Shown: positions 1 through 64,000 of the stretch, piece after piece
How positions within the stretch are numbered: position 1 is the first letter of the stretch
Layout of the letters: every line of letters begins with the position of its first letter
Origin: Candidatus Doudnabacteria bacterium
GTDB lineage: Bacteria > Patescibacteriota > Doudnabacteria > UBA920
Reading direction: 5' to 3'
DNA length: 64,000 bases
NCBI GenBank assembly: GCA_031291995.1
Contig: JARLHZ010000034.1
Coordinates: forward strand, 14,915-78,914
Position numbers and translations under genes: made by a program
The notes under the pieces: model-generated
The model's database searches: none
The model's input: the letters and a program-made list of their open reading frames with translations, nothing else
Told to the model about the DNA's origin: nothing

Positions 1-66
1 AGGATTAGTCCTTGAGTTCAAACTTGATTCGCAAGTTCGTAAAAATTCGTAATTCGTAAAATCTAT

Positions 67-606
67 ATGGAACGACTTCAGGAACAATACAATAAACAGA
101 TAGCCCCGGCACTCAAACAGAAGTTCGGTTTTAGCAATGTCATGCAGGTCCCGAAAATTTTGAAAGTGGTTGTTAATGTCGGCGTTGGCAAAGTGAAGGA
201 AGACAAGAAGAAAGTTGACCAGATTGCCGAAGAGATAAAGAAAATTACCGGCCAGGCGCCGGTTAAGACCAAGGCCCGCAAATCCATTTCCGGTTTCAAA
301 GTTCGTGAAAATCAGATTGTCGGAATTACCTGCACGCTGCGCGGCTATAAAATGTACAGTTTTTTGGATAAAGTAATTAATGTCGGCCTGCCCCGCGTGC
401 GCGATTTCCAGGGAGTTTCCAAAGACGCTTTTGACGGACGCGGCAACTACCATTTGGGATTAAAAGAACAGCTGGTATTTCCGGAAGTGTCGTCCGAAAG
501 CTTAGACAATATATTCGGTATGGAAGTTTCGATAGTCACCAACGCCGGCAAAGACGAGCCCGCCAGAGAATTATTAAAGCAGATGGGATTCCCCTTTAAG
601 AAGTAA
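67..606 (+). CDS. rplE: 50S ribosomal protein L5
   Basis: 179 aa ORF with L5-like sequence (…KQKFGF…VVNVGVG…). Sits at the head of the S14-S8-L6-L18-S5-L15-secY cluster. Confidence 0.93.
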   Translation: MERLQEQYNKQIAPALKQKFGFSNVMQVPKILKVVVNVGVGKVKEDKKKVDQIAEEIKKITGQAPVKTKARKSISGFKVRENQIVGITCTLRGYKMYSFLDKVINVGLPRVRDFQGVSKDAFDGRGNYHLGLKEQLVFPEVSSESLDNIFGMEVSIVTNAGKDEPARELLKQMGFPFKK

Positions 607-695
607 TAAGAGAATAGAGATTAGTGCTTAGTGAATAGGATAGAACGTATGTCTTCTCCTATTCACTATGCACTAGGCACTAAGCACTAAATCAA

Positions 696-893
696 ATGGC
701 CACACAAGCACAAATCGCGAAGTCCAAGAGAAGCCTGAAAAAGAACGCCAAGTTTTCCACCCGGATTACCAGGCGATGTTGGAAGTGCGGCCGCAAAGCC
801 GGGTATATGCGGGATTTTAACTTATGCAGAATTTGCTTCAGGGAATTGGCCAGTAAAGGGGAAATACCGGGAATTGTTAAAGCCAGTTGGTAA
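696..893 (+). CDS. rpsZ: 30S ribosomal protein S14 type Z (zinc-binding)
   Basis: 65 aa with a CxxC…CxxC zinc ribbon (CWKCGR…CRICFRE). Canonical position between L5 and S8. Confidence 0.9.
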
Positions 894-895
894 AT

Positions 896-990
896 TAATT
901 GACAAGATTGACATGATTGAGCAAGAATGACAAGATTGCCAATCGTAAATCATGTCAATCATTTAAATCATTTAAATCTTGTTCAATAAA
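896..990 (+). repeat. Family A intergenic repeat, copy 1 (between rpsZ and rpsH)
   Basis: TAA-ATTGACAAGATTGACATGATTGAGCAAGAATGACAAGATTGCC…AATCATGTCAATCATTTAAATCATTTAAATC. Internal 12 bp inverted repeat GATTGACATGATT/AATCATGTCAATC. Confidence 0.85.
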
Positions 991-995
991 ATATT

Positions 996-1385
996 ATGTT
1001 CACCGACCCAATCGCCGACATGTTAACCAGAATCCGAAACGCCAGTGCCGCTAAAAAAAGCGAGCTGGTTTTGCCTTACTCCAAATTTAAGGCAAACTTG
1101 GCGGATCTGTTGTTGAAAGAGGGCTTCATTTCCGGATGCGGAGAACTGGCTGGCGAACATAAAATGCTGAGAATCAGTTTGAAATATTCCGGGCAGGAAG
1201 CCATTATTTCGGGGATTAAGCGCATAAGCAAGCCTGGGCAGAGAATCTATCTGCCGGCCGACAAGTTGCCAAGAACTAATTCGGGATTCGGCGTTACCGT
1301 TATTTCCACTTCCAAGGGATTGATGACAGACAAGGAAGCAAGAAAGGCCAAGGTTGGGGGAGAGATAGTGTGCCAGGTCTGGTAA
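996..1385 (+). CDS. rpsH: 30S ribosomal protein S8
   Basis: 129 aa. N-terminus MFTDPIADMLTRIRNA is the S8 signature. Gene order supports it. Confidence 0.95.
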   Translation: MFTDPIADMLTRIRNASAAKKSELVLPYSKFKANLADLLLKEGFISGCGELAGEHKMLRISLKYSGQEAIISGIKRISKPGQRIYLPADKLPRTNSGFGVTVISTSKGLMTDKEARKAKVGGEIVCQVW

Positions 1386-1547
1386 AACGCTGAAGGGACG
1401 CTGAACTGACACCAACGCTGATACTTCGCTGAATCGTCGGGTGTCGACCTAAGCGACCAATAATCGTGTATATCGGCGATCAATCGGCGTGAAAAATTAT
1501 TACTTAGCAGCATTCATTAATTTATCCAAATTTACTAATTCAACAAT

Positions 1548-2102
1548 ATGTCCCGTATCGGCAAAAAACCCGTAATAATTCCTTCCGGCGTGAAGGTAGA
1601 GAAAAAAGATTTGACTTTGACCGTTACCGGTCCTAAAGGGACTTTAACTTTAGCCGTGCATCCCAAGGTTATTGTGAATATTACCGATAAAGAAGTTACG
1701 ATAGACGTAGCCAACAAAGAAAACAAGCAGGAACGCGCGTTGTGGGGATTATTCCGCGCTCTTACCCAGAATCTGGTTGACGGCGTGACCAAGGGTTATG
1801 AGAAAAAGCTGGAAGTTATTGGTGTCGGTTTTAAAGTTGCCACTACTCCCGGAAAGCTGACTATGGCTCTGGGTTTTTCCCATCCGGTTATAGTTGATGT
1901 GCCCAAGGATTTGACCATTGCCGTGGAAAAAAATACAATTACCGTTATGGGTGCCGACAAGCAGCGGGTTGGGCAATTTGCCGCGGAAATCCGCGAACTT
2001 AAAAAACCGGAGCCTTATAAGGGCAAGGGAATTAAATATATTGACGAAGTCGTCCGCCGCAAAGCCGGAAAAGTTGTGAAGGTGGTAGGCGGCGGCAAAT
2101 AA
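1548..2102 (+). CDS. rplF: 50S ribosomal protein L6
   Basis: 184 aa. MSRIGKKPVIIPSGVKV start is typical of L6. Follows S8. Confidence 0.95.
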   Translation: MSRIGKKPVIIPSGVKVEKKDLTLTVTGPKGTLTLAVHPKVIVNITDKEVTIDVANKENKQERALWGLFRALTQNLVDGVTKGYEKKLEVIGVGFKVATTPGKLTMALGFSHPVIVDVPKDLTIAVEKNTITVMGADKQRVGQFAAEIRELKKPEPYKGKGIKYIDEVVRRKAGKVVKVVGGGK

Positions 2103-2103
2103 G

Positions 2104-2213
2104 CAATTGACAAGATTGACATAATTGAGCAAGAATGACAAGATTGCCATTTGTAAATCATGTCAATCATGTCAATCATTTAAATCATTTAAATCATTTA
2201 AATCATTTAATTC
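2104..2213 (+). repeat. Family A intergenic repeat, copy 2 (between rplF and rplR)
   Basis: Same core, with an expanded AAATCATTT array (x4). Confidence 0.85.
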
Positions 2214-2228
2214 TTGGTTAATCAGACT

Positions 2229-2612
2229 ATGAACAGCAACAAGCAAAAAAGAGCAAAGCGAATTATCCGCCACAAACGGGTCAGGTCGACCGTGGCCGGG
2301 ACTGCCGACAGGCCACGTCTTTCCGTATTTCGCGCCAATACCCACATTTACGCCCAGGTGATTGACGATTTATCCGGAAAAACTTTGGTTTCAGCTTCCA
2401 GTTTGGAAGTTTCCGCCAAAGGCGGACCCTCCTCCGGTGGAAAAGCCAAGGCAAAAAAATCCGACATGTCCAAAGAAGTCGGTAAAATGATTGCCCAAAA
2501 GGCAATGGCCAAGAATATCAAAGCTGTCCGGTTTGACCGCGGCGGATTTGCGTATCACGGCCGGGTCAAAGCTTTGGCCGACGGCGCGCGCGAGGGTGGA
2601 TTAGAGTTCTAA
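2229..2612 (+). CDS. rplR: 50S ribosomal protein L18
   Basis: L18-like basic N-terminus and core ([18 protein letters not shown]). The ORF track starts at TTG 2214; ATG 2229 is preferred. Confidence 0.88.
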
Positions 2613-2744
2613 TTGACAAGATTGACGTGATTGAGCAAGAATGACAAGATTGCCAATCGAAAATCATGCCAATCATTTTCCGCCAAAGGCGGAGCCGCCT
2701 CCGGCGGGAAATTAACTCACATTTAAATCTTGTTCAATAATTCT
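2613..2744 (+). repeat. Family A intergenic repeat, copy 3 (between rplR and rpsE), with an inserted near-copy of an rplR internal segment
   Basis: Same core. Bases 2667-2700 (TTCCGCCAAAGGCGGAGCCGCCTCCGGCGGGAAA) nearly duplicate rplR coding bases 2411-2444. Confidence 0.8.
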
Positions 2745-3248
2745 ATGGAAAAAAGACGCAGACAATCAGGCCGGGACGGCGGCGACCGCGAACGCAATGA
2801 GTTCGACCAAAAAACCGTGGAAATTAAGCGCGTCACCCGCGTGGTGGCCGGCGGAAAACGCATGCGTTTTCGCGCGTTGGTTGTAATTGGCGACCACAAG
2901 GGCCGCGTAGGCATGGGCCTGAAAAAAGGCGCGGATGTTTCGGAAAGCGTCAACAAAGCCGTGAACGCCGCCAAAAAGAGCATGATTACATTGCCTTTAA
3001 TTAACGAAACCATTCCGCACGAAGTCAATGTTAAATATAAGTCTTCCAGTTTAATGTTCAAGCCGGCCAAGCCCGGTACCGGCGTTATTGCCGGAGGGGC
3101 GGTTCGCAGCGTTATGGAGCTTTCCGGCGTAAAGAACGTCGTCTGCAAAATGCTTGGCTCGAACAATAAAGTTAACAATGTCAAAGCCGTGTTTGCCGCT
3201 TTTAATAAAATGAAGAGCAAGTCGGCGCTGGCACAAATGCGCAAATAG
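2745..3248 (+). CDS. rpsE: 30S ribosomal protein S5
   Basis: S5 motifs (KRVTRVVAGGKRMRFRALVVIGDHKGRVG). The track start is TTG 2730; ATG 2745 is preferred. Confidence 0.9.
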   Translation: MEKRRRQSGRDGGDRERNEFDQKTVEIKRVTRVVAGGKRMRFRALVVIGDHKGRVGMGLKKGADVSESVNKAVNAAKKSMITLPLINETIPHEVNVKYKSSSLMFKPAKPGTGVIAGGAVRSVMELSGVKNVVCKMLGSNNKVNNVKAVFAAFNKMKSKSALAQMRK

Positions 3249-3337
3249 TTTACGAAGTACGAACAAGTACGAACTTACGAAAGTTTGTACTTAAGGTTCG
3301 TATGTTCGTAAAATTTCGTACTTCGTAAAATACATTT
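3249..3337 (+). repeat. Family B palindromic element (TTTACGAAGTACGAAC…GTTCGTACTTCGTAAA), copy before rplO
   Basis: About 85 bp imperfect palindrome built from TTACGAA/TTCGTAA units. Ends 9 nt before the rplO ATG. Contains TTGTAC-18-TAAAAT promoter-like hexamers. Confidence 0.85.
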
Positions 3338-3772
3338 ATGATCAAACTCCACGAACTCCACAAACACCCCAAATCCACCCACCGCCGCAAGGTTGTCGGC
3401 AGGGGTCTTGGCAGCGGCAAGGGAACCTATTCCACCCGCGGCAACAAGGGTCAAACCAAACGTACCGGACACAGCAAGATGCCTGTTAATTTTGAAGGCG
3501 GCCGCCAGCCGCTGGTTCGCCAATTGCCGAAGTTGCGCGGTTTTCGGGCTCTTGACGGCAAACCAGCCGTAGTCTCTTTGAACGAATTGGCTGTTTTTGC
3601 CGATGGTGCCACCGTGGATCTTAAATCTTTGATTGCCAAAGGTTTGGTGGATGATATGACAAAAACCGCAAAAATATTAGGCGGCGAAATTAAAAAGAAA
3701 TTAAACATAAAATTGCCAATTTCGGCATCCGCCAAAGAAGCGGTGGAAAAAGCCGGGGGCAAAGTCTTTTAG
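3338..3772 (+). CDS. rplO: 50S ribosomal protein L15
   Basis: 144 aa. GRGLGSGKGTYSTRGNKGQ is the L15 glycine-rich signature. It directly follows S5 with no L30 gene between them. Confidence 0.9.
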   Translation: MIKLHELHKHPKSTHRRKVVGRGLGSGKGTYSTRGNKGQTKRTGHSKMPVNFEGGRQPLVRQLPKLRGFRALDGKPAVVSLNELAVFADGATVDLKSLIAKGLVDDMTKTAKILGGEIKKKLNIKLPISASAKEAVEKAGGKVF

Positions 3773-3859
3773 TTTACGAAGTACGAACAGGTACGAACTT
3801 ACGAAGGTTTGTACTTAAGGTTCGTAAGTTCGTAAAATTTCGTACTTCGTAAAAAATAT
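3773..3859 (+). repeat. Family B palindromic element, copy before secY
   Basis: Near-identical to the 3249-3337 copy. Confidence 0.85.
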
Positions 3860-5140
3860 ATGAACAAACTAGCGTTAATTTGGAAAACCAAGGACCTGCG
3901 CAATAAAATTTTAATTGTAACGGGTCTGTTGTTAATTACCCGCGTACTGGCTCATATCCCGATTTCCGGCATAGATATTACCGGACTCAAAAGCTACCTC
4001 CAGCAGAGCCAGTTTTTTAATTTGTTGGATATATTTTCCGGCGGCGGCTTGACCAATTTCTCCATCGCCATGCTTGGTGTTGGTCCGTACATTACCGCCA
4101 CCATCATTATGCAGTTGTTAACCATTGTCATACCGTCCTGGGCGGAGTTGCAAAAAGAAGGCGGCGAGGCCGGCCGGCAACAGTTAAACCAATACACCCG
4201 CTGGATGACTATTGTTCTGGCTCCTCTCCAGGGTTTCGGCACCATTCGTTTGCTGCAGAGCCAGGGCGGCGCGGCGGTATTGGGAAGTTTTAGCCCGTTT
4301 GTATGGTTTACGGTTTTGTTGTCCATTACTACCGGCACGATGCTGCTTATGTGGCTGGGTGAAATTATGTCGGAATTTGACGTTGGCAACGGAGTCTCGT
4401 TGATTATTTTTGCCGGCATTGTCGCCCGCTTGCCCGCCAACCTTGGTTTTTTGCAGGGCTGGTACGATCCATCCAAGTTGCCGACAGTCTTGGCTTTTGC
4501 GGCCATGATTTTAATTGTCATTGCCGGAGTGGTTTTGGTAACTGAAGCGCAAAGGAATATTCCCATTGCCTATGCCAAGCGCGTCCGCGGCAACCAGCTG
4601 TTTGGGGGAGTGGATACTCATTTGCCGCTTCGCTTGAACCAGGCTGGAGTTATTCCGATTATTTTTGCGATTTCCGTCATGCTTTTCCCGGCCATGTTGG
4701 CCCAGTTTTTCGTCAATGCCAAATCGGGCCTATTGGCCGGGTTGGCGACAAAAACCATTGCTCTGTTCCAAAGCCAGGGGTTGTTTTATGGCGTGACTTA
4801 TTTTATTTTGGTTATGGCGTTTACGTATTTTTATACGGCTGTGGTGTTTAATCCCGAGGAAATTGCCGAAAATGTGCAAAAAAACGGCGGCTTTGTCCCA
4901 GGCCTAAGGCCTGGCGCTCAGACTGCGGATTTTTTGAGCATGGTGCTCAACCGTATTACCCTGGCCGGCGCCTTCTTTTTGGCCGTCATCGCTATTTTGC
5001 CTCTTATCTTGCAAAACTATACCGGCACTACTTCGTTAACCTTTGGCGGTACTTCTTTATTGATTGTGGTCTCCGTGGTCATCGAAGTAATCAAAAAAAT
5101 CGAAGCTCAGCTGACAATGCACGACTATGAGGGCTTTTAG
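3860..5140 (+). CDS. secY: preprotein translocase subunit SecY
   Basis: 426 aa, about 10 TM segments. Conserved position after L15. Confidence 0.93.
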   Translation: MNKLALIWKTKDLRNKILIVTGLLLITRVLAHIPISGIDITGLKSYLQQSQFFNLLDIFSGGGLTNFSIAMLGVGPYITATIIMQLLTIVIPSWAELQKEGGEAGRQQLNQYTRWMTIVLAPLQGFGTIRLLQSQGGAAVLGSFSPFVWFTVLLSITTGTMLLMWLGEIMSEFDVGNGVSLIIFAGIVARLPANLGFLQGWYDPSKLPTVLAFAAMILIVIAGVVLVTEAQRNIPIAYAKRVRGNQLFGGVDTHLPLRLNQAGVIPIIFAISVMLFPAMLAQFFVNAKSGLLAGLATKTIALFQSQGLFYGVTYFILVMAFTYFYTAVVFNPEEIAENVQKNGGFVPGLRPGAQTADFLSMVLNRITLAGAFFLAVIAILPLILQNYTGTTSLTFGGTSLLIVVSVVIEVIKKIEAQLTMHDYEGF

Positions 5141-5185
5141 ATACCGCGGATCTGCGCGCGGATAGCGACGCGGATCGGTCGCGGA

Positions 5186-5262
5186 AGCTATTATCCGTGT
5201 CATTGCGAGTGCGTCCGAAGCAATCCATATTCTGATAAGATTGCTTCGTCGTCAGCCAAAGC
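5186..5262. repeat. MITE-like solo TIR pair of the GIY-YIG-element hairpin family
   Basis: GTCATTGCGAGTGCGTCCGAAGCAATC…AAGATTGCTTCGTCGTCAGCC forms a long imperfect hairpin with no ORF between the arms. Lies downstream of secY. Confidence 0.6.
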
Positions 5263-5342
5263 CCCGAATCCCAGCAATGACAGCAATAATTTACCAATTC
5301 CCAAAAACCTGCCATAATATTGGCAGGTTTTAAAATGACTTT

Positions 5343-5891
5343 ATGGTATTATCGGATAAATCGATAAACGAATATCTGGCCAGTGGAAAAATAATAATTG
5401 AACCCGCGGTCACGCCAAACGATGTTCGTCCTGTTGGAATCAGATTACATTTGGGAGAAGGTTTGCTTCTGCCAAAATCCGGTCAGACTGTGGATTTATC
5501 GAAAGAACAGCCGGTCGATTATGATTCCATTACGATGGGTACCGACGGGTTTGTTTTAAAGCCCAGTGGATTTATTTTAGGAACAACTTTGGAGTTAATT
5601 AAGGTACCGAGAAATATTGTCTGTTTTTTGGACGGGCGTTCCACCCTGGCAAGGTTAGGTCTGATGATTCATGTTACGGCCATGGTCGCTGACGGTAATT
5701 TTGAAGAGCCCGGTTCAATTGTTTTGGAAATAAAGAATCTTTCCCCGATGAATTTAATTTTAAAACCTAACTTGCCCATAGGCATGCTGTTGTTTAATCA
5801 GATTGATCAAGAAATTGCCCAAGACGTCCAATTCCAGTATAAAGGGCAAAAAGGGGTTTTACCGCCGGACTTAAAAAATCAATTCAAGTAA
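5343..5891 (+). CDS. dcd: dCTP deaminase / dUTPase-fold protein
   Basis: 182 aa. Dcd-like N-terminus (LSDKSINEYLASGKIIIEP) and beta-rich core. Confidence 0.75.
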   Translation: MVLSDKSINEYLASGKIIIEPAVTPNDVRPVGIRLHLGEGLLLPKSGQTVDLSKEQPVDYDSITMGTDGFVLKPSGFILGTTLELIKVPRNIVCFLDGRSTLARLGLMIHVTAMVADGNFEEPGSIVLEIKNLSPMNLILKPNLPIGMLLFNQIDQEIAQDVQFQYKGQKGVLPPDLKNQFK

Positions 5892-6257
5892 ATGCAAAAC
5901 GAAGAATTCGAAAATTTGATCAACGCCGCCATAGTGGCTTTGCCGAAAAATATTTTGGCTAAACTGGATAATGTGGAAATAACCATGGAAGAAGGGGATA
6001 GCCCCGACAATTCCCTGTTTGGTTTGTATCACGGCGTGTCACAGTTAAAACGCGGTTCGACTTACGGTTACGGCTCGGTTTTACCCGACAAAATTACTAT
6101 TTATAAAGGCACTATTGAAAAATTCGCCACCGATCCCGCCGATATCCCTTTTATGGTTCGCCGCGTCGTCTGGCACGAAATCGGCCACCATTTTGGTTTT
6201 GACGAAGAAGGCGTAAGGCGCTTGGAAGAAAAGTGGCGAAGAGAGGGTAAAGTGTAA
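5892..6257 (+). CDS. small zincin-like metallopeptidase-domain protein (HExxH)
   Basis: 121 aa with a WHEIGHHFG HExxH motif near the C-terminus. Resembles minimal MMP-like Zn-protease domain proteins (COG3824-like). Start ATG abuts the dcd stop. Confidence 0.5.
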   Translation: MQNEEFENLINAAIVALPKNILAKLDNVEITMEEGDSPDNSLFGLYHGVSQLKRGSTYGYGSVLPDKITIYKGTIEKFATDPADIPFMVRRVVWHEIGHHFGFDEEGVRRLEEKWRREGKV

Positions 6258-6270
6258 ATCTTTAAGTTGA

Positions 6271-6293
6271 TTTTTTGCTCGGCCGAGCAAAAA
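6271..6293 (+). terminator. intrinsic terminator TTTTTTGCTCGGCCGAGCAAAAA after the HExxH gene
   Basis: Perfect palindrome GCTCGGCCGAGC flanked by T and A runs. Confidence 0.6.
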
Positions 6294-6400
6294 CTCAACA
6301 AGCATTTTTTAGCAAAACATGACAAAGCGGTTATTATTGACAAAATTGGGGAAAAAATGTAAAATATAAAGTTAAATGTGTGTTATAATTTAATGGAAAT

Positions 6401-6826
6401 ATGCAAGAACAAACGAATCGAAACTTAACACCAGAAGAAAAACAGCAATTAGACGCGCTGCTCGCAAAAGCCGCTGATAATCGGATCAAGCCCGTTGAAT
6501 CGGATCTGTCTAATGCCGAAATTATAAGCCAAAAGGAGAGCGAAATCTCTCCGGATTTTGGGAGAGATACTCAAATTCCGCTTAAAAATCCGCCTGAAGT
6601 TAAACATTTTAATGCTGATGTTACAGGGGCTGCTAAACCGGTTTCCGCTCAGGCACAAGCGGCCAGTGAATCTTCTCAAAATAGGACAAATGGTGAATAC
6701 TATCTGGATACTTTGGCAAATGGTGAATTAATTGATTCCTCCAATAAGGCTACTGACGCTTTAAATGAATTGCTGCAACGCTTGCAAAATCCGGAGTCAG
6801 ACAAGACCACCCCTGATAAAAAGTAA
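6401..6826 (+). CDS. hypothetical acidic low-complexity protein
   Basis: 141 aa ORF preceded by a TTGACA-17-TAAAAT promoter at about 6331-6365. No recognisable domain. Confidence 0.45.
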   Translation: MQEQTNRNLTPEEKQQLDALLAKAADNRIKPVESDLSNAEIISQKESEISPDFGRDTQIPLKNPPEVKHFNADVTGAAKPVSAQAQAASESSQNRTNGEYYLDTLANGELIDSSNKATDALNELLQRLQNPESDKTTPDKK

Positions 6827-6851
6827 AAATTAGTTTGTTTCCAAAACAAAA

Positions 6852-9410
6852 ATGCCCGTTGAGCTAAGCACAATTCAAATTACGGCTCTGGTTTTAATTG
6901 CTTTGGTAGTCATTTTTTTGACTATCGCTTTTTATTATTTTAAAAGGCATCGCTATCACAGCAAACATATAGTTCCCAGAATAAAAGACTGGGTATTTTT
7001 GGAAATACAAATGCCCAAGGAAGGCTCGGAGGACAAGGACCAGCAGAGGCCGAAATCCGAGGAAGAAAAAAAGGCGTTGATTGCCGTGGCGGAGCAGTTG
7101 TTTACTACGCTTTCGGAGTCCGGACACAACAAAGGCTGGCTTTTGGGCAAGGATTATTACAGTTTTGAAATCGCATGCACGGAAAAGAAAATCAGTTTTT
7201 ATATAAATTGCCCGAAGCATTTACAGCAGCTGGTGGAAAAGCAGGTTCAGGCCCAGTATCCCCACGCCTTTGTGGAAGAAGTTAAAGGCTACAACCCGTT
7301 CCAAAAGGGCGGGACGATTGAAGTTATGGAATTGGAGCTGAACAAACAATATGTCTACCCGTACCGAACGTATAAAACCATGGAGTCGGACCCGCTGAAT
7401 TCTCTGACTAATGCCATGAGCAAGCTGCAGGAAAACGAAGGCGCGGCCATCCAGATAATTTTATCTCCGGCCGGGACTTTCTGGCAGAGCCGGCCCAGGC
7501 ACATGGCTTTGGAAATCCAGCAGGGTAAGAATCCCGAAATGGTGGAAAGAGGTCATGTCTATAAGTTATTGATAGGTTTCGCGCGATCGGTAGGACGCTC
7601 CATGGCGGGGATAGGCAACGGGAATCAAAATTACCAGGGCTCGCACGCGCATAAAGACTTGTCCGGTTATGCCTCGCCAATCCAGCTGACGCCAATGCAA
7701 AATGAAATTGTTAAAAAGCTGGAAGAAAAAGCCAGCCGCCCCGGTTACAAAACCAACATACGTTTAATTACGTCGTCCACCACGCCCGGGAGCGCGGAAA
7801 TCCACATGCGGAATCTGACCGCCGCGTTTTTACAGTATAATATGCCGCCGTTTAACGGCTTGCATCCTAAAAATCGTGACAAGAACGACGTGCTTAAGGA
7901 TTATATATTCCGCGTCTTCCGCGACAACGGCGCGCACGGCATTTTAAACACGGAAGAGCTGTCTTCCATATGGCATTTGCCCACGCCTTACATTGAAACC
8001 CCCAACATCAAATGGCTGGTATCCAAAAAAGCGCCGCCGCCGGTGAATTTGCCCAAAGAAGGTCTACTGCTTGGCCGCAGTATTTATCGCGGCCAGGAGA
8101 CCAAAGTGTTTATGGAGCGCGATGACCGCCGCCGGCATATGTATATTATCGGCCGCACCGGTTCGGGAAAAACCGAAATTATGAAATATATGTCCGTGCA
8201 GGACATTAAAAACGGCGAAGGTTTGTGCGTCATTGACCCGCACGGTGATTTTATAGAGGATATTTTGCCCCACATCCCCAAAGAGCGGGCCGAGGATGTT
8301 ATTTTATTTGAGCCGTTCGATATGGATCGGCCTATGGGATTGAATATGCTCCAGGTGGACAGCGAAGAACAAAAAGATTTTGCGGTGCAGGAAATGATCC
8401 AGATTTTTTACAAATTGGTTACCGACCCGGCCATGCTCGGACCGATGTTCGAGCACAATATGCGCAATGCTATGCTGACTCTTATGGCGGACGAAGAACA
8501 TCCCGGGACCATCACCGACATCCCGCGGATTTTTACCGACATGGAGTTCCAAAAATATAAAGTGTCCAAGCTCAAAGATCCGGTGGTTCGGCTGTTTTGG
8601 GAAAAAGAAATGGCCAAAACGTCCGACTTCCACAAATCCGAAATGCTTGGCTATTTAATTTCCAAAGTCGGCCGGTTCGTGGAAAACGCCATGATGCGAA
8701 ATATTGTCGGCCAGCCCAAATCGGCGTTTAACTTCCGTGAGGTTATGGACAAGAAAAAAATTCTGCTGATAAATTTGGCCAAAGGCAAAGTCGGTGAAAT
8801 TAACGCTAAACTTTTGGGGCTTATTATTGTCAGCAAAATCCAGATGGCAGCGCTGTCCCGCGCCGACACCAAAGAAGACAACCGTCCCGACTTTTATCTC
8901 TATGTGGATGAGTTCCAAAATTTTATTACCGACGCGTTTTCTTCCATATTATCGGAGGCCAGAAAATACCATCTTAACTTAATTGTCGCCCACCAGTATC
9001 TCGGACAGCTCGAACAGCAGGCCGGGGCGCAGGGAGCGGGCAGTAAGGATTTGCGCGACGCCGTATTCGGCAATGCCGGCACCATGGTTTGTTTCCGCAT
9101 TGGCGCCGAGGATAGCGAAATTATGGCCAAGGAGTTTAAACCGACATTTAACGAATTTGATTTGGTTAATGTGGACCGTTATAACGCATTTTTGAAGCTG
9201 ATGATAAACGGCACCGCCAGCAAGCCGTTTAATGTGGCCACTTACCCATTGCTCAGAAATGGAAATGAAGAGCAGGCTAAGGCTATACGACAGTTGTCAC
9301 GCTTAAAGCACGGGCGTGCCCGGGCCGAAGTGGAAGAAGAAATTTTGGAAGCCGGCCAAGTGGCGGAAAATATGGCGGCGGCTTTGCCGGACATTGAACG
9401 GGGGTTGTAG
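6852..9410 (+). CDS. membrane-anchored P-loop ATPase, VirB4/TrbE/TraC-like (T4SS/conjugation-type ATPase)
   Basis: 852 aa. N-terminal TM helix. Walker A IIGRTGSGKTE at about residue 433 and Walker B YLYVDEFQNF. The domain order (about 400 aa N-domain, then NTPase) matches the VirB4/CagE/TrbE family rather than coupling proteins. Confidence 0.6.
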   Translation: MPVELSTIQITALVLIALVVIFLTIAFYYFKRHRYHSKHIVPRIKDWVFLEIQMPKEGSEDKDQQRPKSEEEKKALIAVAEQLFTTLSESGHNKGWLLGKDYYSFEIACTEKKISFYINCPKHLQQLVEKQVQAQYPHAFVEEVKGYNPFQKGGTIEVMELELNKQYVYPYRTYKTMESDPLNSLTNAMSKLQENEGAAIQIILSPAGTFWQSRPRHMALEIQQGKNPEMVERGHVYKLLIGFARSVGRSMAGIGNGNQNYQGSHAHKDLSGYASPIQLTPMQNEIVKKLEEKASRPGYKTNIRLITSSTTPGSAEIHMRNLTAAFLQYNMPPFNGLHPKNRDKNDVLKDYIFRVFRDNGAHGILNTEELSSIWHLPTPYIETPNIKWLVSKKAPPPVNLPKEGLLLGRSIYRGQETKVFMERDDRRRHMYIIGRTGSGKTEIMKYMSVQDIKNGEGLCVIDPHGDFIEDILPHIPKERAEDVILFEPFDMDRPMGLNMLQVDSEEQKDFAVQEMIQIFYKLVTDPAMLGPMFEHNMRNAMLTLMADEEHPGTITDIPRIFTDMEFQKYKVSKLKDPVVRLFWEKEMAKTSDFHKSEMLGYLISKVGRFVENAMMRNIVGQPKSAFNFREVMDKKKILLINLAKGKVGEINAKLLGLIIVSKIQMAALSRADTKEDNRPDFYLYVDEFQNFITDAFSSILSEARKYHLNLIVAHQYLGQLEQQAGAQGAGSKDLRDAVFGNAGTMVCFRIGAEDSEIMAKEFKPTFNEFDLVNVDRYNAFLKLMINGTASKPFNVATYPLLRNGNEEQAKAIRQLSRLKHGRARAEVEEEILEAGQVAENMAAALPDIERGL

Positions 9411-9454
9411 GATCATATAGTAAATAACATATAGGCGCGAATGCGCTCGGCCGG

Positions 9455-9650
9455 GATGACAATAATTCAGTAACAGTTCACAAGCCTGAGTGAGGCCGAA
9501 AATCCTGCTGATTTTCCCAGCTGCGGGGCTCTTCGTTCATTCGCCTTTGGCGAATATCACAACGCCTCCCAATCCTCGCTGCGGAAAATCGCTAGCATTT
9601 CCGTCCTCCCGGGTTTGTCCAACTCGAGTTTGTGAACTGTTACAAAAATT
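9455..9650 (+). ncRNA. candidate structured RNA / structured 3' region closed by a 14 bp long-range stem
   Basis: GTAACAGTTCACAA (9459-9472) pairs with TTGTGAACTGTTAC (9635-9648). Several internal hairpins (GAAAATC/GATTTTC, ATTCGCC/GGCGAAT). The size and closing stem are compatible with a 6S-like fold, but not diagnostic. Confidence 0.2.
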
Positions 9651-9656
9651 CAGACT

Positions 9657-9684
9657 TGATTTATGTTTACTAAAATGGTATAAT
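9657..9684 (+). promoter_or_regulatory. sigma70-like promoter (TTGATT-16-TATAAT) for the downstream small ORFs
   Basis: TTGATT at 9657-9662 and an extended -10 TGGTATAAT ending at 9684, about 27 nt before ATG 9711. Confidence 0.5.
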
Positions 9685-9710
9685 ATCTCTATTATTAATT
9701 TATTAATTTT

Positions 9711-9962
9711 ATGGCGGAAGGCCATCACGATACAGGGCATCACGAAACTATTTCCCACGGAAGCACCAACAATGGGTTTTTTTTGAATATGTTTGAAACT
9801 TTGACTACCGGGGTTGCGGGTATAGTAAGTGAAGGTATGACCAATAATGCTTTAAATTTTACCACATCATTAAAAGATGTGGTGGCTCCCGATAACATTA
9901 AGTCTTCCAAGCGAAAAGGCGGAGGAGGCGGCGGAGGACATGCGGCGCCTGCCCATCATTAA
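9711..9962 (+). CDS. hypothetical small protein with His-rich N-terminus and poly-Gly C-terminus
   Basis: 83 aa ORF directly behind a consensus-like promoter. Confidence 0.4.
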   Translation: MAEGHHDTGHHETISHGSTNNGFFLNMFETLTTGVAGIVSEGMTNNALNFTTSLKDVVAPDNIKSSKRKGGGGGGGHAAPAHH

Positions 9963-10400
9963 ATGGAACATACAGCCACAAATTTAAACGAGCTTATCGC
10001 GCTATTTTTATCCGAGGCAATCCGAACCAGGCGCACTTCTATTTCCCGAGCCGCGGAAATTTCCCAGCGCGTCGTCTCGCGTCTGCCGTTTTTACGATCC
10101 GAATCGGGAGCTCTTATGATGCTTACGGAAATAGAAAAAGATTTCCAGGAGGTCAGCGTTTTAAAACAGGCCCTTCATTTTGGTTATGGGGCTTCGGACA
10201 TTAAGGTCTACGAAAGGGAAATTAAGGATTACGCCGGCAAGCTGTTTATTAGGGATATTCCGTCTTCAAACCAGTTTTTGCAGGATGCGGCCTTACCGCA
10301 GATGACTATTCAGCAGTTATGCCTAAAATATCCTGATTTTTGTATTTACCTGCAACATAACAGCGATAAAGCCCAAATGTTGGCGCAATTGGCCGTATAA
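9963..10400 (+). CDS. hypothetical protein
   Basis: 145 aa ORF. Its ATG directly follows the stop of the preceding ORF. Confidence 0.4.
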   Translation: MEHTATNLNELIALFLSEAIRTRRTSISRAAEISQRVVSRLPFLRSESGALMMLTEIEKDFQEVSVLKQALHFGYGASDIKVYEREIKDYAGKLFIRDIPSSNQFLQDAALPQMTIQQLCLKYPDFCIYLQHNSDKAQMLAQLAV

Positions 10401-10586
10401 TAAGGCTTATTCGCTATCCACTCTTTAGCCACAACCCGGATTTGCGGCTTTATTATTTTTTTGGTATAATGCCTTTGTACCTAAATGGCTTATTGAAACA
10501 AAAACCGCAAAATTACCGTAGTATTTAGTATAGAGTTTAGGCCATAGTTTTTTGCGTCTAAAAAACAAAACTAATTTTTTAAGCTT

Positions 10587-11228
10587 ATGGAAAAAGACAA
10601 AGACAAAATTGACAACAAAATTTCCAATTTGGTGCTGATTGCCCAAATGATAGACGCGGCTGAAAAAAATATCACCTCGGCCAAACAGATGTTAAGGGAA
10701 ATGATGGGCGGACCGGCTACCAAAGCGAATTTGGCGGCGTTTTCGGAAAAAGCCCAAACACTCACCGTTTCGGAAGGCGGCAAAGTTATTGAGGGCGTAT
10801 TTGACGGGCAGAACATGGTGGGTCCGGACAAAAAGCAGTATCCGGTGCCGGCCAACTATGCCTCCAAATCCAAACTGGTAGAGGGCGACGTATTAAAGCT
10901 GACTATTGCCGATGACGGTTCGTTTATATACAAGCAGATCGGACCGGTTGATCGCAAGAAAATGCTTGGCATGCTGATGGTGGATGAAAAGGGCGACTTC
11001 AGAGTTATGGCTGAAGGCAAGCCTTACAAAGTCTTGCTGGCTTCCTTAACTTATTTTAAAGCCGAGGCCGGAGACGAAGTGACCATTGTCGTACCCCAGG
11101 AAGGCGCGACCGAGTGGGCGGCAGTCGAAAATGTTATAAAAAAAGGCTCTCATTCTTTAAATACCGATATAGAAATGGGGGAGAATAGCGGCAGTAAGGT
11201 AATTGTGGACGAAGACGAGGAGCTATAG
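10587..11228 (+). CDS. hypothetical protein with internal duplicated beta-rich segments and acidic C-terminus
   Basis: 213 aa ORF. An extended -10 TGGTATAAT lies at about 10461-10469 upstream. Confidence 0.5.
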   Translation: MEKDKDKIDNKISNLVLIAQMIDAAEKNITSAKQMLREMMGGPATKANLAAFSEKAQTLTVSEGGKVIEGVFDGQNMVGPDKKQYPVPANYASKSKLVEGDVLKLTIADDGSFIYKQIGPVDRKKMLGMLMVDEKGDFRVMAEGKPYKVLLASLTYFKAEAGDEVTIVVPQEGATEWAAVENVIKKGSHSLNTDIEMGENSGSKVIVDEDEEL

Positions 11229-11304
11229 CAATTACAAATTAAAAATATCAAATTTTAAATTTGTACAAAGTTTTGGAATTTGAATTTGATTTGAAATTTG
11301 TAAT

Positions 11305-11985
11305 TTGACATTTGAAATTTATATAATGGACAACGTAGGTACAACTATGCCGAACCGAGAAAACGCTATTACCAGACTCCTGGAGCGTTTTCCGATAATT
11401 TACCAATTTCTGCGCTTTGCGGCGATTGGTTTTTTAAATGTCGCAATAAATTTTTTAATTTTAAACGGCATTTCAAAGGCTTTGGGGATATCGGAAGGTC
11501 TGCCACTTGGGGCTGTTGAGGCGGTGGCCTTTGTTTTTGCCCTGATTCAAAGCTACCTATGGAATAGAATGTGGACGTTTGGCGGCGAACAGGGCATATC
11601 GCTGTGGAAAAATTTTTTGCGGCTGGTGCTGGTGGGATCCGTTGGCGCGTTTTCGATTATTTTAGTCCTCGTCGGCTCCAAGTTTTTCGCTCCGCCGTAC
11701 TATTATTTTGGCATATTGCTGGTATTTTTAATCTGCCAGATAGTCCTGTGGCGGACTTTTGGCTTCCATACCTCAACCGCCGGACACACGGGCAATTCAT
11801 TTATCGCGTTTTTTATTGTAACGCTGGTGGGTTTTGGTATTAATGTCGGCTTGGTATCCCTAATTTCCCTGCACCTGCACATTACCCACACCGACCTGGA
11901 CAAAAACCTCGCCGCCGTCGCGGCCACCGCCGTATCATTGTTCTGGAATTTTTTTGGTTATAAGGTCGTGGTGTTTAAGAAATAG
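11305..11985 (+). CDS. GtrA-like family integral membrane protein
   Basis: 226 aa, multi-TM. RFAAIGFLNVAINFLILNG resembles the GtrA family motif. Possibly two GtrA-like repeats. Confidence 0.55.
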   Translation: MTFEIYIMDNVGTTMPNRENAITRLLERFPIIYQFLRFAAIGFLNVAINFLILNGISKALGISEGLPLGAVEAVAFVFALIQSYLWNRMWTFGGEQGISLWKNFLRLVLVGSVGAFSIILVLVGSKFFAPPYYYFGILLVFLICQIVLWRTFGFHTSTAGHTGNSFIAFFIVTLVGFGINVGLVSLISLHLHITHTDLDKNLAAVAATAVSLFWNFFGYKVVVFKK

Positions 11986-12111
11986 GTTTTAGTCTTTAAC
12001 TTGTAGTCTTTAGCTTAGAGCGGCATCGGCCGGTCTTTTTTTGATTTGACGCCGTAAGAGAGAGAGTACTATGAGGACAAGAATAAAAGTAAAATTTTTG
12101 AAAGGGAAATT

Positions 12112-12579
12112 ATGCAAGAAACAATGGATGAAACAAAAAAAGCCGATTGGCACCCTCTTCCCGAAGGCGAAGCTCACGATGAAGCCAATATGATGCGCGC
12201 TAATATGAAGCTCAATCCCGATACGGGATATGTAAAAAATCCCGGACTTAGTTATGAGGACGAAAGCCGACCGACTCCGGAAGATTACAATTATGCATTA
12301 AATGCAATTGAACAATTAAAAAAAGCGGCGGCAGACGAACCAAACTATCAAAAAGTTCTGCTTCAAATATCGCGTGTTGTTGCCAGGCCCTTCCAGGAGT
12401 TTTTTCACGCTTTAGACGCTGTAAGCCCGATTACAACGAAAACATTTAATGAAATGCACGAAAGACGTATGCACGCGTTGGATGACTCGGAAAAGCGCTT
12501 AAGAGCCATGCGGGAGTCCGGGCAAAATTTTGGCGACGCAGAGGCGGCTCATCACCCTAATGTGAAAGAAGAGAAATAA
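12112..12579 (+). CDS. hypothetical protein
   Basis: 155 aa ORF with no recognised domain. Confidence 0.45.
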   Translation: MQETMDETKKADWHPLPEGEAHDEANMMRANMKLNPDTGYVKNPGLSYEDESRPTPEDYNYALNAIEQLKKAAADEPNYQKVLLQISRVVARPFQEFFHALDAVSPITTKTFNEMHERRMHALDDSEKRLRAMRESGQNFGDAEAAHHPNVKEEK

Positions 12580-12660
12580 TCGAAGATTCTACTAAACCCG
12601 GCCAATTTCAGCCGGGTTTTTAGGCTTTTTTTGTTTGTGGAAAAATGCTAATATAGCAAT

Positions 12661-13487
12661 ATGGATAGTATCATTTTGCGTGGGCCGCATAAAGACTTTG
12701 AGGCAATAAAAAAACTTGACGAAAACGGCATGGAATTTTGGCTTGCCCGTGAATTAATGCCCTTGCTGGGTTACGAAAAGTGGCAGAATTTTGAAGAGGT
12801 GGTCGGTAAGGCGGCGCGGGCTTGCATTCAGAGTGGTCAGGTTGTGGATAACCATTTTACCGGAATCAGTAAAATGATAAAAATAGCCAAAAATGCGGTT
12901 AGGCCGGCTAAGGATTACAAGCTTGATCGCTATGCTTGTTACTTAATTGCGCAAAATGGAGATACAAGCAAAGAACCAATTGCCTTGGCGCAGACTTATT
13001 TTGCCTTACAAACCAGAAGGCAGGAGATTTTTGAAAATTTGCCGGAAGACGAAAAACGTTTATTTGTCCGAGGGCAGGTTAAATCTCAAAATAAAAAACT
13101 CATGGGTACCGCCAAAGCCGCCGGCGTAACGAAGTTTGGCGTTTTTAACGACGCTGGTTACCTCGGGCTTTATGGAATGCATTTGGCGGATGTGGAAAAG
13201 CGGAAAGTCATAAAAAAAGCGAACTGCTCGACAGGGCAGGAACAACCGAATTGGCCGCAAATCTTTTTAGGATAACTCAGACGCACGAAAAATTAGATAA
13301 TGACAAAATTCAGGGAGACTATCAAGCCAGCAGGGTTCATAATATGGTGGGTGGAAAAGTCAGGCAAACAATTAAAGATATTGGCGGAGTTCTTCCGGAA
13401 GACTTGCCTGCCGAAAGGCATATTTGCCAAATTCAAAGAGAAGTAAAAAGCTTAAAATCAGGCAATAAAAAATTGAAAGTGAAATAA
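12661..13487 (+). pseudogene. dinD: DNA-damage-inducible protein D (DinD)-like gene split by a frameshift at an A7 homopolymer
   Basis: ORF 12661-13275 matches the DinD N-terminal two-thirds (EFWLARELMPLLGY…RYACYLIAQNGD…QTYFALQTRRQE). Overlapping ORF 13251-13487 matches the DinD C-terminus (ELAANLFRITQT…GGKVRQTIKDIGG). The frames switch at aaaaaaa 13212-13218. Confidence 0.7.
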
Positions 13488-13490
13488 TTT

Positions 13491-15170
13491 ATGGCAGTTT
13501 TATATAGGAAATACCGGCCGCAGACATTTGCGGAGGTGGTAAACCAAAAACATATAATTCAGACTTTAAAAAACCAGGTGGCGGCCGGGCAGGTTGCGCA
13601 TGCCTATTTGTTTACCGGGAGCCGCGGGGTGGGGAAGACGTCGGTGGCGAGGATTTTGGCTAAGGCGGTGAATTGTTTGGGGGCAAGCGGATCAGCTGGT
13701 CCGCTAATCGGTAAATCAGCCAGGCAGCCGGGGGACGCATGCGGTGAGTGCGATGTATGCAAACAAATTGAAGCCGGGAATTTTTTGGATTTGGTAGAAA
13801 TAGACGCGGCGTCAAATACCGGAGTTGAGAATGTGCGGGATTTAATCGAACACGTAAAATTCGCCCCATCAATAGGCAAATACAAAGTCTTTATTATCGA
13901 CGAAGTTCACATGCTCAGCAAGCAGGCGTTTAACGCCCTGCTCAAGACTTTGGAAGAGCCGCCGAGCCATACCATTTTTATTTTAGCCACTACGGAAATC
14001 AACAAAGTTTTGCCGACCATAATTTCCCGCACCCAGAGGTTTGATTTTAAGACGCTATCTCCGGCGGATATTTTAGGTCAGTTGCAATATATTGCCAAAC
14101 AGGAAAATTTGAATTTTAACCCGGAAATTTTGGAGCTGGTGGCCAATAATGCCGAAGGAAGCGCGCGCGACGCTTTGTCGCTGCTCGACAAGCTTTTGAC
14201 CCTGGGCGACGAACTGACACTGGAAGACAGCCAGCAGCTATTGGGAATTACCGACATTGCGGTTTGCGAAAAACTGTCGGAATATATAGTGGAAGGCAAG
14301 CTTGCGGAATTGCCGGCATTTTTTGAAGGGCTAATGGAGGGCGGCGCGGACTTCGCTATTTTAAATCGCGACTATTTGGAATATTTGCGAAAAGTTTTGG
14401 TATATAAAATTACCGATGACGCGGAAGGATTTGGATTGGCGGATACCCATCGGGACGCGCTTAAAAGCCTCGCTGCCAAACTGACCATACAGGATATAAT
14501 GTTTGTTATCCGGCTGTTTTTGCGTTCCTACAAGGAATTGGACAGCTCACCAAGTCAGGAATTGCCATTGCTGCTGGCGAGCCTCGAAGCCGCGCAGAAG
14601 AAGGATGCAGGGCTAAGGGCTAAGGGTACAGTGGATAGTGAGGCTAAATCGTCAAAGGTGTCTTTAAAATCTTTCGCGGGACATATTCATAATAGCGGGG
14701 AGCCGGTCGGGTCCGTTACGGCGATAACATCACAAGCGTCTTTAAACGAACCAAAATCCGCGCCTCAAGTGGAGTCGGTCGTTGTGGAGCCGGTCGCGCC
14801 GCTCGAAGTATTATCCCATGATGAAAACCTGTCCGGCGATACCGTCGAACTTCCGGAAGCGCGGATTTTTTGGCCCAAAGTCATCAGCGAGGTCAAAAAA
14901 ATCAACAGTCCTTTGGCCAACCTGTTAAAAAGCTGTGAACTTTTGGAAACCAAAGGAAATAAAATTATTGTCGGCGTCAAATACTTGTTCAACCAGCAGC
15001 ATTTGAGCAACGCCAAAAATATCGATACTATAATGAAGGTCTTAAAACTGGTCAGCGGGAAAAACTTGTCATTATCGACCGAAGTTCAAAAGCAACCACA
15101 GCCGGAAACGGCTACTGTCGGGGCGCTTTCCGATGCCCTAAAAGTTTTCGGGGGTGAACTAATAGAATAA
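13491..15170 (+). CDS. dnaX: DNA polymerase III subunit gamma/tau
   Basis: 559 aa. YRPQTFAEVVNQKHI, Walker A GSRGVGKTS, a Zn-finger C-x-C…CxxC, and DEVHML. Confidence 0.9.
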   Translation: MAVLYRKYRPQTFAEVVNQKHIIQTLKNQVAAGQVAHAYLFTGSRGVGKTSVARILAKAVNCLGASGSAGPLIGKSARQPGDACGECDVCKQIEAGNFLDLVEIDAASNTGVENVRDLIEHVKFAPSIGKYKVFIIDEVHMLSKQAFNALLKTLEEPPSHTIFILATTEINKVLPTIISRTQRFDFKTLSPADILGQLQYIAKQENLNFNPEILELVANNAEGSARDALSLLDKLLTLGDELTLEDSQQLLGITDIAVCEKLSEYIVEGKLAELPAFFEGLMEGGADFAILNRDYLEYLRKVLVYKITDDAEGFGLADTHRDALKSLAAKLTIQDIMFVIRLFLRSYKELDSSPSQELPLLLASLEAAQKKDAGLRAKGTVDSEAKSSKVSLKSFAGHIHNSGEPVGSVTAITSQASLNEPKSAPQVESVVVEPVAPLEVLSHDENLSGDTVELPEARIFWPKVISEVKKINSPLANLLKSCELLETKGNKIIVGVKYLFNQQHLSNAKNIDTIMKVLKLVSGKNLSLSTEVQKQPQPETATVGALSDALKVFGGELIE

Positions 15171-15226
15171 ATGTGTTATAATATAGCGGTAGGCTCGTTC
15201 TCTAAAATTAGAAACAAAAAGTTCAA

Positions 15227-16738
15227 ATGTTAGACACCCCTGAACAAAAGCAAGTTTTTGCCGGGAGTATTGTCCTGATAATTATTTTGGGCGTTATTTC
15301 GATTTGGCAGCATCCGAATGTTACTCCCGTTGGTCCGGATTATGCCGCGCTTCAGCAGCAAAACCAGCAGGAACAGGCGGCAAATAACGCTTATTTGGCC
15401 TCCTTAGGCACCACAGCCCAGGCGCAGCAGCAGATTTTTAGCCAGATTTTACCGCCTGACCAGCTGCAGGCCGCGGTGGACCAGGCCCTTAATTCCAGCC
15501 AGACGATTACTATTCCGGTAGTGGCGGATTCCCAAATAAAAATCAGCAAAACCACGGGCAAGCAGGCTCTGCAAGATTATTTTAACCAAAGCGGGCCGAT
15601 TTTTGACCAATTGGCCAGCCTTACGGACGCGTCGCAAAATGACCTGTACAGCCAAACAGGAAACCAGGATAACATAAAAGGGTTAGCCCAATCCATAAGC
15701 AGTGACGAGACCGCGCTGGCGCAATTGGCGGTGCCGCAGGAGGCGGTGGATTTTCATAAACAGTTGTTAGTGGGGTTGCGGGTTTATGGGGACTTGGTTT
15801 CCGGATCGCAGAATTATATGACAGGCCAAGACCAAAACCCATGGCCGGATGTTTACAAAAATTACGTAATCATCGGCAACGTTTTAGCCCAGGGTAATAC
15901 CGATTATAACCAGCTTAACCAAAAATATAAATTCACGGCTTCCAGCGGCCAAACCGGACTCGCTTCCGGCAACTGGCTGGCGCCAAAAGCCAGTGCCCAG
16001 CTGGCTACCATAGACGTTTGGGCCAAAGCCCAACAAATTCTTGAAGAGGCGGCGGCTTCGGCGATTTCCCAATTTATGCTCAGTTTTTTGAGCAAGCTCG
16101 CGGATAAAATAGAAGCCAGCTATCGAATTTCCAACTTCTTATATTATTCGGACGCGTTAGTCAGCGGCCAATATGTGGATGACTATCTGAATAAATACGT
16201 CACCGATCCGGTGGACCGGACGATAGCCAAAAATTTTATTCCGGAAATTACCTGCGGCAATACCCAAAATTTAAATACCACGTTCAACGCCAAAGCAGAC
16301 CAATATTTGGGATTTGACCCGGCAACTCTTGACCCGAATGACCCCAACTATTATCAAAAACTTAACCGGGTAGGGAATTTTATGGCCACGCCCCAGGGCT
16401 GGCAGGAATATTACCTGGGAATAGCCCAACAGGCGCAATCCAACGCCCAGAGCGCGGCCAATAATGAAATTAACAGCCCGGGTCTTAAAGCCGGACGGGA
16501 CGCGCAGGGGAGCGGTATTCTTACGCCCGGCGCGACCAGCGAGGATGTCCTGCGCGGGATTTTTATGCGGTTTATGCAGGAGGGCAGTTCGGTCAGTACT
16601 TTCGCGTCCACGGAAAAAATTACCGCGCAAATTGCCACTACTTTTTTGAATAACTTTGTTCTTAAAGGTGTCACTCTGTTGGAGCAGAAGACCTGTATTA
16701 CCGTGCCCCAGTTGCAGCTTGTGACACAGGTGCCGTAA
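15227..16738 (+). CDS. hypothetical secreted/membrane-anchored Q/N-rich protein
   Basis: 503 aa. N-terminal TM/signal, then a long Q/N/A-rich low-complexity region. Confidence 0.55.
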   Translation: MLDTPEQKQVFAGSIVLIIILGVISIWQHPNVTPVGPDYAALQQQNQQEQAANNAYLASLGTTAQAQQQIFSQILPPDQLQAAVDQALNSSQTITIPVVADSQIKISKTTGKQALQDYFNQSGPIFDQLASLTDASQNDLYSQTGNQDNIKGLAQSISSDETALAQLAVPQEAVDFHKQLLVGLRVYGDLVSGSQNYMTGQDQNPWPDVYKNYVIIGNVLAQGNTDYNQLNQKYKFTASSGQTGLASGNWLAPKASAQLATIDVWAKAQQILEEAAASAISQFMLSFLSKLADKIEASYRISNFLYYSDALVSGQYVDDYLNKYVTDPVDRTIAKNFIPEITCGNTQNLNTTFNAKADQYLGFDPATLDPNDPNYYQKLNRVGNFMATPQGWQEYYLGIAQQAQSNAQSAANNEINSPGLKAGRDAQGSGILTPGATSEDVLRGIFMRFMQEGSSVSTFASTEKITAQIATTFLNNFVLKGVTLLEQKTCITVPQLQLVTQVP

Positions 16739-16952
16739 AATAGGGTTTTTCGCTTGACCCTTTTGCCGGATAAATACCGGATCCCGGATATTTTTTGCGG
16801 CTCTCAATTTGCATCAGCACAAAAAATTCCGGGATGACGTTTAAAATAGCTCTTGTTCTAAATGTCAAACAGCAAAATATAAGTAAAAACGGCCCGGATT
16901 TACGAATTTTGGGTTTTTTATGTTATAATTAGTTTAATTAACCTAAGAAAAT

Positions 16953-18215
16953 ATGGAAAATAATCAAGAAATCCAAACTACCCGGACCGCGGGGGAAGTT
17001 AACCAAAGGCCAATGGCGGTTTTAAGCCAAAAAATTATTATTTTAGTCGTTGTTTTGAGCGTTATTTTTGGAGCCATGGGCGGCGCTGGGGGCGCTTACT
17101 TTTTTTTGAAAGCGCCGGCTGGCCAAAAACTTTTATCGGTTAACCAGTCGTCGGGGCAAAAAATCAGCCTGACAGAGGATTCGGCTGTAATTGATGTGGT
17201 CAAACAGGCCAGTCCGGCCGTTGTTTCCATTATTATTTCCCAGGATTTAAATAAAATTCCGGGTTATGGGATGAACCCTTATAGTCAAAACCCGTTTTTT
17301 AATTTTTTTGGCGGCGGCCAAAGCCAGCAACAACAATCAACGGCGCCAAACGTGCAGGAAGTCGGGGCGGGAAGCGGATTTTTTGTTTCCGCGGACGGCT
17401 TGATACTGACAAACAAACATGTAGTGTCCGACCTGACTGCCAGCTACACGGTTATTACTTCCGACGGCAAAAAGTATGATGCCAAAGTAGTGGCCCAGGA
17501 TCCGGTGAATGATTTGGCTATTGTTAAAATTGGCATCCAGAACGCTCCTTATTTGAAGCTTGCCGATTCTTCCAGGCTTCAGGTAGGCCAGCACGTTATT
17601 GCCATCGGCAATTCGCTGGGGCAATACCAAAATACCGTGACCAGCGGCATTGTGTCCGGCATCGGCCGAAGTATTACCGCGGGTTCGGATACCGGCAGCG
17701 AAGACTTGTCCGGAGTGATTCAGACTGATGCCGCGATAAATCCAGGTAACAGCGGGGGGCCATTGCTGGATATTACCGGCCAGGTAATCGGTATGAATAC
17801 GGCCATCGACCAGCAGGGTCAGCTGGTGGGTTTTGCCATTCCTTCCAATGAAGTCCAAAAGGCACTGGAAAGTTTTCAGAAAAATGGAAAAATTACGCGG
17901 CCTTTTTTGGGCGTGCGCTATATTACCATTACTTCGGACATCGCCAAGCAGAATAATTTGCCCCAAGACTTTGGCGCTTTAATAGTGCGCGGGCAAAATG
18001 TCACCGACTTCGCCGTCCAGCCCGGCAGTCCGGCCGACAAAGCGGGATTGGTTGAGAACGATATTATTTTGGAAGTTAACGGGACAAAGGTGGATGAAAA
18101 TAATTCTTTATCGACGCTGCTGCAAAATTTTAATGTCGGCGATACCGTGGATTTGCAGGTTTACCACAAAGGCAAAACAGAAGATGTAAAAGTAACGCTG
18201 GGAGAATCGAAGTAA
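16953..18215 (+). CDS. htrA: trypsin-like serine protease HtrA/DegP with C-terminal PDZ domain
   Basis: 420 aa. N-terminal TM. Catalytic GNSGGPLL motif, His/Asp context, PDZ-like tail. Confidence 0.88.
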   Translation: MENNQEIQTTRTAGEVNQRPMAVLSQKIIILVVVLSVIFGAMGGAGGAYFFLKAPAGQKLLSVNQSSGQKISLTEDSAVIDVVKQASPAVVSIIISQDLNKIPGYGMNPYSQNPFFNFFGGGQSQQQQSTAPNVQEVGAGSGFFVSADGLILTNKHVVSDLTASYTVITSDGKKYDAKVVAQDPVNDLAIVKIGIQNAPYLKLADSSRLQVGQHVIAIGNSLGQYQNTVTSGIVSGIGRSITAGSDTGSEDLSGVIQTDAAINPGNSGGPLLDITGQVIGMNTAIDQQGQLVGFAIPSNEVQKALESFQKNGKITRPFLGVRYITITSDIAKQNNLPQDFGALIVRGQNVTDFAVQPGSPADKAGLVENDIILEVNGTKVDENNSLSTLLQNFNVGDTVDLQVYHKGKTEDVKVTLGESK

Positions 18216-18220
18216 ACAGG

Positions 18221-18700
18221 TACAGTATCTCCTCCTTGCTGAGGAGGAGTACCCGCCGCAGGCGGGGGAAGTGGTGAATAAATGGATTATCAGATAATAA
18301 AAAATAGACCAGACACAGTAAATTTTAGAAAGCAGTTGAGAAATAATTCATCACCGGCAGAAATTATATTATGGCTTGAGCTCAAAGGGCGAAAGTTAAA
18401 TGGTAGAAAATTTCGGAGGCAGTATGGGGTAGAACAGTTTACGGTTGATTTTTACTGTCCTGAATGTAAATTGGCTGTGGAACTAGATGGCGAGACCCAT
18501 AACAATCCTCAAAGCTTTAATTATGACGCCAAAAGAACAGAGGTTATATTGGGGCACGGAATAAAGACTATAAGATTTACTAATAAGGAAATCAGAGAAA
18601 ATTTAGCGGGAGTTTTGGAAGAAATTAAAAAATACTTGGATTGACACCACCCCGTCGCCCTGCGGGCGACACCCCTCCTCAGCAAGGAGGGGATGCTCCG
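18221..18700. mobile_element. about 480 bp element: DUF559 endonuclease-like gene flanked by about 45 bp terminal inverted hairpin repeats
   Basis: Left end 18221-18268 and reverse-complemented right end 18650-18700 align (CTCCTCCTTGCTGAGGAGG…CCGCCGCAGGCGG versus CCCTCCTTGCTGAGGAGG…CGCCCGCAGGGCG). Inserted between htrA and ruvX. Confidence 0.55.
18282..18644 (+). CDS. DUF559 (Vsr/endonuclease-like fold) domain protein
   Basis: 120 aa. DUF559-like pattern (…AEIILWLELKGRKLNGRKFRRQ…VDFYCPECKLAVELDGETH…). Confidence 0.7.
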   Translation: MDYQIIKNRPDTVNFRKQLRNNSSPAEIILWLELKGRKLNGRKFRRQYGVEQFTVDFYCPECKLAVELDGETHNNPQSFNYDAKRTEVILGHGIKTIRFTNKEIRENLAGVLEEIKKYLD

Positions 18701-18717
18701 CATTAGCTCTAACGAAT

Positions 18718-19158
18718 ATGAAAATTCTTGGAATAGACTATGGTACAGTAAGGATTGGATTGGCGATATCAGATGAATCGTTGACTTTGGCCCGGGAGCT
18801 GGATATATTATCGCCCAAGGAGTTTTGGGATCAGCTGAGTCAGCTAATCAGCAGTCAGCAAATTAGCAAAATAGTTTTAGGCTGGCCCCTAAATATGAAC
18901 GGGGAGCGGACAAAGAAGACGGAAGAAGTGGAAAGATTCAAGGTTAAAATTGAAAGTAAAACGGGCTTGCCGGTGGAAGTAATAGACGAGCGGTTAACAT
19001 CGCAGATGGCGGAACACATCAGCGACGATATCCGCCTTCGCCAAGGCTTCGGCGGTTCGCGTTCTAAAAATAAATTCGGGAGCGCGAAAAATGACCTGGA
19101 CAGTTTAGCCGCGCAAATTTTATTGCAAAATTATTTGGATAAAATGAAAAAAGATTAA
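18718..19158 (+). CDS. ruvX: Holliday junction resolvase-like protein YqgF/RuvX
   Basis: 146 aa. MKILGIDYGTVRIGLAISD is the YqgF N-terminus. Confidence 0.85.
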   Translation: MKILGIDYGTVRIGLAISDESLTLARELDILSPKEFWDQLSQLISSQQISKIVLGWPLNMNGERTKKTEEVERFKVKIESKTGLPVEVIDERLTSQMAEHISDDIRLRQGFGGSRSKNKFGSAKNDLDSLAAQILLQNYLDKMKKD

Positions 19159-19163
19159 AAGAA

Positions 19164-19190
19164 ATCCGGGCAGTTGGGACTGCCCGGAAT
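19164..19190. terminator. hairpin ATCCGGGCAGttgggaCTGCCCGGAAT (bidirectional terminator candidate)
   Basis: 8 bp GC-rich stem directly after the ruvX stop. A near-identical hairpin recurs at 60914-60948. Confidence 0.5.
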
Positions 19191-19208
19191 TTGGCCCATG
19201 ATGGGCTG

Positions 19209-19439
19209 TCAACGGTTTTTTCTGAACGACTTGTGTGTTTGCCACGAGCGGGCGGCGGAAGTAATCGAAAACATAGCTCCGAAGATGACGACAAGCAGCG
19301 CCAAATCCATCAGGCTTGAGTCGTCGTGGGCTTTTGGGCCTTCGAATACCCCCATTAAAGAAAATACCAGAGACAATGTCCCTACAATCCCGACGAGCGC
19401 CGATAAAACAAACCACAATGCACTCCAGAAGCGTCTCAT
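19209..19439 (-). CDS. hypothetical small 2-TM membrane protein
   Basis: 76 aa with two clear hydrophobic helices. Preferred over the overlapping + strand ORF 19174-19482, which is low-complexity. Confidence 0.35.
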   Translation of the reverse strand: MRRFWSALWFVLSALVGIVGTLSLVFSLMGVFEGPKAHDDSSLMDLALLVVIFGAMFSITSAARSWQTHKSFRKNR

Positions 19440-19494
19440 AAAACCCCCTTACTGCTTAATTATAGGAAAAATTAAACTATAGTCAACGTAAAAA

Positions 19495-20511
19495 TTGTCC
19501 GAATTTCGCCAAAATCCAATTACAAAAAACTGGGTCCTTATTGCTCCCGCCAGGGGGAAGCGGCCGGATCAGTATAAAACTTACAGTGTTATGTTGGGCG
19601 TGCCGGAAACCGATCCGGCGTGCGTTTTTTGCGCGGGCAACGAACATTTAAACCGGGAAGTTTTACGTTTGGATTCAAGCGGCGAGCGGACCACGGGGAA
19701 GGATTGGGAAATACGGATTATTCCAAATAAATTCGCGGCACTGGAACAGACGGCGGTTTACCGCCACAAAGAATTTTATATTTCCCACAGCGGGGACGGC
19801 GAACATGAGGTCATAATTACGCGAAACCACAATGAGCCGGTCGCTTTGCAGTCCATTGCGGTAGTGGAACTGTCTATTCGCACATTCATCGAGCGGATAA
19901 AAACCTTTGCCAAAAACCCGGAGCTGGCTTATGTGCAGATTTTCCATAACCATGGACGCGACGCCGGAGCCAGCATTATCCATCCGCATTATCAATTACT
20001 GGCCACTCCTATTGTTCCGCCCCATGTCCACAGTGAAATTTTAGGGTGTTACCATTATTACCAGACCCACAAAAGTTGCGTATATTGTGATATTATAAAG
20101 GAAGAGCTGGAAGTAAAACACCGCGTGGTTCACGACAGCGAGCATTTTGTGGTAATTTCCGCTTACGCCAGCCGCAGCCCGTTTGAAACCTGGATTTTGC
20201 CAAAAAAGCACGGCGCGCGGTTTGAGGATATGGGTGAAGAGGAAATTAAACACCTGTCCTTCGTTTTAAAAGTGACGCTCGGCCAGCTGTATACTAAACT
20301 TTCCGACCCGCCGCTGAATTTTTATATCCACACCATGCCTCTTCGCCAGCAGGGCGGCATGCACAGCACCTACGAAGAAAAAGATTTCCACTGGCACCTG
20401 ACCATCTTCCCCCGCATCACCATTTGGGCCGGCTTCGAATTCGCCACGGGGATTCCGGTAAACCCGATAGCGCCGGAGGTGAGTACGAAGTTTCTTAAGG
20501 GAGAGGGTTGA
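19495..20511 (+). CDS. galT: galactose-1-phosphate uridylyltransferase-like (HIT superfamily, GalT family)
   Basis: 338 aa. HIT-like HPHYQL motif and GalT-like two-half architecture with Cys/His metal ligands. Confidence 0.7.
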   Translation: MSEFRQNPITKNWVLIAPARGKRPDQYKTYSVMLGVPETDPACVFCAGNEHLNREVLRLDSSGERTTGKDWEIRIIPNKFAALEQTAVYRHKEFYISHSGDGEHEVIITRNHNEPVALQSIAVVELSIRTFIERIKTFAKNPELAYVQIFHNHGRDAGASIIHPHYQLLATPIVPPHVHSEILGCYHYYQTHKSCVYCDIIKEELEVKHRVVHDSEHFVVISAYASRSPFETWILPKKHGARFEDMGEEEIKHLSFVLKVTLGQLYTKLSDPPLNFYIHTMPLRQQGGMHSTYEEKDFHWHLTIFPRITIWAGFEFATGIPVNPIAPEVSTKFLKGEG

Positions 20512-20552
20512 TAAAAGAGGGTGAAGGGTTGATAACACAATGCAAAGATATT

Positions 20553-20912
20553 ATGCCAGCGAACTCTTATAAAAATCTGACAGCGTGGATTAAGGCTATT
20601 GAATTGGTACAGGAAATTTATGTCATTACTGATAAATTTCCAAAAATGGAATTGTATATTTTGGTCAACCAAATGTTAAGGGCGGCAATCTCAGTACCTT
20701 CAAATATAGCCGAGGGTTATAGAAGAAATCACAGATTAGAGTATATACAATTTTTATCAATAGCAATTGCATCCGCGGCTGAATTGGAAACACAGCTAAT
20801 AATTGCTAAAAATAGATACCCGCTCGTAGATTATCAAAAAGCGGAAATTTTATTGGACGAAATTCAAAGATTGTTGTACGTCACAATTAGATCTTTGAAA
20901 GGAGGTAAATAA
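20553..20912 (+). CDS. four-helix-bundle protein (TIGR02436-like, 'rRNA intervening-sequence protein' family)
   Basis: Conserved IAEGYRRNHRLEYIQFLSIAIASAAELETQL. The ORF track starts at 20508; internal Met 20553 gives the typical 120 aa size. Confidence 0.65.
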   Translation: MPANSYKNLTAWIKAIELVQEIYVITDKFPKMELYILVNQMLRAAISVPSNIAEGYRRNHRLEYIQFLSIAIASAAELETQLIIAKNRYPLVDYQKAEILLDEIQRLLYVTIRSLKGGK

Positions 20913-20946
20913 TGAATCTTTGTACTACTAACCCGAACACCACTAT

Positions 20947-21645
20947 ATGAAAAAACTTATTATCGCAAATTGGAAATTAAATCCTACCAACCTCAAAGAC
21001 GCTCAAAAATTGGCGGCGTCTATTTCAGTGAAGGCCAAAAATAAGGTCATTCTCTGCCCGCCGACGATTTATTTAGCCTCAATTAACTTTCCAAATATTG
21101 GGGCACAGGACTGTTTTTGGGCTGATAAAGGAACTTACACCGGCCAAACTTCGCCAGCACAATTAAAAGATCTGGGGGTGGAATATTCCCTCGTTGGCCA
21201 TAGTGAGCGGCGGGAAGTCGGGGACACGGACGAGATGGTGAATTTAAAGGTCAAAGCTTGCTTGGCAAATAAAATTACGCCGGTTTTATGCGTCGGTTTT
21301 GGAACCAAGGTAGAACAAGATGATTTAGAAGTGACCGATGTATTAAAGAGTCAGCTCGATATTAATCTTGCGGGAGTTGATGCTTCTAAAGTCGTGGTGG
21401 CATACGAACCGGTCTGGGCAATTTCAAAAGGTAACCCTTATATGACTAGAGCCGCTGATGCCGAACACGCAGAAAAAATGGCAATTTTTATTAAAAATAA
21501 ATATAAGGTTTCGAAAGTAATTTACGGAGCCAGCGTAAATCTTAATAACGCGAAGGGTTTTTTGTCCCAGCCTAATATAGATGGATTACTGCCTGGTGGT
21601 GTAAGTTTAATTTCAAAGGACTTTAATCAGATAATTAATTTTTAG
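20947..21645 (+). CDS. tpiA: triosephosphate isomerase
   Basis: 232 aa. IIANWKLN, GHSERR and YEPVWAI motifs. Confidence 0.9.
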   Translation: MKKLIIANWKLNPTNLKDAQKLAASISVKAKNKVILCPPTIYLASINFPNIGAQDCFWADKGTYTGQTSPAQLKDLGVEYSLVGHSERREVGDTDEMVNLKVKACLANKITPVLCVGFGTKVEQDDLEVTDVLKSQLDINLAGVDASKVVVAYEPVWAISKGNPYMTRAADAEHAEKMAIFIKNKYKVSKVIYGASVNLNNAKGFLSQPNIDGLLPGGVSLISKDFNQIINF

Positions 21646-21697
21646 GGAAGAGGATATTTATGACCCTATCTACCCTCACCCCTATCCCCTCATCAAT

Positions 21698-22141
21698 ATG
21701 ATCTACATTGCCTCTGACCACGCGGGGTTTGAACTTAAAAATAAAATTATTGCGCATCTAAAAGGCAGCAACCAGGCCGTGGAAGATTGCGGGCCGTTTA
21801 AAGTTGACCCGGATGACGACTATCCCGACTTTATTTATCCGTGCGCGCAAAAAGTCGCTCAAAACCCGGGCAGTATGGGTATAGTAATCGGCATGAGCGG
21901 CCAGGGTGAGGCGATTGTGGCTAATAAAGTCAAAGGCATTCGCGCGGCGCTTTATTACGGCGGCCATGAGGATATTATTAAATTATCCCGCCAGCATAAT
22001 AATTCCAATATCCTATCGCTGGGCGCGAGATTTTTATCGGTTGAGCAAGTCGAACGCGCCATAGACTTATGGATAGAAACCGGCTTTGACGGCGGCAGGC
22101 ACCAGAGAAGGATAGACAAAATTAACGCTTTGGAAAAATAA
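21698..22141 (+). CDS. rpiB: ribose-5-phosphate isomerase B
   Basis: 147 aa. MIYIASDHAGFELK RpiB/LacAB N-terminus. Confidence 0.85.
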   Translation: MIYIASDHAGFELKNKIIAHLKGSNQAVEDCGPFKVDPDDDYPDFIYPCAQKVAQNPGSMGIVIGMSGQGEAIVANKVKGIRAALYYGGHEDIIKLSRQHNNSNILSLGARFLSVEQVERAIDLWIETGFDGGRHQRRIDKINALEK

Positions 22142-22142
22142 C

Positions 22143-22227
22143 AGATGGAATTTACGAAGTACGAACAGGTACGAACTTACGAAGTTTGTCCGTTCGTAAG
22201 TTCGTAAACATCCATACTTCGTAAACT
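22143..22227 (+). repeat. Family B palindromic element, copy between rpiB and rpe
   Basis: ATTTACGAAGTACGAACAGGTACGAACTTACGAAG…CGTTCGTAAGTTCGTAAAC…ACTTCGTAAAC. Confidence 0.8.
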
Positions 22228-22866
22228 ATGTCGCAAATAGTCCCCGCAATTTTAGAGCAAACAAAAGACGGCTTTAACCAAAGGCTGTCTTTAGTGTTAA
22301 AAATTCCCGGCGTGGAGCGGATCCAGGTTGATTTTGGCGATGGAGAGTTCATTGAAAACAAACTTTTGTCTGCCGCGGACATGGACACGCTTAATCCGGC
22401 ATTTAATTGGGAAGCGCATTTAATGGTAAAAGAGCCGAAAGACTTTTTGGATTATCAGATTTGCGGGTTTAATACCTTGATTGTGCATTACGAAGCCTTC
22501 GCGTCGGCGGCGGAATTAAAGAAAACATTGAACGAAATAAAAAAAATGGGTTTTAAGAACGCGGTGGCAATAAATCCGGACACATCGGTCAATGTTTTAA
22601 AGGACATTATTGCGGATGAATACCTGGTTATGAGTGTGGTTCCGGGCAAACAGGGCCAGGAATTTATTGCCTCCACACCCCAAAAAATCCGCGACCTGCG
22701 AAAGCTATTCCCTCATGCTATAATAGAAGTAGACGGCGGAATAAACATCGGCAATGCCAAACTGGCCGCCGTAGCCGGGGCTGATTTAATATGCGTCGGT
22801 TCGGCTTTGGTTAAGGCTCCCGATGTTCCAAAAGCGTTTGAAGACCTGACATCCGCAATCCTTTAG
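22228..22866 (+). CDS. rpe: ribulose-phosphate 3-epimerase
   Basis: 212 aa. Rpe-like TIM barrel (IVPAIL…HLMV…VDGGIN). Confidence 0.88.
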   Translation: MSQIVPAILEQTKDGFNQRLSLVLKIPGVERIQVDFGDGEFIENKLLSAADMDTLNPAFNWEAHLMVKEPKDFLDYQICGFNTLIVHYEAFASAAELKKTLNEIKKMGFKNAVAINPDTSVNVLKDIIADEYLVMSVVPGKQGQEFIASTPQKIRDLRKLFPHAIIEVDGGINIGNAKLAAVAGADLICVGSALVKAPDVPKAFEDLTSAIL

Positions 22867-22907
22867 TATTATGACGTAAGTCCTAAGTTTTAAAAATAAC
22901 AAGAAAT

Positions 22908-23744
22908 ATGAAAAAACTATCGGGTAAGGATTTAAAACTCAAAGCCAACGATATTAGGCGGGACATAATCAAAATGCTTGTGGAAGCCAAAAGCGGACAC
23001 AGCGCCGGTCCTTTGGATATGGCGGATATTTTTGCCGCGCTTTACTTTAATGTTATGAATGTTCATCCTGAAGATCCAAAGTGGGAAGGCAGAGATTACC
23101 CGGTGTTGTCGTGCGGCCATATTTGCCCGGTACTTTACGCCGCCATGGGAGAGGCGGGTTACTTTCCGAAGGAAGAATTGTTGACTTTAAGAAAATTCGG
23201 CACGCGCCTGCACGGACATCCGCATAACCTGGCATTGCCCGGCATTGAAACTTCATCAGGTCCTCTTGCCCAGGGCAGCAGCCAGGCCGTGGGAATTGCC
23301 CTTGGTTTAAAAATGGATAAAAAACCCAATTATGTATATCTGGTTGTTTCGGACGGCGAACAGCAGGAGGGCCAAACGTGGGAAGCGGTTATGATGGCCG
23401 GAAAAAACCATCTGGATAATTTAATCGCGGTTATGGACAGAAACCGCATCCAAATAGACGGCAACACCGAAGACATTATGCCGCTGGACGACGTTAAGGC
23501 CAAGTACGAAAGTTTTAACTGGCATGTAATTGAAATTGACGGAAATAATATGGACGCGGTATTAAAGGCCTACGAAACCGCTAAGACAGTTAAGGGCAAG
23601 CCGATAATGATAATCGCGAATACTTTGGCCGGCAAAGGCGTAAGCTTTATGGAAGGCGACTACAAATGGCACGGCATGCCACCGAACAAGGAGCAGGGAG
23701 AGAAGGCGTTGGGAGAGCTCGTGGCGGAAAGGGAAAAAATTTAG
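22908..23744 (+). CDS. tktA: transketolase, N-terminal (TPP-binding) subunit
   Basis: 278 aa. SCGHICPVLYA and the GDG…E TPP-binding region. Split-type transketolase. Confidence 0.9.
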   Translation: MKKLSGKDLKLKANDIRRDIIKMLVEAKSGHSAGPLDMADIFAALYFNVMNVHPEDPKWEGRDYPVLSCGHICPVLYAAMGEAGYFPKEELLTLRKFGTRLHGHPHNLALPGIETSSGPLAQGSSQAVGIALGLKMDKKPNYVYLVVSDGEQQEGQTWEAVMMAGKNHLDNLIAVMDRNRIQIDGNTEDIMPLDDVKAKYESFNWHVIEIDGNNMDAVLKAYETAKTVKGKPIMIIANTLAGKGVSFMEGDYKWHGMPPNKEQGEKALGELVAEREKI

Positions 23745-23745
23745 T

Positions 23746-23822
23746 GTCATTGCGAGTGCATCCGAAGCAATCTTTTTATAAATAGACTGCTTCGTCGGCT
23801 GCACTCATCGTAACGACATGAC
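23746..23822. repeat. MITE-like solo TIR pair of the GIY-YIG-element hairpin family (between tktA and tktB)
   Basis: GTCATTGCGAGTGCATCCGAAGCAATC, 13 nt, then GACTGCTTCGTCGGCTGCACTCATCGTAACGAC. The arms are imperfect reverse complements. Confidence 0.6.
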
Positions 23823-23842
23823 CTCTATCACAAATAAAATTT

Positions 23843-24817
23843 ATGATCAAACTTAATCCAAAAATCGGACAAAGCGATATTGAGCAGGAACCTACGCGTA
23901 AGGGCTATGGTCTGGGCGTGGTTGATTTAGGGGACGCCGATAAAAATGTTGTCGTACTGACCGCGGATTTGGCCGAATCGACTATGGTGCATGAATTCCA
24001 GAAAAAATTTCCGGAACGGTTTGTGGAATGCGGCGTGGCCGAGCAGAATATGATGGGCGCGGCCGCGGGCTTGGCACTTTACGGTAAAACCGCGTTTGTC
24101 TCGTCGTACGCCGTATTTTCTCCCGGACGCAGCTGGGACCAGATGCGGGTTTCGGTTTGTTACAGCGAGGCTAACGTTAAAGTGGCGGGCGCGCATACGG
24201 GGGTTACAGTTGGTCCAGATGGCGCAACCCATCAAGCGTTGGAAGATGTGGCGATAATGCGCGTGCTGCCGAATTTGGTCGTGGAAGTTCCGTGTGACTC
24301 CATTGAAGCACGTAAAACCGTCGTGGCGCTCGGAAAAATGAAAGGCCCGGCATATTTTAGATTGGGGCGCTCTAAAACCGCGGTTATAACAACATCGGAG
24401 ACTCCTTTTGCGGTGGGCAAGGCGGAAATTTTCCGCGACGGATCCGACGTGGCGATTATTGCCAGCGGTCCGGTTTTATATAATGGCTTGTTGGCCGCAA
24501 TAGAATTGGAAAAAGAAGGCATATCGGTTATGGTGGTTAATAATCATACTATTAAACCAATTGATAGCGCGACAATCATCGAGGCGGCTAAAAAGTGCGG
24601 CGCAGTGGTAACTTTGGAAGAACACCAAACCCAAGCCGGTTGCGGCAGCGCGGTTTGCGAAGTTTTAGCCATGAATTATCCGGTCCCCGTAGAAATGGTC
24701 GGCATGCCCAACACCTTTGGCGAGTCCGGCGAGCCGGAGCAGCTGATACAAAAATACGGAATGGGGAAGGATCATATTATGGAAGCAGTTAAAAAAGTTC
24801 TTCAGCGGAAGAAGTGA
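23843..24817 (+). CDS. tktB: transketolase, C-terminal (pyrimidine-binding) subunit
   Basis: 324 aa. Transketolase C-terminal half, adjacent to the N-terminal subunit. Confidence 0.9.
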   Translation: MIKLNPKIGQSDIEQEPTRKGYGLGVVDLGDADKNVVVLTADLAESTMVHEFQKKFPERFVECGVAEQNMMGAAAGLALYGKTAFVSSYAVFSPGRSWDQMRVSVCYSEANVKVAGAHTGVTVGPDGATHQALEDVAIMRVLPNLVVEVPCDSIEARKTVVALGKMKGPAYFRLGRSKTAVITTSETPFAVGKAEIFRDGSDVAIIASGPVLYNGLLAAIELEKEGISVMVVNNHTIKPIDSATIIEAAKKCGAVVTLEEHQTQAGCGSAVCEVLAMNYPVPVEMVGMPNTFGESGEPEQLIQKYGMGKDHIMEAVKKVLQRKK

Positions 24818-24828
24818 AACCTCTTTAT

Positions 24829-25209
24829 GTCATTCCGAGGGAGTGCATCCGACCGAGGAATCCCTTAGTATATGAAAGAGTATCAATATTTCGTATATAT
24901 AATGGCCAGTAATAGCGGCACGTTATATACTGGCATAACAAGTGATTTGTATAAAAGGGTTTATCAGCATAAAAATAACCTAATTGAAGGTTTTACAAAA
25001 AAATACCAATGTCATAAACTTGTCTATTTTGAGGAAACTACCGAGGCGGAATCGGCGATTGCAAGAGAAAAGCAAATTAAAGGTTGGAGCAGGTGGAAGA
25101 AGGAAGATTTGATAAGGTCAAAAAATTTTTACTGGGAAGACCTATCCAAAAGCTGGGAATAATAAACTAAGGGATCCCTCGGCCGTATTCCCAGGCCTCG
25201 GGATGACAC
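24829..25209. mobile_element. about 380 bp element: GIY-YIG (COG2827) gene flanked by about 36 bp imperfect terminal inverted repeats
   Basis: Left GTCATTCCGAGGGAGTGCATCCGACCGAGGAATCCC (24829-24866) and right GGGATCCCTCGGCCGTATTCCCAGGCCTCGGGATGAC (25172-25209) are reverse complements of one another with a few mismatches. Confidence 0.6.
24872..25162 (+). CDS. small stand-alone GIY-YIG nuclease-domain protein (COG2827/YhbQ-like)
   Basis: 96 aa. YFVYIMAS…GTLYTGITSDLYKRVYQH GIY…YIG motif. Confidence 0.8.
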   Translation: MKEYQYFVYIMASNSGTLYTGITSDLYKRVYQHKNNLIEGFTKKYQCHKLVYFEETTEAESAIAREKQIKGWSRWKKEDLIRSKNFYWEDLSKSWE

Positions 25210-25535
25210 ATGGCATAAAAATGAAAATTTTTAGCTTAAAGTCAAGAACTGGTTTGGTGGCATGGAGTATAATATTAGGATTTATCATTAATGTTATAGT
25301 AAGTGCTTTAGCTTACGCATTTGGTTACGTTGAAAGAACCCCGGCATTTTGTTTAACTTGTATATCACCTCAAACGGTGAGTTATTTTTATGGATTTCCA
25401 TTTCAGGTTTGGTTGGATCGATTTTCAAGTCCGGGCATTTGGGAATATTATTTTTTCTTTAACTTGCTTTTTTGGATTTTTGTCATTTTAGTCATTTTAA
25501 GTTTGATCAGATATTTTAAGCATAAGAAAGTGTAG
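25203..25535 (+). CDS. hypothetical small membrane protein
   Basis: 110 aa with 2-3 hydrophobic helices. No homology recognised. Confidence 0.35.
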   Translation: MTHGIKMKIFSLKSRTGLVAWSIILGFIINVIVSALAYAFGYVERTPAFCLTCISPQTVSYFYGFPFQVWLDRFSSPGIWEYYFFFNLLFWIFVILVILSLIRYFKHKKV

Positions 25536-25600
25536 TTAGCCCATTTATGGGCTGCTGTGATAGGAACAGCCGATAAATCGGCTAACTACAAAAAACAAAA

Positions 25601-26614
25601 ATGTTTGACATAATCAGCATCGGCGATCCGACAATAGACACGTTTTTGATTGTTAAGGACGTGGAAATAAAGGAAATTAACGGGCAAAAAAAAGCTCTGA
25701 TTAATTGGGGCGACAAATTGCCTGTTGATCAGTTTTATCGTACCGTCGCGGGCAACGCGGCTAATAACGCCGTGGGTAGCGCCCGCTTGGGCCTGGTAAC
25801 GGGATTCTATTGTGTCGTGGCCCACGACACCGGCGGACGCGAAATCGTCCACAAAATGGAAAAAGAAGGCGTGTCGGCTCGCTACATCATCAAAAACGAC
25901 AAACATCCGACCAATGCCTCCACGGTTCTGTCGCATGACGGCGAGCGCACGATTTTTGTCTATCATGAGCACCGGCATTATAAACTTCCCGAGTTCGCCC
26001 ATTCCAAATGGGTCTATTTAACTAGTATGGGGGTGGGGTTTGAAAAAATTTATAAAGATTTGGCCCGCTACCTCGACCGATATAAGGTAAAATTGGGTTT
26101 TAACCCGGGCACGTTCCAATTGCGGGCCGGCCCTAAAGCCAATGCGGAAATGTTAAAACGGACGGATTTGTTGTCGGTAAATGTCGAGGAGGCTCAGAGC
26201 TGGGTGGGGGAACACGGGCGTGACCCGGAATTGCTTTGCAAACATCTGATGAAGCTGGGTGTCAAAGCTGTGGCACTTACCGACGGCCGCAAAGGCGCGT
26301 ATAGTTATTCCAATGACGGCTTTTACTATATAGAAGAATATCCCGGTCCAAGGATTGAGGCTACGGGGGCCGGGGATTCCTTTACCACGGCCTATATTGC
26401 CGCTTTGGCGCACGGCCTTTCGCATAAAGACGCGTTGCGCTGGGGACCGATGAACGCGGGCTCGGTTGTCCAGCAAGTCGGCCCGCAGGCCGGTCTTTTG
26501 ACCAAAAAAGAAATGGAAGGCCAGTTAAAAAAATTGAAACAGTTCCAGGTGGTGGAAATCACGGAAGAAAATAATGAAAAATTAAAGGAAATGGTCAGTA
26601 AGAAAAAGGATTAA
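25601..26614 (+). CDS. PfkB-family carbohydrate kinase (ribokinase-like)
   Basis: 337 aa. C-terminal GAGDSFTTAYIAALAHG PfkB signature. Confidence 0.82.
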   Translation: MFDIISIGDPTIDTFLIVKDVEIKEINGQKKALINWGDKLPVDQFYRTVAGNAANNAVGSARLGLVTGFYCVVAHDTGGREIVHKMEKEGVSARYIIKNDKHPTNASTVLSHDGERTIFVYHEHRHYKLPEFAHSKWVYLTSMGVGFEKIYKDLARYLDRYKVKLGFNPGTFQLRAGPKANAEMLKRTDLLSVNVEEAQSWVGEHGRDPELLCKHLMKLGVKAVALTDGRKGAYSYSNDGFYYIEEYPGPRIEATGAGDSFTTAYIAALAHGLSHKDALRWGPMNAGSVVQQVGPQAGLLTKKEMEGQLKKLKQFQVVEITEENNEKLKEMVSKKKD

Positions 26615-26711
26615 ATTTATAAAATTGGTGTAATTAAGGAACTAAGATTCCTGCCTTCGCAGGAATGACACAAGTGTACTAATCCTAGAGGCGGGTATCT
26701 CCTAGTGAGTC

Positions 26712-27064
26712 ATTCCTGGCAGTAGCATCCGAGACCAGGAATCTTGAATCCCATGAAGAATTATTTTGTTTATATATTGGCAAGTAAAAAAGATGGAGTA
26801 TTGTATATTGGAGTTACAGGTGATTTAATAAGAAGAGTATGGGAACATAAAAATAACATAATAGAGGGTTTTACCAAGAAGTATTTTGTGCACCGGTTAG
26901 TATATTTTGAATCAACGACAGATGTTGAAAGTGCAATAAACAGGGAGACGCAATTAAAAAGATGGAAGCGCGATTGGAAAATTAAACTTTTTGAAAAAGA
27001 TAATCCCAATTGGGAAGATTTATATCCAAAAATAATTTAAGATTCCTGCCTTCGCAGGAATTAC
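26712..27064. mobile_element. second GIY-YIG element bounded by the same hairpin-repeat family
   Basis: Left GTCATTCCTGGCAGTAGCATCCGAGACCAGGAATCT (26712-26747). Right AGATTCCTGCCTTCGCAGGAATTAC (27040-27064). Extra partner copies lie at 26645-26673, 27076-27115 and 27161-27187. Confidence 0.55.
26744..27040 (+). CDS. small stand-alone GIY-YIG nuclease-domain protein (COG2827-like), paralogue of 24872-25162
   Basis: 98 aa. YFVYILAS…GVLYIGVTGDLIRRVWEH, colinear with the first copy. Confidence 0.8.
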   Translation: MNPMKNYFVYILASKKDGVLYIGVTGDLIRRVWEHKNNIIEGFTKKYFVHRLVYFESTTDVESAINRETQLKRWKRDWKIKLFEKDNPNWEDLYPKII

Positions 27065-27075
27065 GCACTTAGAAT

Positions 27076-27187
27076 ATGTCATTCCTGGCGAGTGCAGCCG
27101 AGACCAGGAATCTTACAACCAAACTGGTATTAAAATTTATAACTTTTATCATAAATAATTTAAGATTCCTGCCTTCGCAGGAACGAC
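27076..27187. repeat. gene-less TIR pair (Y arm 27076-27115, X arm 27161-27187) of the GIY-YIG-element family, directly upstream of gap
   Basis: GTCATTCCTGGCGAGTGCAGCCGAGACCAGGAATCT, about 45 nt AT-rich spacer, then AGATTCCTGCCTTCGCAGGAACGAC. Same arms as the intact element with the gene missing. Confidence 0.55.
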
Positions 27188-27200
27188 ATAAAGGGAAAAC

Positions 27201-28223
27201 ATGAAGACAATCAAAGTCGGCATAAATGGGTTTGGGAGGATTGGCAGGCAGGCGTTTAAAATCGCCCTGGAGCACGAGGAAGTGGAAGTGGTCGGTATTA
27301 ACGATTTAACTTCTACTGCCGTCCTGGCGCATTTGCTGAAATATGACAGCGTTTACGGGCGTTATCATCATAAAATTGAATTTGACGAGACAAACATAAT
27401 CGTCGAAGGTAAAAAATATCCGGTATCCGCGGAAAAAGATCCGGCGGCATTGCCGTGGGGCAAGCTCGGCGCGGAAGTGATTATTGAATGTACCGGCCGA
27501 TTTACCGACAGCGAAAAAGCCGGCGCGCACTTAAAAGCCGGCGCGAAAAAAGTGGTTATTAGCGCTCCGGCTAAAGACGAAGGCATTACGCCCACAATCG
27601 TTTTGGGCGTTAATGAGCAAAAATATACCGGCCAGAACATCATAAGCAACGCTTCCTGCACTACCAACTGTATTGCGCCGGTTTTGGCGGTTATGAATGA
27701 AACCTTTGGCGTAGAAAAAGCGCTAATGTCCACAATCCACAGCTACACCGCCGAGCAGAATTTGGTTGACGGGCCGCCGCCGGGGGGGAAATCCAACGAC
27801 CTTCGCCGGGCGCGCGCCGCGGCTTTAAATATTATTCCGACCACGACCGGCGCGGCCATTTCAGCTACTCAGGCCATTCCGGAGCTAAAAGGCAAGTTTG
27901 ACGGCGTATCGTTCCGCGTGCCTACCCCCGTTGGTTCGTTATCGGATTTCACAATGCTCCTTAAGAGAAATGTGACCAAAGAAGAAATCAACAAGGCCTT
28001 TACCGACGCGGCCGCAACCAAGCGTTTTAAGGGAATTTTGGAAGTAACCAACGAGCCAATAGTATTATCGGACATAGTCGCCAATCCCGCATCTTCGATT
28101 GTCGATTTGGCCTTAACCCAAGTTGTGGACGGAAACTTTGTTAAAGTCGTCGCCTGGTATGATAATGAGTTTGGCTACAGTCATAGGTTGGTGGAAGAAG
28201 TAATAATGGTCGGTAAATCATAA
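27201..28223 (+). CDS. gap: glyceraldehyde-3-phosphate dehydrogenase
   Basis: 340 aa. INGFGRIGR Rossmann motif and active-site SCTTNCIAP. Confidence 0.95.
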   Translation: MKTIKVGINGFGRIGRQAFKIALEHEEVEVVGINDLTSTAVLAHLLKYDSVYGRYHHKIEFDETNIIVEGKKYPVSAEKDPAALPWGKLGAEVIIECTGRFTDSEKAGAHLKAGAKKVVISAPAKDEGITPTIVLGVNEQKYTGQNIISNASCTTNCIAPVLAVMNETFGVEKALMSTIHSYTAEQNLVDGPPPGGKSNDLRRARAAALNIIPTTTGAAISATQAIPELKGKFDGVSFRVPTPVGSLSDFTMLLKRNVTKEEINKAFTDAAATKRFKGILEVTNEPIVLSDIVANPASSIVDLALTQVVDGNFVKVVAWYDNEFGYSHRLVEEVIMVGKS

Positions 28224-28225
28224 TA

Positions 28226-28582
28226 ATGATGAAAATTACCAGAAAAAATTCTGTAATATTTGGGTTAATTTTTGCGGTCTCGTTTATCGTGGTGTATTTT
28301 CTGCAAAATTATATTTTGGTCGCTTTTGGTCTTGATTATTTTAACAGTCTTGGACTCGCATTTCTTCTGCCCTTATGTATTGTCTTTTTTTCTGAGGTTG
28401 CTATTTTGTATTTTAATCAGGAATTACCAATAAAAGAAAAATTTGTTGATTTTATTGTTGCGGGCATTTCCTTTGTTGTCGCGTTGACGATAGTTTGGTA
28501 TGGGGCGGTATATCTCCTTGCTTCTCGAAGTTACAATCTCGAAGGCTGTCATGCGGCAAATGGCATAAACTGCGGTGTTTAA
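28226..28582 (+). CDS. hypothetical small membrane protein
   Basis: 118 aa, 3 predicted TM helices. Wedged between gap and pgk. Confidence 0.4.
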   Translation: MMKITRKNSVIFGLIFAVSFIVVYFLQNYILVAFGLDYFNSLGLAFLLPLCIVFFSEVAILYFNQELPIKEKFVDFIVAGISFVVALTIVWYGAVYLLASRSYNLEGCHAANGINCGV

Positions 28583-28666
28583 GTTATAAGTCGGTAATCG
28601 TGTCAAGGGCGACCCTTGACACTCAATATTTAATCAATCCCACGAGGGTGGATTAATAAAAAATAT

Positions 28667-29890
28667 ATGGCAATTAAGTATTTGAGCAAATCATCGGTTA
28701 AAAATAAAGTTGTGCTGTTGCGCGTGGATGTGAATGTGCCAATAGACGGCGGTAAAGTGTCCGATGCTTTTCGGATTGAACAGATTATCCCGACAATCAG
28801 GCATTTGCAGGCGGATGGCAATTCGGTAATTGTTTGCGGGCATTTGGGTAGACCAAAGGGAAAGGTGGATTCGACGCTGTCTTTAAAACCCGTGGCCGAA
28901 CTTATGGCTGACATGCTTGGCTATAAATCTTTAACAACGGCCCACGCTCTGCCGGATTACGGTATTAACCACCTCATTTTTTACACCGGGAGTATAACGG
29001 AAGAAAAACACCACGCTCAGCTTTCGTCGGTGCCAAGCAAGGATGTCGTGCTTTTGGAAAACCTGCGCTTTTATCCCGGCGAAGAGGAAAATGACCCGGT
29101 ATTTGCGAAAAAATTGGCAAGCTTTTCCGATGTCTATGTAAACGACGCGTTCGGCGTGGATCACCGTGAATCGGCATCCACGGTCGGCGTGACCAAATAC
29201 CTGGATAGCTATTGCGGTCTGCTCTTGGAAAAAGAAATTAAAGCCCTGGATATGGTCATGCAAAAAGTCCAACACCCGTTTGTGGTTATGACCGGCGGTA
29301 TTAAACTTTCCGAAAAAGTCGGTACGCTGCAAAATTTGGGCAAACAAGCCGATAAAATTCTGGTGGGTGGCGGCGTGGCCAACCTGATTTTTAAAACCAA
29401 GGATTATGAAATCGGTTTATCCAAAATTGAAGAAAGTGAAGCTAAAACCGCCTGGGAAATCAGCAAAAATTTTAAAGACAAATTAGTTCTGCCTTTGGAC
29501 GTTGTGGTCGCCAATAAAAATCTTGACAAGCACTCCATTCGGGCAATCGAGCCGTTTGACGTAAAAAAAGATGAGCAAATGTTGGACATAGGCCCAAAAA
29601 CCATTTTAGAATATTCCAAAATTATCAAGGAGGCTAAAACCATTGTCTGGAGCGGACCGTTTGGCCTGTTTGAAAAAAAGCCTTTTGATACCGGCACTAT
29701 GGCACTCGCCAGGCTGCTGGGCGGGCGCGGCAAAGGCATTGCCTTTGTCGTCGCCGGCGGGGGAGACACCGTGGACGCCATCAAACAAGCCGGCCAGTTT
29801 GAACATTTTGACCACGTCTCCACCGGCGGCGGCGCCATGCTCGAATATTTAGCCGGCAAAAAACTGCCCGGGATTGAAGCATTAAAATAA
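28667..29890 (+). CDS. pgk: phosphoglycerate kinase
   Basis: 407 aa. LLRVDVNVP, GHLGRPKG and GGGA…GG motifs. Confidence 0.95.
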   Translation: MAIKYLSKSSVKNKVVLLRVDVNVPIDGGKVSDAFRIEQIIPTIRHLQADGNSVIVCGHLGRPKGKVDSTLSLKPVAELMADMLGYKSLTTAHALPDYGINHLIFYTGSITEEKHHAQLSSVPSKDVVLLENLRFYPGEEENDPVFAKKLASFSDVYVNDAFGVDHRESASTVGVTKYLDSYCGLLLEKEIKALDMVMQKVQHPFVVMTGGIKLSEKVGTLQNLGKQADKILVGGGVANLIFKTKDYEIGLSKIEESEAKTAWEISKNFKDKLVLPLDVVVANKNLDKHSIRAIEPFDVKKDEQMLDIGPKTILEYSKIIKEAKTIVWSGPFGLFEKKPFDTGTMALARLLGGRGKGIAFVVAGGGDTVDAIKQAGQFEHFDHVSTGGGAMLEYLAGKKLPGIEALK

Positions 29891-29904
29891 AAATTAATAA
29901 AAAA

Positions 29905-30696
29905 ATGAAAAATAAACAATCCCCGAAAAAGTTATTTTGGGATTTTATAATAGTTGTTGTCATAATTATAATCGGGGCGATTTTGTCGTTGGTTTTTAGA
30001 TTTAAAGGGTTGACATCAAGTTTATTTTTTTTCTTTCTTCCAAGTTTTTACCTGTTATGCCGTCAGCCTAAAAGGCTCCACAGAATCTTCGGCGGATCTT
30101 TTTTAATCGGAACAATTTTTGGATTTATTTTTGATTTTATGGCGAACATCGGACATGCTTGGGCGGAGTATAATAGTCAGCTGGTCTTTCCATACAGGAT
30201 ATTGGGAGTGGTTCCTTTAGATGAGTTGATTTGGTATTTTGGGTGGGTTTTAGTAATTGTAACTTTTTACGAACATTTTTTAGAGCACGAAAGAAGGGAT
30301 ACAATTTCCCATAACTATAAGTATGGCTTGCTCCCAGCTTTATTTACCACGGCCTCTATCTTAGTTATATATATTGTTGCGCCAGACAAGTTGGTATTAG
30401 GGCACACCTATTTATTGTTAGGCCTATGTACCTTGGTGCCGTTTATATATTTAACAATAAAAAAGCCGGTTCTATTTATAAAATTCATGAGTATTAGCCC
30501 TTTCTTTTTCTTTCTTTTTTCAATACATGAAATTACGGCGCTCATAATCGGGCAATGGTATTTTCCGGGGAGGTATATTGGCGTTGTCAGCATAGGAAAC
30601 CTTTCATTTCCTTTTGAAGAATTCTTTTTTTGGATATTAATGAGTAGCACAATAGTGCTTTCTTATTATGAATTGTATGTAGACGATGAAAGGTGA
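29905..30696 (+). CDS. hypothetical polytopic membrane protein
   Basis: 263 aa, about 7 hydrophobic segments, rich in F/I. Sits between pgk and eno. Confidence 0.45.
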   Translation: MKNKQSPKKLFWDFIIVVVIIIIGAILSLVFRFKGLTSSLFFFFLPSFYLLCRQPKRLHRIFGGSFLIGTIFGFIFDFMANIGHAWAEYNSQLVFPYRILGVVPLDELIWYFGWVLVIVTFYEHFLEHERRDTISHNYKYGLLPALFTTASILVIYIVAPDKLVLGHTYLLLGLCTLVPFIYLTIKKPVLFIKFMSISPFFFFLFSIHEITALIIGQWYFPGRYIGVVSIGNLSFPFEEFFFWILMSSTIVLSYYELYVDDER

Positions 30697-30766
30697 TAAA
30701 GCGCGGATTTTTAGGGCGGGTTTTTATTTGTGGTATAATGACATTGAAATTAATCCAACAATACTT

Positions 30767-32020
30767 ATGAAAATCACAAAAATTCAGGCTCTGGAGGTTT
30801 TGGACAGCAGGGGAAACCCGACGGTGCAAACCACGGTTTGGGCCGGAGATTTGAGCGCTAAGGCTTCTGTCCCGAGTGGCGCGTCAACAGGCGTGCATGA
30901 GGCTTTGGAATTGCGCGATAATGACAAATATCGCTTCGGGGGCAAAGGCGTTCTCAAAGCCTGCCTTAATGTTGAGAAAAAGATTTTTAAAGCCTTAAAA
31001 GGCTTGTCCGTAGCGGATCAGCAAAAAATTGACCGCACCATGTTGGAGCTGGACGGTACGGCCAATAAGGCAAAACTGGGCGCTAACGCGATTTTATCAG
31101 TTTCTCTTGCCACGGCCAGACTGGCCGCCAAAGCCAAAAAAATTGAACTTTATGAGTACCTGGCAGCTACGTACGGCTATAAGGTAAAGAGTTTGCCCAC
31201 GCCGTTTTTTAATGTTATAAACGGGGGTGTCCATGCCGACAGCGGTTTGGATATCCAGGAATTTTTTTTGATACCGCTTAAAGGCAATTTTGCAAATAAA
31301 CTTAGGATGGCGGCGGAAGTATTCCATTCGCTTAAATCGCAATTGGCCATTCAGGGGCTTGCCACTTCGGTTGGAGACGAGGGCGGCTTTGCGCCAAAAC
31401 TTTCTTCTAACGAGGACGCGCTTAAACAATTGGAGACTGCTATAAAATCGGCTAAATATAAATTGGGCTCGGATTTTGCCTTGGGATTAGACGCGGCGTC
31501 CAGTGAATTTTTTGATGAGAAAAAAGGAGTTTATGAATTGAAAGCGTCAAATATAACGGCGACCCCGGCCAATGTCTATCAGATTTATAAAAAATGGCTG
31601 GCCAAATATCCGCTGCTTGCCCTGGAAGATGGCTGCGCTCAGGATGACTTTTCGGGTTGGAAAGCTTTAACTCAAAATTTGGGTGATAAAACTTTACTTA
31701 TTGGCGACGATATTTTTGTCACAAATCCTATCCGCATCCAAATGGGTATAGAGCAAAAAATTGCCAACGCGGTGTTAATAAAAGTTAACCAGATTGGCAC
31801 GTTAACAGAAACAATCGACGCTATTAAGCTTTCGCAAAAGCATAAATATAAAATAGTATTTTCTCATCGCAGCGGCGAAACTTGCGATAGTTTTATTGCC
31901 GACTTAGCCGTAGCGACAAATGCCGATTATATTAAGAGCGGAGCGCCGAGCCGGGGCGAAAGGCTGGCCAAATATAATCGATTGATGGAAATAGAGGAAC
32001 AATTGACAAAATTTAAATAA
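30767..32020 (+). CDS. eno: enolase (phosphopyruvate hydratase)
   Basis: The ORF opens at 30686, but the enolase N-terminus MKITKIQALEVLDSRGNPTV begins at ATG 30767. An extended -10 TGGTATAAT lies at 30731-30739 upstream. Confidence 0.93.
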   Translation: MKITKIQALEVLDSRGNPTVQTTVWAGDLSAKASVPSGASTGVHEALELRDNDKYRFGGKGVLKACLNVEKKIFKALKGLSVADQQKIDRTMLELDGTANKAKLGANAILSVSLATARLAAKAKKIELYEYLAATYGYKVKSLPTPFFNVINGGVHADSGLDIQEFFLIPLKGNFANKLRMAAEVFHSLKSQLAIQGLATSVGDEGGFAPKLSSNEDALKQLETAIKSAKYKLGSDFALGLDAASSEFFDEKKGVYELKASNITATPANVYQIYKKWLAKYPLLALEDGCAQDDFSGWKALTQNLGDKTLLIGDDIFVTNPIRIQMGIEQKIANAVLIKVNQIGTLTETIDAIKLSQKHKYKIVFSHRSGETCDSFIADLAVATNADYIKSGAPSRGERLAKYNRLMEIEEQLTKFK

Positions 32021-32098
32021 TTGACAAAATTGACATAATTTTGAGCCCGTACATTTTGCTCAATTATGTCAATTATGTCAATTATGCTCAATATTTTA
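32021..32098 (+). repeat. Family A-related intergenic repeat, copy 4 (between eno and gpmI), plus a 9-mer tandem repeat
   Basis: TAA-TTGACAAAATTGACATAATTTTGAGC…, then (AATTATGTC)x3 running into the gpmI start region. Confidence 0.7.
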
Positions 32099-33718
32099 AT
32101 GAAGCATAAAATTTACAAGAAAGTAGCGCTGGTAATTTTAGACGGTTTTGGCGTGGCGCCGGCCGGGCGGGGCAATGCCATTTCGCGGGCCAAGACTCCG
32201 ACTTTGGATTATTTGGTGGACAATTATCCCAGCCTGACGCTGCAAGCCTCGGGTCCGCTGGTTGGCCTGCCGTGGGGGGAAATGGGAAACAGTGAAGTTG
32301 GCCATTTAAACATTGGAGCCGGACGGATTGTCGGACAGGATTTGCCGCGCATTAGCAACTCCATCCAAAATGGCGGCTTTTTTTCGAACGCGGTATTGGT
32401 TGAGGCGGTCGAGCATGCCAAAAAATTTAATTCATCCCTTCACCTGGTGGGCATGGTCAGCCCGGGCGGGGTCCACAGCCTGGACGAACATTTGTACGCT
32501 TTGCTGTCTTTGGCGGCGGAACTGGGTCAGAAAAAAGTTTATATCCATATGTTTACCGACGGTCGCGATACCGATCCAAAAATCGCTCCGGAGTCGATAA
32601 AAAAATTGGACATAAAGATGGCCGAGGTCGGAGTGGGAAAAATTGCCACGGTGTCCGGACGTTTTTACGCCATGGATCGCGGCGGACATTGGGCGCAAAC
32701 CATGATGGCTTATGGCGCCATGGTGGACGGCTTGGGGGAAACCTCGCGTACGCCGGAAGAATGCGTGGCCAAAAATTACCAGGCGCAAATTTTTGACGAA
32801 ATGATTAAGCCGACCGTAATTGTGGACGACGATAATAAAGCTGTGGGTAAGATTTCCGACAACGATGCGCTTATATTTTTTAATTTTCGTTCCGATCGCG
32901 CTTTGCAGCTGACCGAAGCGTTTGTAAGTCCGCAGGGCATGCCTCCCGAATTCGAGCACCGTTTGCTTCAAAATTTATATTTCGCGACCATTACCGAATA
33001 CGCCCCGGGCTTGCCGGTGCATGTGGCATTCGGGCCGATGAGCCTGAAAAATAATCTGGCGGAGGTCGTGTCGAGCAGCCGGCTGACCCAGTTCCATATA
33101 GCCGAAAGCGAAAAATACGCCCACGTGACCGCGTTTTTTAACTGTGGACGCACCGAAAAGTTTCCGGGAGAGGAACGGATTATAGTTACCAGTCCGACAA
33201 ATAACGCGCGCAATTATTCCGACCATCCCGAAATGTCCGCGGAAAAGCTGGCCGATGAACTGACTCTGAAGATTTCCAGCACGGACATTAATTTTTTCCT
33301 TGCTAATTTTGCCAACACCGACATGGTCGGCCATACGGGAAACCTGCTGGCCGGCATCCAGGCGGTCGAATTTGTGGATAAATGCCTGAAGAAAATTCTA
33401 GATGCCTGCATGATGGCTGACGCGGCACTGCTGGTGACTGCCGACCACGGGAACATAGAGCAAATGATAAACCCGAGAACAGGCGACATAGACAAGGACC
33501 ATACGACCAATCCCGTACCGTTGTTGCTGGCGGCCAATGAATTTAAATTCAGCCATCCGTACAGCCGCGGCCTGATGTCGCTGGCTGAGCGTGTGCCGGC
33601 CGGAGCGGTTTCCGACGTGGCGCCCACGGTTTTGGCGCTGTTCGGCTTAAAAAAGCCCCAGGAAATGACCGGGATTGATTTAACCGATGAAATTGACGAG
33701 GTTCCGGCCGCCCACTAA
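32099..33718 (+). CDS. gpmI: 2,3-bisphosphoglycerate-independent phosphoglycerate mutase
   Basis: iPGM motifs (VALVILDGFG, NSEVGHLNIGAGR, TADHGN). The ORF opens at 32066 inside a 9-mer tandem repeat; the start is taken at MKHKIYKK 32099. Confidence 0.9.
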   Translation: MKHKIYKKVALVILDGFGVAPAGRGNAISRAKTPTLDYLVDNYPSLTLQASGPLVGLPWGEMGNSEVGHLNIGAGRIVGQDLPRISNSIQNGGFFSNAVLVEAVEHAKKFNSSLHLVGMVSPGGVHSLDEHLYALLSLAAELGQKKVYIHMFTDGRDTDPKIAPESIKKLDIKMAEVGVGKIATVSGRFYAMDRGGHWAQTMMAYGAMVDGLGETSRTPEECVAKNYQAQIFDEMIKPTVIVDDDNKAVGKISDNDALIFFNFRSDRALQLTEAFVSPQGMPPEFEHRLLQNLYFATITEYAPGLPVHVAFGPMSLKNNLAEVVSSSRLTQFHIAESEKYAHVTAFFNCGRTEKFPGEERIIVTSPTNNARNYSDHPEMSAEKLADELTLKISSTDINFFLANFANTDMVGHTGNLLAGIQAVEFVDKCLKKILDACMMADAALLVTADHGNIEQMINPRTGDIDKDHTTNPVPLLLAANEFKFSHPYSRGLMSLAERVPAGAVSDVAPTVLALFGLKKPQEMTGIDLTDEIDEVPAAH

Positions 33719-33814
33719 TCGGCGATGCCGGAAAAAGAGTAGCCGGCATATCGTATTAATGTACTAGTACGCTAAAATACGAAATTCCGCGTTGCCAAAA
33801 TAACCGAAAATTTT

Positions 33815-35566
33815 ATGGCGGCCGACTGGAAAACTAAGCCGGAAATGCCCGAGGGTATTTTTGGAGTCGTAAATGACTTGCCGCGGCTGCTTCTGCAGCT
33901 GCTTTTTAACCGCGGCCTGTCCGGAGAGGAAGAAGCGCGTAAATTTATTGATTGCAAATACGAGGGCTTGCACGATCCGTTTTTGTTTCGGGACATGCGC
34001 CGGGCGGCGGATAGAATTTGGGAGGCGGTGGAGGCCGGCGAAAAAATTTGCATTTATGGGGATTACGACGCGGACGCGGTAACGGCCAACGCCGTTTTGC
34101 GCCAGACATTCGGTTTTTTGGGCGTTACGGCCACATCGTACATTCCGGACAGGTTTACGGAAGGATACGGGGTAAATTTGGAGGCGCTGATGAAGATAAA
34201 AGACGAAGGCACAAAGGTAATTATTACCGTCGATTGCGGCACGAATTCCGCGGACGCCGCCGAGTTTTGCGCGGCAAATAACATCGACTTTATTATAACC
34301 GACCATCACGAACTAATCGGTGACGCGCCAAAAGCTTACGCTTTAATAAACCCAAAAAATCCTGAGGACACTTATCCGTACTCTGAAATTACCGGCGTGG
34401 GCGTTGCGTTTAAATTGGCCTGCGGAATATTATCGTATTACGACAGGGTCACGGCCAGGCTATGGTCCGGAACCTTGTCTACTCCCACAATGCCGGCAAA
34501 AAAGTACGCCGGCGGTTTTGAAAAATGGCTTTTGGATCTTGTGGCTATCGGTACCGTGGCCGACTGCCACAGCCTTATGGGCGAAAATCGGATTTTGGTC
34601 AAATACGGCTTAAAAGTTTTGGAGAAAACCAGATGGCCGGGCTTAAAGGCAATTATTTTATCGGCCGGGTTGGATTTTAAGCGGCGGCCCGCGGATACTT
34701 ATTCGCTGGGCTTTGTTATCGCCCCGCGCTTGAACGCCGCCGGCCGGCTGGAACACGCCAATGTGGCATTGGACGTTTTACTTGAAACTGACGCAAATCT
34801 CGCGGCCGAAAAAGCGCAAAAATTGGATCTCATAAACCGCCGCCGGCAGGATCTGACGGAGCGGGTGCTAAGCGAAGCCCGCGAACGGGCGATTTTGCTT
34901 AAAGACCGGAAAATTTTGGCGCTTATGGGCGAAGGTTGGGCTAAAGGCGTGGTCGGGCTGGTTGCCGGGCGGCTGGCCGAAGAGTTTAATAAGCCCGCAA
35001 TAATTTTGGAAAAATTAGAAACCCTGTCGACCGGTTCGGCGAGGACGGCGGGGGAATTTAATATTTTAGAGGCGATAAAATTTGCTTCCGCCCATCTGGA
35101 AAAATTCGGCGGACATAAACAGGCGGCCGGCTTGAGCTTAAAGCCTGAAAAATTCGAAGTTTTTTACCAGCAGGTCCTGATTTACGCGGATGCCAATATG
35201 CCCCGGGAGCAGGCACCGCGGGTTTTGGAAATGGAAGCCGAACTTTTACCCGAAGACCTACAGCTTACAACTTACAGCTTGGTTGCTATGATGGAGCCCT
35301 TTGGCGTGGATAACCCCAAGCCGAAATTTTTAATAAAAGGCGCGCAGATTATTTCAGCCCGGGTGGTCGGGCAAATCGGCAAGCATTTGCAGTTTCGGCT
35401 CAAGGCCGGTAATAAAGAAATCGCCGCTATTTATTTTAACGCCCCGGAATTTGCCAAACACTTAAAAATTGGCGATACTGTAAATGTCGCGGCCGAACTT
35501 ATTGAAGACGGCTGGAACGGGAGGCGGGAAGTAAAATTGCGGATTGTCGACTTGAAGAACAAGTAA
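33815..35566 (+). CDS. recJ: single-stranded-DNA-specific exonuclease RecJ
   Basis: 583 aa. DHH-family motifs (IYGDYDADAVTA, DHH), a DHHA1-like region and a C-terminal OB-like domain. Confidence 0.85.
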   Translation: MAADWKTKPEMPEGIFGVVNDLPRLLLQLLFNRGLSGEEEARKFIDCKYEGLHDPFLFRDMRRAADRIWEAVEAGEKICIYGDYDADAVTANAVLRQTFGFLGVTATSYIPDRFTEGYGVNLEALMKIKDEGTKVIITVDCGTNSADAAEFCAANNIDFIITDHHELIGDAPKAYALINPKNPEDTYPYSEITGVGVAFKLACGILSYYDRVTARLWSGTLSTPTMPAKKYAGGFEKWLLDLVAIGTVADCHSLMGENRILVKYGLKVLEKTRWPGLKAIILSAGLDFKRRPADTYSLGFVIAPRLNAAGRLEHANVALDVLLETDANLAAEKAQKLDLINRRRQDLTERVLSEARERAILLKDRKILALMGEGWAKGVVGLVAGRLAEEFNKPAIILEKLETLSTGSARTAGEFNILEAIKFASAHLEKFGGHKQAAGLSLKPEKFEVFYQQVLIYADANMPREQAPRVLEMEAELLPEDLQLTTYSLVAMMEPFGVDNPKPKFLIKGAQIISARVVGQIGKHLQFRLKAGNKEIAAIYFNAPEFAKHLKIGDTVNVAAELIEDGWNGRREVKLRIVDLKNK

Positions 35567-35664
35567 ACAAGGATACAAGTAAACAAGTAAACAAGTAAAC
35601 AAGTAAACAAGTAAACAAGTAAACAAGTAAACAAGGATACAAGGATACAAGGATACAAGGATTG
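35558..35664. repeat. microsatellite: (GTAAACAA)x7 flanked by (GGATACAA)x4
   Basis: Perfect 8-mer tandem arrays. The recJ stop codon TAA lies inside the first repeat unit. Confidence 0.9.
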
Positions 35665-35695
35665 GCCCAGATTGCTAGATCGTTAAATTGACACA

Positions 35696-36103
35696 ATGAA
35701 TTTAATTATAAACACAGACGGGGGAGCCAGGGGTAATCCGGGTCCGGCCGGGATTGGCGTGGTCATTCGCAACGCCGAAAATCAAATTATCGCGGAACAT
35801 AAACAGTATATTGGCGAAGCGACCAATAATGTGGCCGAGTATAAGGCTCTGATATTGGCGTTGTCGGAAGCCTTAGCCCATAGCCCTACTCCCTTAGCCC
35901 TGGAAATCCGCATGGACAGCGAACTGATTGTCCGCCAGATGCAGGGCCGCTATAAAATTAAGGAACCCACGCTAAAACTGCTGGCCGCGGAAGTGTTAAA
36001 ACTGATTAAAAATTTTAAGCACGTGGCCTTTAGTCACGTGCCTAGAGAACAAAACAAAGAGGCCGACAAACTGGTCAACGAAGCCATAGACGCGGCAATA
36101 TAA
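35696..36103 (+). CDS. rnhA: ribonuclease HI
   Basis: 135 aa. INTDGGARGNPGPAGIGVVI RNase H N-terminus and a DSELIVRQM-type motif. Confidence 0.85.
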   Translation: MNLIINTDGGARGNPGPAGIGVVIRNAENQIIAEHKQYIGEATNNVAEYKALILALSEALAHSPTPLALEIRMDSELIVRQMQGRYKIKEPTLKLLAAEVLKLIKNFKHVAFSHVPREQNKEADKLVNEAIDAAI

Positions 36104-36113
36104 CCGTGCCGGT

Positions 36114-37202
36114 CTAACTGCTTTTGGCCGGCTCCGATAAGTTTTCCTGCCGGGTTATATTCCACTTATTTGTTTGCCGATTATAACGGAATTGCCTGAG
36201 GGTCGGCAAAACGTCTTTTAAGGCATCTAACATTGGGGCGTAGGCTTTTATTTTAAGCGCGCGTTCCTTTGGTGATTGGGAATAATATTTTATACCTTCC
36301 AGGTGCGCGTCGCCGTATATGCAGGTAATATTTCGGGGGCTGTCCTTTTGCTTGCTCAACCGATCCAGGCCTTCCGCGGACATAACATCCCGAAAATCAA
36401 CGTATTCATATAATAAAGCGCTAAACGGATCTTTGGCGCGGCGGCCGTGCCAAAATGAGTCGGCGCTTTCGTAGAGTGATGCTGCCGCTCCCGCCGCGAC
36501 GGTACCGCCTAATATTTTTAAAAAGCCCCTCCGGCTTTGCCGCCCGTCACTTTTTTCCGAGACGTCGCCGCGTTCATCGGCGTTTAAAGGCCTGACATGT
36601 TTGCTTGTCTGGCGACAAATCTCATCCAACGCGATTATCCCCATGCCTCCGAGCATGGTCAAAACCTTAAAGTTCCGGAAGACTTGGTTTTCGTCGTGCA
36701 TTATGGCGATGGCGCGCGCATTTTCATTAGCATTGCCGCTGGTTTGAGGATCGGCGATGGCTATTGGCTTGCCGTTTTTTTGGCAAAATTGTTCAGCGCG
36801 GGCAAAAAAAGGCCGAAACTTTCCCCGCGACAAAACTTTTTGAACTAATTCCCAGTTTACAATATTGGTTTTGCCCAGTTTGGCGGCTATTTCTTTTAAC
36901 GTTTTAACGGTAATTTTAATATCTTCCTCAAGTTCTCCGGTCGCGGTCGGCGCGCCTTCCAAAACCACAATGCCAGATTTGATAATCGCTTCTTCAATTT
37001 CCTTGCCGTACAACTCCAATGTTTCCGGAACATGCGCGACCCCGTAAAAATCTATTTTTTTCCCGTTTAAGTTCCAAGTTTCATGTTTCCAATTATTCCT
37101 GATTTCAGTATCCGGAATTCTTTCACGCGGTTCGTAAAATTTTTCATATTCAGGAGGCAGATCGAAAGACTTTAGGGGGATTGGCGGGCCTTCTTGAAAC
37201 AT
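36114..37202 (-). CDS. TraB/GumN-family-like protein (hypothetical)
   Basis: 362 aa. FYGVAHVPETLE resembles the GTAHV motif of the TraB/GumN family. An internal RRGFLKILGGTVAAGAAA Tat-like segment is present. Confidence 0.45.
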   Translation of the reverse strand: MFQEGPPIPLKSFDLPPEYEKFYEPRERIPDTEIRNNWKHETWNLNGKKIDFYGVAHVPETLELYGKEIEEAIIKSGIVVLEGAPTATGELEEDIKITVKTLKEIAAKLGKTNIVNWELVQKVLSRGKFRPFFARAEQFCQKNGKPIAIADPQTSGNANENARAIAIMHDENQVFRNFKVLTMLGGMGIIALDEICRQTSKHVRPLNADERGDVSEKSDGRQSRRGFLKILGGTVAAGAAASLYESADSFWHGRRAKDPFSALLYEYVDFRDVMSAEGLDRLSKQKDSPRNITCIYGDAHLEGIKYYSQSPKERALKIKAYAPMLDALKDVLPTLRQFRYNRQTNKWNITRQENLSEPAKSS

Positions 37203-37313
37203 ATAATTATCGGGACGGTTTAAAATTTAAACTTATGGGATGTTGAGTGACGCTCAAATTTCCAAATAGTAAAAGGCAACAATCAATTTAAGGGGTTGGC
37301 GCCGGCGAATAAT

Positions 37314-38621
37314 CTATCTAATGGTTAAGGTATTTAATTCGGTGCCGTCTAAAACGACCAAATTTTTCCCGGCGTTGTCTACGGCCGTTTTTTTAATGTC
37401 CGAGCCGTTGTATATAACGTATTGGTTTTGGCGGTCCCGGGTATCAAGCTCAATCGCGTCGATTTCGCTGCCGGTTCGGAACAGAGCGTAGCCGATATTT
37501 TGGCGGATTTGCAGGTCGGCCAGAGCCCCGCTGCTTCGGGTCACAAAATTTAAATTGCCGGTGAGCGGGTCAAAATAATCCAGCTCCCCGGAATCCACAA
37601 TGGCCAAAATGGATGTTTGGGCTTCAAATTTGGCCACACTGACATTGCCGGCCATTTGCCCCATGGAATTATTGGCCAGATACAGGGTGTTGTCGGCCAG
37701 CAGGAAAATTTGCTTTTGGAAGGTAATGTAGAGGTGAGCCTGGTTAAACGCGGGCAGGTTGGCAAAGAGAGTCTGAGTTTGGTTAAATGGCGGCTGGCTG
37801 ACCAAAAGTTCCGGTGTGCCGCTGGCGTTATTTTGGATAAAATAAACGCTGCCGTCCTGCAGGCCGAATGTTTTAACGCCGGAAAACAGGAGTGTTTTTG
37901 TCTGGGCGTCCGGGTCTATGGCGTAAAGCTGTCCGTCGCTTAATGCATAGAGCTGGCCCCCCTCGCTAAAGGCAAATTCCGACGGTGTGGAAAATAAGCC
38001 GCTCAGCTTGGTAAACTTCCCGTCGTTGAGGCTAAAAAATAAATACGCGGCCGCGGCCGGGGAATTTGCGGTTTCCGATAAGACAAAGTTTTTTCCGGAT
38101 GCGTCGGCAGCCGCTATGGTATTGGCGGGTTGGGGCAGCGTAAAAAGAGTTTGGTTGCCTAAATTTGTTCCGGAGGCCGCAATTAGATTGTTTTTTTCCA
38201 GAAGGACCGCTTCACCGTTATGGAAGTAAAAATCCTGTACCCCAGTTGCCACGGTTACGACCGGTGGTTGTTTAAAAAGAAGATAAATGTCGCCAAATGA
38301 AGGATTGGCCCAGGTTACCTGTCCTTCTTCAACCTCGAGTCTTTTGCTCCAATCCTGGTAGCCCGGTTTTTTTAAAGTAAGTTGATGTTCCCCGGGGACA
38401 ATAAAGTCCAAATCGCCGGAGCTGTCGCGCCTGAGGCGTCCGTCCAAATAAATTGCCGCTGAGTTTGGTACGGAACGTACTGACAATATCCCATTTGTCA
38501 CGAAGGAACCGGTATTAAAATTAAAGCTAATGCCCCGGACGTACAAGACCATCAACGGCGCCAAAATTAAAAAAATTAATACGCAAGCGGCCAACAGAAA
38601 ATACCGGGTTTTTTTGGTCAT
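37314..38621 (-). CDS. hypothetical membrane-anchored protein with N-terminal PEGA-like domain
   Basis: 435 aa. N-terminal TM. PEGA-like segment (VRSVPNSAAIYLDGRL…VPGEHQLTLKKPGYQDW). Then a repetitive beta-rich region. Confidence 0.5.
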   Translation of the reverse strand: MTKKTRYFLLAACVLIFLILAPLMVLYVRGISFNFNTGSFVTNGILSVRSVPNSAAIYLDGRLRRDSSGDLDFIVPGEHQLTLKKPGYQDWSKRLEVEEGQVTWANPSFGDIYLLFKQPPVVTVATGVQDFYFHNGEAVLLEKNNLIAASGTNLGNQTLFTLPQPANTIAAADASGKNFVLSETANSPAAAAYLFFSLNDGKFTKLSGLFSTPSEFAFSEGGQLYALSDGQLYAIDPDAQTKTLLFSGVKTFGLQDGSVYFIQNNASGTPELLVSQPPFNQTQTLFANLPAFNQAHLYITFQKQIFLLADNTLYLANNSMGQMAGNVSVAKFEAQTSILAIVDSGELDYFDPLTGNLNFVTRSSGALADLQIRQNIGYALFRTGSEIDAIELDTRDRQNQYVIYNGSDIKKTAVDNAGKNLVVLDGTELNTLTIR

Positions 38622-38652
38622 ATACGGTGAATTATAGCCGATTTTAGGTCAT

Positions 38653-38680
38653 TGATACAAGTGTGGCCTTTTGTTATACT
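38653..38680 (+). promoter_or_regulatory. sigma70-like promoter TTGATA-16-TATACT upstream of mreB
   Basis: Hexamers at 38653-38658 and 38675-38680, about 44 nt before the mreB ATG. Confidence 0.5.
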
Positions 38681-38723
38681 AGTGCTTGAATGAGAAGTTT
38701 TGAAACTCCTAACTCCTTTTTAA

Positions 38724-39731
38724 ATGTTCGAAACTAAAATCGGTATCGACCTTGGCACGGCCAATACTCTGGTATATGTCCCCAAAAGGGGGATTATAAT
38801 TAACGAGCCAACGGTAGTCGCGATTTCCTTGGAGGACAATCGCGTATTGGCGGTCGGGCAGGAAGCCAAGGAAATGCTCGGCCGGACCCCGGAAACCATC
38901 GTCGCCAGCCGTCCGATGAAAGACGGCGTAATAGCGGACTATCGCGTAACCGAGGCTATGCTCCGCTATTTTATAAATAAAGCATTGGGCAATATTCGGT
39001 TTTTCCGGCCTGAGGTTATGATTTCCGTTCCGGGCGGAATTACTTCCACCGAACGGCGCGCCGTGATTGACGCGGCTATAGCCGCAGGCGCAAAAGGTGC
39101 TTACGTTATAAAAGAGACGGTTGCCGCGGCCATAGGCGCCGGAATCCCGATTGCCGAGGCCAGAGGCAATTTGGTAATAGATATTGGCGGAGGCACCACC
39201 GACGTAGCGGTACTTTCTTTGGGCGGCATTGTCAACTCCACATCTGTGCGCGTGGCCGGCAATCGGTTGGATCAGGCTATTATAGATTTTGTCCGCAAGC
39301 GTCATGGCCTGGCCGTCGGCGACCGCACAGCCGAGGAAATTAAAATCACCATCGGAAGCGCCCTGGCTTTAAACGACGAGGAAGTTATGGAAATAAAGGG
39401 ACGCGACATGATTTCGGGACTGCCCAAAACGGTCACGGTTTCCACTAATGAGGTGGTTTCGGCCATTAGCGACGATTTGGGAGAGATCGTCCGGGCGGTT
39501 AAGCATGTGCTGCAGGAAACTCCGCCGGAACTTGCCTCGGATATTATTGATAAAGGAATGGTAATGACCGGGGGCACGGCGCTGCTCCGGAATTTGGGCG
39601 AATATATTGCTCAAGCCGTAGGCGTACCCTGCTTTGTCGCCGAGGATGCGCTGTTATGCGTGGCCAAGGGCACGGGCGTGGCGTTAGATAACTTGTCCAG
39701 TTATAAAAAGAGCATCTTAAGCACAAGGTAA
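38724..39731 (+). CDS. mreB: rod shape-determining protein MreB
   Basis: 335 aa. IGIDLGTANTLVYV and actin-fold phosphate motifs. Confidence 0.95.
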   Translation: MFETKIGIDLGTANTLVYVPKRGIIINEPTVVAISLEDNRVLAVGQEAKEMLGRTPETIVASRPMKDGVIADYRVTEAMLRYFINKALGNIRFFRPEVMISVPGGITSTERRAVIDAAIAAGAKGAYVIKETVAAAIGAGIPIAEARGNLVIDIGGGTTDVAVLSLGGIVNSTSVRVAGNRLDQAIIDFVRKRHGLAVGDRTAEEIKITIGSALALNDEEVMEIKGRDMISGLPKTVTVSTNEVVSAISDDLGEIVRAVKHVLQETPPELASDIIDKGMVMTGGTALLRNLGEYIAQAVGVPCFVAEDALLCVAKGTGVALDNLSSYKKSILSTR

Positions 39732-39795
39732 CTAAATATTTGCCAAGTCTTACAAAGTATCCTATAATACCAACAAAGAAATCAAAACTAAAAAT

Positions 39796-40311
39796 ATGAA
39801 AGATTTTAGGAAATCTCTGTATATTTTTTTATGTTCCCTGTTGGGTGTTCTTATGTTTATGCTGCTGGAGCGTCTGGCGGTATTTTTTTATTTATACCTT
39901 TTAGCCGGAGGCTATTTGGTTACGAATATGTCTTACCTGCAAATCGCGATATTTGATTACATTGTCTTGGTTTTGGCCATGATGCTGGGAGCCTGGTACG
40001 GAGTCTGGCTGGGGCTTTATTGGTATCGGATAATTTATGAGGAACAAAGCCATCCGGGTTTGGTTGGGCATGTATCGGAGCATTATTTTCCCCGGCCCAG
40101 TTTCGCCCGATCCGAAGGAGTCGCGGAGTTGAAAAAACGCCTGGTCGAAGACTTGTCGCGGCTGGAAACGGTTGAGGTCGCCACTGTGCCGAGCCCCTTG
40201 GAGCCGGTTCCGGTAAAAAGAAAAATTGTCCGCCGGAGCGCGCCAAAAAAGCTAAAAACGGCCGGGGCCAGTTCCGCTAAAATATTGCGCGATTCACAGC
40301 CGCAGCAGTAA
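39796..40311 (+). CDS. hypothetical membrane protein
   Basis: 171 aa with 3 TM helices and a charged C-terminal tail. Downstream of mreB; an MreC/MreD-like role is possible but not demonstrable. Confidence 0.45.
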   Translation: MKDFRKSLYIFLCSLLGVLMFMLLERLAVFFYLYLLAGGYLVTNMSYLQIAIFDYIVLVLAMMLGAWYGVWLGLYWYRIIYEEQSHPGLVGHVSEHYFPRPSFARSEGVAELKKRLVEDLSRLETVEVATVPSPLEPVPVKRKIVRRSAPKKLKTAGASSAKILRDSQPQQ

Positions 40312-40330
40312 TTAAATATAACGGCAACAT

Positions 40331-40774
40331 ATGAACCGAAAAAATTTCCTGCTGTTTTTTTTGCTGGAGTGGCTGTTGACCGCAGCGTTGAAAATTTGGC
40401 TGTTTAATTACCAGGTTTTTGCCAATCTCGGCAGCCAGCAGATTTTATTTTGGATCATAACTGTAGTTATAACTGCCGCCATTGTCAGGCGGTTTGGTTA
40501 CATTTCCCTGTTTGAAATGGCAGTCGTCGCTATTTTTTGGACTGTGGCCGGTATGTTTTTAGATCTCATTTTAACAAGTAAATTTACAGGACTGGGCATG
40601 TTCAGATCTCAGGCCTATTGGGACAGTTTTGGCATAATGATTGCCGCATTATTTTTATTCCACAAAAAAAGGCATATTTTAGCGCGCCACAAGCTGCATG
40701 CCGCCAAACTCGCCGCCCAGCACGCGGCCGATCATCCGTCGGAGGCTCATATGCCGGATATTAAACGGCATTAG
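40331..40774 (+). CDS. hypothetical membrane protein
   Basis: 147 aa, 4 TM helices. Confidence 0.45.
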   Translation: MNRKNFLLFFLLEWLLTAALKIWLFNYQVFANLGSQQILFWIITVVITAAIVRRFGYISLFEMAVVAIFWTVAGMFLDLILTSKFTGLGMFRSQAYWDSFGIMIAALFLFHKKRHILARHKLHAAKLAAQHAADHPSEAHMPDIKRH

Positions 40775-40869
40775 ATTGGGAGGAGATGGTTATAGGTTAT
40801 AGAGGTTGGAGTGGTAATAAGTCCTGGAAGTTTTCCACAGCTTGACTGGCGTGCGCATTGTGTTAAACT

Positions 40870-41110
40870 ATTTTTACATTTGAATATTATAAAGCCATAG
40901 CGGAGTCGCGATCCGTTTGCTGTCCCGAATAAATCGGGAACGGTCAGCCTTTCCGTACAACTAGGTAAATAAGTGTCCCCGCGAAGTAGCGGGGGAATCG
41001 AGGTGGTACCGCGGTAATGTTTGAATCCATGAACGAGTCGTCCGGCTCCGGTTCATGCCAAACCCGCCCTTGAAAACAACTACGTTGTTTTTGTGGGCGG
41101 GTTTTGATTT
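40870..41110 (+). ncRNA. candidate structured small RNA ending in a strong intrinsic terminator
   Basis: 500 nt gap with no coding potential. TTGACT…TAAACT promoter-like hexamers at about 40833-40861. Several perfect local stems (TCCCGA/TCGGGA, TCCCCGC/GCGGGGA, CATGAAC/GTTCATG). Terminator AAACCCGCCC…GGGCGGGTTT at 41060-41104 followed by a T-run. Confidence 0.3.
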
Positions 41111-41312
41111 ATTCTAATCCAGCCTTGGATTATAAAAAAACATCCGCCGTACCCTTGGGCTATGGCGAAGGCGGATAAATGCTTTATTACTATCTAGTAA
41201 TAAAGTGCCCCAGGTAAGGCATAAATGACGCGAACTAGTAAAAATAATTCTCATCGGAAAATTTGTAAGACTTCTGTTGAGAACAATTTTTGTTAGTCCA
41301 AAAGGAGAGCTT

Positions 41313-41588
41313 ATGAAGTCCTTTGCAGTTGTTGGGCATTCGATAACCGACGAAGAAATAGCAGCTTTGCATCAGCGCTGCCAAAACGCTTGGGTAAAGT
41401 GGTACGACCGGGGAAATAACACGGCTTTCATATTGGGCGAATTGCGGGGAAACTTGCCGGATGTTCTGATCATACACCCGAATATCGACGAGGCGGCAAT
41501 AGGGATCTTGTTGTCCGGCCGGGAAGTCCGGGTGGTAAAAGCGGCGAATGCAATCGTCGCGATGTTTCAGATCGCGACTGAAGCATAA
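41313..41588 (+). CDS. hypothetical protein
   Basis: ORF with RBS AAAGGAGAG 6 nt upstream of ATG 41313. The track start at 41277 is less likely. Confidence 0.4.
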   Translation: MKSFAVVGHSITDEEIAALHQRCQNAWVKWYDRGNNTAFILGELRGNLPDVLIIHPNIDEAAIGILLSGREVRVVKAANAIVAMFQIATEA

Positions 41589-41847
41589 TAACTCAACAAC
41601 TGGAAGGCCATCAACACTGGCGCCGTGAATGGACTACTAACATGTAGTTCTGAATCGGCGCCTTTGGTTATATGAATAAGCGGCTTGCGCCAAAGTGTAC
41701 AACCAACCATTTTAGATATCAACAAGAAAAGTGTCAAAGGTGCTCTTTGCCACTGGTTGCAAGAAGCGCTTTCAAGAGAAAATTAGCCACAATTACATAT
41801 TTTGTGGTATAATATATTTACCGCTAATTAATCAATAGGAAACAAAA

Positions 41848-42114
41848 ATGTCAGACCAGGATGAATACAAAAAAATGCTGACAGACTTAATCCAAAAACA
41901 AATGGTTGTTTTGGGCCCGAATATTGCTTTGGACAAGGCGCGCAAGGTTCCCGGGGTTAAGGTTGCGGATGATGGTACGGTTTTGGATATGGATGGCGAT
42001 CCGCCAATGGTTTTAAAGGGCGTGGCAAACGAATACATGGCTCTGTCCGGCCAGATTGCCCAAATGACCCTGAACTCATTATTGGAAAAATATCCGACTG
42101 TAAAGGGCCTTTAA
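41848..42114 (+). CDS. hypothetical small protein
   Basis: 88 aa. An extended -10 TGTGGTATAAT sits at 41804-41813 upstream. Confidence 0.4.
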   Translation: MSDQDEYKKMLTDLIQKQMVVLGPNIALDKARKVPGVKVADDGTVLDMDGDPPMVLKGVANEYMALSGQIAQMTLNSLLEKYPTVKGL

Positions 42115-42234
42115 AACCGCCGATCCGACGCTACTATATATGCGGATAGGTCGCTGAGAAGGTACTTGAAACTTCAGTGTTTGTCTCAGCGGTGGTCTTA
42201 AAATCGGCGTCGCCTCAGCGTCATAAAAAACAAA

Positions 42235-43899
42235 ATGTTAATCAACATCCTTTTAGTCATAGATTTTATAATGCTGGCGGTAGTCGTTAGCGCTTATATT
42301 TACGCGTCCCGGAGGGAACGTAAGTACTTGCGATCGGAAGCCGACCAGTCATTGGAACTGCAGCAGAAAGTTTACCAGGCGCAGGTGTTAAAAGAAATCA
42401 GCGAACGCATCGGTTATTCGTTAAATACCGGGAAGATTGTGGATATTATTACCAGCAGTCTCGGAAATTTGCTGGATTACGATACAGTGGCCTACATGGT
42501 TTTGCAGGAAGACGGCAAAGTGGTTTTTAAATGCCAGGTGGAAAACTCCGTTAACCATGAATTTATTGAGCAGGTGAAAGAAAAAATGCTCATGTCCTAC
42601 GAAGCTATTTTAAACAAAAAGATTTCCACCGCCGGTTTGGACGAAAGCGTTACCGGAAATATATTAAACGATAACTCGAAATTCAGAGTTACGTCTTTTT
42701 TTAATCTGCCCGTGGTTATTTCGCGGAAATTGGTGGGGCTGATTAATGTTGCTTCCCACGAACCCGGCCGGTACGGCGAAGAACAGGCGTCCATTTTATA
42801 CGCGATTACCAACCAGGCCGCCACGGCGGTTTCCAAACTCCAGGAAGTTTTGGAAAGTGAAAAAGGCAAATTGGCCGCGGTTATTTATTCTTTGGCCGAC
42901 GGGGTTATAACCGTGGATTTAAATTACCAGCTTACGGTTTACAATCCGGTCATTAAAAATATTCTGGAAATCGCCCATAATAAACCGCTAACAATGTTTG
43001 ACATAGTTGACGCGCTGGCCGGCAAAATCGACTTGCGTACCAAAATCGAGCAGTCTATTGCGGAGAATAAAACCTTAAACGTACCGGATGTGATTTTAAA
43101 AGACAAAGCCCTGGAGCTGACTATATCTCCGGTCAAAGACAGCGGCGGAACCGTTATTGCCGCGACCGTGGTATTCCACGACATTACCACGGAAAAAACT
43201 TTGGAAAAAACCAGGCAGGAATTTACCGCCATGATGGTTCATGAACTCCGGGCGCCGTTGACCGCGGTGCGCTGGTCCAGCGAATCTTTAATTAAAAACC
43301 TCGCGGCCAACACCGGCGTTGACCCGGCTAAAGTTAAAGATACGGTGGTCACCATAGAAACCGCTTCCAATAATATGCTGGAACTGGTGAACGACCTGCT
43401 GGATGTTGCCAAAATTGAGGCCGGTAAATTCGAATTGAATATACAGGATTATGATTTGGTGGAGCTGATTAACGAACAGGCCAAAGTTTTCCGGCCCCAG
43501 GCCGAAGTTAAACATTTGGCCATTAACGTTATTACTCCGCCCAAATATATGCTAAAATTTGATAGAGTAAGGGTTGGCCAGGTTTTAGGCAATTTATTGA
43601 GTAATGCCATAAAATATACGGATAGCGGCCAAATAGAGGTAAATTTGGTGCCTAACGCCCAGGAAAAGACCGTGGCGATAGGGGTAAAAGACAGCGGGAT
43701 AGGGGTGTCCCATGAGGATTTATCCAGCCTTTTTTCCAAATTTAAACAGTTGAAAACCGGCGACCACGCCAGAAAAGGCACCGGTTTGGGCCTGGTGGTG
43801 AGCCGGGGAATCGTGGAAGCCCATGGCGGCAGAATTTGGGCGGAAAGCGCGGGGGAAAATTTGGGTACGACATTTAATTTTTCATTACCAATTATATAA
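42235..43899 (+). CDS. sensor histidine kinase (TM, GAF-like, HisKA, HATPase_c)
   Basis: 554 aa. HisKA H-box MVHELRAPL. N, G1 and G2 boxes (NLLSNAIKYT, DSGIGV, GTGLGL). Confidence 0.85.
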   Translation: MLINILLVIDFIMLAVVVSAYIYASRRERKYLRSEADQSLELQQKVYQAQVLKEISERIGYSLNTGKIVDIITSSLGNLLDYDTVAYMVLQEDGKVVFKCQVENSVNHEFIEQVKEKMLMSYEAILNKKISTAGLDESVTGNILNDNSKFRVTSFFNLPVVISRKLVGLINVASHEPGRYGEEQASILYAITNQAATAVSKLQEVLESEKGKLAAVIYSLADGVITVDLNYQLTVYNPVIKNILEIAHNKPLTMFDIVDALAGKIDLRTKIEQSIAENKTLNVPDVILKDKALELTISPVKDSGGTVIAATVVFHDITTEKTLEKTRQEFTAMMVHELRAPLTAVRWSSESLIKNLAANTGVDPAKVKDTVVTIETASNNMLELVNDLLDVAKIEAGKFELNIQDYDLVELINEQAKVFRPQAEVKHLAINVITPPKYMLKFDRVRVGQVLGNLLSNAIKYTDSGQIEVNLVPNAQEKTVAIGVKDSGIGVSHEDLSSLFSKFKQLKTGDHARKGTGLGLVVSRGIVEAHGGRIWAESAGENLGTTFNFSLPII

Positions 43900-43902
43900 T
43901 TG

Positions 43903-43978
43903 AGTTTACGAAGTACGAAATTTTACGAACTTACGAAAGTTCGTACGTTCGTATCGGTTCGTACTTTGTAAAATATAG
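43903..43978 (+). repeat. Family B palindromic element, copy between the histidine kinase and response-regulator genes
   Basis: GTTTACGAAGTACGAAATTTTACGAACTTACGAAAGTTCGTACGTTCGTATCGGTTCGTACTTTGTAAAA. Confidence 0.8.
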
Positions 43979-43989
43979 AAAGGATAACT

Positions 43990-44373
43990 ATGACTAAAAT
44001 TCTCGCGGCGGAGGACGACAAATTAATATCAGGCTCGTTATGCGACGCGCTTAAGAGCGCCGGCTATGAGCCGACTCCGGCTTATGACGGGGAAGAGGCC
44101 GTGGCCAAGGCCAAGGAAATAAAACCGGATTTAATTTTGCTCGACATTATGATGCCCAAACTGGACGGAATTTCCGTATTGTGGGAACTGAAAGCCGACC
44201 CGAACACGGCCAAAATTCCCGTAATTGTTTTAACCAATATTGGCGACGTGGAAACCATAAGCAAAATCGTGGAAGCCGGCGCCGTGGATTATCTGCTAAA
44301 GAGCGACCAATCGGTTGATGATATTATCCAAAAAGTTAAAGACGTTTTAGCGCGAAATGTGCAACTAACATAA
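43990..44373 (+). CDS. stand-alone response-regulator receiver domain protein (CheY-like)
   Basis: 127 aa. Phospho-acceptor context LILLDIMMP and a conserved K (VLTNIGD…K). No output domain. Confidence 0.85.
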   Translation: MTKILAAEDDKLISGSLCDALKSAGYEPTPAYDGEEAVAKAKEIKPDLILLDIMMPKLDGISVLWELKADPNTAKIPVIVLTNIGDVETISKIVEAGAVDYLLKSDQSVDDIIQKVKDVLARNVQLT

Positions 44374-44493
44374 ATTGCTGATGAGTCCTGGTTTGGTGCT
44401 GAGGTGGAAATTTTGATTCAGCGTCATATCAGCGTAGTTATCCACCTCCGCCAAGGCTACGGCGGACTCACGTCAGCGAAAAATCAGCGAATT

Positions 44494-44913
44494 ATGAAAG
44501 CTATAATCCAGGACGACCGACGCTATATGCTGCGGTTTGACAAAGGCGAAGACGTTATTTCCGGCTTGGCCGATTTTATGAAATCGCAAAGCATTGGCGC
44601 CTGCGTTTTTTTTGGCATAGGCGCTTGCGAATCGGTCGAGCTTGGTTATTTTAACCCATTTTTGAAAGATTATCGCAAAAAACCATACGTGGAAGAATTG
44701 GAAATTGCCACTTTTAGCGGCAATGGGTCTTTAAGCGGTGGGCAGCCTTCGATTCACGCGCACGGGGTATTCAGCCGGAACGACTTCACCAGCCTTGCCG
44801 GGCATGTATTCAAATTGGTAGTGTCCGTCACCTGCGAGATTTTATTGATAAAATTGGAAGGTCAAATGAACAGAGGGTTAAACGCGGAGTTTAATTTGAA
44901 TCTACTCCAATGA
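44494..44913 (+). CDS. PPC/DUF296-domain (AT-hook-associated, DNA-binding-type) protein
   Basis: PPC-like core (…FDKGEDVISGLADFMK…GIGACESVELGYF…). The ORF opens at 44404; internal Met 44494 is preferred. Confidence 0.5.
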   Translation: MKAIIQDDRRYMLRFDKGEDVISGLADFMKSQSIGACVFFGIGACESVELGYFNPFLKDYRKKPYVEELEIATFSGNGSLSGGQPSIHAHGVFSRNDFTSLAGHVFKLVVSVTCEILLIKLEGQMNRGLNAEFNLNLLQ

Positions 44914-44930
44914 TCAATTTTTAATAAAAA

Positions 44931-45440
44931 TTGAAAAATCAAAATTCTAAATTAATCATTCCGAGGCAATTCTTTGTCATTGCCCACAATATCCGTTCGC
45001 TTTATAACGTCGGGTCGATTTTTCGTACGGCCGACGCGTTAGGGGTCAGTAAGATTTATTTAACCGGTTATACCGGCAGCCCGGAAAACCCGTCCCATAA
45101 AGACAAAATTGCCAAAGTGGCGCTTGGGGCTGAGGATTGGGTGCCTTGGGAGCATTCGGAATCGGCTCAGGCTGTTATCCGCATCCTTAAAAAGCAAAAA
45201 GTGTTAATCGTCGGGCTGGAAAACAACCTGGAAGCGGGGCAAAAAGCCGTTGCCTTAAACTCGTTTAAACCCAAATTCCCTTTGGCGTTAATTCTTGGGG
45301 AAGAAGTTAATGGGATTAATAGCACTTTAATAAAGTCTTGTGACAAGCTGGTGGAAATTCCCATGTCCGGTAAAAAAGAAAGCCTTAATGTTTCCGTGGC
45401 TTTTGGAATCGCGGCCTATTATATTTCTTCGAAAGTGTAA
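44931..45440 (+). CDS. SpoU/TrmH-family RNA 2'-O-methyltransferase
   Basis: 169 aa. SpoU motifs (HNIRSLYNVGSIFRTADALGV, LILGEEVNGI, NVSVAFGIAAY). Confidence 0.8.
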   Translation: MKNQNSKLIIPRQFFVIAHNIRSLYNVGSIFRTADALGVSKIYLTGYTGSPENPSHKDKIAKVALGAEDWVPWEHSESAQAVIRILKKQKVLIVGLENNLEAGQKAVALNSFKPKFPLALILGEEVNGINSTLIKSCDKLVEIPMSGKKESLNVSVAFGIAAYYISSKV

Positions 45441-45624
45441 AATATTTTGTAAAATTGTATTTTTATGTTCTAATAAAACGAATAAAATTTAGCTGCCTAA
45501 AAAATTTAAAAAAATATTGAAAATTTTGGGAGTATTTGTGGACAGGCTTAATGAAATCCACCAAATTAGGTTGTATACCGCTTGTGAAAGCGGTTTTTTT
45601 ATTGTTTGACGGAGCTTAACGAGC

Positions 45625-45654
45625 TTTGACTTATGGGTAAATGTGGTATATAAT
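45625..45654 (+). promoter_or_regulatory. mraZ promoter TTGACT-18-TATAAT (extended TG)
   Basis: Near-consensus hexamers at 45625-45630 and 45649-45654. Confidence 0.55.
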
Positions 45655-45673
45655 ACTAGAGTCATGGCAAAAA

Positions 45674-45710
45674 GTGGATAAAAGTGGGGACAAGTGGGTG
45701 TTTTAGTGGA
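45674..45710 (+). promoter_or_regulatory. MraZ operator: direct repeats GTGGA-n5-GTGGG-n5-GTGGG-n7-GTGGA
   Basis: Four GTGGR pentamers at 45674, 45684, 45694 and 45706, immediately downstream of the -10. This matches the known MraZ GTGGG-repeat operator architecture. Confidence 0.6.
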
Positions 45711-45815
45711 TAACTGTACCGCGGATCAGTCGCGGATCTTAACTGCAGACGCGGAATAAACGCGGATCCGCGTTAAGATCGGCGTAACGGATCCGCGTTA
45801 AGATCGGCGGTTAAT

Positions 45816-46247
45816 ATGTTTATTGGTGAATATCAGGCGACAATTGATGAAAAGGGGAGAGTTTCCGTGCCGGTTAAATTCCGGCAGTCTTTAAAGTCTA
45901 AAATAGTTGTTACTCGGGGCTTGGATAATTCCCTGTTTTTATACAGCATAGACGAGTGGAAAAAGCTTGCGGAAAAATTGGCTAGTCTCCCAATTTCTAC
46001 TGCCAATACCCGGGCTTTTTCCCGTCTAATGCTGGCCGGAGCCATGGATTGCGACATAGACAAACAAGGACGTATTATTTTACCGGGCTACCTAAAGGAT
46101 TTTGCCAAAATCAGCAAGAAAGTTATAATCGCCGGTTTGTACAACCGCATCGAAATTTGGAGCGAAGAATTGTGGATCGCCTACAAACAGCAGACCGAAG
46201 CGGCAAGCAACCAGATTGCGGAACAACTGGGAAGTTTGGGAGTTTAA
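45816..46247 (+). CDS. mraZ: transcriptional regulator MraZ
   Basis: 143 aa. MFIGEYQATIDEKGRVSVP and a second DxxxR repeat. Confidence 0.9.
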   Translation: MFIGEYQATIDEKGRVSVPVKFRQSLKSKIVVTRGLDNSLFLYSIDEWKKLAEKLASLPISTANTRAFSRLMLAGAMDCDIDKQGRIILPGYLKDFAKISKKVIIAGLYNRIEIWSEELWIAYKQQTEAASNQIAEQLGSLGV

Positions 46248-46334
46248 TAATTAAGTAAAAATAAATAAAATTAAGTAAAATTGTACCGCACAAAATTTTA
46301 TTTAATTTTACTTAATTCTGGTCAATTTTATTTA

Positions 46335-47273
46335 ATGAATTATGAACATACTCCAGTTCTACTTAATGAAATTCTTGCATTTTTGGACGCCCGTCCCGGT
46401 CAGAATATCGTGGACGCGACGCTGGGAGGGGGAGGGTATACATCAGAAATACTAAATAAGGTTGGTTCGGGCGGAAAAATACTGGCGATTGATTTAGACC
46501 AAGATGCGGTTGAAAATTACAAATTACAAATTACAAATTACAAATTCAAAGATCAAATCATTGTCGCGCAGGGGAATTTTGCTCAGATTGATAAAATCAT
46601 CAGCCATCATAAATTTCCGGCGCCGGATGGGATAGTCGCGGATCTCGGATTGTCTTCTTATGAACTGGAACATCGCGGCATAAGTTTTAAAACCGACCAG
46701 CCGCTGGATATGAGGTTCGATTTGTCCCAGCCGGAAACCGCAAAATTTATTTTAAATAATTACGATGAACAGAGGCTTAGGAAAGTTTTTGAAGATTACG
46801 GTGAGGAGAAGTTCAGCAGGCAGATTGCGAGGAGGGTTGTAGGGTTAAGGGCTAAGGGCGAAGTGATAAAGCATACAGCCGATTTATATCAGCTAATTGT
46901 AGAGGCGCTGCCCAAGCCCGTAAAGCATAAAGCTGATGACAGTGCCCGAAGGATATTTCAGGCTTTAAGGATAGAAGTTAATCATGAATTAGAAAATCTG
47001 AAAGATTTTCTACCCAAAGCCTTTGATTTGTTGGCTCCGGGCGGCAGGCTGGCAGTTGTCAGCTTCCATTCTCTGGAAGACAGAATTGTTAAACAGTATT
47101 TTGTGGGGCTGACCAAAGGCTGTGTATGTCCGCCGGAATTTCCCCAGTGTCTGTGCGGTAAAAATCCCAAAGCTAAAATTTTAACCAAAAAACCGATTAC
47201 GGCTTCAGCCGAAGAGTTAAAGAAAAATTCCCGCGCTCAGCCCGCCAAGCTGAGGGCAATAGTAAAATTTTAA
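46335..47273 (+). CDS. rsmH: 16S rRNA (cytosine1402-N4)-methyltransferase RsmH
   Basis: RsmH motifs (HTPVLL, VDATLGGGGYT, DLGLSS, SFHSLEDRIVK). The ORF opens at 46281; the start is taken at MNYEHTPV 46335. Confidence 0.9.
   Translation: MNYEHTPVLLNEILAFLDARPGQNIVDATLGGGGYTSEILNKVGSGGKILAIDLDQDAVENYKLQITNYKFKDQIIVAQGNFAQIDKIISHHKFPAPDGIVADLGLSSYELEHRGISFKTDQPLDMRFDLSQPETAKFILNNYDEQRLRKVFEDYGEEKFSRQIARRVVGLRAKGEVIKHTADLYQLIVEALPKPVKHKADDSARRIFQALRIEVNHELENLKDFLPKAFDLLAPGGRLAVVSFHSLEDRIVKQYFVGLTKGCVCPPEFPQCLCGKNPKAKILTKKPITASAEELKKNSRAQPAKLRAIVKF
46515..46549 (+). repeat. heptanucleotide tandem repeat (AATTACA)x4 plus a degenerate unit inside rsmH
   Basis: Perfect 7-mer units at 46515-46542. 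They encode NYKLQITNYKF in a variable loop of RsmH. Confidence 0.85.
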
Positions 47274-47448
47274 CAACAAAAATTTATGGACAATACCATG
47301 CGCGGCGGAACGTGGTCCGATGCCGCCGGAAAAATAAAAATTAAAAATAAGAACAGCGGACTGCAAAAAATAAAAATAAATATTTCCGCCGGAAACGCGA
47401 ATGCTTTTGGCGGAAAAGTTAACGCAATAATAAAATCAAAATAAATTT

Positions 47449-47814
47449 ATGATAAAAGAACTGGCGCTCAACCGCATTTGGCCGGGCGGATCTTTAAAAA
47501 CCCACCATCGTGTCATAAACAACCAATCGCAAGCAAGCCGCCTGAGGGTTTGGCTGTCCGCCGCCTTGGTGTCGCTAAACGTTTTACTGCTGCTCAGCTA
47601 TATTTACGGCGTAAACCAGTTTGCCTCGCAAGGCTACGAAATTACCGCCCTGCAAACGCGGCTAACCGGCCTGAACACGTCAAACAAACAGTTAAACTTA
47701 AAAATCGCGCAGGCGGCTTCCATGGTCAGCATCCAGAATGATTTTTTAAATTCCGGCTATGTTCTGGCTGCCACGCCCAAATTCCTGCAAACCGAAAATT
47801 TGTCCTTAAGATAA
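47449..47814 (+). CDS. ftsL: FtsL-like cell-division protein (septum formation initiator family)
   Basis: 121 aa. Single TM then a coiled-coil. Positioned between rsmH and ftsI as in dcw clusters. Confidence 0.5.
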   Translation: MIKELALNRIWPGGSLKTHHRVINNQSQASRLRVWLSAALVSLNVLLLLSYIYGVNQFASQGYEITALQTRLTGLNTSNKQLNLKIAQAASMVSIQNDFLNSGYVLAATPKFLQTENLSLR

Positions 47815-47832
47815 GTTTGAGCTGTTAAAGCT

Positions 47833-49581
47833 ATGTCCGGACGCAACGTAAAAAACGCCTTTGAATTCAGAAGCAGTTTATTGGCTGTTTTTTTATGTCT
47901 GCTTTTTGTGGTGTTAGCGGCCAAGCTGTTTTATTTGCAGGTGCTGCAAGGCGCCGAACTAAAAAAGGCCGCCGAAGCCCAGCACAGCATTTACCAAAAA
48001 CTTCTGCCGAGCCGGGGCGAAATAGACATGGTGGATAAAGCCTCGTCCGCGCTGGTGCCGCTTGCTACCAATGTAAAAAGCTACCTGGTTTACGCCGTGC
48101 CGTCCGAGGTTTTAAATCCCGGACTCGCGGCGGCCAGTCTGGCCGGCGTATTGCAGTTGGATTCCAAAGACATTTTGGGCAAAATTACGCAGACGGATAA
48201 AAAATACGTTATTATTAAAAAACAGTTAACCGACGCCGAGCAGTCGCAAATCAAGCAGCTCGCGCTGGCCGGAATTTTTTTTGATTCGGAAGATACCCGC
48301 GTTTATCCCCAAAACAGCCTGCTCAGCCAGACCGTGGGGTTTTTGGGATATTCGGGGAAAAATCCCAACAAGACCGGGCTTTACGGTCTAGAAAGGTATT
48401 TTAATCAGGATTTATCGGGATCCTCCGGGCAGGTAACGGCGCAAAAAGACAGCGGGGGAGCAATGATTTACGGCGCCGGTATTGACCGCGAGCCGGCTCT
48501 AGACGGCGCGAATTTAATTTTGACCATCGACCAGACAATTCAGTTTCAGGCCGAAAGCATGCTCAAGGATATGGTGGATAAAAACGGCGCAGACAGCGGC
48601 AGTATAATTGTAGCTAACCCGAAAACCGGCGCCATATTGGCGCTGGCCGGTTATCCGAATTTCGATCCGAACCAGTACAATACTGTTGCCAATCCCGCGG
48701 ATTTTAATAACCAGACGGTCACGGGAAATTACGAACCGGGCTCGGTGTTTAAGGCCATCACCATGGCCGCGGCATTGGATGAAAATAAAGTTACTGCGAC
48801 TTCCACTTATGTTGACACCGGCGATGTCGCGGTTGGCGGGTTCCACATTCATAACTCCGACAACAAGGCGCACGGCCTGACGACCATGACACAGGTTTTG
48901 GATTGGTCTTACAATACCGGCGCGGTATACGCGGAAAACCAGCTAGGCAACCCGGACTTTTTAAAATACGTAAACGCATTCGGCTTTGGCCAGGCCACGG
49001 GTATTGAATTGCCGGAAACCAAAGGCAGTCTGGACGGATTAAAAGGCAATAACCAGACAAATTATGACACTGCCAGTTTCGGCCAGGGAATTTTGGTAAC
49101 GCCTATGCAGATGCTTCAGGCATATACGGCTTTTGCCAACGGCGGGAAAATGATGAAGCCTTATATTATCCAGAGTGAAATTTTTCCGGACGGTAAAATT
49201 GTGGATACCAAGCCCACGGTGGTCAAGCAGGTCATTAGTCCGCAAACCGCCAGCACGCTGGATGCCATGCTGGTGGATGTGGTAGAAAACGGCTACGGCG
49301 CCAAAGCGGCCGTGCCGGGCTATTTTGTGGCCGGCAAGACGGGTACGGCGCAGGTGGCCGGACCGGACGGAAAATATTTGGTTAACGATAACATCGGCTC
49401 GTTTATTGGTTTTGCGCCGGTCGATAATCCCCAGTTTGTCATGCTTATCCGCGTAGACCACCCGCGCGATGCCGAATTTTCCGAAACTACCGCGGTGCCG
49501 GTGTGGGGCAAGCTGGCGCAGTTTATTTTAAACTATATGGGCATTCCGCCCTCGCGACCGATTCCGGCAAACAAACAATAA
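47833..49581 (+). CDS. ftsI: peptidoglycan D,D-transpeptidase FtsI / class B PBP
   Basis: 582 aa. N-terminal TM. SVFK (SxxK) and KTGTA motifs. dcw context. Confidence 0.88.
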   Translation: MSGRNVKNAFEFRSSLLAVFLCLLFVVLAAKLFYLQVLQGAELKKAAEAQHSIYQKLLPSRGEIDMVDKASSALVPLATNVKSYLVYAVPSEVLNPGLAAASLAGVLQLDSKDILGKITQTDKKYVIIKKQLTDAEQSQIKQLALAGIFFDSEDTRVYPQNSLLSQTVGFLGYSGKNPNKTGLYGLERYFNQDLSGSSGQVTAQKDSGGAMIYGAGIDREPALDGANLILTIDQTIQFQAESMLKDMVDKNGADSGSIIVANPKTGAILALAGYPNFDPNQYNTVANPADFNNQTVTGNYEPGSVFKAITMAAALDENKVTATSTYVDTGDVAVGGFHIHNSDNKAHGLTTMTQVLDWSYNTGAVYAENQLGNPDFLKYVNAFGFGQATGIELPETKGSLDGLKGNNQTNYDTASFGQGILVTPMQMLQAYTAFANGGKMMKPYIIQSEIFPDGKIVDTKPTVVKQVISPQTASTLDAMLVDVVENGYGAKAAVPGYFVAGKTGTAQVAGPDGKYLVNDNIGSFIGFAPVDNPQFVMLIRVDHPRDAEFSETTAVPVWGKLAQFILNYMGIPPSRPIPANKQ

Positions 49582-49585
49582 TTCC

Positions 49586-49680
49586 TTTACTAACTACGAA
49601 TCCGTACTAATATACGAATTGAGAACTAAAATTAGTATATTCGTAAAGATTCGTAGTTAGTAAAGGTAGTAAAGGTAGAT
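49586..49680. repeat. Family B-like long palindrome between convergent genes (bidirectional terminator candidate)
   Basis: CCTTTACTAACTACGAATC…GATTCGTAGTTAGTAAAGG, an 18 bp perfect outer stem around ACGAAT/ATTCGT inner repeats. Confidence 0.75.
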
Positions 49681-50057
49681 TATTGGTACAACTGTTGAAT
49701 GTCCGAAGGTTTTATCTGCTCAATTTGCTGGGGAGTAACCCCGGCCGTGGAGAAAAACGCTTTGTAGCCAAAATAAAAAATCAGCAGGGAGACGACCGTC
49801 AAAATTACGCAGACCCAGGCGACCTGTTGGGAGTCGTCCTTGTCGTCAAAAAAATATTTTACCGCGAACAGCAGGCCAAACGGCGGGACGCTTATGCTAA
49901 TCAGGTATGCCCATTTTTTGGCGGCCGGGGAAACGAGGTTGCGGCTTTGCGTTTCCAATGCGTTCATCATTAGCGCGCCAATGTCCACATTGGGATTTTC
50001 TTTGGCCACGCTGGCGTACAAATCCACTTTTTTTGCCAATTTGTCGTCTATGTCCAT
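49680..50057 (-). CDS. hypothetical small membrane protein
   Basis: 125 aa with two TM helices. Convergent with ftsI. The overlapping + strand ORF is rejected. Confidence 0.35.
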   Translation of the reverse strand: MDIDDKLAKKVDLYASVAKENPNVDIGALMMNALETQSRNLVSPAAKKWAYLISISVPPFGLLFAVKYFFDDKDDSQQVAWVCVILTVVSLLIFYFGYKAFFSTAGVTPQQIEQIKPSDIQQLYQ

Positions 50058-50201
50058 AAGAGTTATGGATATTAATAGATATTTATAGATATTGGGATAT
50101 TAAGTTGTCATCCCGACCCCCGCCGTCGCCAAGGCTTTGGCGGGCAAGCCGGCATCATCATGTGCTTGTGCAAGCGAAGGGGATTTCTTAACCATCGGAT
50201 G

Positions 50202-50750
50202 CTATTTAAAGGCGCTGCCTTTTTGCCAGGGAGTGCCTATTGCCGGTAGCAGCCACATATCAATGCCGTACCAGCCGGCTACGCGCCAGGCCAAAATTAA
50301 AAATAGTTGAAGCATAAGCAAGACCGGATTTATACTCACGGTTCCAGCCAAAAGATAATTCAGATTCATAAACGTGCCAAAGAAGGCCGCGATGCCGGTA
50401 AAAATTCCCAAAATTAAGGCTAGGCCGACAAAAAGTTCGCCAAAGGCCACCATTACCCCAAACCCCGCGGCGTGGGGGATAACGAAATTTTGGATGAATC
50501 CCGCGTACCATCCCTGCACATCGGGATGCGCCCCGGCCGCCTTAACTAAAGCGCCATTTAAAAAGCCCCGCAAAGCCGTACCGGCCTGTCCGCCCACCCA
50601 CATAGGCGAATTTATTTTTCCCCAGCCTGCCTCCACCCACTGCCAGCCCACATAAAGCCTAATAATCAGCCACAACCAAGCCATCTTCGTATTGGCAAAT
50701 AAAAATCTCGCAAACGGCGGCTCGGCAATTTCAATATTGTTTTGTTTCAT
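50202..50750 (-). CDS. DoxX-family membrane protein
   Basis: 182 aa. RLYVGWQWVEAGWGKI is the DoxX signature. 4 TM helices. Confidence 0.7.
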   Translation of the reverse strand: MKQNNIEIAEPPFARFLFANTKMAWLWLIIRLYVGWQWVEAGWGKINSPMWVGGQAGTALRGFLNGALVKAAGAHPDVQGWYAGFIQNFVIPHAAGFGVMVAFGELFVGLALILGIFTGIAAFFGTFMNLNYLLAGTVSINPVLLMLQLFLILAWRVAGWYGIDMWLLPAIGTPWQKGSAFK

Positions 50751-50992
50751 TTTTAGTAATTAATTTTCTATATTATACCATATTTATCACTACCACAAAA
50801 AACCCGCAGATTGGCGGTAAGGTTCGTGTCTGACCCGTCATTTGCAATCACATTGGCAAGCCTCGTATGATAATGACGGAACTGAAATAGTTAAACTTTT
50901 TTTACAAAATAAATTCCCGACAATATACCGTATCGGGGGCGGTGCAGGCTCGGGTATCGGCCACATGCGATGCCTTTAAAGTTCTGCGGAAA

Positions 50993-51832
50993 CTAGCGGA
51001 AGGTAGTCGGCAGATAAGGTGAAGAGAAGTGATACGTCGCGCCAATTCCAGGTACATTGATTACCTCCGTTTGCACGATTTCGTCATCGTACTTGGGAAG
51101 ATTGATGCGCACCTCTTGAGATGGCTTTATCTGCCTTATCTGTTCTAAAAGCACCGCGAGTACCTTGGGTAGCGTTTCCGCCCATAGGAAGCCTTTGCCT
51201 TTGCTGACCGAGACGTTATTGTTTTGGGCAAACACCTCTTGAACCCCATCGACTTGCGCAAGTTTCGTGACGAGCGCGGAGTTTTTATCTTGACCGATTG
51301 CCCAATCGAACATGTCTAGATCAGCGGGTGCCATTATGGTGTCGAAGTACAGAATTACCATGTCGTGGTTAGGCGGGCATACCATAATGTATCTTGCCAT
51401 ACCTAAGGTTTTTAGCGCCGGTTTTTGTTGCTGACAAGGGACTTCGTTCGGCCTGGGTTCAACCTGCGTCATGGCTCCCGAGAACCGAGTCATAGCACTC
51501 TTGACTTGCGGACCGATTGTGGACCAACTCGCGTTCGGCCTTTTGAATACCGAGAGCTCATACTTTTTCAGATAGAGACTCTCCAATCCTTGAATCCGGG
51601 TTAGATTCTTAAGTAGTGGCGGCAAAACCCCGTCTTCCCCGTCAAACATGGGCTCGCCGTTTTGCCTGAACATCACCATGCGGATTGTCTGATCAGTGAG
51701 CGGGGACGTCGCATGGAATGTCAGGCCATTTCCGTGGTGATATTGGACAAAATAAGTGGAATTCTGTCCGGTTGCGGTTAAGGCACCCAAAATTAGCAGC
51801 GCCAAGAAAAGCGTGGGCGTAATTTTTCTCAT
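50993..51832 (-). CDS. hypothetical secreted protein
   Basis: Signal peptide MRKITPTLFLALLILGALTATG begins at an internal Met; the track opens at 51868. No recognised domain. Confidence 0.5.
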   Translation of the reverse strand: MRKITPTLFLALLILGALTATGQNSTYFVQYHHGNGLTFHATSPLTDQTIRMVMFRQNGEPMFDGEDGVLPPLLKNLTRIQGLESLYLKKYELSVFKRPNASWSTIGPQVKSAMTRFSGAMTQVEPRPNEVPCQQQKPALKTLGMARYIMVCPPNHDMVILYFDTIMAPADLDMFDWAIGQDKNSALVTKLAQVDGVQEVFAQNNNVSVSKGKGFLWAETLPKVLAVLLEQIRQIKPSQEVRINLPKYDDEIVQTEVINVPGIGATYHFSSPYLPTTFR

Positions 51833-51978
51833 GTATCCCTCCAATTTAGGGATACAATACCATAACAAAAATGGTCTATGACTGTCCAGGATTGGTACTT
51901 ATTGATAAAAATAGACGTTTTTGCTAAAATAAGCCAAGCCGCCTTAGTTAATTGTAAATTGTTAAACGTTAATTGTTA

Positions 51979-53514
51979 TCACATTGGGGTGTCGCCAAGT
52001 GGTAAGGCAGCGCCCTTTGGAGGCGCCATTCGCAGGTTCGAATCCTGCCACCCCAGCCAATCACTTAAAACGAGATTTTTCGGACTTTCCGCGAGCAGAG
52101 AAAATGGAGACTTGAATTGATATTGTTGAACAATCTGATTTTTAAGTTTCAGGTTCCAAAGTAATTTTTTTAGCAGTTCAAACTTTTCAACATCAGTAGA
52201 TTCTAAATACTCAAAAGACGCTATTGAGGCCTGTAAAAAGGTCTTTTTTGTTAGTTCCAAAGTGAATAAGGCCTCTTCAAGCGTTTGGGTCTTGGTGTTC
52301 AAAACTTGGGTCTGAATTAATTTTGTTTCGGCCTCTAGGTTTAAAATTTGGGGCTTTAGGGCATTTGCCATACTTGGGTCAGTAGAAATTACCTGCACAA
52401 GATTTGCTAGTCGCTCTTGTGTAGTTTTAAGCTTTTTAGCCAGTTCGTCTTTTTGAAAATTGATGTTGCCGGCTTGGGCGATAGTTTTTTCCTTTGCGGC
52501 ACGATAAGCAATTTCAATATCGTGTTCGTCAAACTTAAGTTCCTGAAAAGTTTTGGCTATGAGTTCATCAATGGCTTTATCCCTTAAATATTTTTTATGT
52601 TCCAAACAATTTCCCTTGCCATTGGTGCAATAATAATAAGCGTGGCCTTTTTTTGTTGAGGCGGTAAGCAGACAGCCACAGGAATGGCAAAACATAAAAC
52701 CACGGGCAGGAAAAAAATGTTTTTGTTTTTTGGAACGGGATTTACCGGATAACACATCCTGCACAGTATCAAATAAAATTTTGCTGATAATCGGCTGATG
52801 TATGCCTTGGTAAATTTGGCCGTTGCGGCGGATAACTCCGTAGTAAAATGGATTTTGTAAAATGTGATGAAATTGGGCTTTGCTGGGTTTAAGCCCGCCT
52901 TTTGTTCTAAAGCCGTTTTGGTAAGTGATATTATTTACATCCTTAAGCGAATAGCCGCCGGTAGCATAAAGTTCAAATGCTTGTTTAATGAATACAGATT
53001 TTATTGGGTCTATTTCTTTTTTCTTGGTCGCCAAATTATCCAAATAACCAATCGGTGCGGCTCCGGGCAACTCGCCTTTTTCTAGTTTAGTTTTGTTGCC
53101 GCGCTTAACATCCTGCGACAAGTTTCTGACAAACTGGTTAGCAGTGCCAAATTCCAAGGCTAAGTGCATAACATTGTCGCTGGGGTGGTGACTACCAAAA
53201 GGAGTTATGATTTCGGAAATTATGTTCTCTTGCAGGAGGCTGATAATTTCCCCGCTGTCCCGTAAGTTCCTTGCTATTCGGTCAAGTTTCCACGCCAAAA
53301 GCTTACAACCCTGATTAGCCTTAATATACAAAACCATTTTATTGAACTCCGGACGGCCAATGGTTTTAGCGGATTTACTTTCCTGAAATATTTTATCAAT
53401 GCTCAAATTTAACTTTGCGGCCAAAGCCTTTATTTCGCCGGCTTGAGATTCCAAAGACAAAGCCTGCCGGTCTTCGGCTTCACTGGATTTTCGTAAATAA
53501 ATAATTGTTTTCAT
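51979..53514 (-). CDS. large serine recombinase (resolvase catalytic domain, recombinase domain, Zn-ribbon)
   Basis: 511 aa. N-terminal IIYLRKSSEAEDRQ…SLESQ catalytic-Ser region. Zn ribbon CHSCGC…CTNGKGNC. Coiled-coil. Its 3' end reads through the 3' half of tRNA-Gln. Confidence 0.85.
   Translation of the reverse strand: MKTIIYLRKSSEAEDRQALSLESQAGEIKALAAKLNLSIDKIFQESKSAKTIGRPEFNKMVLYIKANQGCKLLAWKLDRIARNLRDSGEIISLLQENIISEIITPFGSHHPSDNVMHLALEFGTANQFVRNLSQDVKRGNKTKLEKGELPGAAPIGYLDNLATKKKEIDPIKSVFIKQAFELYATGGYSLKDVNNITYQNGFRTKGGLKPSKAQFHHILQNPFYYGVIRRNGQIYQGIHQPIISKILFDTVQDVLSGKSRSKKQKHFFPARGFMFCHSCGCLLTASTKKGHAYYYCTNGKGNCLEHKKYLRDKAIDELIAKTFQELKFDEHDIEIAYRAAKEKTIAQAGNINFQKDELAKKLKTTQERLANLVQVISTDPSMANALKPQILNLEAETKLIQTQVLNTKTQTLEEALFTLELTKKTFLQASIASFEYLESTDVEKFELLKKLLWNLKLKNQIVQQYQFKSPFSLLAESPKNLVLSDWLGWQDSNLRMAPPKGAALPLGDTPM
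51985..52059 (+). tRNA. tRNA-Gln (anticodon UUG)
   Basis: 75 nt cloverleaf. Acceptor TGGGGTG/CACCCCA with a U1:A72 pair. D-loop AAGTGGTAA. Anticodon loop CTTTGGA. T-loop TTCGAAT. Encoded CCA. Near-identical in outline to E. coli tRNA-Gln. Confidence 0.85.
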
Positions 53515-53631
53515 TTTTTTTTGTTTCTTAAGGATTTTTACAAATCCATAATACGCCGGAAGTAAATAATTTTCAAATATTTGCCATAAAGCGCGATTTG
53601 CTGTCTAACCATTTTCGGATTAAGTGTTATA

Positions 53632-53835
53632 TTAATCGAGTGTAACAGGCGGCGGCGTTGCCGCCGCGCCTCCGTTGGGGTGCGGCCGCCTCGCCGCCTG
53701 CCTCTTGGCCATTAGCAAAAACAAATCAGCCAATGCTTCGGTAGCTGAATTAGCCTCATCGTCTGACATTAATTTGTGGTGCTTATCGTTAAAATGCTGT
53801 TGCGTGTAGCTGATAAGCCCCTCGCTGAACCGCAT
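53632..53835 (-). CDS. hypothetical small protein
   Basis: 67 aa ORF adjacent to the recombinase. Its C-terminal part is encoded by a GC-rich GGCGGCGGC palindrome. Weak. Confidence 0.25.
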   Translation of the reverse strand: MRFSEGLISYTQQHFNDKHHKLMSDDEANSATEALADLFLLMAKRQAARRPHPNGGAAATPPPVTLD

Positions 53836-54089
53836 ACAAACCCCGGCGGAGAAAATATAACTTGAATCGTATGAACATAAAATAAAAACAAAAAGCTACT
53901 CCCGCTTATTGCGTAGTAGCCATTGGGCGCTAGTCCCTCTTGGGCTAGCCCACTCCCTGATTAGCTTTTACACTAACCATTTTAAGTTTAACGCTTAAAC
54001 AATTTATGTCAAGCGGATTATCCACCGCTATTTATTTTTAAGACAAAACTTGCTATAGTTTAAGTATAATTTTAACTTAAATCATTATT

Positions 54090-54611
54090 ATGAAAAAAAT
54101 ACTCTTTGCTTTGCCGTTTATATTATTATTAGCGTCAGGGTGTAGTTCTGAAAATAATCAAACCTCTCAAAGTTTACCAACAGCCAGTAATTCTAGTCCG
54201 CAATTTACTACCACGACCGTTGCGGATATGGTGCAGGGAGGGATGGAACATACCCCCACTTTGGTCGAGACTCAAACTAAAATTCTTAAAAAAATTACTT
54301 TTTTAAATAAAAAAGCCACGCCACCCACACAAGAATATTTATTTGAAATTGGAGATAGTAAGGCAGTTGCCGTGTTTGATGTTTCAAAATTTTCACAATT
54401 ATACTCACAATTCAACGCCGGAAATTCCGTAGTTGTCCGAGGGGCTTTCGGAAGTTTTAGCTGTGACACAGATTCAATGGCCGGGGACGCAGGCATTACG
54501 TATCTTTGCAAGACATTAAACACTACACAAATTTTTATTCCTTGGGTTGTTGCTATTGCTCCAGACCCAACGCTTGGAAATAAAAATCCAGTAGAAAAAA
54601 TCACTCAATAA
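54090..54611 (+). CDS. hypothetical lipoprotein
   Basis: 173 aa. Signal peptide plus lipobox LLLASGC. AT-rich. Confidence 0.55.
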   Translation: MKKILFALPFILLLASGCSSENNQTSQSLPTASNSSPQFTTTTVADMVQGGMEHTPTLVETQTKILKKITFLNKKATPPTQEYLFEIGDSKAVAVFDVSKFSQLYSQFNAGNSVVVRGAFGSFSCDTDSMAGDAGITYLCKTLNTTQIFIPWVVAIAPDPTLGNKNPVEKITQ

Positions 54612-54612
54612 T

Positions 54613-55203
54613 ATGGATAAAAATCTTAAAAATTCTTTGCTATTCGGCGCTGCAACGGGCGGTCTTTTTGCTCTTTTTCGTAACGCTGGAAATAAACAAA
54701 AATTAAGCGACTTACAGCTTAAAGCAGTTAATGACCTTAGAGACGCTTTTGCTCAGTTGGTAGGTTCGCTTAATGGAAACATAGCACTCGCTCCAATATT
54801 AACAAGCGTTAAAGAATTTGAGGTTCAAAAACGGTATCAGCAAATAGTAATTTTTCTAGAAAAAAATATACAGAAAGACGCCGAAAATCTTGGTTTGGTA
54901 AAAAGTTTTAAAAGCAGGCTTCAATATGTTTTAAGCGGCAGATTTACTGAGGAAAAAAATAATGCTAAAGCCCACCAAACCCAAGCATTTTTTGTTCCTT
55001 TTAGAGAATTACCAGCTTTGCTTGAAACCCTGCTTGAAAAGCACACACAGATTTTTCGCTTAATGCAAAAAGGATTTGGTTATATGGAAACAGAAGGGCT
55101 TAAAGATTTTAAGCCAGAGGATAGTACGCTCTTAAAATCATACGTAAGCCAATTTCAGGCGTTAGACAAACAAGCAACAAGTTTACTTTCAGACTTCAAG
55201 TAA
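54613..55203 (+). CDS. hypothetical protein
   Basis: 196 aa. Its start overlaps the preceding stop (ATAATATGG). No domain recognised. Confidence 0.5.
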   Translation: MDKNLKNSLLFGAATGGLFALFRNAGNKQKLSDLQLKAVNDLRDAFAQLVGSLNGNIALAPILTSVKEFEVQKRYQQIVIFLEKNIQKDAENLGLVKSFKSRLQYVLSGRFTEEKNNAKAHQTQAFFVPFRELPALLETLLEKHTQIFRLMQKGFGYMETEGLKDFKPEDSTLLKSYVSQFQALDKQATSLLSDFK

Positions 55204-55227
55204 ACTAAAAAATAAACTGAGATTATT

Positions 55228-55776
55228 ATGCGAGGATATTTTTATTACAACTCTTTTGCGGGAAATCATTTTGATATTTCCACTTGGGTAGCCATAATTG
55301 CGGCGTTTGCTGCTATTGCCGCAGCTGTTGCTGCGTTTTGGCAAGCAAATGGGCTTAAGCTTTCCATAAAAGCTGAGACTTTATTAAAATTTATTGATAG
55401 ATTTGAATCGCAAAATTTTAAGGCAGCAAGAAAAACAGCTACCTTAGCTTGCCACACTATGCTGAAAGATAAAAATCCCGGAATAGATGTTGATGACGTT
55501 CTAGATTTTTTTGAGGACGTTTCTTTTATGGTTGAAAAGCAGGCCTTAGATGAGGAAATGGTTTGGCACGCTTTTTATCATTGGATGAGGTTATATTATC
55601 AAGCCTCCGCAACATACATAAATGAACGCAGGCAAGAAGAGCCGACGGTATGGAAATATTTTATTTGCCTGTATCCAAGATTAAATGCTTTGGAAAGAAG
55701 CAACAGTTTTGGCCAATACAAAGAAATACTGGATGACGCTGAGTTAAAAAAACAGCTAGAGGATGAATTAAACTAA
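55228..55776 (+). CDS. hypothetical single-TM protein
   Basis: 182 aa. One Ala-rich TM helix (VAIIAAFAAIAAAVAAFW), then an alpha-helical domain. Confidence 0.5.
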   Translation: MRGYFYYNSFAGNHFDISTWVAIIAAFAAIAAAVAAFWQANGLKLSIKAETLLKFIDRFESQNFKAARKTATLACHTMLKDKNPGIDVDDVLDFFEDVSFMVEKQALDEEMVWHAFYHWMRLYYQASATYINERRQEEPTVWKYFICLYPRLNALERSNSFGQYKEILDDAELKKQLEDELN

Positions 55777-55973
55777 AGCAATTTCTTTAATTTTTGTTCC
55801 AACTTGGTCAAACAAGGCCAGCCAACAATTTTGGTTCCTACAGACCTACCAACCCTTGAACCAAAGTTACAAATCTTAAGAAAATAAGAGCATGGATTTT
55901 CGTCCATGCTCTTATTTTTTTCTACATTCAGTAAAAATATGCTAAAATAAGGTCATAATTTCAATAGAATTCT

Positions 55974-56969
55974 ATGAACAAAATATATTCGGAAAAACTA
56001 AAAGTTGGAGATGAAATTAGAATTATAGCGCCTTCAAGATCGCTCGGCATTATCTCAAATAATTTAAGAGAGATTGCCAACCGCAGGCTTAGGGATTTAG
56101 CGCTTAAAGTCAGTTTTGGCAGGCACGTTGAAGAAAAAGACGAGTTTGATTCTTCCGGTATAGAATCGCGCGTTGAGGATTTGCACGAAGCGTTTGCCGA
56201 CAAAAACATCAAGGCAATTTTTACCGTCATTGGCGGGTATAATTCCAACCAGTTATTGAAGCATATTGATTGGCAATTGCTCAAAAACAATCCAAAAATA
56301 CTTTGCGGTTATTCTGATATTACGATCTTGAATAATGCCATTTACGCCAAGACCGGTTTGGTTAGCTATTACGGCCCGCATTATTCCACTTTCGGGCAGG
56401 AAAAGCACTTTGACTACACTTTGGTTTACTGTAAAAAATGTTTGTTTTTTGACGAACCGTTTGAAATTAAGCCCAGCGAAAATTGGAGTGATGATTTATG
56501 GTTTAAAGATCAAAACAACCGCACCCTCATTCCTAACGAAGGCTGGCTGATAATAAACGAAGGCGAGGCTAACGGCACTGTCCTTGGAGGTAACCTTTGC
56601 ACTTTTAATTTGCTACAAGGGACGGAATTTTTTCCAGACCTAAACGGCAGTATTTTATGTTTGGAAGACGATGACTTGCCAAAAGAAAATTCCGCTGTGG
56701 AATTTGACCGCAACCTACAGTCCTTAATTCAGCAACCAAATTTTGGAAAAGTCCAAGGTTTGGTTATTGGCAGGTTTCAAAAAGCCAGTCAAATTACGAA
56801 CGAAAAGATAAAACAAATTATAAAATCAAAAAAAGAGTTGGCCAGCATGCCCATAATTGCCAATGTCGATTTTGGCCACACCGATCCCAAAATCACCCTT
56901 CCAATTGGCGGAGAAATTCAGATTAAAGCGGATTTTCAGAATCCCCAAATAAACATAGTCAAACACTAA
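55974..56969 (+). CDS. LD-carboxypeptidase / MccF-like peptidase (MEROPS S66 family)
   Basis: 331 aa. Nucleophile context CGYSDIT. Conserved His/Glu in the C-terminal half (DFGHTD). Length and architecture match LdcA/MccF. Confidence 0.8.
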   Translation: MNKIYSEKLKVGDEIRIIAPSRSLGIISNNLREIANRRLRDLALKVSFGRHVEEKDEFDSSGIESRVEDLHEAFADKNIKAIFTVIGGYNSNQLLKHIDWQLLKNNPKILCGYSDITILNNAIYAKTGLVSYYGPHYSTFGQEKHFDYTLVYCKKCLFFDEPFEIKPSENWSDDLWFKDQNNRTLIPNEGWLIINEGEANGTVLGGNLCTFNLLQGTEFFPDLNGSILCLEDDDLPKENSAVEFDRNLQSLIQQPNFGKVQGLVIGRFQKASQITNEKIKQIIKSKKELASMPIIANVDFGHTDPKITLPIGGEIQIKADFQNPQINIVKH

Positions 56970-57062
56970 AGTTATTATTCAGGCAAAAAAATAAGGGCAT
57001 GGACAAAAAATCCAAGCTCTTTTTTTAATGATAGTCCAAGTCTTTTAAATATATGACAATAG

Positions 57063-57090
57063 GGGTCGACGAGAGCCGGCCCCTATTTGG
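57063..57090. terminator. hairpin ATAGGGGtcgacgagagccggCCCCTAT between convergent genes
   Basis: 7 bp stem plus a T-run (CCCCTATTTGGTTT). Sits between the 56969 end of the + gene and the 57108 end of the - gene. Confidence 0.5.
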
Positions 57091-57107
57091 TTTGAGCGCC
57101 ATTGCGC

Positions 57108-57560
57108 TCAGTTGATGGTGACGGGACGCAGCTCGAGGGGTTCCTGTTCGTAGGGAACGAAGAACGCTTTGGATCCCTCCACAGCTACGCCCTTTCCGGA
57201 AGTCCCGTCCGCCAAGGCGAGACCGATGTTGCAGCGGCAGCCTAATCCTGGAGTGGTGATGAGTTCGTGATACTGCTGAAAGGCCTCGCTCCACCTCTCC
57301 AGGACGATATGGTGACCGTGGTCGTCAGTGTAGACGTTGACACCCTCTTCGTGCAGGAGGCGGAGAACGGCGTTCTCCACAACCTTGCCCGAGAAGGGCT
57401 TGTCCGCATTGATTACCAGGTGAAACAGGCGGCCGGTCATCCGGGCGCCGTTCATGATGATGGTTTCCGGGTTGCCGACAACGAACTTCGTATCCGGTTG
57501 GCCGAATCGTAAATGCATTGCCAGCGTTTCCGCAATCTGTCCTTGACGTTCCGTATACAT
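57108..57560 (-). CDS. hypothetical protein (GC-rich block)
   Basis: Strong RBS AAGGAG 5 nt before ATG (MYTERQGQ…); the track opens 15 codons earlier. 150 aa. No confident family. Confidence 0.45.
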   Translation of the reverse strand: MYTERQGQIAETLAMHLRFGQPDTKFVVGNPETIIMNGARMTGRLFHLVINADKPFSGKVVENAVLRLLHEEGVNVYTDDHGHHIVLERWSEAFQQYHELITTPGLGCRCNIGLALADGTSGKGVAVEGSKAFFVPYEQEPLELRPVTIN

Positions 57561-57586
57561 AACTGCTCCTTGGTGGGTTGTCTGAC

Positions 57587-57796
57587 TTATGCCGAGTGAA
57601 CGCAAGTGCCGTCGGAGTCGTAGGCATAAACTTCAATGCCAACGCCGCGGTTGCTGTGAGCGATGTCGTCTATTTCCCCTTGGCTTAACGGTGCGTTGTA
57701 GTCGCCAATAAAGAAATCTTCGCCATGCTCGTGTCCGATGAAACGGATCTTACCATCCGGAGCCTTGGGCTCCGTATCTGACTTTCGGAATTGCAT
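57587..57796 (-). CDS. hypothetical small acidic protein
   Basis: 69 aa ORF, GC-rich. Lies between the HisRS-like gene and the 57108-57560 gene. Confidence 0.35.
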   Translation of the reverse strand: MQFRKSDTEPKAPDGKIRFIGHEHGEDFFIGDYNAPLSQGEIDDIAHSNRGVGIEVYAYDSDGTCVHSA

Positions 57797-58001
57797 GATT
57801 CCTCCCCCTTTGCAAATTTATACCGCACGTTTCAAAACATATTTATAAACTCTGTAAACCGTAAAATAATGAAAATACTACTTATTGAGAAAATGGTCTT
57901 GGTTTGAAATAATTATATACCTATTCAATAAATAAAAACAACCTGAAAAAATCAACCCGGCGCGTCCTCCTTCGCGCCGGGCGTGGTTGAAGAACAACAA
58001 C

Positions 58002-59327
58002 TTAAACCTCCTGGAGCACCTGCCCCAGGGCATTCCGGACATCGGCCTCGAAAGCGGAGCGGCATTCGAGGGCGTGGGTGAGGGTGGCTTCTTTGCCGTT
58101 GACGCAGAACGCCAACTGGCATCCACGGAGTTTGGCCTGTTCTACCGCTCCCGCGGAGGAAAGCGGGTCGTAGCTCAGGTCAACGTTGATGCCAGCATTG
58201 CGAAGCTGCTGGGCGAATCGGAAAGCCATGGCTGTACTGTCGTTATTGCCGCAGTACGCTACCAGGACTTTATCCGGAAGGACAAGCTCGGATTTGAGCA
58301 TGTCCAATTCCTTCATGACTGCAAGGATGCGGTCGAGGCCGAAGGCCATGCCGACCGCCGGTTCAGGCGGAGCGCCGAAAGCGCCCACCAGGTTGTCGAA
58401 TCGGCCGCCGCCGAGCACCGCGCCGATTGGCACGCCGGGAATCACTCCTTCCAGAATGAAACCGGTGTAATAGTCGGCGCCGCGAGCCAACGTGAGGTCG
58501 ATTCTGACGTGAGAGAGCACTTCGTCGGGCAGATAAGAGAAAATCTTCCGGAGCTCAGCGATGCCGGTTAATCCGGCCGGCTGGTCGTGAAGATTGTCTT
58601 GAAGGTGTTGAAGCATGTCTTCGAGCGAGCCGGAAATAGCGATGACGCCCATAATGCTTTCTATCAGGGCGCTGCCAACCCGGCGGCGTTTCAGGTCTTC
58701 GCGGATCCCTTCCAGGCCTGCCTTGGTCACCTTGTCGGCGTAATCCATGGCGCGTTGCACCTTGAGGATGCCGTCTTTGCCGGTGATACCGGCGCGGGCA
58801 GCAATGGCCTGGATGATCATGCGATGATTGACGCGGATGACGAACTGCCGGAAACCGAGGTCACAAAGGCCGCGGCACGCTACGGATATAATATCGGCGT
58901 CGGCCAGAAGGCTGGAGGCGCCGATGATATCCCCATCGCATTGCATGAATTCGCGGAAGTGGCCTTTGTCCGGTTTGTCATCGCGGAACACATAGCCGAA
59001 CTGATACCGCTTGTAAGGGCGGGGCAGGTCGGGATGCGAACTGGCGACGCGAGCCAGCGGTACCGTTAGGTCGTAGCGGAGAACGAGGCGGTGTTTCTTG
59101 TTGTCTTCCAGGCGGAAGATGAGCTTCTCGCCCTCGCCGTGGTGGCCGTCAAATACGACCTCGTTCTCGATGGTGGGGGTATCGTGGGGAGTGAAACCGC
59201 TCTTCTCGTAGACAGAACGGAGAATACGGATAACGTAATCACGTACCCGCATTCCAAGCCCCAGCTTATCAGTAGTGCCCGGCGGGACGGCGTTCTTAAG
59301 CCGAGACCGGGTCTGTGGATGGCCCAT
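58002..59327 (-). CDS. histidyl-tRNA synthetase-like protein (class II aaRS core plus anticodon-binding-like C-domain), paralogue 1
   Basis: 441 aa. Motif 1 RYDLTVPLAR. Motif 3 GGRFDNLVGAFG. C-terminal alpha/beta domain (VLVAYCGNND…). Confidence 0.75.
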   Translation of the reverse strand: MGHPQTRSRLKNAVPPGTTDKLGLGMRVRDYVIRILRSVYEKSGFTPHDTPTIENEVVFDGHHGEGEKLIFRLEDNKKHRLVLRYDLTVPLARVASSHPDLPRPYKRYQFGYVFRDDKPDKGHFREFMQCDGDIIGASSLLADADIISVACRGLCDLGFRQFVIRVNHRMIIQAIAARAGITGKDGILKVQRAMDYADKVTKAGLEGIREDLKRRRVGSALIESIMGVIAISGSLEDMLQHLQDNLHDQPAGLTGIAELRKIFSYLPDEVLSHVRIDLTLARGADYYTGFILEGVIPGVPIGAVLGGGRFDNLVGAFGAPPEPAVGMAFGLDRILAVMKELDMLKSELVLPDKVLVAYCGNNDSTAMAFRFAQQLRNAGINVDLSYDPLSSAGAVEQAKLRGCQLAFCVNGKEATLTHALECRSAFEADVRNALGQVLQEV

Positions 59328-60663
59328 TGTTTGCGCTCTCCTTGGCGCGGATGAGGCTAATAGCCTCTTTGGTGCTCACGTTGCTGGTTTGTCCTGTGGA
59401 CATATCCTTGAGGGAAACATAGCCGCCGGCGACTTCGTCGTCGCCGATCACGATGATGAAAGGAATTCCCAGCCGGCTGGCGTAGGTTACCTTTTTTTTC
59501 AGCTTGGCATCATCGAAGTATACGGCCGTAGGTATACCGCCTTCGCGCAACTCGGTAGCTGCCTGCAAAGGAACGCGGAGATCGGAAGTTTGCGGAATGA
59601 CCAGCACTATGGCGGGCGTTGCGGATTTGGGAGTAATGATGCCCGCTTCGCGAAGCTGGTAAAACAGCCTGGTCAGGCCAATGGAAATTCCGACGCCGGG
59701 CAACTGTTTGTTGGTATAGTACCCAGCCAGGTCGTCGTAACGTCCGCCCGAACAGACACTGCCGATGCCGGGGTAGTCATTCAGTACCGTTTCGTACACG
59801 GTGCCCGTGTAATAGTCGAGGCCGCGGGCGATTGTCAGGTCAATAGCGTAATTCTGCCCGGGAACCCCAAGCGCCGAGACGTAGGAAATCACCTTCTCCA
59901 ATTCGTCGACGCCGGTACGGAAAGTGCCGTTGCTGATCTGCATCTGCTTGAGCTGGGAGAGGATGGCGGCCGTGTCGCCTGTCAATCCGATGAACGCAAG
60001 AACTTCGCGCGCCGCATCGGGTGGCACTCCTAGACCGGCCAACTCCTGCTGAACTGCTTCCTGCCCGGCTTTCTCCAGTCTGTCGACCGAACGGAGGATG
60101 TCCGCGGCCTGGCTGGCAAGTCCGAGCGATTCGAAGAAGCCGTTGAGGATCTTGCGATTGTTGATTTTGATGGTGAAGCGAGAAAAGCCGAGCGCCGCAA
60201 AGGTTGCGTAGATGACGCTGGGAATTTCCGCGTCGTTTAGCAAACTCAAAGCGCCGTCGCCGATGATGTCGATGTCGCACTGATAGAATTCCCGGAAACG
60301 GCCTCTCTGCGGCCGCTCTCCGCGGAACACTTTTCCGATGTGGTAGCGCCGGAAAGGAAACGCGAGGTCCGGATAGTGCTGCGCTACATAGCGAGCCAAC
60401 GGAACCGTGAGATCAAACCTCAAGGCCAAATCGCTGTCGCCCTTGGTGAAGCGGTAAATCTGCTTTTCGGTCTCACCGCCCGCCTTGGCCAAAAGCACTT
60501 CGGCCAATTCGATGACGGGGGTATCTAGCGGAATGAACCCGAACCGTTCATAGCTTTTCTGGATTACTCCCAACATGCCGTTGAACAGCATTTGGTCTGC
60601 CGGGAGCAGTTCCATAAAGCCGGAAAGGATCCGGGGGGTGACTTTACTTGGGTTGTTGTTCAT
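59296..60663 (-). CDS. hisS: histidyl-tRNA synthetase-like protein, paralogue 2 (HisS or HisZ-like)
   Basis: 455 aa. RFDLTVPLARY, GGRYDDLAGYY, and a C-terminal anticodon-binding-like domain. Its 3' end overlaps paralogue 1 by 32 nt. Confidence 0.75.
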   Translation of the reverse strand: MNNNPSKVTPRILSGFMELLPADQMLFNGMLGVIQKSYERFGFIPLDTPVIELAEVLLAKAGGETEKQIYRFTKGDSDLALRFDLTVPLARYVAQHYPDLAFPFRRYHIGKVFRGERPQRGRFREFYQCDIDIIGDGALSLLNDAEIPSVIYATFAALGFSRFTIKINNRKILNGFFESLGLASQAADILRSVDRLEKAGQEAVQQELAGLGVPPDAAREVLAFIGLTGDTAAILSQLKQMQISNGTFRTGVDELEKVISYVSALGVPGQNYAIDLTIARGLDYYTGTVYETVLNDYPGIGSVCSGGRYDDLAGYYTNKQLPGVGISIGLTRLFYQLREAGIITPKSATPAIVLVIPQTSDLRVPLQAATELREGGIPTAVYFDDAKLKKKVTYASRLGIPFIIVIGDDEVAGGYVSLKDMSTGQTSNVSTKEAISLIRAKESANNGPSTDPVSA

Positions 60664-60913
60664 AATATTTGATCAATCCTCCTTCATGGTACAAACTACG
60701 GAACGACTGGCTCCATAATTCTGCCAATCGATGGTAAAGAACAAACAAGCTCATCCTTATTGCACGGATAAACTTATCGTATTACTATAAATCAATTTAG
60801 CTCATATTGTCAAGGAGATTGGGTTTGGCCAGAGAAGCCCCTGACAAAATTTTTTAACTTGATTTTATTGGATAAATAATATATATAAAAGTAGAGTAAA
60901 CTGTAAAAAAAGA

Positions 60914-60948
60914 TATCCGGGCAGATCCTAAGAGGAACTGCCCGGAAT
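60914..60948. terminator. hairpin ATCCGGGCAG…CTGCCCGGAAT (repeat of the 19164-19190 hairpin)
   Basis: Same 8 bp GC stem with a longer loop. Lies between the lyase gene end and the hisS-like start on the - strand. Confidence 0.4.
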
Positions 60949-60975
60949 ATAAAACCTTTGCCAAACGGCTCGGGT

Positions 60976-62631
60976 CTAAGTGGTCAACGCGTTGCAGACT
61001 GACTGCAGCAGACTTCCGTCTGCCAGCATGCCCTCGACTGCGTCCAACTCGGCCTTGAGATACCGGTCGTTGAACCAGGCCTGGGCGCCCTTGTCCGTTT
61101 CCTTCTGGAATACGCCGCGGATATGGCCGTAAGCCTCGCCCGTTCCGAGCCCGAGCTGCTGGAGGTTTTCCGGCAGCAAATGCTGAGTGAGGGTGATCCC
61201 TTGCGACGCCATGAACAGTTCGGCGGCAAGCACGCGACGGATGATCGGCAGTATGGAGCGAACTTTGAGAGCGCTGTTCATTCCCATGCTCACCCAGTCT
61301 TCCTGGTCTGCCGAGGTCGTGATCGAATGAGTCGAGCAGGGATTGGCCAGAAGTGCAATCTGGTTTACCAAGGAGGCAACCCCATATTGCACGATCATCA
61401 GGCCGGTATTAGCCGTATTGGGACCGGCAAGATCCGCAGGTAAACCGTAGCTTAACCTGGGAGTAGTCAGAGCGAAACCCCGCCGGTCACTGGCGCCGGC
61501 AAGCGGCGTCAGGGCTATTGCGAGGTAATCCAGCGGCGCTGCCAAAGGCTGGCCGTGAAAATTGCCGCCTGAAATGGCTATGTATTGCGCGCCGTTCTCA
61601 CCATCCTCGAACACCAGAGGATTGTCGGTTGCCGAGTTGAGTTCGACTTCGAGAATCGACTCCAGATGAGAAAGGGCTTGGTATGCCGCCGCATGAATCT
61701 GGGGCGCACAGCGGAACGAGTAAGCGTCCTGAACGCGGGGAACCTGCTTGCCGTGGCTAAACTTCTTCTGTTCATCCGGAAAGGCTACGGATCTGGCTTC
61801 TTCCGTAATTCTCCTGGATCCTTCGGTGAACTTCCTGATGCGCGCCGCAGAATGAACCTGGCCGGGTAATGGCCTGGCTTCGTGGATGCGGGCATCGAAA
61901 GCGTTCTGCTCTCCGCGAATAGCCTCCAAAGACAAGGCCGTAGCGAGATCGGCGGTTTCCAAGAGGATCCAGCCGTCCACTACCGCAAGACACGCAATCG
62001 CCGCAATGAAGTTGGCGCCGTTTGTCAGTGCCATGGCTTCTTTGGCCGCAAGCGTGAGGGGTTTGAGGCCGTGGTTTTCAAGGGCTGTTCTGGCCGGTTG
62101 AATTTCGTCCGCCACGAACATTTGGCCTTCCTCGAGGCCGATTATGCCCGCGGACATGTGAGCCAAGGGAATTAGATCTCCCGAGGCGCCCACCGACCCG
62201 AACTCAGGGACTACCGGGGTAAGCCCCAAATTCAGGCAATCGCGAAGCCTTTCAATCAGGCAAGGTCGCACGCCGGAGTGACCCTTCAAAAAGTTGTTCA
62301 GCCGAACAAGCATGGCTGCTCGGGTGACTTCGGGTGGAAGCGGGTTCCCATAGCCGCAGCAATGGGCCGGGATATAACGCATCTGGTAATCGGACAGTTC
62401 GTCCGACGGCAACACTTGGTTCTTGCGAGAGCCACAGCCGGTATTGACACCGTACATGATGTCTCCACGGATAGCGGCGGCTTCGAGTCCTTGACGGAAA
62501 CGTTCGATTTTCGCAAACGTCTCGGGGTTGATCTGAACCTCGTGATGATGTCTGGCCACGGCTATAACCTGTTCAATGGTTAAGCTGTGACCGTCTACCT
62601 CCACGATTCTCTGCGTAAGCATGGATTTCAC
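60976..62631 (-). CDS. aromatic amino-acid ammonia-lyase/aminomutase family enzyme (HAL/PAL/TAL; MIO cofactor motif Ala-Ser-Gly)
   Basis: 551 aa. GSVGASGDLIPLAH contains the MIO-forming ASG triad. The fold is colinear with HutH. Substrate specificity is not assignable by eye. Confidence 0.85.
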   Translation of the reverse strand: MKSMLTQRIVEVDGHSLTIEQVIAVARHHHEVQINPETFAKIERFRQGLEAAAIRGDIMYGVNTGCGSRKNQVLPSDELSDYQMRYIPAHCCGYGNPLPPEVTRAAMLVRLNNFLKGHSGVRPCLIERLRDCLNLGLTPVVPEFGSVGASGDLIPLAHMSAGIIGLEEGQMFVADEIQPARTALENHGLKPLTLAAKEAMALTNGANFIAAIACLAVVDGWILLETADLATALSLEAIRGEQNAFDARIHEARPLPGQVHSAARIRKFTEGSRRITEEARSVAFPDEQKKFSHGKQVPRVQDAYSFRCAPQIHAAAYQALSHLESILEVELNSATDNPLVFEDGENGAQYIAISGGNFHGQPLAAPLDYLAIALTPLAGASDRRGFALTTPRLSYGLPADLAGPNTANTGLMIVQYGVASLVNQIALLANPCSTHSITTSADQEDWVSMGMNSALKVRSILPIIRRVLAAELFMASQGITLTQHLLPENLQQLGLGTGEAYGHIRGVFQKETDKGAQAWFNDRYLKAELDAVEGMLADGSLLQSVCNALTT

Positions 62632-62837
62632 TCCTAAACCGAGATTTCAACTGTACTGAGACTTAGAACAGACAACCCAAAAATAGGTGCGTTGATGTTA
62701 TTTTTCCTCCAAATTCAAGGCAAAACAAACAACTCAACCCTTTGAGCGGTCTGGTCTGTGCTATATGCATATACCTTTTACTGACCTCCTGTCAAGATCT
62801 TAATAAAAATTGTACTTTTAATTTCGGTTTAAAAATT

Positions 62838-63131
62838 TTATCTATTTAATAACAATTTGTAACCTCCGCTGCCATTCTTTAGCCGTCTATTAATTTTGGC
62901 TATTGTAACAGGGCTCATATTTGTAAGTTTGGTAATTTTTGAATAAGAAAATTTTTTGTTCAGCATCCGAGCTACTTTCCAACGCATACTGATCTCTTGA
63001 ATTTCTTTGGTTGTTAATACATCCGACAAAAACATTTTTGCCTCTTGAAAACGTTCAAGCGATAACAACGCATTAAAAAGATCTTTGACTTGTTGATTGT
63101 CCAATTTTTTTGAATTGGTATTTTTAAGCAT
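62838..63131 (-). CDS. YerC/YecD-family TrpR-like DNA-binding protein
   Basis: LFNALLSLE…ITKLTNMSPVTIAKINRRLKNGSGGY closely parallels Bacillus YerC. The ORF opens at 63182; internal Met 63131 gives about 98 aa. Confidence 0.75.
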   Translation of the reverse strand: MLKNTNSKKLDNQQVKDLFNALLSLERFQEAKMFLSDVLTTKEIQEISMRWKVARMLNKKFSYSKITKLTNMSPVTIAKINRRLKNGSGGYKLLLNR

Positions 63132-63238
63132 AAAACATTTCTTAATTAATTGAAGTATAGCTTTATTTATAACTATTTTCAACGACAGCCGTCCCAGAAC
63201 TAAAAAATAATGCCAACCTTAATGGTTGGCATTATTTT

Positions 63239-63838
63239 TTATCTGCGTTTATCGACTTCGTCAGTAATATCTTTAAAAGAGATATCTTTTTCTGCCAGTA
63301 AAACAAACAGGTGGTAAATTAAATCCACGGTTTCCTCAATTAACCTGGGTTTGGTTTGCTTTTGCGCTGCGTGTACGACTTCAAGCGCTTCCTCGGCCAC
63401 TTTTAGGGAAATTTTGTCCAAACCGGCTTTGAATAAAGAGGCTGTATAGGATTTTTTTGGCATCTTTAATTTTCGCTCCTGGATTACGCTGAACAACTCC
63501 AATAATTTGTTGGGGTCAAAATTTTCTTTAAAACAGGAATAAGTACCCGTATGGCACGTCGGACCTACCGGTTTGGCTTTAATTAGTATTGCGTCGTTAT
63601 CACAGTCTAACTTTATATCAACAAGGTTTAAGATGTTCTTGCTGGTTTCGCCTTTCATCCAGAGCCGTTGTTTGCTTCGGCTGTAAAACCAAACTTTTTT
63701 TGTCTTTAAAGTTTTGGCGAAGGATTCCTTATTCATATAACCCAGCATCAAAACAGCGGACGTGTCGGCATCTTGAATGACGGCTGGTACCAGACCTTGG
63801 CTTTTTGTCCAATTTATTTTTTTGATTAAATTTTTCAT
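63239..63838 (-). CDS. hisIE: bifunctional phosphoribosyl-AMP cyclohydrolase / phosphoribosyl-ATP pyrophosphatase
   Basis: 199 aa. HisI region GLVPAVIQD…WFYSRS…CHTG. HisE region EVVHAAQ…[10 protein letters not shown]. Confidence 0.85.
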
Positions 63839-64000
63839 AAGCGTATTGGTATGTTGTTAGTTGATAAATAATTTTTAACTTGGTTGACGCTAAATTGTCC
63901 ATAATGGAACAAGCTTGCCACCAATGCCGCGTCTGCCTTGCCCTCGGTAAAAGCCAATTTTAAATCTTCCAAAGATCCGGCGCCGCCTGATGCGATAACA
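63835..64000 (-). CDS. hisF: imidazole glycerol phosphate synthase cyclase subunit HisF (3' fragment, continues beyond window)
   Basis: The reverse translation ends …[45 protein letters not shown]…, a typical HisF C-terminus. Its TGA overlaps the hisIE ATG (ATGA). Confidence 0.6.

Follow-up and report, generated by a model that had tools for sequence, protein, structure and literature searches.

Three co-directional genes on a recombinase-linked island of Candidatus Doudnabacteria look like ordinary mobile-element cargo

Three small co-directional genes (ORF1, ORF2 and ORF3) in a Candidatus Doudnabacteria MAG look, as far as their sequences and gene contexts can tell, like ordinary mobile-element cargo and not like a conserved toxin/immunity or defence module, since each gene travels alone elsewhere. 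A preliminary description of this DNA had proposed that the trio forms an effector/immunity or abortive-infection (Abi) module. The proposal is not supported: no other locus has members of more than one of the families, ORF1 has no homologue, no PADLOC model is matched and no toxin domain is found. The evidence instead supports the genes as cargo of a ~5-kb low-GC island, because a large serine recombinase gene and a tRNA-Gln gene lie beside them and the GC content here is the lowest of the window, by which we mean the whole 64,000-nucleotide stretch that was analysed.

The positions first assigned to the three genes are exact (Table 1), and in a six-frame coding score the annotated frame ranks best for ORF1, ORF2 and ORF3. 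The region is reproduced with 0 mismatches in three independent Logan assemblies. The stop codon of ORF1 was said to overlap the start of ORF2; in fact a single T separates TAA (54609-54611) from ATG (54613), leaving a 1-nt gap, and 24 nt lie between ORF2 and ORF3. Because of these short gaps, the TATAAT box upstream, read from the sequence as a candidate promoter of the unit, and the strong terminator downstream, ORF1-ORF2-ORF3 are predicted to be one self-contained transcription unit. The terminator folds with -25.7 kcal/mol (z = -9.75), and none of 200 shuffles was equally stable. No Shine-Dalgarno sequence is visible before ORF1, and the other genes of the locus are likewise without a visible one. 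A search of the region for non-coding RNAs found the tRNA alone.

Table 1. Features of the island and of the three-gene unit, in window coordinates
Feature	Position	Strand	Evidence or description
Large serine recombinase, 511-aa ORF	51979..53514	-	Pfam Resolvase 1.3e-17, Recombinase 7.9e-13, Zn_ribbon_recom 5.6e-6
tRNA-Gln (UUG), left edge of low-GC island	51985..52059	+	ARAGORN; Rfam tRNA 64.4 bits
67-aa ORF upstream of recombinase, GC-rich (0.55)	53632..53835	-	No family match (Pfam)
Weak terminator-like hairpin and T-run, just 5' of operon	54012..54039	+	-7.3 kcal/mol, z = -2.8
Candidate promoter, perfect TATAAT -10 box	54065..54070	+	Read from sequence, 20 nt 5' of ORF1 ATG
ORF1	54090..54611	+	173 aa
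ORF2	54613..55203	+	196 aa
ORF3	55228..55776	+	182 aa
26-nt vestige of type I R-M S-subunit (Methylase_S) fragment gene start	55819..55844	+	blastn 100% over 26 nt vs L036
Strong intrinsic terminator, bidirectional-looking, closing three-gene unit	55878..55921	+	20-bp stem, inverted repeat I4
S66 LD-carboxypeptidase / MccF-like gene	55974..56969	+	Pfam Peptidase_S66 6.5e-34, S66C 4e-29; phrog_6292 5.3e-43
Terminator-like hairpin 3' of S66 gene	56988..57026	+	-12.4 kcal/mol, z = -3.2

The location within a recombinase island, also part of the preliminary description, is supported by the recombinase, the tRNA and the base composition. GC content falls to its minimum for the whole window in the 54-56 kb bins (0.359 and 0.353) and rises sharply past the hairpin 3' of the S66 gene. 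The last ~27 codons of the recombinase gene run antisense across the tRNA-Gln gene, and an exact look-up of its 511-aa product returned no record. Within the 67-aa ORF lies an inverted repeat of high GC content (53646-53700). A search for att sites or a tRNA duplication at the island ends found no convincing repeat; a break at 53954 shared by three assemblies may point to a variable junction. Phage structural genes are absent from the island. The S66 gene does follow the trio, as had been stated of an MccF-like gene, and 25-nt inverted repeats (I1) lie on both sides of it (55897-55921 and 56985-57009), but it is predicted to be a transcription unit apart from ORF1-3, placed behind their terminator.

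The N-terminus of ORF1, MKKILFALPFILLLASGC, reads as a signal peptide and a lipobox. Its prediction as a secreted lipoprotein comes from the signal peptide and from MKKILFALPFILLLASG-C, which matches the lipobox pattern by eye; the Pfam LPAM_1 profile gives 14.8 bits, below its 20-bit cut-off. The ASGC lipobox leads into a tether rich in S/T/Q/N, and the C-terminal domain that follows has ~110 aa and two Cys. A homologue search among 5.8 billion proteins returned the self-match alone, and a lack of conservation was among the outcomes named beforehand as speaking against a module. Nothing significant beyond the signal peptide was found in Pfam, NCBIfam or PHROGs, including any Ltp-type or other named lipoprotein family. 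We thus describe ORF1 as a lineage-specific predicted lipoprotein, an ORFan. Kinship of ORF1 to six upstream neighbours of ORF2 homologues was considered and rejected (BLASTP E >= 0.2). In Smith-Waterman comparisons, the scores of the two best neighbours were reached by 19-35 of 500 shuffles, and the other neighbours fell within the shuffle range; with six neighbours tested, scores so marginally above shuffles are not significant.

ORF2 had been called a soluble alpha-helical protein. The helical part of that claim agrees with the AF2 model (pLDDT 83.7, pTM 0.79), in which a long-helix bundle spans aa 33-193, but alignment and hydropathy place a near-invariant hydrophobic Gly-rich segment, SLLFGAAVGGLFAL, at aa 8-22, so that ORF2 is probably not simply soluble and may carry a putative membrane tether. 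Membrane anchoring is unproven because the segment has only ~15 residues and a low pLDDT. No match to ORF2 exists in Pfam, NCBIfam, PADLOC or PHROGs, and its model has no significant fold match in PDB or BFVD. The protein belongs to a very small unnamed family of ~196-aa helical-bundle proteins, with 16 matches among 1.84 billion representatives and 11 homologues at 43-67% identity. A direct comparison found ORF2 and ORF3 unrelated.

The company of the ORF2 homologues is mobile or conflict-related. It includes a terminase, a tyrosine integrase and serine recombinases; an Imm_superinfect (PF14373) gene lies 8 nt upstream of one homologue, a GmrSD/HEC-05 gene (E = 5.7e-139) 32 nt upstream of another, and HTH and Fic genes also occur. 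One copy alone lies among housekeeping genes, behind gyrA, and it no longer has the N-terminal hydrophobic segment. In several loci the homologue directly follows a membrane or secreted protein of another family, for example a 387-aa transmembrane protein (L001-3), the Imm_superinfect gene, or a 101-aa protein whose C-terminus carries a transmembrane segment (L007). L001-3 and L031 are phage contexts, and a PG_binding_1 protein is found near the homologue in L004. Two further ideas were discarded. The homologue in L004 is not a target of the diversity-generating retroelement (DGR), whose TR/VR pair lies in another, 318-aa gene, and the 189-aa transmembrane protein near the homologue in L008 is not a hidden DUF4760 (hhalign probability 10%). 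As judged by gene context, these neighbourhoods show the ORF2 family moving as a single gene between prophages, integrative elements and the surroundings of defence genes.

ORF3, in contrast to the other two, does match a known family, so that the earlier statement that no family could be recognised applies to ORF1 and ORF2 only. It aligns with Pfam DUF4760 (PF15956) at E = 5.5e-13 and 49.7 bits (cut-off 25) over aa 27-148 and profile positions 2-137 of 141, and all nine of its homologues carry a precomputed PF15956 match. Its description as membrane-anchored and alpha-helical agrees with hydropathy and the AF2 model: one strong hydrophobic helix lies at aa 19-41 (19-residue Kyte-Doolittle mean 2.31 at aa 19-37), and the model (pLDDT 84.8, domain >90) has a helix at 17-59 and then six helices, which form a compact C-terminal domain bearing a conserved VLDFF...ALDEEMVW motif. 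By the positive-inside rule, this domain would be cytoplasmic. An N-terminal transmembrane helix followed by a ~140-aa helical domain in a short protein (~150-190 aa), as well as a patchy multi-phylum distribution, are common to DUF4760 and ORF3, and by its profile match ORF3 is a member of DUF4760, divergent and from the Candidate Phyla Radiation (CPR). Against the PDB its model gives no fold match below E = 3.9; although the AF2 models of ORF2 and ORF3 can both be called confident, the structural search suggested earlier matched no solved structure for either. One literature mention of DUF4760 was found, in a gene table of a Serratia genomic island (PMC9964261).

The ORF3 family occurs as a solitary gene across at least 11 phyla; the contexts covered come from 14 genomes of about 11 phyla, a plasmid and metagenome contigs. 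Among its company are an Mrr-type endonuclease, a restriction endonuclease on a plasmid, an HsdS fragment and a large serine recombinase, and about half of the contexts resemble housekeeping surroundings (FtsH, ClpB, V-ATPase, DeaD, His biosynthesis). A census of 85 ORFs neighbouring DUF4760 genes revealed no recurrent partner, and its PADLOC matches were mostly to generic AAA/helicase models. With about half of the contexts housekeeping-like, the defence association of ORF3 is anecdotal rather than a demonstrated enrichment. As to whether homologues sit in defence islands, those of ORF2 and some of ORF3 have mobile or defence-type surroundings, with prophages, integrases, GmrSD/HEC-05, Fic, restriction endonucleases and the HsdS fragment. 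In view of this mobile and defence company, a conflict-related role for individual genes stays plausible.

Whether the genes travel together was addressed with tblastn of ORF1-3 against 15 loci containing ORF2 or ORF3 and against L036, the locus of the closest ORF3 relative. Each locus held one family, and no pair co-occurred. About ten independent ORF2 contexts contain no ORF1 or ORF3 relative, and the ORF3 contexts contain neither an ORF2 relative nor a recurrent partner. The loci examined also have no S66 gene adjoining an ORF2 or ORF3 homologue, and no ORF2 or ORF3 relative was found in 50,697 deposited phage genomes (INPHARED) or in IMG/VR. In L036, the ORF3 relative has 81% amino-acid identity and the DNA homology begins 2 nt before its ATG; the gene upstream encodes an unrelated 114-aa membrane protein, and downstream the relative is followed by a gene for a fragment of a type I R-M S-subunit (Methylase_S). 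Searches of Pfam, PADLOC, PHROGs and NCBIfam detected no toxin, nuclease, Rhs, LXG, CDI, delivery or immunity domain in ORF1-3, and neither the NCBIfam models nor the PHROGs functional categories gave a match.

Prophages encode superinfection-exclusion proteins such as the Ltp lipoprotein of Streptococcus phage TP-J34 and Sie2009 of lactococcal phages. These are small lipoproteins or N-terminally anchored membrane proteins whose genes lie beside the integrase of the integrated element, and each acts alone. By analogy, ORF1-3 would be small anchored proteins encoded beside a recombinase gene, and the Imm_superinfect neighbour of one ORF2 homologue fits the comparison. ORF1-3 share no sequence similarity with Ltp and Sie2009, however; ORF2 and ORF3 match no Sie or Imm family, and the island is without phage structural genes. 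The trio resembles the systems of PADLOC-DB v2 in that homologues adjoin HEC-05/GmrSD, Fic/PDC-S23-like, Mrr and restriction-endonuclease genes, but ORF1-3 match none of its models at E <= 1. What they have in common with CDI and polymorphic toxin modules is that the genes are small, run in one direction and sit on a mobile island, whereas no toxin, delivery or immunity domain is detected and a conserved pairing is lacking.

The explanation we prefer, tentatively and with somewhat less than even confidence, is a recently assembled unit of three evolutionarily independent accessory envelope genes carried as island cargo, for which moron-type protection is the most plausible role. The genes would have been acquired independently and lately joined into one transcription unit on the island. 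Their independence follows from the self-match of ORF1, the ORF2 and ORF3 contexts without partners and the gene-sharp start of the L036 homology, although a genuine new module would show the same tight operon packing. Each protein might act alone at the cell envelope, a location suggested by the lipobox, the transmembrane helix, hydropathy and the AF2 models, with ORF1 on the outer face, and ORF2 and ORF3 anchored so that their helical domains lie in the cytoplasm. There, at the membrane, they may shield the host or the element from incoming phage or foreign DNA, analogous to superinfection exclusion. The integrase-adjacent position, the membrane architecture and the company of the homologues make a protective role the most plausible one, and a toxin/immunity pair is less plausible.

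The same operon packing could mean that the trio is a genuine three-component system new in this lineage, in which the outer-face lipoprotein ORF1 senses or contacts something, with ORF2 and ORF3 as the membrane effector and its partner, in abortive infection or toxin/immunity. The 1-nt and 24-nt gaps, the promoter-like box, the strong terminator, the island location and the envelope character of all three proteins would suit it, as would the ORF2 homologues that directly follow membrane or secreted proteins (L001-3, the Imm_superinfect locus, L007). We nevertheless consider such a system improbable, as the families are never paired elsewhere, ORF1 occurs in this genome alone, the DNA homology to L036 stops at the gene boundary, and PADLOC matches and recognisable toxin domains are lacking. 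It is quite unlikely, too, that the three are ordinary envelope or peptidoglycan accessory proteins working with the S66 LD-carboxypeptidase in cell-wall maintenance, unrelated to conflict. The S66 peptidase adjoins, a PG_binding_1 protein lies near the ORF2 homologue of L004 and many DUF4760 neighbours are housekeeping genes; against this, S66 lies in its own transcription unit and is not found beside ORF2 or ORF3 homologues, and the rarity of ORF2 and its prophage and integrase linkage are atypical for housekeeping.

Two doubts concern single genes. ORF1 might not be a real gene, the unit then being ORF2 and ORF3 with a long leader, and its lack of homologues, its coding score (-0.003, the weakest of the three) and the absent Shine-Dalgarno sequence could be read so. 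We give this only a small chance, since ORF1 has a textbook signal peptide and lipobox and its annotated frame is the best of six, TATAAT lies just 5' of its ATG, its end is 1 nt from the ORF2 start, and no Shine-Dalgarno sequence can be seen before the other genes here either. ORF2, by itself or together with the adjacent genes, might form pores or disrupt membranes as an alpha-helical protein of the ClyA/AhlC/YaxB or colicin type, acting as a toxin or as a lysis or holin-like factor of CPR phages. Its long-helix bundle invites comparison with tripartite ClyA-family toxins, for which a three-gene layout is typical, phage contexts exist (L001-3, L031), and the Foldseek PDB list includes AhlC (E = 0.39, TMq 0.30), ClyA (E = 1.9, TMq 0.40), YaxB and colicin E3/E9 (overall E = 0.39-2.3, probability 0.1-0.5, TM-score <= 0.41). 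These matches are all non-significant and rank with de novo designed helical bundles, indicating generic bundle similarity; moreover, ORF1 and ORF3 are not ClyA-like and the trio does not co-occur elsewhere, so we regard a pore-former as highly improbable.

Beyond independent cargo with a protective role, two bolder readings, taken jointly, have a modest chance while being unlikely. In one, the ORF2 family, with about 16 clusters worldwide, would be a new single-gene membrane-tethered factor of CPR mobile elements that acts at the envelope to block phage or foreign DNA or, in the opposite sense, works against host defence, and DUF4760 would be a second, widespread factor of this kind. In the other, this lineage would have joined the lipoprotein, ORF2 and ORF3 into a new trans-envelope system. 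If ORF2 or DUF4760 were an envelope exclusion or defence factor, a Pfam DUF spread over many phyla would gain its first function, and there would be a rare way into the question of how ultra-small CPR bacteria and their mobile elements cope with phages. On present evidence, the locus mainly illustrates something ordinary, namely how small recombinase-linked islands gather unrelated hypothetical membrane genes, and that tight operon packing by itself is no sign of a co-evolved module.

Three co-directional genes lie exactly where the preliminary description placed them: ORF1 (a predicted lipoprotein), ORF2 (modelled as a helical bundle) and ORF3 (a DUF4760 protein). The claimed overlap of the ORF1 stop with the ORF2 start is not there: the sequence reads TAA-T-ATG, leaving a 1-nt gap, and 24 nt separate ORF2 from ORF3. 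Signals listed in the table delimit the unit at either end. The downstream terminator is very stable (-25.7 kcal/mol, z = -9.75, equal stability in 0 of 200 shuffles), so the S66/MccF-like gene is a separate transcription unit. Codon log-odds were computed with a simple model whose training set was 18 long ORFs from the window; in every one of the three genes the annotated frame outscored the other five (-0.003, 0.059 and 0.085 for ORF1, ORF2 and ORF3; remaining frames <= -0.096). Over 7,250 nt, three independent Logan assemblies agree with the window without a single mismatch, including where the region meets GC-rich DNA on its right, and therefore the arrangement is not an assembly chimera.

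Features of the three-gene unit and its surroundings (window coordinates)
Feature	Position	Remark
tRNA-Gln	51985-52059	left of the three genes
Large serine recombinase		511 aa, minus strand, left of the three genes
Weak hairpin + T-run	54012-54039	upstream of the unit
Perfect TATAAT box	54065-54070	upstream of the unit
ORF1	54090-54611	173 aa
ORF2	54613-55203	196 aa
ORF3	55228-55776	182 aa
Hairpin terminator	55878-55921	downstream of the unit
S66/MccF-like gene	55974-56969	Pfam 6.5e-34 and 4e-29

Exact matches lie in a Candidatus Doudnabacteria (Candidate Phyla Radiation, CPR) MAG, under locus tags P4L74_06305 to _06315. The unit does sit on a recombinase island ahead of an MccF-like gene, as first described: the recombinase stands to the left, the S66 gene downstream, and GC at 54-56 kb falls to 0.359 and 0.353, the minimum of the window (elsewhere ~0.45; 0.57-0.59 at 58-60 kb). 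No att-like repeat was found around the island, and its boundaries are therefore drawn solely from composition and the recombinase.

At 51979-52059 the recombinase ORF runs through the tRNA-Gln gene, its last ~27 codons (…SDWLGWQDSNLRMAPPKGAALPLGDTPM*) being the antisense of the entire tRNA, so that the recombinase C-terminus would depend on the integration junction. The exact 511-aa product is absent from the gene-call collection. Logan contigs from SRR23300978, SRR23300980 and SRR23300986 all start exactly at 53954, 136 nt upstream of ORF1, and are otherwise identical to the window. The shared start at 53953/53954 suggests a branch in the assembly graph, and the DNA on the recombinase side may be variable in the population or repeated elsewhere. 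Upstream of the recombinase lies a 67-aa minus-strand ORF without a family match (53632-53835). At 0.55 its GC content greatly exceeds that of the DNA around it, a GC-rich inverted repeat falls inside it (53646-53700), and it could be a small accessory or regulatory gene of the recombinase. The S66/MccF-like gene lies between 25-nt inverted repeats (55897-55921 and 56985-57009, 92% complementary) that are parts of two terminator hairpins; the repeats may mark a gene cassette, or the terminators may be related. A GC-rich block (57100-62700, 0.50-0.59), unusual for a genome otherwise at ~45% GC, directly adjoins the island of 0.35-0.39 GC, and an independent assembly confirms their contiguity. 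It carries two slightly overlapping tandem HisRS-like genes on the minus strand (58002-59327 and 59296-60663), followed by an aromatic-lyase-family gene.

The preliminary description had seen no known family in these genes. ORF3 nevertheless clearly belongs to Pfam DUF4760 (49.7 bits, E = 5.5e-13). Its AlphaFold2 model (pLDDT 84.8; domain > 90) has a long helix (17-59) containing a transmembrane segment (aa 19-41), then a compact six-helix domain that, from its charge distribution, would be cytoplasmic. No solved structure resembles it (top Foldseek match E = 3.9), and no PDB sequence was matched by profile search. ORF3 relatives occur in 14 genomes from about 11 phyla; one, from a Stellaceae alphaproteobacterium, has 52% identity, which points to horizontal spread of the family. 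A family member has also been placed in a Serratia genomic island (PMC9964261). Further mobile or restriction-related contexts of relatives feature an Mrr-type endonuclease (L015), a restriction endonuclease (a Caballeronia plasmid) or, in L026, a large serine recombinase with 31% identity to the window's own.

The closest ORF3 relative (locus L036; 81% amino-acid, 78% nucleotide identity) provides the decisive test of ORF2-ORF3 linkage. Nucleotide homology with the window begins 2 nt ahead of the ORF3 ATG, and the gene upstream in L036 encodes an unrelated 114-aa membrane protein. Downstream, L036 carries a fragment of HsdS (type I R-M specificity subunit, Methylase_S), whose start (1123-1148) perfectly matches 26 nt of the window, 55819-55844, a vestige of an earlier neighbourhood. 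The ORF2-ORF3 adjacency is therefore recent and lineage-specific.

ORF2 was indeed recognised by no family library searched. A word-indexed search gave 11 homologues (43-67% identity), and when 1.84 billion cluster representatives were searched exhaustively with a profile, only 16 matched, several of them fragments; ORF2 founds a very small, unnamed family. The alignment has a near-invariant N-terminus, MDKNLKNSLLFGAAVGGLFAL, a conserved motif, LQYVLSGRFTE..NNAKAH, and several invariant polar residues. AlphaFold2, from a 17-sequence alignment, models long helices (33-53, 59-71, 75-107, 118-160, 168-193; pLDDT 83.7, pTM 0.79) bundled behind an N-terminal hydrophobic segment of low confidence. 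Foldseek found nothing significant in the PDB, where de novo designed bundles came first (E = 0.09), or in BFVD (best E = 0.36). By eye, the family's first 35 residues, the conserved hydrophobic N-terminus, are fused to fasciclin-like sequence in one protein (P0034, 156 aa; P0030), which is either a chimeric gene call or a hint of a portable membrane/signal anchor.

The contexts of ORF2 homologues differ throughout. In L001-3 the setting is a phage-like block with terminase and ParB-methyltransferase; in L031 a tyrosine integrase follows immediately, and a terminase is close by; in L004 the neighbours are a serine recombinase in decay and a diversity-generating retroelement (DGR). Others precede an HTH-Fic pair (L007) or follow a caspase-like fragment (L008). 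In L010 a GmrSD/HEC-05 defence gene (E = 5.7e-139) ends 32 nt before the homologue, and at one further locus an Imm_superinfect gene ends 8 nt before it, T5orf172 and a large serine recombinase lying downstream. The L004 DGR comprises RVT_1, bAvd and TR/VR-like repeats (10073-10202 and 10597-10726, 88-92% identity); these fall inside a separate 318-aa gene, and the ORF2 homologue was rejected as its target.

Neither here nor at L006 (below) does an ORF2 homologue share its locus with any gene related to ORF1 or ORF3, and a census of 85 neighbouring ORFs gave ORF3 relatives no recurrent partner. The effector/immunity or Abi module proposed earlier is thus not supported as a co-evolved unit, and a conflict-related role is possible for the single genes, judging by the company of their homologues. 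Our data support a mosaic cargo operon. A genuine three-component module, newly assembled, could also produce one closely spaced, bounded unit, and we consider it unlikely. Slightly less likely still are envelope housekeeping proteins, a reading favoured by the many housekeeping genes (FtsH, ClpB, V-ATPase, DeaD, His biosynthesis) next to ORF3 relatives; PADLOC matches among the neighbours are mostly generic AAA/helicase. For ORF2, the sole housekeeping-like setting is L006, where a 158-aa homologue (8001-8477) directly after gyrA is missing residues 11-47, and with them the hydrophobic segment, and is probably a decaying copy. A helical pore-former would fit the bundle in outline and is very improbable; AhlC, ClyA, YaxB and colicin reached only E = 0.39-2.3 and TM-scores <= 0.41 against the ORF2 model in the PDB search.

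ORF1 matches only itself among 5.8 billion proteins; family and PDB-sequence searches returned nothing except the signal peptide, and it does not significantly resemble the various genes found ahead of ORF2 homologues elsewhere. We doubt that it is spurious, given its frame rank and its layout of signal peptide, ASG-C lipobox, S/T/Q/N-rich tether and ~110-aa domain with two cysteines. It is probably a real gene for a predicted ORFan lipoprotein. ORF3 is a new member of a known, uncharacterised family, ORF2 the founder of a tiny one, and ORF1 an ORFan.

Most likely, the three genes encode independent moron-type envelope proteins on a small integrative island, adjacent to its recombinase. Ltp/Sie-type proteins are exclusion proteins; the likeness of ours to them is an analogy and not membership, as no sequence or fold similarity was found. 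Because the architecture combines a lipoprotein with N-terminally anchored helical proteins, because the genes adjoin an integrase, and because their homologues keep company with prophages, Imm_superinfect, GmrSD/HEC-05, restriction genes and Fic, the most plausible role, by this analogy, would be membrane-level protection against incoming phage or foreign DNA.

Follow-up and report, generated by a model that had tools for sequence, protein, structure and literature searches.

The window analysed here, a stretch of 64,000 nt from a Candidatus Doudnabacteria (CPR) genome, contains a G+C-rich block (57050-62700) downstream of a his operon, in a region flanked by two large serine recombinases. 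The G+C content of the block is 0.551, compared to 0.450 for the remainder of the window; 1-kb bins range from 0.50 to 0.59 within it and from 0.35 to 0.40 in the flanks on either side, and GC3 is 0.66-0.71 for the block genes and 0.43-0.44 for hisIE and the S66 gene. A preliminary description of this DNA had noted the uneven composition and placed five minus-strand ORFs in the block, one of them of 150 aa, and all five were recovered (Table 1). Four independent Logan assemblies share the block junctions, as does an NCBI MAG that is 96-98% identical, which rules out an assembly artefact. Relative to this MAG, substitutions in the block genes lie chiefly at codon position 3, and all five genes are under purifying selection. 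Taken together, the GC and GC3 step, the recombinase-bounded region, and the fact that the lyase and the HisRS pair have their nearest relatives in other, higher-GC contexts support the foreign origin that had been suggested.

Table 1. Features of the block and its neighbours; the last column gives substitutions at codon positions 1/2/3 relative to the 96-98% identical MAG.
Feature	Coordinates	Strand	Details	Substitutions
S66 serine peptidase, MccF-like branch	55974..56969	+	Pfam S66 + S66C	
150-aa ORFan, co-transcribed with the 69-aa gene	57108..57560	-		0/3/5
69-aa acidic protein, rare small-protein family, Dmd-like fold	57587..57796	-		2/2/8
Intrinsic terminator directly 3' of P1like	57955..57982	-	10-bp stem, 9 G-C pairs, T-run	
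P1like (paralogue 1), HisRS-paralogue family member	58002..59327	-	441 aa	3/5/30
HisRS2, complete canonical histidyl-tRNA synthetase	59296..60663	-	455 aa	3/2/11
Sigma-70-like promoter upstream of HisRS2	60784..60813	-	TTGACA-18-TATAGT, 11/12 matches	
Terminator-like hairpin and T-run after the lyase stop	60916..60946	-	Inverted repeat I12	
MIO-type ammonia-lyase, HAL-like, Patescibacteria-specific subfamily	60976..62622	-	548 aa from ATG 62622	7/7/33
YerC/HisR-family TrpR-like regulator, between hisIE and the lyase	62838..63182	-	TIGR02531, 74 bits (cut-off 42)	
hisIE, final gene of the low-GC his operon	63239..63838	-	Locus L011	

The lyase matches Pfam Lyase_aromatic with 538 bits and contains the GSVGASGDL motif seen previously, with the MIO Ala-Ser-Gly kept. 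Its ORF is as described before, although ATG 62622, which has an RBS, is a more likely start than GTG 62631, which begins the longest ORF. The top NCBIfam matches are HAL models, both below their cut-offs (487 versus 524 bits and 467 versus 539 bits), while aminomutase, PAL, and TAL models gave 330, 289, 280, and 253 bits. The Tyr-loop Tyr, Asn195, Gln277/Tyr280/Arg283, Phe329, and the equivalents of HAL His83 and Glu414 are kept, the last two in 119/119 members of the subfamily, and the selectivity dipeptide, Ala-His, is of the HAL type rather than of the aminomutase, PAL, or TAL type. Relatives at 43-74% identity come almost exclusively from Patescibacteria; the subfamily is marked by the motifs TGCGSRK, YIPAHC, and QEDW and by an insertion of 15-20 aa. 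Linkage to HisRS was seen again in the three closest CPR relatives, and neither hutU nor hutI was seen near any of these lyases. The most likely reaction of the enzyme would be deamination, yielding urocanate from L-histidine or from a compound that closely resembles it; given the sub-cut-off HutH scores and the change of the Tyr loop from TGFG to TGCGSRK, its substrate might be something other than free histidine.

These features bear on an earlier suggestion that the locus is a natural-product or self-resistance cluster. In such a cluster, an MIO aminomutase would form a beta-amino acid, an aaRS-like protein would load it, and the extra HisRS would protect the producer. MIO enzymes and aaRS duplicates are indeed known from biosynthetic clusters (PMC8323819; in part general knowledge), and the block is foreign and has two genes of unknown kind. 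However, no gene for an NRPS, PKS, carrier protein, tailoring enzyme, or exporter was found in the block or its flanks, the HAL score and selectivity residues argue against an aminomutase, and the same trio recurs in the reduced-genome CPR and Babeliales lineages beside permeases and peptidases. This reading is left unsupported and, in our estimate, is scarcely credible. The other suggestion made at that time, a histidine-handling module acquired beside the his genes rather than an antibiotic gene cluster, was broadly right, except for the 'HisZ-like' element that it included.

The hairpin after the lyase stop has 14-nt arms that are 93% complementary, followed by TATCTTTTTTT; a simple terminator scan made no call at this position. 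The best promoter-like site in the region lies upstream of HisRS2, and an Rfam search with the ~120-nt leader that follows it gave no match. A search for a HisR operator or an RNA regulator found none. HisRS2 scored 393.8 bits on the TIGR00442 hisS model (cut-off 286.75), all its catalytic and motif-2-loop residues are canonical, and it clusters with the HisRS partners of P1like elsewhere and with CPR lyase-linked HisRS genes; it is a bona fide HisRS. The 32-nt overlap of its gene with that of P1like is real. The C-terminal anticodon-binding-like domain that had been claimed for both paralogues gave a strong HGTP_anticodon match in HisRS2 (52 bits) and a marginal one in P1like (22.6 bits), while two motif assignments had to be corrected: R[YF]DLTVPLAR, called motif 1, is the histidine-binding loop (E. 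coli 'LRPEGT', residues 83/85), and GGR[YF]D, called motif 3, is the HisB peptide, motif 3 being 'GMAFGLDR' / 'GISIGLTR' with Arg311.

P1like belongs to a family found in CPR phyla, Babeliales, Bacillota, Bacteroidota, and proteobacterial MAGs, with the signatures FxGHHGEGEK, FRDDxxDxGHFREFxQCDGD, ARGADYYTGFI, and GAVLGGGRY. The family was monophyletic in 100/100 bootstraps. P1like falls ~4 bits short of the hisS cut-off (282.8 versus 286.75 bits) and scores less on the hisZ HMM (188.5 bits, cut-off 271.65). The preliminary description had held that a HisZ, a short-form hisG, and a canonical HutH together would make this an ordinary his/hut regulatory locus; on that reading, P1like would serve HisG. 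The adjacent his operon (hisG short form-D-C-B-H-AF-IE) does encode a short-form HisG of 206 aa, no classical hisZ was found in that locus, and the NCBI product name of P1like is 'ATP phosphoribosyltransferase regulatory subunit'. Nevertheless, the HisZ references formed their own clade in 94/100 bootstraps and grouped with P1like in only 9/100. Residues R123, R259, and R311 (E. coli HisRS numbering, used for all P1like positions) are kept in P1like, whereas four true HisZ proteins each lack at least two of R121, R123, R259, and R311. Three of the four HisZ references fetched lie directly upstream of hisG, and no hisG was found at a distance of up to 7-10 kb from P1like in about 70 other loci. 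In the present genome, a full-length third HisRS (HisRS3) fills the hisZ position with a 4-nt overlap with hisG, upstream of the his operon and past the window end, together with another HisR, and the block differs in origin from the his operon (G+C 0.55 versus ~0.40). The bootstraps, the hisZ score, the catalytic arginines, and the lack of a nearby hisG elsewhere show that P1like is distinct from HisZ, and with the lyase below both HutH cut-offs we consider the ordinary-locus reading very improbable.

Residues 83, 85, 113, 123, 127, 131, 259, 262-264, and 311 of the histidine and ATP site are invariant in P1like, and positions 115, 116, 118, and 121 are changed (E115D, R116 lost, Q118D, R121H), with R121H in 22/22 sequences and Q118D in 21/22. 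Because the complete histidine- and ATP-binding site is retained, P1like most likely still makes histidyl-adenylate. The motif-2 loop, through which the tRNA acceptor end is read, has a net charge of -1 to -4 in P1like compared to +1 to +2 in the partner HisRS. Over the same 16 loci, the mean pairwise identity of the catalytic domain is nearly equal for the two proteins (0.579 for P1like and 0.585 for the partner HisRS), while that of the C-terminal domain, which is shorter in P1like, is 0.26 versus 0.38. The catalytic core of P1like is constrained as strongly as that of HisRS, and its C-terminal domain is relaxed. Given the acidic loop and the relaxed anticodon-binding domain, P1like is probably not an ordinary tRNA-His synthetase.

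Conversely, P1like could be a second, fully functional tRNA-His synthetase. It might step in when histidine is limiting or the cell is stressed, or it might serve an atypical tRNA-His, such as one that lacks G-1 or differs in its discriminator base, and the block would then be a HAL plus two HisRS. The adenylation residues are all kept, the hisS score is barely under the cut-off, and tRNA charging may persist, since a His in place of R121 is usual among the other class II synthetases, and the anticodon-binding-like domain is retained. There is precedent both for an extra HisRS beside His-consuming enzymes, in the hdc islands, and for a HisRS/tRNA-His pair that has diverged and recognises the acceptor differently, in alpha-proteobacteria (PMC3064791). 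However, both tRNA-reading elements of P1like are changed together, whereas a delta-G-1 system makes the anticodon more important, not less (PMC3064791); the extra HisRS of the hdc type is canonical and lies outside the P1like family; and over long evolutionary times P1like has nearly always been maintained as an extra gene immediately following a canonical HisRS. We therefore regard a second synthetase as unlikely.

A survey of about 70 P1like loci bears on what P1like might do instead. Many of these hisG-free loci belong to lineages not expected to make histidine. P1like is always an extra copy, usually straight behind a canonical HisRS, which adjoins it in 24/36 metagenome loci and in about half of 38 genome loci; the gap is 14 nt at the median and no more than 30 nt in 23/28. 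Pairwise identities of P1like and of its partner HisRS are correlated (Pearson 0.88), and their subtrees are similar. The slot after P1like is taken by an S66 (13), M42 (11), or S33 (4) hydrolase, with S66 and M42 never together, and HAL, permeases, EamA, or HIT recur nearby. Canonical HutH-type lyases adjoin P1like in L028, L038, L042, L086, L092, L093, and L105, with two amino-acid permeases in addition in L028 and L093, while Bacillota P1like genes have an EamA transporter only, with HisRS and hydrolase absent nearby. By these comparisons, P1like represents a conserved, widespread, uncharacterised synthetase-like family.

The S66 gene in the window is beyond the block, on the opposite strand to P1like, with host-like GC and two intervening inserted ORFs. 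In 23 other loci P1like is followed by an S66 gene, to whose product the protein from the window is 44-47% identical. The window protein conserves Ser118 and the Trp/aromatic loop, and matches BA_5613/Lmo1638 (1e-116), MccF (3e-48), and LdcA (about 1e-18) in the PDB. We judge it to be an orthologue of the S66 that follows P1like, completing the cassette. MccF cleaves aminoacyl-nucleotide amide bonds (PMC8323819). The cassette might be a defence against an antibiotic of the microcin C or agrocin type that mimics histidyl-adenylate, with P1like as an insensitive synthetase or toxin-binding decoy and the MccF-like S66, HIT, GNAT, and EamA proteins as toxin destroyers or exporters. The recurrent neighbours do correspond to the proteins known to confer immunity to aminoacyl-nucleotide antibiotics (S66/MccF, HIT/MccH, GNAT/MccE, efflux; PMC8323819), the S66 partner is closer to MccF than to LdcA with the aromatic loop kept, and agnC5 of the agrocin-84 plasmid is likewise an S66 protein. 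On the other side, HIT and GNAT are limited to a few loci, M42/S33 aminopeptidases, HAL, and amino-acid permeases do not fit resistance, a synthetase that confers it would have to recognise tRNA normally, and PADLOC gave no match for any gene. Furthermore, we know of no natural histidyl-nucleotide antibiotic, and a literature search found none. Defence is, in our view, improbable.

We favour a horizontally acquired histidine-handling module in which P1like serves a non-canonical acceptor and is coupled to a hydrolase, and give this a probability of roughly 60%. The composition, the gene identities, the families to which the proteins do and do not belong, the residue patterns, and the statistics of the neighbourhoods are established here, whereas every enzymatic activity and the functional coupling are inferences. 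The histidine theme is supported by HisRS2 scoring above the hisS cut-off, the HAL-type residues of the lyase, its recurrent linkage to HisRS, and the adjacent his operon and HisR-type regulator. YerC is HisR, a repressor dependent on histidine (PMC9413887); the gene is missing in a close relative (L012). The module would comprise three transcription units: the lyase; an operon of HisRS2 and the translationally coupled P1like; and the two small genes. P1like may transfer histidine, once activated, to a non-canonical acceptor, or it may retain or release His-AMP. The exopeptidase-type hydrolase that comes after it nearly always, here the MccF-like S66, could, as the neighbourhoods suggest, either provide histidine or cleave the product, be it histidyl-X or an aminoacyl-nucleotide. 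In the third unit, the 69-aa gene has its own RBS and an AT-rich promoter region. The 150-aa ORFan (GC3 0.71) has homologues only in its own 97% cluster, no match in Pfam, NCBIfam, PHROG, or PADLOC searches, and an AF2 model that is unusable (pLDDT 46). Speculatively, the Dmd-fold protein and the ORFan are a hitch-hiking inhibitor/toxin-like pair with no link to histidine.

Among known systems, HisS (TIGR00442; 6NHI, 3NET, human HARS) shares fold, domain order, and all histidine- and ATP-contacting residues with P1like, and HisRS2 and HisRS3 are full members; P1like differs in its separate clade, substituted and acidic motif-2 loop, FxGHHGEGEK signature, and shortened, fast-evolving C-terminal domain. 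HisZ, the regulatory subunit of short-form ATP phosphoribosyltransferase, likewise derives from HisRS and acts outside translation, as is proposed for P1like; it has lost catalytic arginines, however, and a linkage to hisG, which P1like lacks outside this genome, is typical of its references. The lyase has the MIO motif and active-site residues of HutH (TIGR01225 / PRK09367; P. putida HAL 1B8F), yet it carries its subfamily signatures (YIPAHC for LIRSHA among them) and is linked to HisRS rather than to hutU/hutI. The S66 proteins of the window and of all cassettes are near the stand-alone BA_5613 and Lmo1638, lie closer to MccF than to LdcA, and conserve the catalytic Ser and an aromatic loop, although the equivalence of the Trp to MccF Trp186 is uncertain in a gapped alignment, and mcc genes are absent near the S66 gene. 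AsnA, PoxA/EpmA, and amino acid:carrier-protein ligases keep an aaRS core for adenylation, with tRNA recognition lost or altered and another acceptor (PMC9437257); P1like, for which a non-canonical acceptor is proposed, in contrast keeps its C-terminal domain. In that review of tRNA-independent aaRS paralogues, HisZ is the sole HisRS paralogue listed. The closest precedent for a mobile island that combines an enzyme consuming histidine with an additional HisRS, peptidases, and transporters is found in the hdc islands of lactic acid bacteria (hdcP-hdcA-hdcB-hisS; PMC4122935, PMC5313534), also known from plasmid pHDC, where the rationale is to secure tRNA-His charging during histidine drain. In the present block an MIO lyase replaces the pyruvoyl decarboxylase, there is no T-box, and the canonical HisRS is accompanied by P1like, which has no equivalent in the hdc islands.

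The preliminary description had reported a G+C-rich block at this locus, and the calculation in 1-kb bins bore it out, with values of 0.50-0.59 at 57-62 kb and 0.35-0.40 on both sides. The full window has a G+C of about 0.45 (0.551 in the block vs 0.450 in the rest), and GC3 was 0.66-0.71 in the block genes vs 0.43-0.44 in the adjoining hisIE and S66 peptidase genes. All five of the minus-strand ORFs described earlier were present: an MIO enzyme (the lyase), the histidyl-tRNA synthetase (HisRS) paralogue HisRS2, a further HisRS paralogue that we call P1like together with its family, and ORFs of 69 aa and 150 aa. An assembly chimera as the source of the GC step was ruled out because the same arrangement, with identical junctions, recurs in independent assemblies (four from Logan) and in an NCBI MAG, Candidatus Doudnabacteria bacterium, at 96-98% nucleotide identity. 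Relative to this MAG, substitutions at codon positions one, two and three numbered 7/7/33 for the lyase, 3/2/11 for HisRS2, 3/5/30 for P1like, and 2/2/8 for the 69-aa ORF, a third-position bias indicating that these four genes are expressed and that purifying selection acts on them. Differences in the 150-aa ORF were too few (0/3/5) to show such a bias. No convincing direct repeats were seen around the block as insertion scars.

The block is divided into three transcription units. The lyase gene is followed by a hairpin and T-run; HisRS2 and P1like are preceded by a sigma-70-like site, the best in the region (11/12), and a strong terminator closes their unit; and an AT-rich spacer precedes the ORFs of 69 aa and 150 aa, which have an RBS each. 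A leader of ~120 nt runs from the near-consensus promoter to the HisRS2 start codon and has no Rfam match. Within the block, the spacers between genes, unlike the coding regions, are AT-rich and resemble the host. A search for T-boxes and other RNA regulators with Rfam at gathering thresholds, in the window and 11 related loci, returned only tRNAs.

Features of the locus and of related loci (L011, same organism; L012, close relative; L004, locus of the closest P1like relative)
Feature	Location	Strand	Remarks
Large serine recombinase, 511 aa	window 51979-53514	-	3' end overlaps tRNA-Gln
tRNA-Gln	window 51985-52059	+	
End of homology with L012	window ~55789		just past S66 gene
S66 peptidase gene	window 55974-56969	+	
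G+C-rich block	window 57050-62700	-	five genes
P1like gene	window 58002-59327	-	
HisRS2 gene	window 59296-60663	-	
Leader of HisRS2	window 60664-60783	-	
Lyase gene	window 60976-62622	-	
Second YerC/HisR-type gene	window 62838-63182		absent from L012 (region 62809-63234)
Large serine recombinase, 448 aa	L011:35-1381	same as 511-aa recombinase	
HisRS3 and hisG genes	L011:1858-3719		4-nt overlap; ~9 kb beyond window end (64000)
hisAF gene, 491 aa	L011:7691-9166		two His_biosynth domains
HisRS-P1like pair	L004:2648-5264		

HisRS2 has the sequence of a canonical HisRS: it matched TIGR00442 hisS over its full length with 393.8 bits (equivalog cut-off 286.75), carries a canonical motif 2 (R113, E115, R116, Q118, R121, R123), HisA, HisB and motif 3, and its HGTP_anticodon domain scored 52 bits. 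P1like narrowly missed the same hisS cut-off (282.8 bits) and reached 188.5 bits against TIGR00443 hisZ, for which the cut-off is 271.65. The nearest solved structures were true HisRS (6NHI, 1e-59), with HisZ structures at 3e-22 or worse. Hundreds of P1like relatives were found at 45-56% identity, and the family has invariant signatures that are not in canonical HisRS (FxGHHGEGEK, FRDDxxDxGHFREFxQCDGD, ARGADYYTGFI, and GAVLGGGRY). Two labels given earlier needed correction, as the stretch called motif 1 is the histidine-binding loop and the one called motif 3 is the HisB peptide.

We placed both proteins in a neighbour-joining tree built on p-distance-derived distances, which included four genuine HisZ proteins, three of whose genes immediately precede hisG, as well as E. 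coli HisRS and the HisRS of an hdc plasmid. P1like formed its own clade in 100/100 bootstraps, as HisZ did in 94/100; the two grouped together in only 9/100, and the mean identity of P1like to the four HisZ proteins was 0.24, so that the HisZ-like identity raised in the preliminary description did not hold up. The hdc-plasmid HisRS grouped with the canonical enzymes. Among 72,556 plasmids there was no P1like; the best match was 37% identical, and all matches were canonical hisS. The organism does carry hisG, with nine genes between it and P1like and with a different HisRS overlapping it, and no hisG was found near P1like in 38 genome and 36 metagenome loci.

P1like residues 83, 85, 113, 123, 127, 131, 259, 262-264 and 311 (verified E. 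coli numbering) were invariant in 22/22 family members, and P1like keeps the whole histidine/ATP site, whereas each of the four HisZ references is without at least two of R121, R123, R259 and R311. The motif-2 loop carries fixed changes: E115D (22/22), R116 to K/E/D, Q118D (21/22), and R121H (22/22). Its net charge is -1 to -4, compared to +1 to +2 in the partner HisRS. Because a His in place of R121 is among the normal variants of class II motif 2, catalysis by P1like is plausible. In HisRS, it is the motif-2 loop that discriminates the tRNA acceptor end (Guth and Francklyn 2007, cited in PMC3064791).

In the 16 loci with both genes, the mean pairwise identity of the catalytic domain was 0.579 for P1like vs 0.585 for the partner HisRS. 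The C-terminal domain of P1like is ~10 residues shorter, with a mean identity of 0.26 vs 0.38 in these loci, and it matched Pfam HGTP_anticodon only marginally (22.6 bits, cut-off 21). Taken together, the equal core conservation, the changed loop, and the weaker C-terminal conservation indicate that the core of P1like is probably constrained like that of an essential synthetase and that both tRNA-reading elements are altered or relaxed. A second true isoform of the tRNA-His synthetase would share the conserved core and the intact site; weighing these against the changes in the two tRNA-reading elements, we think this explanation unlikely.

Using family-specific peptide patterns, we found 35 P1like loci in a scan of species-representative genomes and about 50 in metagenomes. 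Hosts were Saccharibacteria, Woesebacteria, Doudnabacteria, Babeliales, uncultured Alphaproteobacteria and Gammaproteobacteria, Clostridia, Bacilli (Lysinibacillus, Bacillus, Paenibacillus), Lutibacter, and Muribaculaceae, with a concentration in bacteria that have reduced genomes and depend on a host or partner, such as Saccharibacteria, other CPR phyla, and Babeliales. A canonical HisRS gene was adjacent to P1like in 24/36 metagenome loci of at least 6 kb, and P1like was followed by an S66 peptidase gene in 13 of the 36 and by M42 in 11, never by both; these counts take in related genomes and are not phylogenetically independent, and ORF calling in the fetched loci was crude, backed by tblastn. 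A divergent S33 alpha/beta hydrolase was present in 4 of the 36, a lyase in 4, and EamA in 3, and the 38 genome loci had a similar pattern of neighbours, plus HIT proteins in two. The gap between HisRS and P1like had a median of 14 nt and was 30 nt or less in 23/28 loci, with overlaps in 5, including the window at -32 nt. Pairwise identities of P1like and of the partner HisRS were correlated (Pearson 0.88, although Spearman was only 0.38) and their subtrees were similar, which argues that HisRS and P1like travel as a pair.

Other neighbours of P1like (UvrB, recognized by eye from the sequence, MarR, metallo-beta-lactamase-fold, ankyrin, and ThiF-like proteins) were judged lineage-specific or unrelated. 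At the closest P1like relative (80% identity), in L004, the HisRS-P1like pair is itself G+C-rich (0.55-0.58 vs 0.39-0.48 background) and is flanked by HIT, MarR and M42 genes, which suggests that a donor of higher GC passed the pair on to two different hosts. Two further loci (L015 and L046) each gave two consecutive P1like matches, which may reflect a tandem duplication or, alternatively, a gene that is split or frameshifted.

Every cassette-linked S66 was 44-47% identical to the S66 protein encoded in the window. The latter is closely related to BA_5613 and Lmo1638, two MccF-like proteins (1e-116), and is nearer to MccF (3e-48) than to the murein LD-carboxypeptidases/LdcA (about 1e-18). The S66 fold and the catalytic Ser118 of MccF are kept, and the loop at the adenine-stacking Trp186 of MccF has a conserved Trp and an aromatic residue in a gapped alignment of uncertain register. 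MccF cleaves the amide bond between the aminoacyl group and the nucleotide, and the HIT-family MccH cleaves the N-P bond of aminoacyl-nucleotide compounds (PMC8323819). One could imagine from this kinship that the cassette is a defence against histidyl-adenylate mimics; given that M42 or S33 hydrolases can stand in for S66 and that P1like itself has a reshaped motif-2 loop, we regard such a role as quite improbable. A PADLOC search for anti-phage defence with 9 proteins gave no match. We also observed that agnC5, an S66 gene annotated 'MccF-like' on the agrocin-84 plasmid pAgK84 (CP000632.1, Rhizobium rhizogenes K84), encodes a protein 31% identical to the window S66; agrocin-84 is a LeuRS inhibitor, and agnC5 is another link between the S66 peptidase family and aminoacyl-nucleotide chemistry.

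The lyase is an MIO enzyme (Pfam, 538 bits) with GSVGASGDL (Ala-Ser-Gly), the Tyr loop with the catalytic Tyr, and equivalents of Asn195, Gln277/Tyr280/Arg283, and Phe329. Its best models were histidine ammonia-lyase (HAL), yet it remained below the HutH cut-offs (487.4 < 524 for NF006871; 466.9 < 539 for TIGR01225). Neither an aminomutase, as proposed earlier, nor a PAL or TAL is what the scores indicate (TAM 330, PAM 289, TAL 280, PAL 253 vs HAL 487), and inspection of the selectivity residues showed an Ala-His dipeptide rather than the His/Phe-Leu of TAL, PAL and the aminomutases. HAL has Ser-His at this position, with Ala-His also counting as the HAL type, and its specific imidazole-site residues are His83 and Glu414 (P. 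putida HAL); equivalents of the latter two were kept in 119/119 aligned lyase relatives. Patescibacteria supply almost all relatives with 43-74% identity, and these have fixed signatures in common (YGVNTGCGSRK, YIPAHC, QEDW, and a 15-20 residue insertion before RVQDAYSFRC).

A full-length HisRS was present within a few genes in 3/3 of the closest lyase relatives that could be placed on contigs, one of them ordered lyase-HisR-HisRS and another with an S66 gene nearby. In several unrelated lineages an ordinary HutH-type lyase adjoins P1like, and in two cases two amino-acid permeases are present as well. That two different HAL lineages occur beside the same genes points to histidine as their likely shared substrate. 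Neither hutU nor hutI (urocanase, imidazolonepropionase) was found among the scanned window ORFs or in the fetched loci L028, L038, L042 and L060-L063. The pairing of P1like as HisZ with the lyase as HutH, which the presence of short-form hisG might recommend, is very improbable in view of the tree and the sub-threshold HutH scores. As for a natural-product or self-resistance cluster, the duplicated HisRS genes and the MIO enzyme had brought it to mind, and with the lyase scoring as HAL we find it scarcely credible.

Contigs of the same organism run past the window end (L011). In the direction of transcription, a large serine recombinase is followed there by a YerC/HisR-type regulator, a third HisRS (HisRS3), short-form hisG, and hisD-C-B-H-AF-IE, and the order continues in the window with a second HisR-type gene, the G+C-rich block, and the S66 gene. 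The hisA and hisF genes appear to be fused. With a recombinase on either side, the whole histidine supercluster of ~21 kb (S66 gene, block, and entire his operon) lies between two large serine recombinases, and this region has the look of an integrative island through which a CPR bacterium obtained histidine biosynthesis.

HisRS3 is full-length (414 aa; hisS HMM 389 bits), has a good anticodon-binding domain and ~42% G+C, and is apparently catalytically intact. It overlaps a hisG of the short form (206 aa) and sits exactly where hisZ does in three of four reference genomes. L011 has no classical hisZ, and HisRS3 grouped with HisZ in 0/100 bootstraps. HisRS3 may be a bifunctional HisRS/HisZ, or the short HisG may work without HisZ in this organism. 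If bifunctional, HisRS3 would be a living intermediate in HisZ evolution, for which the locus provides a candidate.

The second HisR-type protein matched TIGR02531 with 74.4 bits (cut-off 42.2). YerC is identical with HisR, a repressor that depends on histidine and has been validated in vitro (PMC9413887). The Firmicutes-type HisR operator consensus cacTTTAnnnnnnTAAAgtg, allowing up to 3 mismatches, had no match in the locus, and across the window its counts did not rise above chance; the CPR motif may differ. In L012, which is 96-98% identical, the lyase gene comes directly after hisIE, and the difference is a recent indel exactly at the low-GC/high-GC junction.

The 69-aa protein is a member of a rare family with lengths of 62-73 aa, and its model is a confident fold (pLDDT 85). 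The only good matches of this predicted structure, by two programs and against two Dmd proteins, were to the phage antitoxin Dmd, with small anti-CRISPR proteins ranking next; profile searches of PDB, PHROGs and PADLOC gave no match, leaving the Dmd fold without sequence support. No cognate RnlA/LsoA-type toxin was found, and the neighbouring 150-aa ORF has no recognizable domain. The latter is an ORFan, with no homologues beyond its own cluster and no family matches, and its AF2 model was unusable (pLDDT 46). Neither ORF is present in any other P1like locus. We regard the two as a separate insertion, possibly inhibitor- or toxin-like, between P1like and its usual S66 partner.

Overall, we read the block as an acquired histidine-handling module (probability about 0.6). 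More tentatively, at somewhat under even odds, we propose that P1like would form His-AMP and then pass it to a non-canonical acceptor or release it, and that the partner hydrolase would cleave the resulting histidyl compound or supply histidine. We favour this mechanism because an intact adenylation site is combined with an inverted motif-2 loop and a relaxed C-terminal domain, and because three unrelated exopeptidase-type hydrolases share the same downstream slot. If P1like is tRNA-independent, its product would be a histidyl conjugate or a histidyl-nucleotide that serves in storage, signalling or antagonism, and the interchangeable hydrolase (MccF-like S66, M42, or S33) would turn this product over or give immunity to it. 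The joint claim, of a new aaRS-derived class of tRNA-independent histidine-adenylating ligases with a hydrolase partner together with a bifunctional HisRS3 translationally coupled to short-form hisG, is doubtful in its entirety.

In a 2022 review of duplicated aaRS genes, HisZ is the sole HisRS-derived paralogue listed (PMC9437257), and our literature search for a bacterial 'HisRS-like' family surfaced only GCN2 and HisZ, with no description of the P1like family. Our results point to P1like as a second, widely distributed HisRS-derived family beside HisZ, in which the histidine/ATP site is intact and the surface that faces the tRNA is re-engineered. Its cassette of three genes, for HisRS, the paralogue and a hydrolase of exopeptidase type, is strikingly conserved. 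Pipelines annotate the P1like genes as 'histidine--tRNA ligase' or 'ATP phosphoribosyltransferase regulatory subunit', both of which are probably wrong. P1like proteins are small and soluble, and these hypotheses are directly testable.

In this reading, a CPR bacterium would have gained a complete his operon and a histidine-handling module on a recombinase-bounded island. The closest known arrangement to the module is the histidine decarboxylase (hdc) island of lactic acid bacteria, a mobile locus in which a histidine-consuming enzyme is combined with an extra HisRS, peptidases and transporters, and whose rationale is that tRNA-His charging is secured during the histidine drain (PMC4122935, PMC5313534). 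Relative to the hdc islands, P1like is the new element of the module.
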